Source of the DNA: a virus | Lineage: Duplodnaviria; Heunggongvirae; Uroviricota; Caudoviricetes | IMG/VR virus record: IMGVR_UViG_2711768076_000009 | Coordinates: 1-21,559 of that record | Length of the DNA stretch: 21,559 nucleotides | Direction: 5' to 3' (one strand) | In this document: positions 1-21,559 of the stretch, in pieces | How positions within the stretch are numbered: the stretch's first letter is position 1 | Layout of the letters: each line of letters begins with the position of its first letter | Made by a program: the position numbers and the translations under genes | Notes under the pieces: model-generated | The model's database searches: none | The model's input: the letters and a program-made list of their open reading frames with translations, nothing else | Told to the model about the DNA's origin: nothing

Positions 1-789
1 CGTTCCGTCCCAGATACCGCTGTATTGCCGCGTCTGCGGGTTATAGTTCGACGGCACCTGCAGAATGCGCCCGCGCAGATGATAATTACGGCTCACCTGC
101 TGGCTGCCGAACTGCTCCGAATCCACCTGTACGCCGACCAGTGCCGTGTTCGGGTAGCACTGTTTCACATCGATGATTTCGGTGTATGACGACCAGAGCG
201 TTTTGTTCTGCAGCTGGTCTGTGGTGCTGTCCGGCGTCATCCTGCGCATCCGGATATTAAACGGGCGCGGCGGCAGGTTATCCACCACCACCGAGGCCAG
301 ATACTGCGAGGTGGTTTTGCCCTTAATGGTGATGTCTTTTTCCGTCACCCAGCCACCATTACGCTGTATCTGAACCAGCAGGCGAACTTCCGACGGATTC
401 CGGTCCCCCTTTGAGGTGGTTTCCACCAGTGCCTGCACACCGAAGGTAAAGCGCAGACGGTCGATGTTTGCAGACGTAATGGTGCGGGTGATCGGCGTGT
501 CATATTTCACTTCCGTACCCAGCACCGTCTCGGAGCCGGAGGATTCAAACCCCTCCGGCGGTGTCTGCTCCTGCTCACCGGCACGGAACACCACCGTGAC
601 ACCGGAGATGTTGGTATTCCCCTCAGTGTCCAGCACCGGCGTACTGTTCAGCAGCACGCTTTTTAATCCATCCACCGGACCTTCAACCGGCCCTTCACTG
701 ATGGCGTCTATCACGCTCAGCATCTGGGATGATTTCAGGTTGTCCTTCGCTTCGCGCGGGGTATGCCCCTTACTGCTGCCTTTACCCAT
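1..789 (-). CDS. J: Tail tip / host specificity protein J, N-terminal ~263 codons; gene continues beyond window start
   Basis: Minus-strand ATG at 789-787; reverse complement reads MGKGSSKGHTPREAKDNLKSSQ..., which matches the lambda gpJ N-terminus as I recall it. Open to coordinate 1 with no stop, so absent from the ORF track. Gene order I-J as in lambda. Confidence 0.9.
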   Translation of the reverse strand, partial: MGKGSSKGHTPREAKDNLKSSQMLSVIDAISEGPVEGPVDGLKSVLLNSTPVLDTEGNTNISGVTVVFRAGEQEQTPPEGFESSGSETVLGTEVKYDTPITRTITSANIDRLRFTFGVQALVETTSKGDRNPSEVRLLVQIQRNGGWVTEKDITIKGKTTSQYLASVVVDNLPPRPFNIRMRRMTPDSTTDQLQNKTLWSSYTEIIDVKQCYPNTALVGVQVDSEQFGSQQVSRNYHLRGRILQVPSNYNPQTRQYSGIWDGT

Positions 790-810
790 TCCTCACGCTC
801 CAGAAACGAC

Positions 811-830
811 AAAACCGCCCTGAGGCGGTT
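811..830 (-). terminator. Intrinsic-terminator-like hairpin between I and J
   Basis: Minus strand reads AACCGCC-tcag-GGCGGTT followed by TTGTCGTTT; a GGAG/GAGGA Shine-Dalgarno then precedes the J ATG. Confidence 0.45.
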
Positions 831-849
831 TCACATAAAACGTTTTGCA

Positions 850-1497
850 TCAGCGACCAATCACCACAACCTGACCACCGTCCCCTTCGTCTGCCGTGCT
901 GATCTCCTGAGAAGCCACCCGCGACCCCACGCGCATTTCACCGTACAGAACGGGCAGAACATTGCCCTGGGCAACCATGTTATCCAGTGAGGAGAAATAG
1001 GTGTTCTGCTTACCGTTATCCGTTGTCTGTGTACGGGGAGTTCTGGCTTTCGGTGCCAGCATCTGCGCCACACCGCCAAGGATCATACTGGCCCCCGCAG
1101 CATACATGCCCGATAAAGCCGCAGCTCCCAGCCAGCCTGCAGGGTTCCACCACGCCACTGCAATCAGCGCCGCACCCAGCACCGCCTGAAACACACCGCC
1201 ACTTTTTGCTCCCGCAAGACGCGGAACGATGTGGATCACGGCACCATTTTTCAGCGGCTCATTAAGACGGGCTGATAATTCGTTTTCGCCTGCATCACGC
1301 CCGGCAATGCGCACCTGATACCAGCCATCGCTCAGTTTCTGACGAAACGCCGGGATCTGCATGGCCAGCGCCCGGATGGCTTCGGCCCCCGTTTTCACAC
1401 GAAGGTCGATGCGGCGGCCAAATCGTTGCAAATCCCCGTAAAGGCAGATGCGTGCCATGCCCGGTGACGCCAGAGGGAGTGTGTGCGTCGCTGCCAT
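850..1497 (-). CDS. I: Tail assembly protein I
   Basis: 215-aa ORF MAATHTLPLASPGMARICLYGDLQRFG... recognised as lambda gpI-like; sits between K and J. Confidence 0.88.
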   Translation of the reverse strand: MAATHTLPLASPGMARICLYGDLQRFGRRIDLRVKTGAEAIRALAMQIPAFRQKLSDGWYQVRIAGRDAGENELSARLNEPLKNGAVIHIVPRLAGAKSGGVFQAVLGAALIAVAWWNPAGWLGAAALSGMYAAGASMILGGVAQMLAPKARTPRTQTTDNGKQNTYFSSLDNMVAQGNVLPVLYGEMRVGSRVASQEISTADEGDGGQVVVIGR

Positions 1498-2138
1498 TTG
1501 TCGGTATACCTCTCTCGTTTGCTCAGTTGTTCAGGAATATGGTGCAGCAGCTCGCCGTCACCACAGTAAATGGCGGCATGATTCGGCACCGATGAACCAA
1601 AACAGCACAGCAGCACATCGCCCGGCTGCGCCGCTGACAACGGCACCTGATACAGCCCCGTTGCCTCCATATTATCCAGATAGAGATTCTGACCGTGACG
1701 CCACCAGTCATCCTCACGATGAAAATCAGGCATCTCAATTCCCGCCAGATGGTAAGCATCCCGGAACAGCGTGTAACAGTCCGTCACCCCGTGCTCAAAG
1801 CGCCGCCCGGTAAGATGTGGCACACAGCGGAACTTGTGAATCGCCCCCCGGCAGACCAGCCACCACGGCAAATCACTCTGCACCTGCAGCCGCCGGTCGG
1901 CCTCACTCAGCCAGGGCAGAGCACCGGGGTGACTGTGGACCAGCGCCACAATCTCACCCTGCATTTCTGCCCGCAGCCAGTCCTCCGGAGCCATCCGGAA
2001 ATACGCCTCCGGCTCACCGGAGATATTCACGCAGGGAAAATATCTTTCCCCCTCCGGCGTGCTTACCACGAAGCCGCACGACTCCGCTGGCGCACATCGC
2101 CGGGCGTGCGCCAGAATCGCTGATTCTGTCTCTGTCAT
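1395..2138 (-). CDS. K: Tail assembly protein K (JAB/MPN plus NlpC/P60-like)
   Basis: 247-aa ORF MTETESAILAHARRCAPAESCGFVV... with HSHP motif and a Cys-containing C-terminal half; lambda gpK-like. Overlaps I by about 100 nt. Confidence 0.85.
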   Translation of the reverse strand: MTETESAILAHARRCAPAESCGFVVSTPEGERYFPCVNISGEPEAYFRMAPEDWLRAEMQGEIVALVHSHPGALPWLSEADRRLQVQSDLPWWLVCRGAIHKFRCVPHLTGRRFEHGVTDCYTLFRDAYHLAGIEMPDFHREDDWWRHGQNLYLDNMEATGLYQVPLSAAQPGDVLLCCFGSSVPNHAAIYCGDGELLHHIPEQLSKRERYTDKWQRRTHSLWRHRAWHASAFTGICNDLAAASTFV

Positions 2139-2143
2139 GGGAT

Positions 2144-2842
2144 TTACTGCGAAAGTTTGTTAATGGAAAGGAAGCCGCCAAAGTTGCCGACGTTATTGCG
2201 AAACTTACAGCCACTCAGGCATTTGCTGCATTTATCCTTCGTGATATCGGACGTCGGCTGATCATATTCATCCGCGACCGCCGGACCATTATAACCGCAC
2301 TCATCACCGCGATAGGTCCAGGTGCAGGTGTTGGCCAGCATGATGCGCCCCGGAAAAACGGCACCATCCGTTTCCGTCGGTGTGGACAACACAAAGGAGG
2401 CACTGACCGCGCTCAGTTCGCTGCACTGCTCGATGCGCCAGCGGCTGATCACCTCCTGCTCCGGATCGGCGTCACTGTTTCCGTTGACGAAGTTCACCGC
2501 ATCCAGAAAACGGGCGTAAACCTTACGCCTGACCACCGTTCCGCCGACCAGACTCTGCAGGTCTTCCGCCATCCCGGTGACCATGCCGTGCAGGTTAGAG
2601 ACTTTCAGCGTTGGTCTTGCACTGGCTCCTTTGCCGTTCATCTCAAAGCCGCTTCCCTGAATAGGGTACGCCTGATACTGTCGCCCCTGCCAGGTGACCG
2701 GCTCACCTTTTTCGTTCTGCTCATTACAGAAAAAATAACGTTCTCCGCCGACCTCTGTCAGATCGACTTCCCAGAGCACGATCAGCGCGGATTGCTCCGT
2801 TTTAGTGCACTCATTGAGTGTTTCCTGCTGTATATCCTGCAT
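2144..2842 (-). CDS. L: Minor tail protein L
   Basis: 232-aa ORF MQDIQQETLNECTKTEQSALIVLWEVDLTEVGGERYFFCN... with C-terminal Cys cluster, lambda gpL-like; ATGA overlap with the M stop at 2842. Confidence 0.9.
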   Translation of the reverse strand: MQDIQQETLNECTKTEQSALIVLWEVDLTEVGGERYFFCNEQNEKGEPVTWQGRQYQAYPIQGSGFEMNGKGASARPTLKVSNLHGMVTGMAEDLQSLVGGTVVRRKVYARFLDAVNFVNGNSDADPEQEVISRWRIEQCSELSAVSASFVLSTPTETDGAVFPGRIMLANTCTWTYRGDECGYNGPAVADEYDQPTSDITKDKCSKCLSGCKFRNNVGNFGGFLSINKLSQ

Positions 2843-3183
2843 CAGTGAGTGACCTCTTCAAAGGTACAGTTAAAATCGGTATACATGGCATTATCCGAAA
2901 TGCTCCACTCCCTGCAGACAACCCGGACAGTCCTGTTGTGTTTTGGCGGACGCCACAAAAAAGCACGAATCCCGGCATGACGGGATAAAAAACTGTCCAG
3001 CGCGGCACGGGAATATTCATCTGTGACACGAAATACCGGTTTAAACGTTTTCAGATCCGCATTCAGACCACCAGCCCGTCTCTGTTCATATCCGTCACCA
3101 AACTTTACCGTAATAACTGATGGCTTTCGTGTCGTCTCCATCCCCTCACGGGGGATCCAGTTAAAAACTTCAGGCTCAGGCAC
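2842..3183 (-). CDS. Minor tail protein M (divergent from lambda M)
   Basis: ORF track gives 2842..3228 (128 aa), but that start lies inside the tape-measure gene. A GTG at 3183-3181 is preceded by GGAGGA at 8-nt spacing and gives about 113 aa, close to lambda M at about 109 aa by my recollection. Alternative ATG starts at 3198 or 3141. Conserved FGDGY motif. Confidence 0.65.
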   Translation of the reverse strand: MPEPEVFNWIPREGMETTRKPSVITVKFGDGYEQRRAGGLNADLKTFKPVFRVTDEYSRAALDSFLSRHAGIRAFLWRPPKHNRTVRVVCREWSISDNAMYTDFNCTFEEVTH

Positions 3184-6100
3184 TGTACAATCCTCCATCC
3201 CGACGCGATGACTGCATAATTGACACAACCCTGCTGTCGATCAGATCCACCAGTCCCCTGGCTGAGCGCGCATCTATCTCGCCATTGCTCCCTTGATTCT
3301 GAATGCTGATGTGATACACGGGAGAATAAACAAACCCCCCGCCACTATTCACATTGCCAATGGCTCTGACCCCAAGAGAGCCGTCCGCTGCCCGTGTCAG
3401 TGGCATGATAGCTTCAGGCCCGGCCTCGCCCATCAGCCCGGCACCTTTCGCAAAAGCAAAATACGTCGGTGTATCCACAATAGTGTTACTGTAAGCACTC
3501 AGATTTGCCGATGTGTAAACACCACCTTTTGCGTTTGCCACCGCCCCCGAAATCCATCCGCCGACCGTACCAAGCCACCCTCCGGCACCGGAGAGTGACT
3601 TCAGTCCGTTAACAATGGCCGCATTCATCAGAATTTTTGAAACTTCCTGGAGAATTGAACTCCCCCAGTTTCTCCAGTCCACAACATTTCCGGCCAGTGC
3701 ATCGGAAATATTTGATACCAGTCCGTCCATAGTGGAAACGACAGCATCTGCCGCCTGCGAAGCATAATCGGTGGCACTGTCTGCCCAGTTGGTCAGCCCC
3801 TCCTGGAGTCCTGCATTCCAGTTATTACGTAAAGCATCGGCCTTTGCATAATAATCCTGCTGATCGCTGAGACGCTCTTCCAGATATTTTTTATTCAGTT
3901 CTTTCTCCTGTTTCCACAGGGCTTCTTCAATTTCTCCGGCCTGATACTGTCTCAGCAGCTCGTTATTTTTCTGCTCAAACTCATGCCGGATACTCCACAT
4001 TTCCTGGAGTCGTTCACGCATCCGTGAGCCTTCACCATATCCCAGTAACTGCGCGTCGTTAGACGCCCGGGTACTGGCATTACTGTCCGCCAGGCTGCTT
4101 TCATACGCAGCAAGCTGCTCACGAATCTTTTTCTGGTCGATGAGTGCTGCATTCTGCAAAAGCGTTTTTTTCTGCGCTTCTGACAGGGTTGATAATTCGC
4201 CCTGACTGACCTGATATTTCATCTTAGCCAGTTCAGTATTCTGCCCTGCCAGTGCTATTTGTTCTTTTTGCTGTTTAATCAGCCGTTTATAAATATCTTC
4301 TGTTTTTTCCGCTTCGGTCTTTTTATGCGCTTTGGGTTTATTTGCCTGGTTATTTCGCCAGGCATCCAGTGAGTTATTGATATAATTCTGTCTGGCTGTC
4401 TGATACGCCTCTCCCACAAAGCCGAGATCATCCGCAGCATAACCCAAGCGGGCACGCTCACGGGCTTCCCCCTTCAGGCGGGACAGAGCCAGTTCGCGCT
4501 CGCTGTTATTCAGTGCAGTCTGCTGTTTATCATCCAGGGTTGCCTGTGGTAGCCGTAACGGTACATTCACCAGCCCCTGTCGCTGCTGAAGTAATTCATT
4601 ACCGAGCCCGAGAAGGCGATTAAACTCGGTATGCTGCCCATTCATGATCAACAGGGACTGATACGCTTTGTTTTGTTCCGCGGCCTGTTGACGGATCAAC
4701 GCCACCCGTCGCTCCTCCAGCCCGGCAAGCACATCCTGAATGGATTGCGCTTTGCCCTGCATTTGTGTGAGACGGGACTGTTCAACTGCCAGTTGATTTG
4801 TTGCTTCTGCAAGCCCTTCTGTGACAGTTTTTACCGACGTCATGTGGTTAATCATAAAACCGTTATCGGTTGTCCAGCCCGGGTTTGCCAGCACATACTG
4901 ATAGCCAGCAATTTTTTCCTGTAAGGATTTAATCTTACTTTTCTGCTCGTCAATTAACCTGTTTTGCTCATCAAGTGCCTGCCGCGTCTTTTCCTCATTA
5001 TCTGACGCTTCAGGAAGCGACATTGCCGACGTTTTCTGGCGAATTTCGTCGATTGTTGCGGCATACTGGCGTGCAGATTCTCTGGCCTGCTCCTGATTCT
5101 GATACATCGTGTACCAGGCCGTCGCCCCCAGCATGACGAGTCCCGGCACACCACCAACCAACCCCAGCGCACCACTTAACAGACGACTCCCCACTGACGT
5201 GACAGTATTCAGCGTTGTCTGTGCCGCTGTTCTGGCCGCAATATTACGGGTAAGTGACGCCTGGGCAGCTGTCAGCTTCGCTTCTGCTGCGGCCTGCCTT
5301 TCGGTACCGCGAGCAGCAACAACCGCCTGTTGCGCACGATAAACCGCCGCACGCGCCCTGGCGGTTGCTATCTGTGTCCCCCGAAGTTGCGCTTCAGCAA
5401 GAGCCACTTCGTTTCTGGCTGCAGTAATTAATCCGGCAGTTGCAGATCCAGCAGAAGACGCCATATTGCCAAAATATCGGGCTACCCCGACGGCAACCAG
5501 AGCACCGGCAGCGGTTGCCACGGTGTCAATATTGCCTGCAAGACCATTCAGCACCCCGGAGAGCGTCTTCGTCACTCCGCTTGCCTCGTTCGCACCACCA
5601 ACCCAGGCCATAAAGGCGTTTTCAACTTTGGTTGCAGAGGATGAAACCGTATCAGGCATTGCTGCATATTCATCACGCAACGCCCCAAGCTGACTAATCA
5701 GTGCAGGAACAACCTTATCGGCGGTCAACTTTCCGTTATCCGCCATGGCCTTCAGATCCTTACGGGCAACTCCCATTCCCGCAGCCAGAGCACGAATAAC
5801 ACGATCGCCGTTCTCATTCACCGAGTTAAACTCTTCACCGCGCAGCACTCCCTGCGCCAGAGCCTGACTGAACTGCGTGATCACCGAACTGGCTTCTGCT
5901 GTACTGGCACCGGATAATTTCAGGCCCGTGGAGATCGCCTCGGTGACTTTCAATACCTCCTCAGAACTGTAACCATACTCCCGCATGGAAGCTGCAGAGC
6001 GGGCAAAAAGGCTGGCGTTATCAGAAAAAGCCGTCCCCGTTCTCTGGCTGATCGCCATTAATTCACGCTGTGATGACTGAAAATCATCACTGGACTGTGA

Positions 6101-6409
6101 GGCCTGCTTCAGACGGGCATTTACTGAATTCCACTCATCGGCGAGAGAAATAAGATGACCGGTAGCAAAAGCCCCGGCAAATGCCCCCGCCATGTTCAGT
6201 GCCGAAGATTTAGCTGTATTTATCTGATCCGTCACTTCTGCCAGTGCACGCCGCATTTCACGGGATGCAGCAGCGGACTGCCGGCCTCCGTTCTGCATGG
6301 TACGGTAGTAATCCTGCCCCATACGCGAAGCCCGGGAGATCTCTGACTGGAATGACCGGGAATTTGCCGAGATTTTAATAATCAGTTCACGTAATGTCGC
6401 CACACTCAT
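3176..6409 (-). CDS. Tail tape measure protein (1077 aa)
   Basis: Long Ala/Gln-rich ORF with extended heptad-like regions and a Gly-rich C-terminus; lies between G-T and M; GGAGA Shine-Dalgarno immediately before the ATG. Confidence 0.9.
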   Translation of the reverse strand: MSVATLRELIIKISANSRSFQSEISRASRMGQDYYRTMQNGGRQSAAASREMRRALAEVTDQINTAKSSALNMAGAFAGAFATGHLISLADEWNSVNARLKQASQSSDDFQSSQRELMAISQRTGTAFSDNASLFARSAASMREYGYSSEEVLKVTEAISTGLKLSGASTAEASSVITQFSQALAQGVLRGEEFNSVNENGDRVIRALAAGMGVARKDLKAMADNGKLTADKVVPALISQLGALRDEYAAMPDTVSSSATKVENAFMAWVGGANEASGVTKTLSGVLNGLAGNIDTVATAAGALVAVGVARYFGNMASSAGSATAGLITAARNEVALAEAQLRGTQIATARARAAVYRAQQAVVAARGTERQAAAEAKLTAAQASLTRNIAARTAAQTTLNTVTSVGSRLLSGALGLVGGVPGLVMLGATAWYTMYQNQEQARESARQYAATIDEIRQKTSAMSLPEASDNEEKTRQALDEQNRLIDEQKSKIKSLQEKIAGYQYVLANPGWTTDNGFMINHMTSVKTVTEGLAEATNQLAVEQSRLTQMQGKAQSIQDVLAGLEERRVALIRQQAAEQNKAYQSLLIMNGQHTEFNRLLGLGNELLQQRQGLVNVPLRLPQATLDDKQQTALNNSERELALSRLKGEARERARLGYAADDLGFVGEAYQTARQNYINNSLDAWRNNQANKPKAHKKTEAEKTEDIYKRLIKQQKEQIALAGQNTELAKMKYQVSQGELSTLSEAQKKTLLQNAALIDQKKIREQLAAYESSLADSNASTRASNDAQLLGYGEGSRMRERLQEMWSIRHEFEQKNNELLRQYQAGEIEEALWKQEKELNKKYLEERLSDQQDYYAKADALRNNWNAGLQEGLTNWADSATDYASQAADAVVSTMDGLVSNISDALAGNVVDWRNWGSSILQEVSKILMNAAIVNGLKSLSGAGGWLGTVGGWISGAVANAKGGVYTSANLSAYSNTIVDTPTYFAFAKGAGLMGEAGPEAIMPLTRAADGSLGVRAIGNVNSGGGFVYSPVYHISIQNQGSNGEIDARSARGLVDLIDSRVVSIMQSSRRDGGLYSA

Positions 6410-6419
6410 TCTCCGGACG

Positions 6420-6440
6420 AAAAAAAACCGCCGAAGCGGT
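6420..6440 (-). terminator. Intrinsic-terminator-like hairpin between T and tape measure gene
   Basis: Minus strand reads ACCGC-ttcg-GCGGT followed by a run of 8 T (plus-strand A run 6420-6427); located 10 nt upstream of the tape measure ATG. Confidence 0.5.
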
Positions 6441-6449
6441 TATGTTGAC

Positions 6450-7138
6450 TCACTGAGACACTATTAAAAGCGCGTTTTCCAGTCCAGCAAATGGATCTGA
6501 TACGCCTTCTGTCTGCTCCTTCTCCCACTGAAGAAGCGCATCATTCAGTGGCACTTTGACCCCCTGCGCACCGTAAACAGCTGAAACAATCTGGGCAGCC
6601 CGGATATCAGCCCGTTCGTCCCCCAGCGGGCTGAACCTGTCAAATTCTGCCCACATCATGATTTCTGATGCGGACATTTCCCGGCGTAACTCTGACAATG
6701 TGCGCCCCATCCTGAGCGCCAGCATCATCAGAAAACGCATCCCCGGAAGCGCTACTTTTTTTTAACCTCGCCGGCATCACTGATCAGTTCCAGAGACTGC
6801 CGAAGAAGCCGCGCATGCACCGGGCCATACACGGCAATCACCTGTTCACGATCATCCTCTGAAAATACAGGTTGCAGTCCGGTATCACACAGAACATCGA
6901 TGAACAGTTCAACATCCGCTTCCAGATTTCGGCGGGCGCGCTCCGCAACGGATAACGGTGTCTCATCATCTTTTGCTTTAACGATCTCCTGCCAGCGCAA
7001 CCAGGCTTCTGCAGAAGGTTCCCGTAATACAACCGTTGCCCCTTCCCATTCAGGCACATCAACAGTTTTATGGCGAAACCCCGACATCGTTGCCAGTGCC
7101 AGATTACGGATATTTTTAGTCATCACATCTATCCTCAT
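6450..7138 (-). CDS. Tail assembly chaperone G-T fusion via programmed -1 frameshift
   Basis: The T reading frame (ORF 6450..6740) is the -1 frame relative to G and is open back through the slip site; predicted junction ...GEVKK-KVALPGMRFLMM.... Slippery heptamer A AAA AAG at 6761-6755 on the minus strand. Confidence 0.7.
6752..7138 (-). CDS. Tail assembly chaperone G (0-frame product)
   Basis: 128-aa acidic ORF ending GEVKKK-stop; sits immediately after the major tail gene (TAATG overlap at 7138) and before the tape measure, the canonical G position. Confidence 0.8.
   Translation of the reverse strand: MRIDVMTKNIRNLALATMSGFRHKTVDVPEWEGATVVLREPSAEAWLRWQEIVKAKDDETPLSVAERARRNLEADVELFIDVLCDTGLQPVFSEDDREQVIAVYGPVHARLLRQSLELISDAGEVKKK
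6755..6763 (-). other. Slippery sequence (A AAA AAG) for G-T -1 ribosomal frameshift
   Basis: Plus-strand T run 6756-6763 preceded by C6755; minus-strand G frame reads GTT AAA AAA AAG TAG. Confidence 0.65.
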
Positions 7139-7842
7139 TAACTGACGGTAACAGTGCAGGAAGTAGAGGTCACCTTGTTAACAGGGCTTGCTGAATCAGA
7201 AATCTCGCAGGTATACGCACCGGCATCACCGGATGCTGCTGATGCCTTACTGAACGTTGCCGCCGTCTGTCCGGAAACAGGAGAACCACCTTTTTTCCAG
7301 GCATAAGAATAAGGCGGCACACCACCCGCAGCCTCAACCGCCATTTCAAGTTTCGCTCCAGAAGAAACCCGCAGCGTGCTTTTTAAATCGACCTTCACTT
7401 TCAGCGGCTCTGTCGTCAGCACAGGTTTACCTTTCAGGCGCAGAGAAAACGTTGCAGCCACAACACCATTGGTTCCTGCAGACCAGGTATGCTGACGCAC
7501 CTCTGCCATAAAGGTAAATCCGTTGCCTGACGGAAAAATAACTTTAAAGCCATACGTGGTGTCATTGTCATAGGCACTGCGCAACGCGTTCTGGGCAGCA
7601 TTCAGATAAAAGTTGCCTGACATGGAAATCTCTGAAGTAGCCCCAAGGCCGTTAATATTTTCCTGCTCAACAGAACACAGCGTGGTGACATCAATATCCT
7701 GCTTTTGTCCTGCGGTAAACTGCACCTCTTTGATTGTACAGCTCAGGCCAAGATAGCTGGCAGAATCCAGGGTTTCTGCTGTTACCGGTGCAGACGAAAT
7801 CATAATTTTCGTCAGTTGCGAACGCTCAAAATTAGAGGACAT
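7138..7842 (-). CDS. Major tail protein with C-terminal Ig-like domain
   Basis: 234-aa ORF upstream of G/T; C-terminal ~90 aa (KVKVDLKSTLRVSSGAKLEMAVEAAGGVPPYSYAWKKGG...CTVTVS) resembles a Big_2-type Ig fold as carried by lambda gpV. Confidence 0.8.
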   Translation of the reverse strand: MSSNFERSQLTKIMISSAPVTAETLDSASYLGLSCTIKEVQFTAGQKQDIDVTTLCSVEQENINGLGATSEISMSGNFYLNAAQNALRSAYDNDTTYGFKVIFPSGNGFTFMAEVRQHTWSAGTNGVVAATFSLRLKGKPVLTTEPLKVKVDLKSTLRVSSGAKLEMAVEAAGGVPPYSYAWKKGGSPVSGQTAATFSKASAASGDAGAYTCEISDSASPVNKVTSTSCTVTVS

Positions 7843-7861
7843 ACTCGTCTCCTGAAAATAA

Positions 7862-7881
7862 TAAAACCCGCCAGCGGCGGG
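7862..7881 (-). terminator. Hairpin plus T-run upstream of major tail gene
   Basis: Minus strand reads CCCGCC-gct-GGCGGG followed by TTTTATTATTTT, overlapping the AGGAGA Shine-Dalgarno of the major tail gene. Confidence 0.4.
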
Positions 7882-7902
7882 GGGGGAAAATCATTAATGA
7901 CC

Positions 7903-8247
7903 TCAGGCTATTACCTGGAATTCAAGCGTGGCTCTGCTCAGACGGGAGTCAGGATCATAACCCTGCGTTTTAGAAATAACGGAGGGTGCCAGTTTTCTTA
8001 CCGCATCAAGCGCCTGCTCACGAATATTATCTGCGTCATCAGGTACTGTGGCCCAGACATCGATCTGCACGGTAATTCTGGATTCAGCCTGCCCATCAAG
8101 CACATCAGATGCCGTGTCAGACACCACAGAAAACACCAGCCACGGCGGAGATACCGCAGGCTTTCCCTCCGTCAGCGGGACCACATAAGGATAAACCTGT
8201 CCTCCGGCCAGCTGAGACAACAGGGAATACAGTGTGCCCTCCCTCAT
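7903..8247 (-). CDS. Tail completion / terminator-like protein (DUF3168-like)
   Basis: 114-aa ORF directly upstream of the major tail gene; family assignment is by position and size, held at moderate confidence. Confidence 0.6.
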   Translation of the reverse strand: MREGTLYSLLSQLAGGQVYPYVVPLTEGKPAVSPPWLVFSVVSDTASDVLDGQAESRITVQIDVWATVPDDADNIREQALDAVRKLAPSVISKTQGYDPDSRLSRATLEFQVIA

Positions 8248-8693
8248 TTACTTAAGACCTCATCAATAGCCTGATTCATTCGCTGTATGGCAACCTGCGC
8301 CGCCAGCTCCTCTGTCGTATCGAAAGCCGGGCGAATGAATGGATGCGCAGGCATGTTTATCGTTCCCAGCTCCACAAAGCGCCAGTAAAATGCATTTCGG
8401 GGATCGCTGGCTTTCATGCTGTTATCACTGTTTCCGGTTCGCAGGTTCCGTCCGCGAATGTGGACACCCGAGATAATTTCCCCCCGACGCTTTGAACGCT
8501 GAGTGAGAACAACCACATTTTTCTTCAGTTTCCCGGTTCGCTCCGGCGCACGTTCAACAACTGCATCCCGCATAACTTCAGCACCGGCACGGGTGGCATC
8601 GCGCAGAACCTTATTGTTTTCTGCCCTGCTGAGCGTCTCCAAATCCCGTGCAATATCCGCCAGGCCGGAAAAATCAAGACTGAAATCCATCAC
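8244..8693 (-). CDS. HK97 gp10-like head-tail joining protein
   Basis: 149-aa ORF in the head-tail connector block; overlaps its neighbours by 4 nt at each end. Confidence 0.65.
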   Translation of the reverse strand: MMDFSLDFSGLADIARDLETLSRAENNKVLRDATRAGAEVMRDAVVERAPERTGKLKKNVVVLTQRSKRRGEIISGVHIRGRNLRTGNSDNSMKASDPRNAFYWRFVELGTINMPAHPFIRPAFDTTEELAAQVAIQRMNQAIDEVLSK

Positions 8694-9028
8694 ACATTCC
8701 CCTTCAGGCTGCAGAGTATTTCAAGCCGGGTAGCGCGTGCATCCGGTATTGGTGGACCTTCTATACCCAGAATGGCCCCTTTAAATGCACCGGTCAGCAC
8801 TTTCAGACGTGAAGTCGCTGTCACATCGCGCCGGAATCTCATCCAGACTCTGACCGTAGCCTGAGCGGTTTCTGCTCCGCCTGAGATTATCTCCCTCCCG
8901 CTGATACCCTTAACTTCTGCCCATACGGTAGCTCCCTCCGTCACCGTCTCCACCGGATGCCCTGACGGAGAGCGGGCGGTGGTGACATTCAGAATAATTA
9001 CGCGATCACGTAATCTGCCCGCCTGCAT
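8690..9028 (-). CDS. Head-tail adaptor / head closure protein
   Basis: 112-aa ORF between the gp6-like connector and the gp10-like gene. Confidence 0.65.
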   Translation of the reverse strand: MQAGRLRDRVIILNVTTARSPSGHPVETVTEGATVWAEVKGISGREIISGGAETAQATVRVWMRFRRDVTATSRLKVLTGAFKGAILGIEGPPIPDARATRLEILCSLKGNV

Positions 9029-9036
9029 GTCTCCTC

Positions 9037-9354
9037 CTACAAAGGAATAAAACGATAAGGCTCCAGCAGAGAAGAAAAACCAAACGGGACTGGTGCCTTG
9101 CTGACATCTGAGGAATTTTCCCGGTTTTCGTACCAGTGCCCGACCAGCAACATGAGCGCCAGCAAAACATCATCAGCTATAAGCACCCCTTCAGGATCAC
9201 CTTCCGGCACCGTCTCCTCATAAAGCTTACGGTTGATAAAATTTTCTGCCTTGCGGCAGGCAGCCCGGAAATACAGCATCAGTAACTCATCATCAGTTGC
9301 ATCATCTGTATCAATACGGCACTGCGCCCTGAGTTTTTCCACTATTGCTGCCAT
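9037..9354 (-). CDS. Head-tail connector protein (gp6-like)
   Basis: ORF track gives a 165-aa version that overlaps the capsid gene and terminator. The internal ATG at 9354 (MAAIVEKLRAQCRIDTDDATDDELL...) has an AGGAG Shine-Dalgarno and lies just downstream of the post-capsid terminator, giving about 105 aa. Confidence 0.65.
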   Translation of the reverse strand: MAAIVEKLRAQCRIDTDDATDDELLMLYFRAACRKAENFINRKLYEETVPEGDPEGVLIADDVLLALMLLVGHWYENRENSSDVSKAPVPFGFSSLLEPYRFIPL

Positions 9355-9387
9355 CAGAAACTCCTGCCCGCAACACTGTGCGGGCAT

Positions 9388-9409
9388 AAAAAAACCGCGT
9401 CGGCGCGGT
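9388..9409 (-). terminator. Intrinsic terminator after major capsid gene
   Basis: Minus strand reads ACCGCG-ccga-CGCGGT followed by TTTTTTT; a second perfect 8-bp hairpin (9365-9386) lies between it and the connector Shine-Dalgarno. Confidence 0.55.
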
Positions 9410-9430
9410 CTGTAACTGAACAACGAGTGG

Positions 9431-10648
9431 TTATTTGCCAGTGAGCGCCTTGATGGCTGCCACATCTTCCAGCACACAGTCAAAACGATGGAAAGCCAGA
9501 AATGCCACCTGATCAAACTCAGCATAACGCTCAACCAGACGTTTCAGTTCCATATAAGTAACGCGGCGAATGATAAAGCGGTTGAAATCCCCCAGGAAAA
9601 TGAATTTTTTTCCGATACCAATCCCGTCAATAGCCTGATCAATAACATAAGGGATCCCCAGCACAGTAGCCGGCGTACCGCCTGCAATATCCGGCAGCCA
9701 TAACGGGCGTTTCTGTCCATCCTCCATCTCTTCAATAGTCTGCAATGTGGCATCATTGAATGCCCAGCGGTATTTCGGCCCACCACGATATGCCGGATCA
9801 ATGGCATGTTTCAGGGCATTCATTTCTTTCCAGGTGAAAGCGGCAGAGGCTGCAGTCTGGATGGTTCCCGTCACCGACGCTGCCAGCCCTTTTGGCTGTA
9901 ACGGTGATCCCGTTCCGGTCCCCTGAACCAGATATTTTGCCTCTCCACGACCAATACGCTGGGCAATACGGTTTGCCAGATAAGATTCAATATCCACCCC
10001 ACTGTCCTGGAGCAGCTCATTGGACACACGAATTATTTTTGATGACAGCTTTTTAGCCCCCAGAATAGCGGTCCCGAACGTCACATCCTGTTCCGTTGCG
10101 GCTGTATTCTCCGCCAGCAGTTCGCCCTCTTCAGTCGTGCCATCAGACGTTGACCAGGTGATATCCTGCCCGGTTGATGTGGTCAGAAGTTGCGCCACAC
10201 TGGCAATCCCGCCATAAGCCTTCATGGTGTCAATGATTTTGTTACGCATCTGCGTGGGCACCGTATATCCGCCCTGAGAATCCGTTGTTACACTCTGAGC
10301 CCGCAGTTCACGCATCAGATTACGCTCTTCAGCATTCAGTTCTGCAAATCCGGCACGCAGAAAACGGTTAAATGCCGCAGCGCGCTTCTCTTCCACCGCC
10401 TTTTTCCCGTTCTCCGCCTCATTATTCTGGCGCTCTTCCGGCCCGGACTCATCCACATATGCCTGATCCTGACGGCGCAACTCTTCTTCACGGGCGATTT
10501 GCTCATCCAGCGCATCCAGCTCAGCTTTCGCCCTGTTCCACTCTGCCCGTTGCTCATCAGTCCATGCGTTATCACCAATTTTTTCATGCAGTGCACGCAT
10601 ATCCTTTGCAATGGTGTTTCGTTTTTGCTTCATCTCATGAAGTTTCAT
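9431..10648 (-). CDS. Major capsid protein, HK97 fold, with N-terminal delta (scaffold) domain
   Basis: 405-aa ORF; N-terminal ~100 aa is a charged, coiled-coil-like region (MKLHEMKQKRNTIAKDMRALHEKIG...EEELRRQDQ) typical of HK97-type delta domains; follows the prohead protease. Confidence 0.88.
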   Translation of the reverse strand: MKLHEMKQKRNTIAKDMRALHEKIGDNAWTDEQRAEWNRAKAELDALDEQIAREEELRRQDQAYVDESGPEERQNNEAENGKKAVEEKRAAAFNRFLRAGFAELNAEERNLMRELRAQSVTTDSQGGYTVPTQMRNKIIDTMKAYGGIASVAQLLTTSTGQDITWSTSDGTTEEGELLAENTAATEQDVTFGTAILGAKKLSSKIIRVSNELLQDSGVDIESYLANRIAQRIGRGEAKYLVQGTGTGSPLQPKGLAASVTGTIQTAASAAFTWKEMNALKHAIDPAYRGGPKYRWAFNDATLQTIEEMEDGQKRPLWLPDIAGGTPATVLGIPYVIDQAIDGIGIGKKFIFLGDFNRFIIRRVTYMELKRLVERYAEFDQVAFLAFHRFDCVLEDVAAIKALTGK

Positions 10649-10662
10649 CGTCAGTAGTATCC

Positions 10663-11262
10663 TTATGCATTAAGAAGGGTCAAAAGACGCTCACGCGCCA
10701 TTCGTTCGTTAACAGCTTTCTTCAGCGCACCACTCGCCCGCGCTTCCTGCCAGGCTTTCATTGAGCGGACACCAGAGTCTGCGTCCTGATAGGCCGGATA
10801 TGTCACCGGGCTGACGTCATACAGACGAGAAATGCGCGTGATTTCCCGGATAACAATCCCCTCGTCGTCTTCATACCAGCTCTCTCCGTCACGGGCGACA
10901 CGAAACGCGAACGAGGACTGATTAATGTCACCACGCAACATTGGAGACAGCACCAGGTCACAAATAGTCGGAGTATCCGGTGCAACAATGTCATAACGTA
11001 AACCGCGTTCATCCACCGACAATGACAACGTGCCGGCAGAACTTCGTCCGAGAATGAAATTAGGATCATGATTAAACAAGCCACGTACATCATCATTCAG
11101 TACATCATCAAAAGCCCCCGGCTTGATGATTTCACGAAATCCCCACAGAGGTTCTGAACGACTGTTAAATACCGAGCCATACCCCAGAATGTGGGTCGGG
11201 GCATTATCATATTGTTCCGCCCGCACCTCCCCGCTGTAACAGCGCGTTTCACGGTCATTCAT
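10663..11262 (-). CDS. Prohead protease (HK97 family)
   Basis: 199-aa ORF between portal and capsid genes, overlapping the portal stop; canonical position and size. Confidence 0.85.
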   Translation of the reverse strand: MNDRETRCYSGEVRAEQYDNAPTHILGYGSVFNSRSEPLWGFREIIKPGAFDDVLNDDVRGLFNHDPNFILGRSSAGTLSLSVDERGLRYDIVAPDTPTICDLVLSPMLRGDINQSSFAFRVARDGESWYEDDEGIVIREITRISRLYDVSPVTYPAYQDADSGVRSMKAWQEARASGALKKAVNERMARERLLTLLNA

Positions 11263-12481
11263 CGTTCTTTTCCTCTTTGCCTTTCGTATCTTTAAAGTTA
11301 TTCAACGGATTTGCTGCATTTACGCTGACCAGCATTTCATCCAGACCGTCAACCGGGTTCATATCCTCAAATGCCCTGGCTTCATTCCGACTCATCCAGC
11401 CATCTGTAATGGCAAAGTGATAGAACTGCGCACGCTCCTGTGGGGTCCCACGGAGCAACCCCGTGAGGTTGAAACGAACGTAATACCCGGCAGCCCGTTC
11501 TATACGGGTAAACAGGCGACGGTTAAGCTCCTGCTCCCAGTTCGCAACCCAGGGCATCATCGTGTAGCGAACAAACTGAATCGCCTGCTGCGTAATATTC
11601 GAAAATGTGGCTTTTTCCAGGTCATTAATCATGTGCGCCGGGACATTAAAAATCCCGGCAATCATCGACCGGTTCAGCTTGGTCATATCAATGATCTGAG
11701 CATCCACCGGAGAAACTGTCAGAGCGCGGTAATCCAGTTGCGCAGGCAGCAACATGGTTTTATTTTCCTGGCTGCGAAGCGCTGTCACCGCCCGCTGCCA
11801 CATATTTTTAAGCCTGCCCCAGCTTTGTTCGTTCAGTTCATTTTTCACAGAAATAATACCGGCAGGACGGGCATTACCGTTAAAAAAGGCGCTGGTATAC
11901 TGCTGGCCACTCATTCCCATACCAATGGTTTCAGCATGCTGCATGATCGGGCTCAGTCCCATTTTCTGATTGTTTCCCAGCGCCCTGATATGGATCATGT
12001 CGTCCGGACTTACCGCAAATGCACCCTCTTCGTTATACACCCCGTAAGTATGACGCCCACCGGTGTTAAGTAACGTGGTTTCCCATGGCATACAGCATTC
12101 AAGGCTGGTAACCTCTCCACGACGATTACGTTTTACCCACGTATAACCATTGCCCCACCCCAGCACATGACGCTGCTTCAGTTCCCGCCACTTATAGCTG
12201 GTCTGCCAGGCATTCGGTTCATCATGAACGAGCCAGAACAACGGATGATCGCGTGCAGGCTGAACATGCTCATTCGTTTTTCGCATCACATGCAGGGGCA
12301 TCTGAGCCACACTGGATGAAATAACATAAATACAGGCATAGACAGCAGCCAGCTTCATGGATGTTTCCGGACTGACATACACATCCCGGGCAAAAATATT
12401 ATCCGTCTCAGCGGCCTCTCCGGTTACCGGAACCGAGGGATTTTCCAGAGGCTCACTGCGAAACAGAGCATCAAGAAGCAT
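11255..12481 (-). CDS. Portal protein (HK97 family)
   Basis: 408-aa ORF downstream of large terminase; GAGGAG Shine-Dalgarno before the ATG; acidic C-terminus. Confidence 0.88.
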   Translation of the reverse strand: MLLDALFRSEPLENPSVPVTGEAAETDNIFARDVYVSPETSMKLAAVYACIYVISSSVAQMPLHVMRKTNEHVQPARDHPLFWLVHDEPNAWQTSYKWRELKQRHVLGWGNGYTWVKRNRRGEVTSLECCMPWETTLLNTGGRHTYGVYNEEGAFAVSPDDMIHIRALGNNQKMGLSPIMQHAETIGMGMSGQQYTSAFFNGNARPAGIISVKNELNEQSWGRLKNMWQRAVTALRSQENKTMLLPAQLDYRALTVSPVDAQIIDMTKLNRSMIAGIFNVPAHMINDLEKATFSNITQQAIQFVRYTMMPWVANWEQELNRRLFTRIERAAGYYVRFNLTGLLRGTPQERAQFYHFAITDGWMSRNEARAFEDMNPVDGLDEMLVSVNAANPLNNFKDTKGKEEKNDE

Positions 12482-12611
12482 GTTTTCTCCTCATGGACAC
12501 CACCAGTGCATAAAGCAGCAACAAACAGCCCGACAGCATCAGAGACGCTGGCAGACCTGCATACAGATAAACGCCAGCAGTGAGCAAACCGAAACCGATC
12601 AGCCCGGTCAT
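12471..12611 (-). CDS. Small hydrophobic ORF (46 aa; 53 aa from GTG at 12632) between large terminase and portal
   Basis: Minus-strand ORF MTGLIGFGLLTAGVYLYAGLPASLMLSGCLLLLYALVVSMRRKHAS, below the ORF-track size cutoff. Two predicted transmembrane stretches and a basic tail; stop overlaps the portal start; weak Shine-Dalgarno. Confidence 0.3.
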   Translation of the reverse strand: MTGLIGFGLLTAGVYLYAGLPASLMLSGCLLLLYALVVSMRRKHAS

Positions 12612-12628
12612 ATCAGTAATAAGCTGTT

Positions 12629-14386
12629 TCACAGAATTAACAGGTCCTCATCAGGATCAAGCGTGGACAGAAAGTCATTCACGCCCCCGCCATTTACCAG
12701 AAAGCGGCTCATGGCCGTAAAAAGCGCAACAGGGCCGTCGATTTTGGCTTCAGGCGTGGATTTATTCGGGAAGATGTTGTCGTTTTTGTCCGGTTTTACC
12801 GTAACGTTAGACATCATCCAGTTCATGACCGGATGATTGCTGTGATGGAAACGCCCGGCATAAACCAGTGATTCCGTTTCCTTCATGGCCTCTGACAGAT
12901 TGCGGACCGTCTGCGGAACCTCCACCAGCGGTATCCCTTCTTCAGCCAGTGCCAGGCTGAACTGCATTGCGCTCCACGGGTCAAATCCCAGTTCCCTGAG
13001 GTTTTCACCGCCAATCCATTCCAGTAAGTCACTTTTTATCTGAGCATGATCGATAACATCACCATCCGTCAGGATGAGCTTATCCATCTCCGCCCACTTC
13101 CGGTAAAGTTCTGCCTGCTGCCGCGAGCATCGCTCCAGCCGTCCTTCCGGAAGCCAGAATTTAAAATCAGCATGAACATGTCCGTTATCGGTTCGCCAGA
13201 GTTTTGCCGCCGCACAGATATCAATCTTATGAGCAAGGTCTACGCCGACCCACATGGGATATGTTTTCAGCTCATGTTGTGGAGCAATGTATTCGCACTT
13301 CTCCCACTTAATCATATCCATCCAGGCAGATTCGGCAGTGACCCACACATTCATGTGTTTAGTAAAAAAATTCACCCGCGCAGAGACCTGCTCCTTCGCT
13401 TTTTTCGCCAGACGACGCAGATCATCCCAGCGTTTACAGATGCCCAGGCCAGGATTCGCTTTCTGCCAGACCGTTTCATCAAACGGATCATCTCCCTCAT
13501 CGAGCGTGTAAATGATCGCAAAGTAGGAGTCGTCTTTTACCGCGCCCTCCACGTCGCTGTTATAGCCTCGCAATACCTTAATGGCGTAATCGCGCTGCTC
13601 GTAGCAAATCCCTTCCTTGTTAAAGCCAGCCGTGGTGATGCCAAATAACAGAGACTGCAGACGGGCACCGGTTGCCGTTTCCAGAACGTCCCACACGTCA
13701 CGGGTTTTATGAGCATGCAGCTCATCAATAATGGCGCAGTGGATGTTCAGACCGTCCAGGTTGTTTGCATCCGAGGAAAGCGGTTCAAATTTTGATGCGC
13801 TCTGCTCCTGGTAAATCGCCAGCTTGTTGAAATCAAACAACCGCCCGAGTGTCGACCGGGCTTTTCTGACCATATTTTTGGCGTCTTCAAACACAATTCT
13901 GGCCTGGTCACGCGTGGTTGCGGCTGAATACACCTCAGCCCCGCCTTCACCATCTGCCCCCGTCATATACAGACCGATACCCGATGACAGGGTTGATTTT
14001 GCGTTTTTACGGGCAACTTCGTTGTATGCTGTCCGGAACCGGCGCACCATCACCGGGCGTCCACTGCCATCGCTGCGCATGACAACTTCCCCGGTTTCTT
14101 CATTCACCAGCGGAATGACAAAACCAAAAATATTAATGAGGATAAACACATGCCAGTCCATCAACTCAATGGGCTGACCTGCCAGCGCCCCTTTCACATG
14201 GGGTACAAATTTGTAGAAATTAAGGATGTGCTGTGCACGAGGTTCACTGAAATAAATCCCCCGCTCTTCGCCGTACTTCAGATCATCAAGAAAACGCTGG
14301 CAGGCCAGACGGACAAATTCGCCAGCAACAATTTCTCCTGCAACAACACGTTCGGCGTAGCGGATCCCGTCAGCCACTTTTGCCAT
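12629..14386 (-). CDS. Terminase large subunit
   Basis: 585-aa ORF immediately downstream of the small terminase with an ATGA-type overlap; canonical position and size. Confidence 0.9.
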   Translation of the reverse strand: MAKVADGIRYAERVVAGEIVAGEFVRLACQRFLDDLKYGEERGIYFSEPRAQHILNFYKFVPHVKGALAGQPIELMDWHVFILINIFGFVIPLVNEETGEVVMRSDGSGRPVMVRRFRTAYNEVARKNAKSTLSSGIGLYMTGADGEGGAEVYSAATTRDQARIVFEDAKNMVRKARSTLGRLFDFNKLAIYQEQSASKFEPLSSDANNLDGLNIHCAIIDELHAHKTRDVWDVLETATGARLQSLLFGITTAGFNKEGICYEQRDYAIKVLRGYNSDVEGAVKDDSYFAIIYTLDEGDDPFDETVWQKANPGLGICKRWDDLRRLAKKAKEQVSARVNFFTKHMNVWVTAESAWMDMIKWEKCEYIAPQHELKTYPMWVGVDLAHKIDICAAAKLWRTDNGHVHADFKFWLPEGRLERCSRQQAELYRKWAEMDKLILTDGDVIDHAQIKSDLLEWIGGENLRELGFDPWSAMQFSLALAEEGIPLVEVPQTVRNLSEAMKETESLVYAGRFHHSNHPVMNWMMSNVTVKPDKNDNIFPNKSTPEAKIDGPVALFTAMSRFLVNGGGVNDFLSTLDPDEDLLIL

Positions 14387-14868
14387 CAGTCTCTCGCTTT
14401 TAAAAGCTCTGCCAGCGGATCAACATCATCCGGTCCGGCGGTATTTACTTTCGCCCGGCTTGCCGGTGACATACCAAACTCTGCAAGCATCGCCCGAATC
14501 CGCTTCCAGGCATCAGCCTTCATCGCAGCAGCCGGGTGTGCCTTGATCAGCACATCGCCATTCTGCGTTTCCGTGCGGTAGGTATAACCCTCAACATCGA
14601 GTATTTCGCAGTGATGCCGGTATTCGGTGTAGGCTTCCACCAGTAACTCGAGCGCACGTGCATCGAGCTGAGAAATGATCCCTTCCGCATTCAGCTCTTC
14701 CGCCATTCGCCTGAACCAGTACTTCCCCTGCGCCCCTAAATGTTGCGGAATTTTAGGGAGACCTTTTTCATCCTTTTTAGCGGTTTTTTTGGAGTCTTTA
14801 ACTGGCCGCTTTGAGGGGTTACCTCGTATCAAATGCAGGCGTGGCGGGGTTTTCGGGGGTCCAGACAT
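14386..14868 (-). CDS. Terminase small subunit (P27 family)
   Basis: 160-aa ORF with a basic, Lys/Pro-rich N-terminus (MSGPPKTPPRLHLIRGNPSKRPVKDSKKTAKK...); lies between the HNH gene and the large terminase. Confidence 0.8.
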   Translation of the reverse strand: MSGPPKTPPRLHLIRGNPSKRPVKDSKKTAKKDEKGLPKIPQHLGAQGKYWFRRMAEELNAEGIISQLDARALELLVEAYTEYRHHCEILDVEGYTYRTETQNGDVLIKAHPAAAMKADAWKRIRAMLAEFGMSPASRAKVNTAGPDDVDPLAELLKARD

Positions 14869-15015
14869 AATCGGTTTTACCTATCAATCATTTAATCACA
14901 TTCCAAAAAAAAGTTTTCGAACCTGCGGCGATGCGAGGAAAGGTCAGGCGGCGGTACTGAGCAGCCAGGGTTGCAGAGATTTGACCTGCCCCTCCCCTAC
15001 AGATGGGAACTGTTA
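14869..15015. other. Candidate cos region (cohesive end site)
   Basis: 147-bp non-coding gap between HNH and small terminase, the cos position in HK97-like genomes. Contains GGCGGCGG (14947-14954), reminiscent of lambda cosN GGGCGGCGACCT as I recall it, plus an A8 tract and a TTCGAA palindrome. Confidence 0.3.
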
Positions 15016-15366
15016 TCAATTGATGCGTTCGCGCGCTGTTTTTGCTTTATGACAGGGCCAGCACAGACTCTGCAGGTTACTGTCTGCATCCGTGCCACCA
15101 TGAGCTTTCGGAATGATGTGGTCCACAGTTCTGGCTTCAACGGCTCTCCCATTGCGCAGGCAGTTCTGACACAGATGATTATCACGCTTCAGTATGCGCG
15201 CACGTATGGCATCCCATTTCGAGCCATAGCCACGCTGGTGGCGGCTCAGTCCGCGTTGATGCTGTACCCATCCTTCGCCACGATGTTTATCGCAGTAACC
15301 AGAACTGTCTGTGGTTGTACCTGCACATCCACGTTTACGGCAGGCTCGTGGGATTAGTGCTGGCAT
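15016..15366 (-). CDS. HNH endonuclease (terminase-associated)
   Basis: 116-aa ORF with Cys pairs (CRKRGC, CDKH, CQNC, CWPCH) and an HIIPKAHGG...N HNH motif; directly upstream of cos and terminase. Confidence 0.85.
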   Translation of the reverse strand: MPALIPRACRKRGCAGTTTDSSGYCDKHRGEGWVQHQRGLSRHQRGYGSKWDAIRARILKRDNHLCQNCLRNGRAVEARTVDHIIPKAHGGTDADSNLQSLCWPCHKAKTARERIN

Positions 15367-15762
15367 GTTTCGCCCTTATATAAATCAAAAGTGACCTGCA
15401 TTGAGTATCTCCATGAAATAGATTTGCCGCTGATATGAGCCAGATCAATAGACTTCATGAGCTAACGGGTGTAGATATTACTTTTTACTTCAGAGGGTTA
15501 ACTCATGGATATTAAGGATAAAATCAATACCATTTTGTTATGTGACATTGCCATCCACCTAGGTATCGAAACTGATATTGATCCACAGCTTGTAAAATAT
15601 GCTGTGTCATCTGGTAATGATTGGGTTATGAAGGCCGAATATTCACATTTGGATGTTGATGAACCAAGTAAAGAAGATCGTGATTTTGTTACTGCTGTCT
15701 TGAATATGTACCGCGGACTTTCCAATGCTTTCAGGAAACTTAGTGATGACGAGCAAAAAGAA

Positions 15763-15766
15763 TTAG
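15763..15766. repeat. IS5 target site duplication TTAG (left copy)
   Basis: TTAG immediately outside the left inverted repeat; fits the known IS5 target preference YTAR. Confidence 0.8.
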
Positions 15767-16962
<1,196 letters not shown>

Positions 16963-16966
16963 TTAG
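16963..16966. repeat. IS5 target site duplication TTAG (right copy)
   Basis: TTAG immediately outside the right inverted repeat. Confidence 0.8.
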
Positions 16967-17253
16967 TCCGTGACCATCATCTAAAAATACATGATGGGGA
17001 AATTCAGCTCCCAGGTTTCGACGGTCATAATGAATGCGATTACTTCAGTATCATTGAGGCATATCAGAAAATTGATCGCTTCCCCGAACAGAAACAGCCC
17101 ATTGCCAATACTCATTCACGTACAGAACATCTCTATAACGCAATGCTTGATGAGTTTAAGAAAATTGACGCTGTAAATCGAAGCTGGGATTTATCAAAGG
17201 AAGAACTGGCATCCATTCTTTCCACAGCTCCACGCAGTTTCTAAGTGCTTTAG

Positions 17254-17276
17254 GCGGGTTTCCAACCCGCTTTATT
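17254..17276 (+). terminator. Intrinsic terminator downstream of the YfbU-like gene
   Basis: GCGGGTT-tcc-AACCCGC followed by TTTATT, starting 10 nt after the stop codon. Confidence 0.55.
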
Positions 17277-17491
17277 ATGCTCGTATAAAAAAGGAAGCTC
17301 CCAAATTAACCAGCACGGATTTCTTTTCCTCAATGTGGCGGTCAAGTTCAGCAACTGCATGCGGGCGTATAGCCTCAATAAAGGCATTATCTTAATAGGC
17401 AGACTGGATTGTCACACCAAGCCCAGCACCACTTTCTAGTATACCTTTCTGTCGCTGTAGCTCTTTCATCTCGTTATAGATGTAATGCGCG

Positions 17492-17734
17492 TTACTTAAG
17501 TTCTCTGCGTTCATGCCCCGCTTTCTTCCTGCAGTTAGCCTGCACTGATTTGTTATGCGCCAATATGTCCCGTTTCGTCTGTTTATCCAGCACGGTAATA
17601 TCGTGCTCTGTTAGGTAGATGATGTTCACCCAGTCACAGGTCGTGTCCGTTACTTCAGGCTTTGCGGGTATAGCTTTCGCGCAACTCGTGGTCAACATCG
17701 TCATCAGAAAGATGGTTAACAGTCTGCTGTACAT
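17492..17734 (-). CDS. Outer-membrane lipoprotein, putative o-spanin (Rz1-like)
   Basis: 80-aa ORF with lipoprotein signal MYSRLLTIFLMTMLTTSC (Cys at 18) and further Cys in the mature part; its 5' end overlaps the 3' end of the upstream i-spanin candidate in another frame. Confidence 0.5.
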   Translation of the reverse strand: MYSRLLTIFLMTMLTTSCAKAIPAKPEVTDTTCDWVNIIYLTEHDITVLDKQTKRDILAHNKSVQANCRKKAGHERRELK

Positions 17735-17924
17735 CCCTAGCCCCTTTTATTGTCTCTACCCTGCGTTTGGCGACCGCTTCAATAGCCGCTGCACGTTCTT
17801 CCGTACGTTGCTGGTCTGCTTTTGTTTCAGCGATTCTGGTACCGCGTGATTTACCCAGACCAAAAGCACCAGCAATTGCTGCCAGTGCAGCAAGAACTAA
17901 GCCAATAATCATTTCAAGTCCCAT
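17655..17924 (-). CDS. Putative i-spanin (Rz-like; N-terminal TM plus charged helical region)
   Basis: The ORF-track 143-aa version overlaps the endolysin. The internal ATG at 17924 (MGLEMIIGLVLAALAAIAGAFGLGKSRG...) has a GAGG Shine-Dalgarno and starts 7 nt after the endolysin stop, giving about 90 aa. Confidence 0.5.
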   Translation of the reverse strand: MGLEMIIGLVLAALAAIAGAFGLGKSRGTRIAETKADQQRTEERAAAIEAVAKRRVETIKGARDVQQTVNHLSDDDVDHELRESYTRKA

Positions 17925-17931
17925 AGTGACC

Positions 17932-18546
17932 TCACACCAGTGCGGCTTTAGCTTTGGCGTAACGTTCACGACGTTCTTTAATGCCGTTCTGCCCGCCATT
18001 AATAATCTGCGTGACGCGCTCCAGCTCTCCCGAGTAAAGGAGACAACCACGTAACGTGAAAAACCAAGCAGCAGAACGGGCAGCATGCTTCTCCTGCGTC
18101 AGCAACTCTGGTGTACCGATTAGATCAAGCTTCAGCGCCGTACCGCATTTGGCGTAGTTCTCCCGGCCGGTGATTTGAAGCAGGCCACGACCACGATATT
18201 TCCAGCCATCCCCTTGGCTGTTATTCCCCAGGCGGTTACCGTAAACCAAATTGGCTATTTGCTGCTGGTGGGCTATCTGCCTACCATCGATACGTCCCAA
18301 CATTTCACACTGATACGGAGTCAGGCGTTTACCAAAGGTTTTCTTCAGCCCCTCTACCGAATAGTTAAAGCTCTCCACCAGCGAGGTAAAACCGGCCGAT
18401 TCGTGCCCAACTTGTGCAATGAACATGGCCTGATCGTTAACTGCTGTGATTCCAAACTCTTTCAATGCCGCATCAATGTGCGGAAACCAGCGCGCAGAAA
18501 GCCCGGTGCTGATACCAGCCGCCTGCTGAAATTGTGATTGGTTCAT
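17932..18546 (-). CDS. Endolysin, glycoside hydrolase family 19 (chitinase-like lysozyme)
   Basis: 204-aa ORF with the GH19 signature region WKYRGRGLLQITGRENY; TAATG overlap with the upstream membrane-protein gene. Confidence 0.8.
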   Translation of the reverse strand: MNQSQFQQAAGISTGLSARWFPHIDAALKEFGITAVNDQAMFIAQVGHESAGFTSLVESFNYSVEGLKKTFGKRLTPYQCEMLGRIDGRQIAHQQQIANLVYGNRLGNNSQGDGWKYRGRGLLQITGRENYAKCGTALKLDLIGTPELLTQEKHAARSAAWFFTLRGCLLYSGELERVTQIINGGQNGIKERRERYAKAKAALV

Positions 18547-18827
18547 TAGCGCCTCAGATGATCAACCAGACGTGCCACGTTGCCTCTGACGGCTACCAGC
18601 ACAGAGAGGAAAATAATGTTGGCCCCGATAGTGCCCCATGATGAGTACGGGTAAATACCGCACAGATACGCCAGCGGAACAGCACTGTACATGACCGTAA
18701 GCAGCCACGCTAAACGAGATATCCACGGCCGATGTCGCGAGTCGCCGCGACGGTAAAACATCAGGGTTAACACTACCCCAGCACAAAGCAATGCATTAAA
18801 AGTTGCCGATAGGTCATTTTGTACCAC
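18546..18827 (-). CDS. Holin-like membrane protein (3 predicted TM, basic C-terminus)
   Basis: 93-aa ORF with three hydrophobic segments and the C-terminal RGNVARLVDHLRR; immediately upstream of the endolysin. Confidence 0.6.
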   Translation of the reverse strand: MVQNDLSATFNALLCAGVVLTLMFYRRGDSRHRPWISRLAWLLTVMYSAVPLAYLCGIYPYSSWGTIGANIIFLSVLVAVRGNVARLVDHLRR

Positions 18828-19200
18828 CTGAACCTCCCCGGCGCGTTATGAGCGCCACCAGCGAACCGATATCCTGGTTATTCAGAAACGTCAGGATTTT
18901 AACGGCTAAAGCAGAGACGATTACGGCACCAATAGCATCCAGAGGTTTATCACTGTATCCGGTCAAATTCGCCAGTTTGGAACCAACTAACCCAGAACAC
19001 AAAACCCCAGCGATATATGACACTATGAAATATGCCAGTCGGCGCGTTGCCGTCAGATCTGCAGTTGTCGCTATGTAGAAAACAGCTCCTGCAAATGCGC
19101 CAAATACAACACCATAATCCGTACCTGTAAACAGGCCATAAATACTGACTCCCGTTAGAACTCCTCCGGCTAACCCAGTACCGGAAATAGGATCGGACAT
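18814..19200 (-). CDS. Holin/antiholin-like membrane protein
   Basis: 128-aa Gly/Ala-rich multi-TM ORF with a charged C-terminus; first gene of the lysis cassette; AGAGGTGG Shine-Dalgarno. Confidence 0.55.
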   Translation of the reverse strand: MSDPISGTGLAGGVLTGVSIYGLFTGTDYGVVFGAFAGAVFYIATTADLTATRRLAYFIVSYIAGVLCSGLVGSKLANLTGYSDKPLDAIGAVIVSALAVKILTFLNNQDIGSLVALITRRGGSGGTK

Positions 19201-19366
19201 TAAGCCACCTCTTATGACTGCGGGTTCTCTGAGAAAAAAATGTAAGGAGAGGAATGGAGCTCAGACTCACCCCCTTATACCAAAGGGGAAGTGAAAGTGA
19301 TTCCCAGCTCCTGAAATGCAAAAGCCCCCATTGGGAGCCTTCGAAGTGGAGAAACTCTAGCTAATT

Positions 19367-20263
19367 TTATTTTGTTGGTTTAGGGCCCAATGTAAATTTT
19401 GATTTAGTTCCTTTTCTTAACCGTTTAACATCAGGGAAAATATCCACCAACCGTTCAGTACACTTAATCAAAGATTCAGTACATAGCAACATACCCATTA
19501 TTATATATCCAAAATCGAACTTGTTAAAACAACCAGTCCCTCTCCCATTCGGTTCCATTTTGTAATATGATATAGGGAGTATGTGTGTGTAATGCGATAG
19601 AAAATCAAACATCACTTTAAACGATTTTGGGTCTTTCCCTAGTTTAATCAATAAATCGTCTCTATTAGGAATTGTTAAAGCCTTGCCTGACAAGCAACGT
19701 TTCCTAGTACCACTATCAAGTGATAAAAAAGCAGGGTTTTTATTGAGTCTTTCCGCAATTATACTCTGTTGCTCATTATAAAACTCTAATGCTTCTGTAT
19801 TATCACTTTGCGTGAATAATTCTATCCTTTTTACACAATCATTCATGTGCATAACATTTAGCTTTGCTGACCAAGCCTCTTCTGAATCTGGTGCTTCAGA
19901 CAAATACATAAACAGAAGTTCAGCTTCAAGGATCGCCCTGACATGAGATGCTATAGAAGCAAAATCCCAGAAATCGTAATCTCGCTTAGCCCATCTGGAC
20001 TTAGGAACATTAGAAATCATAATCGAAGCATGAATGCAAATTCGCGCAAATATATATGTTGACCAACCTTGATAAGCCTCAGCCATTCGCACACCTACTC
20101 CCTGACTTATCGCATTGGCTTCACAAACAGCTTTATCAAACTCCCTAAGAACATGGTGGAAGTCATCAATTGTAAAATCATTACGTTCGAGTGGATTCTC
20201 TAAGTTTTCTGCCTTATCTGATTTCATGTTGCAATGGTCCAAAAAGTAATTAAACGCATGCAT
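19367..20263 (-). CDS. Hypothetical protein, AT-rich cargo (moron) gene between tR' and the lysis cassette
   Basis: 298-aa ORF MHAFNYFLDHCNMKSDKAENLENP...; AT-rich relative to the flanking phage backbone by eye; no signal peptide, TM segment or motif I can name; ATG lies 9 nt downstream of the tR'-like terminator. Confidence 0.7.
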   Translation of the reverse strand: MHAFNYFLDHCNMKSDKAENLENPLERNDFTIDDFHHVLREFDKAVCEANAISQGVGVRMAEAYQGWSTYIFARICIHASIMISNVPKSRWAKRDYDFWDFASIASHVRAILEAELLFMYLSEAPDSEEAWSAKLNVMHMNDCVKRIELFTQSDNTEALEFYNEQQSIIAERLNKNPAFLSLDSGTRKRCLSGKALTIPNRDDLLIKLGKDPKSFKVMFDFLSHYTHILPISYYKMEPNGRGTGCFNKFDFGYIIMGMLLCTESLIKCTERLVDIFPDVKRLRKGTKSKFTLGPKPTK

Positions 20264-20271
20264 TGTAATAC

Positions 20272-20293
20272 AAAAAACCCGCTCATCGGCGGG
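20272..20293 (-). terminator. tR'-like intrinsic terminator downstream of late promoter
   Basis: Minus strand reads CCCGC-cgatga-GCGGG followed by TTTTTT; located about 60 nt downstream of the predicted pR' start. Confidence 0.65.
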
Positions 20294-20347
20294 TTTTGCT
20301 TACTTTACCATCGCATACAAAATCGGCAAAATATCATGTTTACACAA

Positions 20348-20376
20348 AATTTACGCAATTTAATTGACTTTTGCAA
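20348..20376 (-). promoter_or_regulatory. pR'-like late promoter (-35 TTGCAA, 17-bp spacer, -10 TAAATT) with probable Q-utilisation site
   Basis: Immediately downstream of the Q-position gene stop. The minus-strand stretch AATTAAATTGCGTAAATTTTG closely resembles the lambda pR' region AATAAAATTGGGTAAATTTGA as I recall it. Confidence 0.55.
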
Positions 20377-20380
20377 TATC

Positions 20381-21049
20381 TCATCGTGAAAAGATCGCTT
20401 TTTGTTGCGATCTCTTTTTCACGGTGGAAATCAAGGATTCTGTATCGAGATTCTTAAAAATGTCGCACATCTCACGCCAGTAGTTCGCATAATTATGGCT
20501 CCAGTTGTCTGGCTTAACTCCACACAGTCTGGCAAGCTCCTGTCGCTGGTAGACCTCACGCCCGGTAACCCATCCCCTGACATCCTGTGCCGCCAGCCAT
20601 ATCAACTTCTTCACACGCTCCAGCGTTTTTCCTGCAATTTTTCTGGTACCAGACTGGGTTTTAAATTCATTCCACACCCACTGCGTTATCACGATCTGAT
20701 GCTCCCAGCAAATGTTTCCGCCGTAACACCACAACAACCAGGCTTTATGATGTTCTTCAAGAGACAGAACAGCCCGCCGCCACGATGATGTCGAAAACTC
20801 AACCGGACTGACCAGAGGAATTGACGTCCCCTTCGCCAGCGATTGTTTCCCCGGGATTGGTGGATTATCCCGCGTAATCATTTTTCCGGTCACTTCATCT
20901 CGGTACCGGATTTTTTTACGCCTGTAACGCCCTGTATCGAACATGGCATTCTCCTGCCAGGCTTCAAGCTGACCTTTTGTTGCCCCACTCAAATCAGCGG
21001 TGGCGATAATGAGCTGCTCACGCACAAACTGTAAATACTGGTTATTCAT
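20381..21049 (-). CDS. Putative late-gene antiterminator (Q-position protein; family not recognised)
   Basis: About 222 aa from the ATG at 21049, which overlaps the rusA stop as ATGA (ORF track starts at GTG 21055). Sits between rusA and pR'/tR'. Not similar to lambda Q as I recall it, so the function is inferred from position only. Confidence 0.45.
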   Translation of the reverse strand: MNNQYLQFVREQLIIATADLSGATKGQLEAWQENAMFDTGRYRRKKIRYRDEVTGKMITRDNPPIPGKQSLAKGTSIPLVSPVEFSTSSWRRAVLSLEEHHKAWLLWCYGGNICWEHQIVITQWVWNEFKTQSGTRKIAGKTLERVKKLIWLAAQDVRGWVTGREVYQRQELARLCGVKPDNWSHNYANYWREMCDIFKNLDTESLISTVKKRSQQKAIFSR

Positions 21050-21411
21050 GCGCACTCCAGTTCTGTGATTTTTATCCCCAGCCGCCCACCAGGAACGAGC
21101 TGACCGCGCACAATATTGATTTCATCAAACTGCTCGTCGTCTATGAGAAGCCCCGCATGCGTCAGTGCATCCAGCGGTGCTTTCAGGATATTGTCCAGGT
21201 CCCGACGGCGCTTATCCGGCGGCTCTGCAGTAATTTTTATTGCCAGTCTTCCGGACAGGTTTAATTTCAGCCGCTGCTGGCGAACAATTAGCGCCACATC
21301 ACGGCGATAACGCTTTCCGGCCTCCGAGATGAAATACGTATTGCCATGACGTCGCCAGTAGGTATTCACCGTCGGCGGGTAAGGCAAAACAAATTCTATG
21401 CGTTCAGTCAT
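21046..21411 (-). CDS. rusA: Holliday junction resolvase RusA
   Basis: 121-aa ORF; PYPPTVNTYWR and DKRRRDLDNILKAPLDALTHAGLL motifs match E. coli RusA (PWPPSNNRYY, DRRRRDLDNLQKAAFDALT) from memory. Confidence 0.85.
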   Translation of the reverse strand: MTERIEFVLPYPPTVNTYWRRHGNTYFISEAGKRYRRDVALIVRQQRLKLNLSGRLAIKITAEPPDKRRRDLDNILKAPLDALTHAGLLIDDEQFDEINIVRGQLVPGGRLGIKITELECA

Positions 21412-21559
21412 TCATGCTTTCCACTTCAGGACACCCGAATTTCTCGCGTGCATTAAAAAACGAATCAGCAACAACAGCTGGCTGCCGTGTTTTTCTTCAA
21501 AATCTTTTACCCCGGCGTGCAGTTCGTTATGACATTTACGGCACAGCGGAATAACAAAC
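21412..21559 (-). CDS. DUF1364 / YbcO-like protein, C-terminal fragment (gene continues beyond window end)
   Basis: Open minus-strand frame running off the window end; reads ...FVIPLCRKCHNELHAGVKDFEEKHGSQLLLLIRFLMHARNSGVLKWKA-stop, with a CxxCH motif like YbcO (ACSACHDEID); directly upstream of rusA as in the E. coli DLP12 nin region. Confidence 0.5.
   Translation of the reverse strand, partial: FVIPLCRKCHNELHAGVKDFEEKHGSQLLLLIRFLMHARNSGVLKWKA

What the first reader, a model, noticed from the sequence alone, without database searches (positions are those of the whole stretch)
6450..7138. Programmed -1 frameshift joining tail chaperones G and T at an A AAA AAG slip site
G ends ...GEVKKK-stop with the codons GTT AAA AAA AAG TAG. 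The downstream T frame is exactly -1 and is open back through the slip site, so slipping on the heptamer gives a G-T fusion of about 228 aa. The G/G-T pair is a conserved feature of long-tailed phages; the slip site here is the poly-A type rather than the GGGAAAG I recall for lambda.
Basis: partly seen in the sequence, partly recalled or inferred. Interest (0 to 1): 0.5.

Follow-up and report, generated by a model that had tools for sequence, protein, structure and literature searches.

The report
Ordinary phage tail-chaperone G/G-T frameshift site
This is the well-known trick by which long-tailed phages make two tail-assembly helper proteins from one message by letting a few percent of ribosomes slip back one base, here in a common E. 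coli prophage; the reading is correct but ordinary.

Summary
On the minus strand, a lambda gpG-family gene (7123..6752) ends GTT AAA AAA AAG TAG. The gpT-family frame is exactly -1 and is open only from 6761, so the overlap is the heptamer itself (6761..6755). A -1 slip gives a 224-aa G-T fusion, or 229 aa from the upstream ATG at 7138, rather than 228.

The heptamer alone is not rare in this window. The evidence comes from its phase, its position and comparison with relatives:
- T is -1 in 69 of 72 species-level relatives.
- All 68 distinct junctions carry an in-phase A AAG in the overlap, against 5.3 expected.
- A AAA AAG followed directly by a stop is the commonest junction type in the family.
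- The -1 linker keeps a proline encoded by all four Pro codons.
- One 224-position PHROG profile covers both halves.

HK97's homologous pair is already annotated as a -1 frameshift. A published E. coli reporter carrying the junction of a 64%-identical Stx-prophage homologue, with the same A AAA AAG TAG, gave 7% frameshifting. I found no stimulatory RNA structure.

Verdict: a correct call of a known mechanism, missing from the database annotation I inspected. Novelty is nil and interest is low. RNA polymerase slippage on the A8 run remains possible as a minor extra route to the same protein.

The parts
6752..7123 (-). G gene: tail assembly chaperone of 123 aa plus its stop. An alternative in-frame ATG at 7138 would give 128 aa.
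   Evidence: PF06222 Phage_TAC_1 at 2.4e-58, full length. PDB 2ob9, the HK97 tail assembly chaperone, at 4.6e-49. phrog_344 and phrog_14766 positions 1-121. RefSeq annotates a 372-nt CDS here. GAGG at 7136..7133 lies 9 nt upstream of the ATG at 7123.
6755..6761 (-). Slip heptamer A AAA AAG, in X XXY YYZ phase relative to G.
   Evidence: The block AAAAAAGTA is invariant across 17 diverse relatives. This heptamer is the majority type in the family.
6756..6763 (-). A8 homopolymer run containing the heptamer's A residues. It is a possible secondary site of RNA polymerase slippage.
   Evidence: With identical flanks, 670 complete E. coli genomes have A8, 13 have A7 and none has A9. In relatives the run is 3 to 9 A long.
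6752..6754 (-). Frame-0 stop codon TAG, immediately 3' of the heptamer.
   Evidence: The stop is adjacent to the slip codon in 45 of 70 family junctions.
6762..6764 (-). TAA in the -1 frame that closes the T frame just upstream of the heptamer. It confines productive shifting to the A run.
   Evidence: overlap of 7 nt.
6741..6755 (-). Linker read only in the -1 frame, encoding V-A-L-P-G, between the slip site and the first ATG of the T frame.
   Evidence: The linker is V-x-x-P-... in relatives. The Pro is kept in 65 of 68 and is encoded by all four Pro codons: CCG 21, CCC 20, CCT 13, CCA 11.
6450..6761 (-). T segment in the -1 frame, through its stop at 6452..6450. It supplies the C-terminal 101 aa of the fusion, read from 6755.
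   Evidence: PF06223 Phage_tail_T at 4.1e-19. phrog_14766 positions 126-220 and phrog_337. RefSeq annotates only a 92-aa 'phage tail assembly protein T' starting at 6728.
6450..7123 (-). Predicted G-T fusion coding region, 224 aa, produced by a -1 shift at 6761..6755.
   Evidence: One search gives the sequence and length. This equals the 224-position phrog_14766 profile and the 674-nt two-piece joined CDS of HK97 and HK446.
7138..7842 (-). Upstream neighbour: major tail tube protein with a C-terminal Ig-like domain.
   Evidence: Pfam Ig_2, Phage_TTP_11 and Phage_tail_2.
3176..6409 (-). Downstream neighbour: tail tape measure protein, 1077 aa.
   Evidence: PF06120, PF20155 and PF09718.

Best explanation
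**The site.** This is the programmed -1 ribosomal frameshift site of a lambda/HK97-type tail assembly chaperone pair in a lambdoid E. coli prophage.

**The two products.**
- Most ribosomes translate G (123 aa) and stop at the TAG at 6754..6752.
- A small fraction, probably around 5-10%, slip back one base while lysine tRNA occupies AAA-AAG at 6760..6755.
- E. coli's single lysine tRNA pairs better with AAA than with AAG (established knowledge).
- Those ribosomes then read GTA GCG CTT CCG GGG ATG... and make a 224-aa G-T fusion.

**The signal.**
- It is a bare heptamer followed directly by a stop codon. There is no conserved RNA structure and no properly spaced upstream Shine-Dalgarno-like element.
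- The slow-to-decode stop next to the slip codon plausibly helps. This step is inferred.

**Function, by homology with lambda (review PMC5009743).** G and the G part of G-T coat the tape measure protein. The T part recruits the tail tube protein. The fixed G:G-T ratio is needed for tail assembly.

**Shown and inferred.**
- Shown here: the sequence anatomy, the family membership and the conservation.
- Shown by others on a homologue with the same junction: actual frameshifting.
- Inferred: the efficiency and the function in this particular prophage.
For: - **Anatomy:** in-phase A AAA AAG, a -1 T frame open only through the heptamer, and an adjacent stop.
- **Family:** PF06222 and PF06223, PDB 2ob9, and one 224-position PHROG profile spanning both halves.
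- **Synteny:** tail tube, G, T, tape measure.
- **Frame conservation:** T is -1 in all 14 phage loci from E. coli to Burkholderia and in 69 of 72 species-representative genomes.
- **Slip site conservation:** an in-phase A AAG lies in the overlap in 68 of 68 distinct junctions against 5.3 expected. A canonical heptamer lies there in 48, against 0 in 7,327 background codons.
- **Close relatives:** 66 IMG/VR copies keep A8G-TAG while the codons just upstream vary.
- **Linker is coding in -1:** the linker Pro is kept in 65 of 68 with all four synonymous codons. The first ATG lies downstream of conserved residues in many relatives and is absent in L110 and L117.
- **A natural fusion:** a DNA-level A9 copy (L150) encodes an in-frame fusion...AKKKVTQPGMQFLM..., the counterpart in that relative of the product predicted here.
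- **Prior annotation:** HK97 and HK446 carry an annotated -1 join.
- **Experiment on a homologue:** a cassette identical to the L003/L012 junction (AGA AAA AAG TAG, only 6 As) gave 7% +/- 0.79 frameshifting in E. coli. The G GGA AAG type gave 6% +/- 0.61 (PMC3711429).
Against: - There is no direct measurement on this sequence.
- The heptamer alone is not statistically unusual in the window.
- No stimulatory structure was found: z = -1.3 and +0.2 for the window, and 0 consensus pairs across 17 relatives. Efficiency may therefore be low.
- In-frame ATGs exist at 6740 and 6728, so some independent T synthesis cannot be excluded from sequence alone.
- The A8 run could let RNA polymerase slippage contribute the same product.
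- The relatives compared are phylogenetically related, so the counts overstate the number of independent observations.
- An IS5 element elsewhere in the late region may mean this prophage copy is not fully functional.
Confidence: 0.88

Rival explanations
1. Transcriptional slippage is the main route. RNA polymerase stutters on the A8 run (T8 in the template) and adds one A to a fraction of the mRNAs. Normal translation of those mRNAs then gives exactly the same G-T fusion (GEVKKKVALPG...).
For: - The run here is 8 A long.
- Slippage has been reported as productive on runs of 8 A in some systems, and selection against such runs is evident at about 9 A (PMC1088944).
- In the GeneTack reporters, efficiency rose with poly-A length.
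- Indel variants of this very run occur in assemblies.
Against: - The family-wide constant is an in-phase A AAG, not a long run. Run length ranges from 3 to 9 A, and many members have G GGA AAG or GCA AAG.
- The tested homologue has only 6 As and still gave 7%.
- The third Lys codon is always AAG. That matters for tRNA slippage but is irrelevant, or even counterproductive, for polymerase slippage.
- A8 arises simply from one extra Lys codon (AAA) in front of the heptamer.
Confidence: 0.07
2. There is no recoding. G and T are two separate proteins, as RefSeq annotates them. T would start from its own ATG at 6728 (92 aa) or 6740 (96 aa), possibly by termination-reinitiation after the G stop.
For: - RefSeq and GenBank records for this prophage list two separate CDSs and no join.
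- In-frame ATGs exist 12 and 24 nt after the G stop.
- The Met of the conserved F-L-M motif is present in most relatives.
Against: - The ATG at 6740 has GGGG directly abutting it, and the ATG at 6728 has only GGGGA 11 nt upstream.
- Protein-level conservation, with synonymous variation, extends upstream of the first ATG in many relatives. Two relatives have no ATG at all in this region.
- Independent initiation does not explain why T is always -1 and always overlaps an in-phase slip site.
- The PHROG fusion profile and the HK97 annotation support a single product.
- From my own knowledge of Levin, Hendrix and Casjens 1993, T in lambda is made only as G-T.
Confidence: 0.04
3. The site is a mutational relic or a phase-variable homopolymer. 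On this reading the A run would be an indel hotspot that switches tail assembly on and off, or the split simply reflects a frameshift mutation in a formerly fused gene.
For: - A7 variants occur in 2 IMG/VR contigs and in 13 complete E. coli genomes.
- An A9 in-frame fusion occurs in a degenerating symbiont, and an A6-for-A7 variant occurs in a Serratia genome.
Against: - With identical flanks, A8 is found in 670 genomes, A7 in 13 and A9 in none. The A7 genomes listed are porcine ETEC strains with consecutive accession numbers, which suggests shared ancestry or a homopolymer sequencing error.
- The split -1 arrangement is ancestral across Enterobacterales, Burkholderia and lambda.
Confidence: 0.01

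Closest known systems
Phage HK97 gp13 / gp13-14 (NP_037708 / NP_037707), annotated -1 frameshift
   Same: - Same Pfam and PHROG families.
- The G-T fusion query is about 61% identical to the translated DNA of HK446, whose junction and alignment scores match HK97's.
- The solved gp13 structure, 2ob9, matches at 4.6e-49.
- Same position between the tail tube and tape measure genes.
- Same -1 direction and the same 224-aa fusion length.
   Different: - HK97 slips on CGG GAA AAG, 15 nt before the G stop, with a 49-nt overlap. Here the site is A AAA AAG abutting the stop, with a 7-nt overlap.
- HK97 has a moron (gp15) between T and the tape measure gene. This window has only a terminator-like hairpin there.
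E. coli O157 Stx-prophage tail chaperone pair (for example BP-4795 ORF65/66), the 'Phage_TAC' cluster tested by Antonov et al. 2013 (PMC3711429)
   Same: - Identical heptamer and adjacent stop: A AAA AAG TAG.
- Same linker pattern, KKVA.P.
- About 64% protein identity.
- Measured at 7% -1 frameshifting in E. coli.
   Different: - The codon before the heptamer is AGA rather than AAA, so the run is A6 rather than A8.
- 51 of the 75 cassette bases are identical to the window.
- The overlap is 22 nt rather than 7 nt.
Phage lambda G / G-T
   Same: - Same Pfam families for both halves.
- Same gene order, V-G-T-H.
- Same -1 shift with AAG as the A-site codon.
- Same presumed role in coating the tape measure protein and recruiting the tube protein.
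   Different: - Lambda's heptamer is G GGA AAG, with a 61-nt overlap and a stop 15 nt downstream of the slip site.
- Pairwise similarity to the window proteins is barely detectable: alignment scores of 31 and 36.
E. coli dnaX -1 frameshift site
   Same: Same heptamer, A AAA AAG, and the same slipping lysine tRNA.
   Different: - From established knowledge, dnaX needs an upstream Shine-Dalgarno-like element about 10 nt away and a downstream stem-loop to reach about 50%.
- Here GAGG ends only 3 nt upstream of the heptamer and is not conserved.
- There is no downstream structure.
- The expected efficiency is a few percent.

Membership tests
Lambda/HK97-type G / G-T tail assembly chaperone frameshift (Xu, Hendrix and Duda 2004) | The gene pair lies between the major tail (tube) gene and the tape measure gene. 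| tested here: met
   Tail tube at 7138..7842, G, T, then tape measure at 3176..6409, all on the minus strand.
Lambda/HK97-type G / G-T tail assembly chaperone frameshift (Xu, Hendrix and Duda 2004) | The upstream ORF belongs to the gpG chaperone family. | tested here: met
   PF06222 at 2.4e-58, full length. PDB 2ob9 at 4.6e-49. phrog_344.
Lambda/HK97-type G / G-T tail assembly chaperone frameshift (Xu, Hendrix and Duda 2004) | The downstream ORF belongs to the gpT family. | tested here: met
   PF06223 at 4.1e-19. phrog_337 and phrog_14766 positions 126-220.
Lambda/HK97-type G / G-T tail assembly chaperone frameshift (Xu, Hendrix and Duda 2004) | The downstream ORF is in the -1 frame and overlaps the end of the upstream ORF. 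| tested here: met
   The T frame is -1 and the overlap is 7 nt. The same holds in 69 of 72 relatives.
Lambda/HK97-type G / G-T tail assembly chaperone frameshift (Xu, Hendrix and Duda 2004) | An in-phase slippery sequence lies inside the overlap. | tested here: met
   A AAA AAG at 6761..6755, in phase. Against background: 68 observed and 5.3 expected for A AAG, and 48 observed and 0 expected for canonical heptamers.
Lambda/HK97-type G / G-T tail assembly chaperone frameshift (Xu, Hendrix and Duda 2004) | The T part has no translation start of its own and is made only as a fusion. | tested here: inconclusive
   ATGs exist at 6740 and 6728, both with poor Shine-Dalgarno context. Conservation in relatives extends upstream of any ATG, and two relatives lack an ATG. 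Protein data would be needed to settle this.
Lambda/HK97-type G / G-T tail assembly chaperone frameshift (Xu, Hendrix and Duda 2004) | The fusion protein is actually made, at a low fixed ratio to G. | not testable with these tools
   There is only indirect evidence: 7% for a homologous cassette with the same heptamer and stop (PMC3711429).
dnaX-type stimulated -1 frameshift | An upstream Shine-Dalgarno-like stimulator about 10-14 nt 5' of the heptamer. | tested here: not met
   The only SD-like element, GAGG at 6768..6765, ends 3 nt before the heptamer. It is replaced in relatives, for example by GCT GAA GTT ATT, GCC AGA or GCA GAA.
dnaX-type stimulated -1 frameshift | A downstream stem-loop or pseudoknot 5-9 nt 3' of the heptamer. 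| tested here: not met
   The window fold is no better than shuffles: z = -1.31 and +0.18. RNAalifold on 17 relatives predicted 0 pairs.
Programmed transcriptional slippage (T. thermophilus dnaX or IS-element type) | A conserved homopolymer run of about 9 or more A or T at the frame junction. | tested here: not met
   The run is A8 here. It is 3-9 in relatives and usually 7 or fewer. A homologue with A6 still shifts at 7%.

The most novel reading that the evidence does not exclude
The stop-adjacent 'bare' sites of this family, A AAA AAG-stop and especially the non-canonical GCA AAG TAA or GAA AAG TAA variants, may work by a different mechanism. This would be single-tRNA, P-site slippage of lysine tRNA opposite a slowly decoded stop codon, rather than classical tandem slippage. 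In the A8 clade represented by this window, RNA polymerase slippage may add a second, independent input, so that the G:G-T ratio would be set at two levels.
Probability: 0.15. Interest if true: 0.35.

Novelty: already known. Interest (0 to 1): 0.08.

Why it matters
It matters mainly for annotation. This prophage is in about 900 of 5,426 complete E. coli genomes and in several deposited phage genomes. In every record of this lineage that I inspected, G and T are listed as two separate genes, and T is given an arbitrary internal start. The real products are most likely G (123 aa) and a 224-aa G-T fusion.

Biologically it adds nothing new. It is one more instance of the conserved tail-chaperone frameshift, and it uses the slip site that is in fact the commonest one in its family.

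Tried and rejected
1. **Downstream stimulatory RNA structure.** Folds of the 95 nt after the site and of the 101 nt around it were no better than shuffled sequence. RNAalifold on 17 diverse stop-adjacent junctions gave no pairs. Rejected.
2. **Upstream Shine-Dalgarno-like stimulator.** GAGG is too close to the heptamer and is not conserved. Rejected.
3. **Heptamer rarity as evidence.** There are 8 copies against 4.6 expected in the window. This is not informative on its own, so I replaced it with the phase and overlap control.
4. **Phase-variable A run.** With identical flanks, 670 genomes have A8, 13 have A7 and none has A9. Rejected.
5. **NCBIfam.** There were no hits for either half, so this was uninformative.
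6. **First genome-collection scan.** I repeated it with the 7-sequence alignment A2.
7. **IMG/VR scan.** It returned mostly near-identical copies. These were useful only for microconservation.
8. **My first '68 of 68 AAG' count.** It was circular, because the site finder looked for AAG. I corrected this with a background-frequency control.
9. **Xu et al. 2004.** I could not read the paper, which is not in the library. Statements about it rest on citing papers and on my own knowledge.

Full report
**1. What is in the sequence**

The genes of this window run on the minus strand.
- Reading that strand, an ORF starts at the ATG at 7123. An alternative in-frame ATG lies at 7138 and overlaps the stop of the preceding gene.
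- The ORF ends ...GGC GAG GTT AAA AAA AAG TAG, that is ...GEVKKK-stop, with the TAG at 6754..6752.
- The next ORF is in the -1 frame. Its first ATG is at 6740 and its stop is at 6452..6450.
- That frame is closed by a TAA at 6764..6762, which overlaps GTT-AA, and is open from 6761 onward.
- The two frames therefore overlap by exactly 7 nt, and those 7 nt are A AAA AAG (6761..6755).
- The first A is the third base of a G codon, which is the X XXY YYZ phase needed for tandem -1 slippage.
- Any -1 shift within the A run gives the same protein...GEVKKK-VALPGMRFLMM..., 224 aa from the ATG at 7123 or 229 aa from the ATG at 7138.

I take 7123 as the start for three reasons:
- GAGG lies 9 nt upstream of it.
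- RefSeq uses it.
- The Pfam profile and all homologues align from there.

**2. Is it more than chance?**

The motif alone is not.
- AAAAAAG occurs 8 times in the window against 4.56 +/- 2.13 expected from shuffles.
- Of the three minus-strand copies that fall inside genes, only this one is in slip phase.

The weight of evidence comes from position and comparison, set out below.

**3. What the genes are**
- The upstream ORF is a full-length member of PF06222, the lambda gpG-type tail assembly chaperone (2.4e-58).
- The -1 segment matches PF06223, minor tail protein T (4.1e-19).
- The gene before the pair is a tail tube protein with a C-terminal Ig-like domain.
- The gene after it is a 1077-aa tape measure protein.
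- The solved HK97 tail assembly chaperone, PDB 2ob9, matches the G part at 4.6e-49.
- In PHROGs, the G part matches positions 1-121 and the T part matches positions 126-220 of one 224-position profile, phrog_14766. This fits a family built from full-length fusion proteins.
- The rest of the window is a lambdoid late region: RusA, antiterminator Q, holins, a GH19 endolysin, HNH, terminase, portal, protease, capsid and tail genes.

**4. Where it occurs and how it is annotated**
- The 801-bp region is 97-99.6% identical to 11 deposited E. coli phage genomes.
- It is present in 901 of 5,426 complete E. coli genomes.
- In the records of this lineage that I inspected, G and T are listed as separate CDSs. 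RefSeq gives T a 92-aa ORF starting at an internal ATG at 6728, and there is no slippage join.

**5. Comparative test**

*Phage loci.* Fourteen phage loci were compared. The relatives fetched with the fusion query ranged from close relatives down to 36-39% identity (Bordetella and Burkholderia phages). Lambda and HK97 were added by accession.
- The T frame is -1 relative to G in every one.
- A AAA AAG is used by this prophage, the Stx prophages (AGA AAA AAG TAG), Proteus phage Pm34, Bordetella PHB09 and Burkholderia phi1026b.
- G GGA AAG is used by lambda and mEp506.
- HK97 and HK446 have CGG GAA AAG.

*Species-representative genomes.* The scan gave 72 loci at 40-70% identity across Enterobacterales.
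- T is -1 in 69 of them.
- The three exceptions are damaged copies:
  - L107 has an indel inside G, with an intact junction.
  - L121 has A6 where its relatives have A7.
  - L150 has an A9 run that fuses G and T in frame, in a degenerating insect symbiont. That natural fusion reads ...AKKKVTQPGMQFLM..., the counterpart in that relative of the product predicted for a -1 shift.

*Junction types.* The 70 intact junctions, counting the window, divide as follows:

| Junction type | Number of 70 |
|---|---|
| A AAA AAG, stop adjacent (as in this window) | 32 |
| A AAA AAG, stop 3-24 nt downstream | 13 |
| G GGA AAG | 5 |
| Only N NNA AAG, stop adjacent (for example GCA AAG TAA) | 13 |
| Only N NNA AAG, stop 3-15 nt downstream | 7 |

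*Control for circularity.* My site finder looked for A AAG, so I checked its background frequency.
- An in-phase A AAG occurs at 0.66% of G codons outside the overlap.
- From that rate, 5.3 junctions would be expected to contain one. The observed number is 68 of 68 distinct junctions.
- Canonical heptamers occur in 48 junctions and never in 7,327 background codons.
- These loci are related to each other, so the counts are not independent events. The pattern still holds across several slip-site types and genera.

*Close relatives.* In 80 IMG/VR contigs:
- 66 keep A8-G-TAG while the preceding codons vary (GGC, GGA or GGT GAG GTT, or GAA GTT ATT).
- 12 are HK97-type.
- 2 have A7.

Across 17 diverse stop-adjacent junctions, the only invariant block is AAAAAAGTA.

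**6. Is the linker translated in the -1 frame?**
- After the slip site, the -1 frame reads V-x-x-P-(G/L/E)-x-x-F-L-M-x-L-A-L-R in nearly all relatives.
- The proline is kept in 65 of 68 distinct loci.
- It is encoded by all four Pro codons: CCG 21, CCC 20, CCT 13 and CCA 11. That is the signature of selection on the amino acid rather than on the nucleotides.
- In many relatives the first ATG of the T frame is the Met of F-L-M, downstream of these conserved residues. L110 and L117 have no ATG there at all.
- This argues against T being made from its own start.
- In this window, the ATG at 6740 has GGGG abutting it and the ATG at 6728 has only a distant GGGGA.

**7. Mechanism**
- A AAA AAG is the classic E. 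coli shifty heptamer, as in dnaX and IS911.
- From established knowledge, the single lysine tRNA reads AAG poorly and re-pairs well with AAA.
- No stimulators are evident:
  - The downstream RNA folds no better than shuffles, with z = -1.31 and +0.18.
  - RNAalifold finds no consensus pairs in relatives.
  - The SD-like GAGG ends only 3 nt upstream of the heptamer and is not conserved.
- The feature that recurs is a stop codon directly after the slip codon, in 45 of 70 junctions. By inference, this may help by leaving the A site slow to fill.
- Direct experimental support exists for a homologue. Antonov et al. 2013 cloned two cassettes from their HK97-like 'Phage_TAC' cluster between GST and MBP in E. 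coli (PMC3711429).
  - ...GCG GGA AAG CCG TAA... gave 6% +/- 0.61.
- The first cassette is identical to the junction of my loci L003 and L012, and it has the same heptamer-plus-TAG as this window.
- For function I rely on lambda, via the review PMC5009743:
  - G and G-T bind the tape measure protein.
  - The T part binds the tube protein.
  - A ratio of about 30:1 is required.
  - Neither protein is in the virion.

**8. Rivals**

*Transcriptional slippage.* This is a fair rival because the run is A8.
- Runs of 8 A can be productive in some systems (PMC1088944), and adding one A gives the identical protein.
- However, the family constant is an in-phase A AAG, not run length, which ranges from 3 to 9.
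- The tested homologue has only A6.
- The terminal codon is always AAG.
- I treat polymerase slippage as at most a minor contributor.

*Separate T protein.* This is discussed in section 6 and is unlikely.

*Phase-variable or mutational reading.* This is unlikely.
- With identical flanks, 670 complete genomes have A8, 13 have A7 and none has A9.
- The A7 genomes listed are porcine ETEC strains with consecutive accession numbers.

**9. Comparison with the known, and verdict**
- The site passes every membership feature of the lambda/HK97 G / G-T system that sequence analysis can test.
- It does not have the dnaX-type stimulators or a transcriptional-slippage-length run.
- It is the same kind of site as the HK97, lambda and Stx-prophage pairs, and its slip-site type is the family's commonest.
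- The only thing missing is the join in the public annotation.
- Novelty: already known. Interest: low.

Noticed in passing
window 6426-6441 (minus strand); also 7867-7881 (minus strand): A strong intrinsic-terminator-like hairpin, AACCGCTTCGGCGGTT followed by T8, sits in the 40-nt gap between the T stop (6450) and the tape measure start (6409). It would interrupt the tail operon unless Q-modified polymerase reads through. A second one lies just upstream of the tail tube gene. HK97 has annotated terminators at comparable places: one between the major tail gene and gp13, and one after the gp15 moron that follows G-T. The hairpin after T may therefore mark a lost or vacant moron slot.
   Followed up: partly
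window 15764-16965: An IS5-type insertion sequence of about 1.2 kb. It has 19-nt terminal inverted repeats at 15764-15782 and 16947-16965, and a 326-aa DDE_Tnp_1/DUF772 transposase ORF at 15914-16894 on the minus strand. It sits between the lysis cassette and the HNH/terminase genes, inside the late operon, and could be polar on head and tail gene expression.
   Followed up: partly
L054, L074 (IMG/VR); H100-H107 (E. coli ETEC genomes); L121; L150: There are homopolymer-length variants of the slip-site run.
- A7 instead of A8 occurs in 2 IMG/VR contigs and in 13 complete E. coli genomes; those listed are porcine ETEC strains with consecutive accession numbers. In these copies G reads on for 43 extra codons and T ends up at +1.
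- A6 instead of A7 occurs in a Serratia genome.
- A9 occurs in Ca. Symbiopectobacterium endolongispinus and gives a constitutive in-frame G-T fusion.

I did not determine whether these are real mutations or homopolymer sequencing errors.
   Followed up: partly
L005, L099, L111, L112, L115, L126, L130, L131, L134, L135, L139, L155, L157, L162 (Klebsiella, Pantoea, Erwinia, Yersinia and other prophages): About a fifth of family junctions have no canonical X XXY YYZ heptamer. They have only A AAG directly followed by TAA, for example GCA AAG TAA, GAA AAG TAA or GTA AAG TAA, with T still at -1 and overlaps as short as 7 nt. This suggests single-tRNA slippage opposite a stop codon. I know of no test of these particular sites.
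   Followed up: partly
window 9431-10648 compared with L002 4554-5770: The genome with a 100% identical G/T region (NZ_AP022105) has its major capsid gene annotated as a frameshifted pseudogene. The window's capsid ORF is intact at 405 aa.
   Followed up: no
window 7138-7842 (minus strand): The tail tube protein carries a C-terminal Ig-like domain (Pfam Ig_2 and Ig_3, residues about 150-233), like lambda gpV. An AAAAAAG at 7290-7296 inside this gene is not in slip phase.
   Followed up: partly
window 7121-7140 (minus strand): There are two candidate starts for G. The ATG at 7138 overlaps the tail tube stop as TAATG and has no Shine-Dalgarno sequence. The ATG at 7123 has GAGG 9 nt upstream.
   Followed up: yes

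Follow-up and report, generated by a model that had tools for sequence, protein, structure and literature searches.

A short hydrophobic reading frame in the gap between the genes for the large terminase and the portal of a tailed phage raises the question of whether it encodes a protein and, if so, whether that protein belongs with the terminase, with the portal or with neither. The locus lies in the window, by which we mean the whole 21,559-nt stretch of caudoviricete virus DNA that was analysed, and a sequence-only reading had described it as an unannotated peptide with two membrane helices, unusual within a packaging module, that could be a coupling or regulatory micro-protein or a chance ORF. 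We find that this ORF is a genuine late gene in the HK97/SfV-type head module of an E. coli prophage closely related to phage Evi, and that its product probably works together with the portal at the membrane of the cell, because the small gene always lies directly upstream of the portal gene and overlaps it.

Conservation of the small gene at the terminase-portal junction

The small gene (12471..12632, minus strand) comprises 53 codons plus a stop with a GTG start and encodes (M)KQLITDMTGLIGFGLLTAGVYLYAGLPASLMLSGCLLLLYALVVSMRRKHAS, in agreement with both the ORF listing and the translation of the peptide first described. It is flanked on the same strand by the large terminase gene (TerL, 12629..14386, minus) and by a PF04860 portal gene (11255..12481, minus), its invariant downstream partner. 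The geometry reported by the sequence-only reading was borne out by the coordinates: the 147-bp gap between TerL and portal corresponds to 12482-12628, the small-gene GTG (12632-12630) shares bases with the TerL TGA (12631-12629) to form a GTGA overlap (12629..12632, minus), and the small-gene TGA (12473-12471) falls 11 nt inside the portal gene, closing an overlap with the sequence ATGCTTCTTGA (12471..12481, minus).

The small gene is already catalogued, and its existence is not a discovery. The encoded protein is identical to RefSeq WP_000811487.1 and UniProt A0A0G3JUA5, each a "hypothetical protein", and "unannotated" was true only of the ORF track used by the earlier reading, as GenBank and RefSeq carry WP_000811487.1. 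Of 5426 complete E. coli genomes, 654 contain the locus, and at least 1000 contigs carry the identical sequence. Phage Evi, the vB_EcoS-…R phages and PhiR49_2 have the gene annotated at this junction, and homologues are annotated there in Morganella IME1369_02, Edwardsiella EPP-1, Klebsiella vB_VIPKPNMC05 and Salmonella F1055. The protein matched the PHROG 7105 profile with an E value of 9.4e-20, residues 1-52 aligning to positions 1-52 of 52, and PHROG 7105 was also the best match of distant members from other taxa. Searches of Pfam (none at E ≤ 1) and NCBIfam returned nothing meaningful for the small protein, and a full-text literature search found no study of its family or of the E. coli protein YmfR discussed below, the matches for "small membrane protein" being generic sentences on holins. 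Papers on SPP1 and on a Microbacterium phage report that insertions are tolerated at the terminase-portal junction, and nothing further.

An open frame of this length is by itself not significant, one frame staying open in 9% of cases when the 162 nt are shuffled, and the case against a chance ORF therefore rests on comparison. The sequence-only reading had proposed conservation at the junction and the balance of synonymous and non-synonymous substitution as checks, and both spoke for a gene. The frame was intact at the same junction in the 36 proteobacterial and phage loci examined, including all of the proteobacterial relatives; a same-frame ORF of 47-60 aa was present in 31 of 31 proteobacterial loci retrieved through their portal protein, and a same-junction homologue in 80 of 80 viral contigs. 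Pairwise differences by codon position were 0.46/0.32/0.63, with the third position varying most, and the dN/dS of the small gene was ~0.2-0.3, indicating purifying selection (0.08-0.47 in nine of the ten least-diverged pairs and 0.70 in the remaining pair). A family profile search recovered 134 clusters at 90% identity and 228 representatives at 50%, nearly all of 45-70 aa, and in a set of 246 sequences that differ widely in GC content several residues were close to invariant (D7 92%, G13 98%, G20 99%, G26 97%, G35 99% and L31 90%). That the ORF arose by chance or mis-annotation and has no product, as its shortness and the shuffles might allow, appears exceedingly unlikely and effectively refuted by these comparisons, since Enterobacterales share frame, length, motif and position with relatives as far off as Pasteurellaceae, Halomonadaceae, Pseudomonas and Alcaligenaceae, and the codon positions vary in the manner of coding sequence. 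Judged from this evolutionary evidence, the small ORF is probably translated in this frame, and it is almost certainly a real gene. Tblastn of distant family members against the phage collection mostly returned no match, for which a low-complexity filter is the probable cause; a single tblastn lead came from Synechococcus phage Ssp-JY37, with the same TerL-small gene-portal layout.

The product is probably the 53-aa form rather than the 46-aa form preferred by the earlier reading, because relatives carry an ATG (as ATGA) where the window has the small-gene GTG and because the N-terminal MKxLIxD is kept across the family (D7 92%, K/R2 78%). The internal ATG at codon 8 (12609..12611, minus), from which the shorter form would start, has no Shine-Dalgarno sequence, and the family conserves the seven residues that precede it.

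A predicted membrane hairpin and its likeness to YmfR

AlphaFold2 modelled the small protein as a helical hairpin with helices at residues 2-25 and 27-48 (pLDDT 87), in keeping with an uninterrupted apolar stretch at residues 8-46 followed by a basic C-terminal tail. Helix 2 (residues 28-46; 12495..12551, minus) is strongly hydrophobic and transmembrane-like, with Kyte-Doolittle values up to 2.2 and a Hessa sum of about -0.6, and carries a stripe of small residues (G35/A42/A46). Helix 1 (residues 8-26; 12555..12611, minus) is rich in Gly, Ala and Thr and only moderately hydrophobic, its best 19-residue Kyte-Doolittle window reaching 1.55 with a Hessa value of about +2.3, so that two membrane helices are likely but not certain. 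The two helices are joined by a turn with the motif G-[VIL]-Y-L-x-[FY]-G. Charged residues occur at the N-terminus (K2 and D7), in the predicted cytoplasmic tail MRRKHAS (12474..12494, minus; +3) and, in 26% of members, as a K or R at turn position 24. The conservation of the tail is confounded, because its codons also hold the ribosome-binding site and the start of the portal gene. Model, hydropathy and charge distribution agree, and the small protein is very probably a membrane hairpin, which upholds the hydrophobic peptide with a basic tail described by the sequence-only reading, although helix 1 is marginal as a membrane helix. A Foldseek search of the model against viral structures gave only uncharacterised hairpins (E > 0.6).

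We defined a "portal-leader" type operationally as a protein of 45-70 aa with the pattern D-x2-G-x2-G-x6-G-[VIL]-Y-L-x-[FY]-G…G and a basic tail, encoded by a gene whose stop overlaps or abuts the start of a PF04860 portal gene. The window gene has all of these features (D7, G10, G13, G20, VYLYAG, G35 and the 11-nt portal overlap), as do 79 of 80 viral loci and six of six distant members sampled.

The closest counterpart in another lineage is YmfR of E. coli K-12 (b1150; IPR020297), a protein of the e14 prophage that belongs to PHROG 502, "membrane protein". YmfR resembles the window protein in its 60-aa length, its two hydrophobic, Gly-rich helices joined by a tight turn and the basic segment after helix 2, and ymfR resembles the window gene in lying between a terminase gene (ymfN) and a PF04860 portal gene (beeE, the portal remnant of e14), whose start its stop overlaps. 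Intact prophages of the YmfR type show the same order, TerS-TerL-small gene-portal-S78 protease-capsid. By contrast, YmfR has W/IYPPAG at the turn and lacks the N-terminal MKxLIxD, and its gene follows TerL after an 11-nt gap rather than through the 4-nt overlap of the window. Profile matches between the two families were reciprocal but weak (YmfR against phrog_7105, 0.022), and an hhalign comparison of the window family with the YmfR alignment gave a probability of 20% (E 1e-3). This similarity lends weak support to homology and could reflect transmembrane composition. Assignment of the window protein to PHROG 502 was discarded, phrog_502 being its secondary match (1.3e-6 vs 9.4e-20 for 7105). 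Neither family profile matched any PDB chain, the near-matches of YmfR being non-significant hits to glycophorin A transmembrane helices. A membrane peptide at this junction is not the oddity that it had seemed, given that the small gene is fixed in its head-module lineage and the sister family PHROG 502 occupies the same place in another.

Inheritance with the portal and probable translational coupling

The small gene had been presented as part of the packaging module, but module swaps and the correlation of sequence identities place it on the portal side of the junction rather than on the terminase or packaging side. Small-protein identity followed portal identity with a Spearman coefficient of 0.71, compared with 0.07 for TerL identity, and in 100 of 106 loci the same small gene and portal accompany a TerL only ~34% identical to that of the window. 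Conversely, residues 1-567 of the window TerL are 99% identical to the TerL that precedes a YmfR-type small gene in another prophage, the portal of which is only 28% identical to the window portal. DNA homology to that prophage ends at 12687, 58 nt before the TerL stop, separating an exchangeable TerL body (12688..14386, minus; PF03354 and PF20441) from a TerL tail of the last ~19 codons (12629..12687, minus), ending in …DFLSTLDPDEDLLIL before the stop. The type of this C-terminal tail co-segregates with the types of small gene and portal, independently of the TerL body. In two loci (L175 and L176), five genes (2.3 kb) lie between TerL and the small gene, and the 11-nt portal overlap is kept; the overlapping downstream gene was likewise a PF04860 portal in all six distant family members sampled. 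Small gene, portal gene and the last ~18 TerL residues are thus inherited as one block, apart from the terminase body, and the reading that it belongs to the terminase was rejected on the module-swap data.

The sequence-only reading had also suggested a coupling role, and the geometry fits translational coupling at both ends. Upstream, the small-gene start lies at or beside the TerL stop, with an NTGA overlap in 80 of 80 viral loci, and a Shine-Dalgarno sequence ahead of it is weak or absent in most loci, making the GTGA overlap of the window a probable termination-reinitiation site. Downstream, the 11-nt overlap with the portal gene is identical in 79 of 80 viral loci, and the strong portal Shine-Dalgarno sequence GAGGAG (12487..12492, minus) is embedded in small-gene codons 47-49, 5 nt before the portal ATG, with a duplex energy of -9.4 kcal/mol in the window and -7 to -12 in most relatives. 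Neither promoter-like nor terminator-like sites were detected on the minus strand between 12300 and 13300.

This arrangement would also be expected if the small gene were an expression device, that is, mainly a spacer whose translation passes ribosomes on from TerL to the portal gene and sets a low portal dose, the peptide itself being secondary or unimportant. The invariance of both overlaps, the weak Shine-Dalgarno sequence of the small gene itself, the location of the portal one within its last codons, and the persistence of portal adjacency where TerL is 2.3 kb away are all consistent with such a role. However, purifying selection at the dN/dS given above and near-invariant Gly and Asp residues would not be expected of a spacer, and HK97 couples TerL directly to the portal gene with no spacer at all. 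In addition, the mRNA fold from the portal Shine-Dalgarno sequence to the start codon did not exceed shuffled controls in stability (z = -0.77), on which ground a regulated hairpin at this site was dropped. We therefore regard a device of this kind as unlikely.

Function of the small protein

Given its inheritance, we think it rather probable that the function of the small protein is tied to the portal, and the best overall explanation, which we hold tentatively, is that it is a portal-cognate inner-membrane factor made from a coupled late gene. Ribosomes ending TerL would reinitiate on the small gene, the peptide would enter the inner membrane with both ends cytoplasmic, and portal translation would then start at the Shine-Dalgarno sequence within the last small-gene codons. 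As a portal-cognate membrane factor, the peptide may tether the nascent portal, or its polysome, to the inner membrane, thereby localising portal-ring formation and prohead initiation there, as gp40 and YidC do for T4 gp20. Such a specific mechanism of nucleation at the membrane is drawn by analogy and is possible, if somewhat doubtful. Heads of the HK97 type are not known to pass through a membrane step.

In T4, assembly of the portal gp20 takes place at the inner membrane and involves a phage-encoded chaperone, gp40, together with YidC of the host (PMC9958956; PMC4493910). The analogy with gp40 would be purely functional, concerning a phage factor for portal dodecamer formation at the inner membrane and prohead initiation, and a sequence relationship to the small protein was neither detected nor expected. 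Moreover, gp40 is larger than the small protein, and its gene is not known to adjoin gene 20. In position, the nearest analogue is gpW of lambda, a 68-aa protein whose gene is wedged between those of the large terminase A and the portal B; it is a soluble virion head-completion protein, whereas the window protein is almost entirely apolar. P20 and P22 of PRD1 (~40-50 aa), integral membrane proteins that belong to its packaging vertex, resemble the small protein in size and in a functional tie to the portal or packaging vertex. They span an internal lipid membrane, however, which tailed phages lack, and homology would not be expected.

About seven N-terminal and seven C-terminal residues of the small protein are predicted to be cytoplasmic, leaving little surface for portal contact. 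The small gene is absent from HK97 and from Firmicutes relatives with PF04860 portals, so portal assembly in this fold family does not generally depend on it, and its linkage to the portal could reflect hitch-hiking between a co-adapted TerL tail and portal.

An alternative in which the portal linkage is merely physical is that the small protein is a host-directed membrane effector, or "moron", acting on a host protein of the inner membrane in superinfection exclusion, host takeover or defence evasion. Small inner-membrane proteins with genes in late operons can serve in exclusion, as HK97 gp15 does, the sister family PHROG 502 bears the label [quoted passage not shown], and very little of the small protein would be exposed outside the bilayer. 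Against this, the gene has neither a promoter nor a terminator of its own, its GC content resembles that of its neighbours (0.494 vs 0.503-0.512), and the protein had no match among PADLOC defence profiles. Its distribution is also not sporadic, as no sampled member of the portal lineage lacks the gene, and it co-diverges with the portal, all of which makes an effector improbable.

Size, predicted topology, the Gly/Ala/Thr-rich helix 1 and the charged C-terminal tail also recall class II holins and pinholins, such as S21 68 of phage 21, which is likewise small, with two helices and a charged C-terminus. A lysis timer of this kind, with both termini inside and a weakly hydrophobic first helix resembling a SAR domain, which would help to permeabilise the membrane or to time that step, is quite improbable here. 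At 53 aa the window protein is shorter than typical class II holins and is encoded in the head operon rather than in a lysis cassette, and no holin family in Pfam or PHROGs matched it at E ≤ 1. The window has a complete lysis cassette of its own at ~17.5-19.2 kb, about 5 kb from the small gene, with PF16931 and PF05449 holins, an endolysin and Rz/Rz1, because of which the idea of a "missing holin" was rejected. In mosaic relatives the small gene tracks the portal, not the lysis genes, and early depolarisation of the membrane would oppose ATP-dependent DNA packaging.

Returning to the portal-cognate factor, the proposal might extend, as a rather unlikely generalisation, to a large clade of proteobacterial HK97-type phages that has such an inner-membrane micro-protein in at least two families (PHROG 7105 and YmfR/PHROG 502). 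If so, the portal rings or proheads of that clade would be initiated at, or tethered to, the cytoplasmic membrane, and phages thought to build their heads free in the cytoplasm would take a T4-like membrane step through an unrecognised factor of 50-60 aa. In HK97-type phages it is still poorly understood how just one portal ring comes to be built and how it ends up at a single vertex, and a portal-cognate membrane factor would offer a testable handle on both. In the literature searched, we did not find the rule that emerges from these loci, namely that a conserved two-helix micro-protein gene is joined by overlap to the portal gene and that small gene, portal and TerL C-terminal tail travel together through module swaps, as they do in the YmfR family. 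For annotation, ORFs of this size at the TerL-portal junction are worth keeping rather than filtering out. The small gene also marks the true start of the portal gene, and the SfV portal is probably annotated 16 codons too long.

Gene layout and coding evidence at the terminase-portal junction

The late operon of the window lies on the minus strand and, by ORF prediction with Pfam and PHROG annotation, is HK97-type and typical, with an HNH endonuclease gene first in order (15016-15366), then TerS (14386-14868; PF05119), TerL (12629-14386; PF03354 and PF20441), the small ORF (12471-12632), the portal (11255-12481; PF04860), an S78 prohead protease (10663-11262), an HK97-fold capsid protein (9431-10648) and lambda-like tail genes. 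The position and sequence of the small ORF and the 147-bp gap holding it were exactly as the sequence-only reading had given them, and the window sequence confirmed that the ORF overlaps the TerL stop as GTGA and shares 11 nt with the start of the portal gene. The portal Shine-Dalgarno GAGGAG (12487-12492, minus strand) lies inside the C-tail codons of the small gene, the last three of which overlap the conserved portal N-terminus MLLD.

By itself the open frame is unremarkable, since 9% of shuffles kept one of that length; the coding case therefore rests on comparison. Homologues with 45-62% identity occupy the same junction in Morganella, Edwardsiella, Klebsiella and Salmonella phages. In a retrieval that collected loci through the portal protein, not through the small ORF, a hydrophobic ORF of 47-60 aa was present at the junction in 31/31 proteobacterial loci extending upstream to the terminase (Enterobacterales, Pasteurellaceae, Halomonadaceae, Marinobacter, Glaciecola, Pseudomonas and Alcaligenaceae; portal identity 58-85%), and the gene was absent from the portal-retrieved Firmicutes loci (portal identity 34-38%) and from HK97 itself. 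Two of these Firmicutes prophage loci nevertheless have, immediately before the portal, a small hydrophobic ORF unrelated to the family (L086, 2473-2592, 39 aa; L074, 2661-2921, 86 aa), which may be a coincidence or may hint at recurrent small membrane genes in this place.

Every one of 80 viral contigs found by peptide motif placed the ORF between TerL and portal with an NTGA start, and 79 of the 80 kept the 11-nt overlap. Mean pairwise differences by codon position were 0.46/0.32/0.63, and dN/dS, a noisy estimate over only 44 codons, was 0.08-0.47 in nine of the ten least-diverged pairs (0.70 in the remaining one), with a median of 0.32 over all 371 pairs with finite dS. A family profile search collected 134 clusters (90% identity) and 228 representatives (50% identity), nearly all of 45-70 aa, and conservation among 246 members reached 92% at D7, 98% at G13, 99% at G20, 97% at G26, 90% at L31 and 99% at G35, with an aromatic residue at position 22 in ~90%. 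A chance ORF without a product, which the sequence-only reading had entertained, is thus effectively excluded.

The same reading had described an unannotated and unusual peptide of 46 aa, or 53 aa from an upstream GTG, a description that the comparisons revise on each count. Relatives have ATG at the position of the window's GTG and residues 1-7 are conserved, so the product is 53 aa. The surrounding 501 bp matches nine deposited Escherichia phages at 98.6-99.6% (Evi, several vB_EcoS-…R and PhiR49_2) and is matched in 654 of 5426 complete E. coli genomes; wherever their match crosses the junction, the records listed have a 'hypothetical protein' flanked by 'terminase large subunit' and 'portal protein'. 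In strain EBJ003 the gene is WP_000811487.1 (162 nt, with overlaps identical to the window's), at least 1000 contigs contain the 53-aa sequence unchanged, and the 46-aa version is also deposited, named 'putative membrane protein'. The protein matched PHROG 7105 over its full length (E 9.4e-20); weaker matches were to PHROG 502 ('membrane protein') and PHROG 4810, and profile searches of Pfam, NCBIfam and PADLOC gave none. The small gene is a known, widespread and functionally uncharacterised phage gene.

Two side observations concern relatives' loci. Shigella phage SfV (L004, NC_003444) contains an intact homologue at the terminase-portal junction (2289-2450), MKSLIADVIGLAGFGLLTCGVYLQFGMAPALILSGALLLVGALAMARRGTRAA, unannotated there, and its portal orf3 (2392-3666) is probably annotated too long, because the annotated start at 2392 lies 16 codons upstream of an in-frame GTG at 2440, the counterpart of the portal start in relatives. 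Synechococcus phage Ssp-JY37 (L178, PP438427) carries the gene at 2854-3042 in the same order as the window (TerL, small gene, portal, protease, capsid); the peptide is very similar to its counterparts in Halomonadaceae prophages (e.g. L032, Vreelandella olivaria), and the host assignment 'Synechococcus' is unexpected.

Linkage of the small gene to the portal

Across 106 loci, themselves selected through portal or peptide, identity of the small protein to the window copy correlated with that of the portal (Spearman 0.71) and not with that of TerL (0.07); TerL was only ~34% identical to the window's in 100 of these loci, in which the portal was 58-89% identical. A natural module swap, as read from alignment with E. 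coli prophage L180, shows the same portal-side linkage: residues 1-567 of the window TerL are 99% identical to the L180 TerL, which is followed by a YmfR-type (PHROG 502) small gene and a portal only 28% identical to the window's, and the DNA homology (93% over window 15366-12687) ends 58 nt before the TerL stop.

The last ~18 TerL residues fall into two types, '…DFLS(S/T)LDPD(D/E)(D/E)LL(I/L)L' paired with the 7105-type (PHROG 7105) gene and '…LS.H.ES.G(I/V)RSL' paired with the YmfR-type gene. Both are found on either TerL body, and the co-inherited unit therefore comprises TerL tail, small gene and portal. This exchangeable tail (window 12629-12687, minus strand; also the 3' ends of L002-L039, L171, L179, L180 and L182) follows the portal and small gene in type, not the TerL body, and the window TerL is a chimera, its body being of e14/L180 type and its tail of SfV type. 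In lambda gpA the terminase C-terminus is the portal-docking element, a role that the exchangeable tail fits. In L175 and L176 five unrelated genes separate TerL from the small gene, which even so shares 11 nt with the downstream portal gene, here a different PF04860 member of 512 aa, and among distant family members with fetched contigs the overlapping downstream gene was a PF04860 portal in 6/6. These comparisons indicate that the partner of the small gene is the portal, not the terminase.

A similar arrangement exists in E. coli K-12, where ymfR (b1150, e14 prophage; 60 aa, labelled 'IPR020297 domain-containing protein') is flanked by what remains of the terminase gene (ymfN) and of the portal gene (beeE), and intact YmfR-type prophages have the same gene order as the window. 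YmfR is a two-helix, Gly-rich peptide and a PHROG 502 member (E 2.5e-28). Because reciprocal profile matches between the families are weak and hhalign gives a probability of only 20%, yet with an alignment in register over both helices, we call YmfR a putative distant homologue or analogue. No study of ymfR was apparent, by title or abstract, among the papers found to mention it.

Predicted structure and possible role

AlphaFold2 with the family alignment predicted a helical hairpin (helices 2-25 and 27-48; pLDDT 87), uncharged over residues 8-46 except at position 24 in the turn. Helix 2 is strongly hydrophobic, and helix 1 is Gly/Ala/Thr-rich and of marginal hydrophobicity on the Kyte-Doolittle and Hessa scales. 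The model likely represents an inner-membrane hairpin with both ends cytoplasmic and almost nothing periplasmic. On each helix the conserved small residues line up in a single stripe (G13/G20 and G35/A42/A46), suggesting tight helix packing within or between subunits. The C-tail is basic, a feature whose conservation is confounded since its codons hold the portal Shine-Dalgarno and overlap MLLD.

The Shine-Dalgarno of the small gene is weak or absent in most loci and its start overlaps or abuts the TerL stop, from which we infer that ribosomes would enter by termination-reinitiation from TerL. Expression would be late only, because no promoter or terminator of its own was found and its composition is that of the neighbouring genes. 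We tentatively favour, as a family of models short of an even chance, a portal-related function at the inner membrane. T4 offers the best precedent: phage gp40 and host YidC take part in forming its portal dodecamer on that membrane (PMC9958956, PMC4493910). One variant dispenses with specific contact: as the peptide inserted co-translationally, the polysome, next making portal, would be drawn to the membrane, which would also account for the conserved strict cis adjacency.

That the gene is purely a coupling spacer between TerL and portal is unlikely, given constraint at the protein level and the direct coupling of TerL to portal in HK97. Somewhat less probable still is a host-directed membrane effector or exclusion factor, as moron features are absent and linkage to the portal is fixed and co-diverging, and a holin-like timer is improbable, since the phage lysis cassette is already complete and in no case does the gene accompany lysis genes. 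The portal-coupled rule and the YmfR parallel merit modest follow-up.

Other features of the window

An IS5-family transposase gene (15914-16894, minus strand; 326 aa; PF01609 and PF05598; phrog_3598) lies between the lysis cassette, which ends at ~17492, and the HNH/TerS genes, a place where phage Evi has no such insertion. Because it sits inside the late operon, it may be polar on head-gene expression and the prophage copy defective. A 144-aa ORF with a GTG start (15498-15932, minus strand), sharing 19 nt with the transposase gene at the latter's 3' end and matching no Pfam or PHROG family, may be a gene fragment or an artefact made by the insertion. A 298-aa ORF (19367-20263, minus strand) separates a Q-like antiterminator gene (20381-21055) from the holin genes, the site at which lambdoid phages usually carry cargo genes such as stx. 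It matched no PHROG family and only weakly DUF5677 (E 3e-5, which falls short of the Pfam cut-off). In the lysis cassette, tandem holin-family genes (18546-19200, minus strand; PF16931 Phage_holin_8, 128 aa, and PF05449 Phage_holin_3_7, 93 aa) precede the endolysin and nested Rz/Rz1 spanins and may form a holin/antiholin pair.

Follow-up and report, generated by a model that had tools for sequence, protein, structure and literature searches.

Stx phages carry stx between the antiterminator gene Q, with its promoter and terminator pR'/tR', and the holin genes. In the window, the 21,559-nucleotide stretch of viral DNA analysed here, the same position is filled by a gene of another kind, raising the questions of what this gene is, how it came to lie there and what it might do for the prophage or its host. 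A preliminary description had marked an intact open reading frame (ORF) in this slot as a separately acquired moron that could not be placed in any family. Our own reading, held with moderate confidence, is that the gene is a standalone DUF5677 candidate defence gene carried as prophage cargo.

The ORF is present and intact on the minus strand (19367..20263), encoding 298 aa from the first ATG. Its true start probably lies 36 nt downstream of this ATG, at Met13 (window position 20227), defining a DUF5677-family cargo gene at 19367..20227 with a product of 286 aa. The RefSeq CDS WP_053897442.1 (861 nt, 286 aa) begins at Met13, nearly all homologs measure ~280 aa and start near this position in the homolog alignment, and good Shine-Dalgarno sequences precede the equivalent start in homologs. 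The Shine-Dalgarno sequence of the window copy is weak, and the AlphaFold model predicts disorder for residues 1-26 of the 298-aa version. Because the RefSeq CDS, the homolog starts and the homolog Shine-Dalgarno sequences point to Met13, the start probably lies 44 nt beyond the T-run of the upstream terminator; the first ATG (20263) lies 8 nt beyond it, and the distance of 9 nt given originally has to be revised accordingly.

The AT-richness first judged by eye is borne out by measurement. The cargo gene has a GC content of 0.366 (GC3 0.30), compared with 0.519 +/- 0.031 in all other 861-nt windows (z -4.9), and is the most AT-rich 861-nt stretch of the sequence, with no other stretch of this size as low. 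Gene GC also falls below that of the flanks in nearly all of 44 homolog loci.

The gene sits after Q and pR'/tR'-like elements and before the holins, as had been described, and each of these features could be located. Upstream on the coding strand lie RusA (21046-21411) and the antitermination protein Q (20381-21055, minus strand; PF06323, E 5e-87; PHROG 304, E 4e-107), followed by a 117-nt spacer that runs from Q to the first ATG. This spacer contains a pR'-like late promoter (20348..20376, minus strand), with TTGCAA at 20376-20371 and TAAATT at 20353-20348 separated by 17 nt, an arrangement after Q that we take to resemble lambda pR'. It scores 8/12, under the threshold of the promoter scan, and was read directly from the sequence. 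A transcript from this promoter would be ~70 nt long if it ended at a tR'-like intrinsic terminator (20272..20297, minus strand), which is formed by a 9-10 bp G+C-rich hairpin (20297-20274) and a T6 run (20277-20272). The terminator folds at -15.5 kcal/mol (z -4.45), and none of 200 shuffled sequences folds as well.

The promoter scan found no consensus promoter between the terminator and the cargo start. The earlier statement that there is no room for an own promoter is nevertheless not secure, because a -10-like TACAAT (20262..20267, minus strand) overlaps the first ATG as a candidate promoter element and the probable start lies further downstream. TATAAT or TATACT occurs at the equivalent post-terminator site in some other lineages. 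Enrichment of such hexamers is marginal (4/8 lineages, P ~0.01 against gene-body background); 294 of 5000 shuffles reach the observed count, and three of the lineages are not independent. Given this marginal enrichment, we do not claim an own promoter from the hexamer.

Downstream, a first holin gene (PF16931; 18814..19200, minus strand) forms the edge of the cargo slot and is followed by a second (PF05449; 18546-18827), a GH19 endolysin and a spanin-like ORF. A hairpin 3' of the cargo gene (19320..19344, minus strand; 11-bp stem, weak U-tract) is possibly a second terminator before the holin, with a folding z of -1.5 that is not significant. The spacer at 19190-19366 is found solely in the 17 E. 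coli genomes that carry the gene. The best sigma-70 match of the region, TTAACA-16 nt-TATAAT (11/12), lies at 19500-19527 on the minus strand, inside the 3' end of the DUF5677 ORF. It faces the holin genes and may be an internal promoter or a chance match in AT-rich DNA.

How the gene came to occupy this slot is indicated by its distribution. Carriers make up 17 of 5,426 complete E. coli genomes, and in each the gene lies between Q and the holin. More widely, slot homologs of 43-99% protein identity directly follow Q genes of three unrelated Pfam families, namely PF06323 (9 loci and the window), PF06530/DUF1133 (10 loci) and PF03589 (3 loci), and are themselves followed by holins, lysozymes or a DNA methyltransferase. 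When the window is compared with prophages of other Q types, the DNA is homologous from position 20296 in the hairpin as far as the stop codon at 19367. Conversely, the cargo gene is missing from prophages in which Q, pR' and the hairpin are 88-90% identical to those of the window; these hold other cargo in the slot, either a 65-aa ORF with a DNA methyltransferase, or IraM, DUF1737 and DUF3927. Homology of these empty-site prophages to the window stops at 20272/20268, at the last T of the terminator.

The empty-site prophages retain the hairpin, which is thus a shared tR' and the recombination junction of backbone and cargo, with the cargo beginning right after it. We considered whether the hairpin might instead belong to a mobile cassette and rejected this, since empty-site prophages keep it and non-prophage homologs are without it. 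The hairpin AAACCCGCC-N-GAGCGGGTTTTT is 92% identical among the window (20272-20297), L036 (7885-7910) and L045 (7978-8002). These prophages have Q genes of unrelated families, and their DUF5677 proteins share only 43-59% identity. Nothing in the surroundings of the hairpin is as well conserved, as expected of a recombination linker.

An N6/N4 DNA methyltransferase gene shares the slot in several other prophages. It follows the DUF5677 gene in L001-L005, L034 and L041 (Citrobacter and related hosts; 7029-8081 in L003-L005) and stands in its place in an E. coli prophage (L052, 1983-3032). Several cargo genes are interchangeable in this slot.

Several morons are known from the Q-to-lysis interval, including stx in Stx phages, the nmpC/lc porin gene in DLP12 and PA-2, and csp genes in Qin. 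The window gene shares with them the slot after Q/pR'/tR' and before the holin, an atypical composition and a variable content of the slot, and its position is equivalent to that of stx, as first proposed. The window protein is, however, unrelated to the products of these genes and is probably neither secreted nor membrane-bound. A lambdoid-prophage moron in the sense of Juhala and Hendrix is recognised as an extra gene between backbone genes, variable in presence and atypical in composition, and the cargo gene has all three properties. Such a moron would also bring its own promoter and terminator for expression in the lysogen, for which the marginally enriched -10-like hexamer and the non-significant 3' hairpin are the candidates here. 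Together with the three Q families and the different cargo of related prophages, its atypical GC content upholds the idea of separate acquisition, and sequence comparison supports its assignment as a horizontally acquired single-gene moron of a lambdoid, HK97-like E. coli prophage.

The protein can be assigned to a family after all. Its match to Pfam DUF5677 (PF18928) covers model positions 25-156 (132/166) and scores 24.4 bits (E 3.3e-5), 2.7 bits under the gathering cut-off of 27.1. RefSeq already names the product "DUF5677 domain-containing protein" in all 17 carrier E. coli genomes, and 12 of 49 close homolog clusters have a precomputed PF18928 match. Among eight relatives scanned, with the RES and MtlR-like fusion proteins left out, six (P0077, P0080, P0102, P0121, P0128 and P0133) pass the Pfam threshold at 28.6-47.5 bits. 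An exhaustive profile search recovered 1,194 clusters at 50% identity with E <= 0.001, including 623 with E <= 1e-10. Membership of a divergent DUF5677 subfamily is in this transitive sense well supported. The window protein differs from Pfam DUF5677 in its score below the gathering cut-off and in conserved elements of the subfamily that lie beyond the model, namely an N-terminal CEA motif, an NGRGTG loop and a C-terminal FP...RKG.KSKF..GPK tail. PHROGs and NCBIfam scans of the cargo protein returned no match, and a tblastn search of 50,697 INPHARED phage records did not find it.

Selection on the gene is strongly purifying (dN/dS 0.04-0.07), and the ORF is intact in every homolog locus. Two relatives carry additional domains. 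P0159 (660 aa) joins a DUF5677-like N-terminus to a C-terminal RES toxin domain (53 bits), and P0153 (478 aa) has an N-terminal MtlR-like region that scores a sub-threshold 23.1 bits.

AlphaFold yields a confident, all-helical model of the protein (pLDDT 85.4, pTM 0.84; calculated pI 7.6, mass 32.9 kDa). No hydrophobic segment is present, the highest Kyte-Doolittle average over 19 residues being 1.31. A Foldseek search of the PDB and BFVD with this model returned no significant structural relative, and a profile search of PDB sequences with the cargo family gave only noise. Across 55 diverse members of the family, R109, S223 and H227 are invariant, and E113, D142, R146, W99 and D100 are near-invariant (residue numbers follow the 298-aa ORF). 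R109/E113, D142/R146 and S223/H227 form i/i+4 pairs on three helices of the model. This periodicity, together with the conservation, suggests that the six residues line a single putative polar pocket.

Helical RNases of the HEPN type (Abi2/AbiD-F, AbiV, RnlA) were considered as a possible affiliation. The catalytic HEPN motif Rx4-6H, which opens the last core helix of that fold, is not conserved in either homolog alignment (A1 or A2), and for this reason the protein is not filed as HEPN. The His position of R74-x3-H78 is not conserved, and the invariant R109 and H227 lie 118 residues apart.

A link to anti-phage defence comes from the Aditi system. Aditi is a validated two-gene anti-phage system, composed of ditA and ditB and described without a known mechanism or domain assignment (Millman et al. 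2022). In Table S5 of DefensePredictor, PF18928 is placed at residues 276-427 of UniRef50_A0A096AIV3, the DefenseFinder representative of DitA, with probability 99, and a 219-aa DUF5677 protein appears in Table S10 of the same work among the predicted novel defence genes (PMC13092281). DUF5677 would then be common to DitA, by the published table, and to the window protein, by its sub-threshold Pfam match, and both DitA and the window-protein family occur in defence-island contexts.

The two proteins nevertheless differ in architecture and setting. DitA has an N-terminal part of ~275 residues, whereas the window protein consists of the DUF5677-like core alone in its 286 aa. DitA is partnered by DitB, whereas the neighbours of the window gene are Q and a holin, and DitB is not among the top PADLOC families of neighbour genes at the homolog loci. 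According to its name, the DitA representative comes from Bacillota, whereas the window gene occupies a late-operon slot in a prophage of Enterobacterales. No model of PADLOC-DB 2.0.0, a release in which we assume the Aditi models to be included, matched the window protein at E <= 10, and none matched the relatives P0077, P0080, P0102, P0133, P0121, P0128 and P0159 at E <= 0.01. Without the N-terminal half, a DitB partner or a PADLOC match, the window protein does not qualify as a DitA. The N-terminally extended relatives, P0077 among them, were also rejected as DitA proteins, as PADLOC does not recognise them. Judged from the probable domain in common, the window gene is best described as a minimal relative, carried by a prophage, of the DitA domain of Aditi.

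Homologs also occur outside prophages, where their neighbours bear on function. Seventeen such loci lack an upstream Q gene and come from hosts that include Vibrio, Rheinheimera, Celerinatantimonas, Paraburkholderia, Thiobacillus, Acidithiobacillus, Methylobacterium and Rhodoferax. Fifteen of the 17 have no terminator-like hairpin upstream, and the two hairpins found (L018, L024) are weak. Counted as raw presence in the 17 loci, not as enrichment over genomic background, the defence neighbours within +/- 3 genes (87 proteins) include a type I REase, a short pAgo (3e-173), ThsB (3e-129), AbiTii, PD-T4-2, PD-Lambda-3, PD-T4-5, NsnA and PDC-S49, and those among the remaining genes within 8 kb include a CBASS cyclase with 2TM effector and CapP, type I S subunits, a DRT reverse transcriptase, MzaA and WYL. 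These non-prophage neighbourhoods are defence islands. In Shewanella, Photobacterium and Pseudomonas, further standalone homologs (44-51% identity) reside on plasmids that are conjugative or mobilizable, adjoining IS elements and plasmid partition genes. Among the 44 loci there is no conserved partner cluster apart from phage Q and lysis genes.

Individual loci show arrangements of their own. In two Vibrionales loci (Vibrio; L006 4012-5934, L027 6753-7928), the homolog comes immediately after a co-oriented TPR gene, of the same cluster in both, and the two may form a two-gene system. The N-terminal DUF4365 domain of the L006 copy matches the model of an Argonaute-associated REase (5.4e-11). 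In Rhodoferax sp. U2-2l (L028 4792-9626), a short pAgo (6101-7636) is preceded by an upstream ORF (4792-6174) and followed by a 554-aa protein, in which a DUF5677-like N-terminus is joined to a ~280-aa extension with an RGAHVH (Rx4H-like) motif. P0056 is 79% identical to this protein over its full length. We rejected DUF5677 as an APAZ-linked effector of this short pAgo, as the C-terminal extension matches no solved chain, including APAZ partners; the more probable partner is the separate ORF of 460 aa that precedes the pAgo.

The preliminary description had left the choice among toxin, virulence factor and defence gene, and defence is the best supported of these options. The island and plasmid contexts, the domain link to DitA, the conserved polar residues and the RES-toxin fusion of one relative make it a reasonable reading. 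Against it stand the missing PADLOC match and DitB partner, the absence from INPHARED, and a distant, serine-recombinase-linked Bacillota DUF5677 ORF that did not belong to the five ORFs found to reduce plaquing when tested in E. faecalis (PMC12632615). If the gene does act in defence, its soluble, all-helical product would protect the lysogen, through superinfection defence or abortive infection. Upon phage infection, the putative polar pocket would then perform an effector step, either enzymatic or dependent on a ligand. Expression in the lysogen would probably be low, supplied by leaky tR' read-through from a constitutive pR' and/or by a weak promoter in the 44-nt spacer, and Q antitermination would boost it upon induction. 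Exclusive dependence on Q, as predicted earlier, is something we can infer from position only.

The same position suggests the strongest competing explanation, in which the gene depends strictly on Q, is expressed late and supports the lytic cycle of the phage itself, for instance in counter-defence, host takeover or the exclusion of competing phages during induction, instead of protecting the lysogen. In 22 of 25 readable prophage/viral loci, the gene directly follows Q and the terminator and is co-oriented with the lysis genes, and the lack of a consensus promoter between terminator and start and the weak Shine-Dalgarno sequence of the window copy fit such a role. Its main argument is the location behind a strong terminator, which is more in keeping with late expression than with expression in the lysogen. 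The main counter-argument lies in the standalone relatives, which occur in chromosomal defence islands and on plasmids without an upstream Q or terminator. Such non-phage occurrence is unusual for phage lytic-cycle or anti-defence genes, and the gene is found in no INPHARED phage. We consider a purely lytic role unlikely, though it retains appreciable weight.

Mobility of the gene could also point to a toxin-like or addiction selfish gene, or to a regulatory or sensor protein without effector activity, that hitch-hikes in variable regions. Homologs are standalone and mobile, beside IS elements and plasmid partition genes, the RES fusion in one relative suggests that DUF5677 may be a regulatory module, and hokD and other toxin-antitoxin genes reside in the same prophage. 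Opposed to this are the missing conserved partner of antitoxin size next to the gene, the strong purifying selection across very distant hosts and the active-site-like conserved polar residues, and we regard hitch-hiking of either kind as improbable. A host virulence or fitness factor like stx, bor or lom, unrelated to phages, is very improbable: the slot is the stx position of Stx phages and several carrier strains are avian-pathogenic or animal isolates, but a secreted toxin or virulence factor is unlikely because the protein has no hydrophobic segment for a signal peptide or membrane anchor and its relatives occur in environmental non-pathogens (Vibrio, Shewanella, Rheinheimera, Paraburkholderia, Thiobacillus, Methylobacterium), with defence and not virulence genes as neighbours.

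For the candidate defence gene, a more speculative proposal can be made, which we put forward tentatively and with a correspondingly low probability. DUF5677 might be an unrecognised all-helical effector or enzyme fold that is sufficient alone for defence, DitA being its extended version. In lambdoid prophages its expression might be wired to the late switch, with slight read-through at tR' in the lysogen and a surge driven by Q on induction, so that the prophage would protect both the lysogen and its own lytic cycle from competing phages.

Were the defence reading to hold, the gene would allow the mechanism of the Aditi-type domain to be approached in a minimal system of one gene, and the Q-to-lysis junction of lambdoid prophages would join the recognised hotspots of defence cargo. 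It would also raise the questions of what drives expression of a defence gene in a late operon and of how its carrier phage escapes harm. Should the gene have no defence function, it would be an ordinary moron, with carriers making up 0.3% of the complete E. coli genomes. The gene makes a good candidate for experiments, but specialists would not be surprised to find a candidate defence gene in a variable prophage region.

Elsewhere in the prophage, a 1,196-bp IS5 occupies window positions 15767-16962 (transposase ORF 15914-16894). The prophage of E. coli STN0717-20, otherwise 99-99.7% identical to the window, lacks this insertion, which splits a YfbU-family gene located between the lysis and terminase modules.
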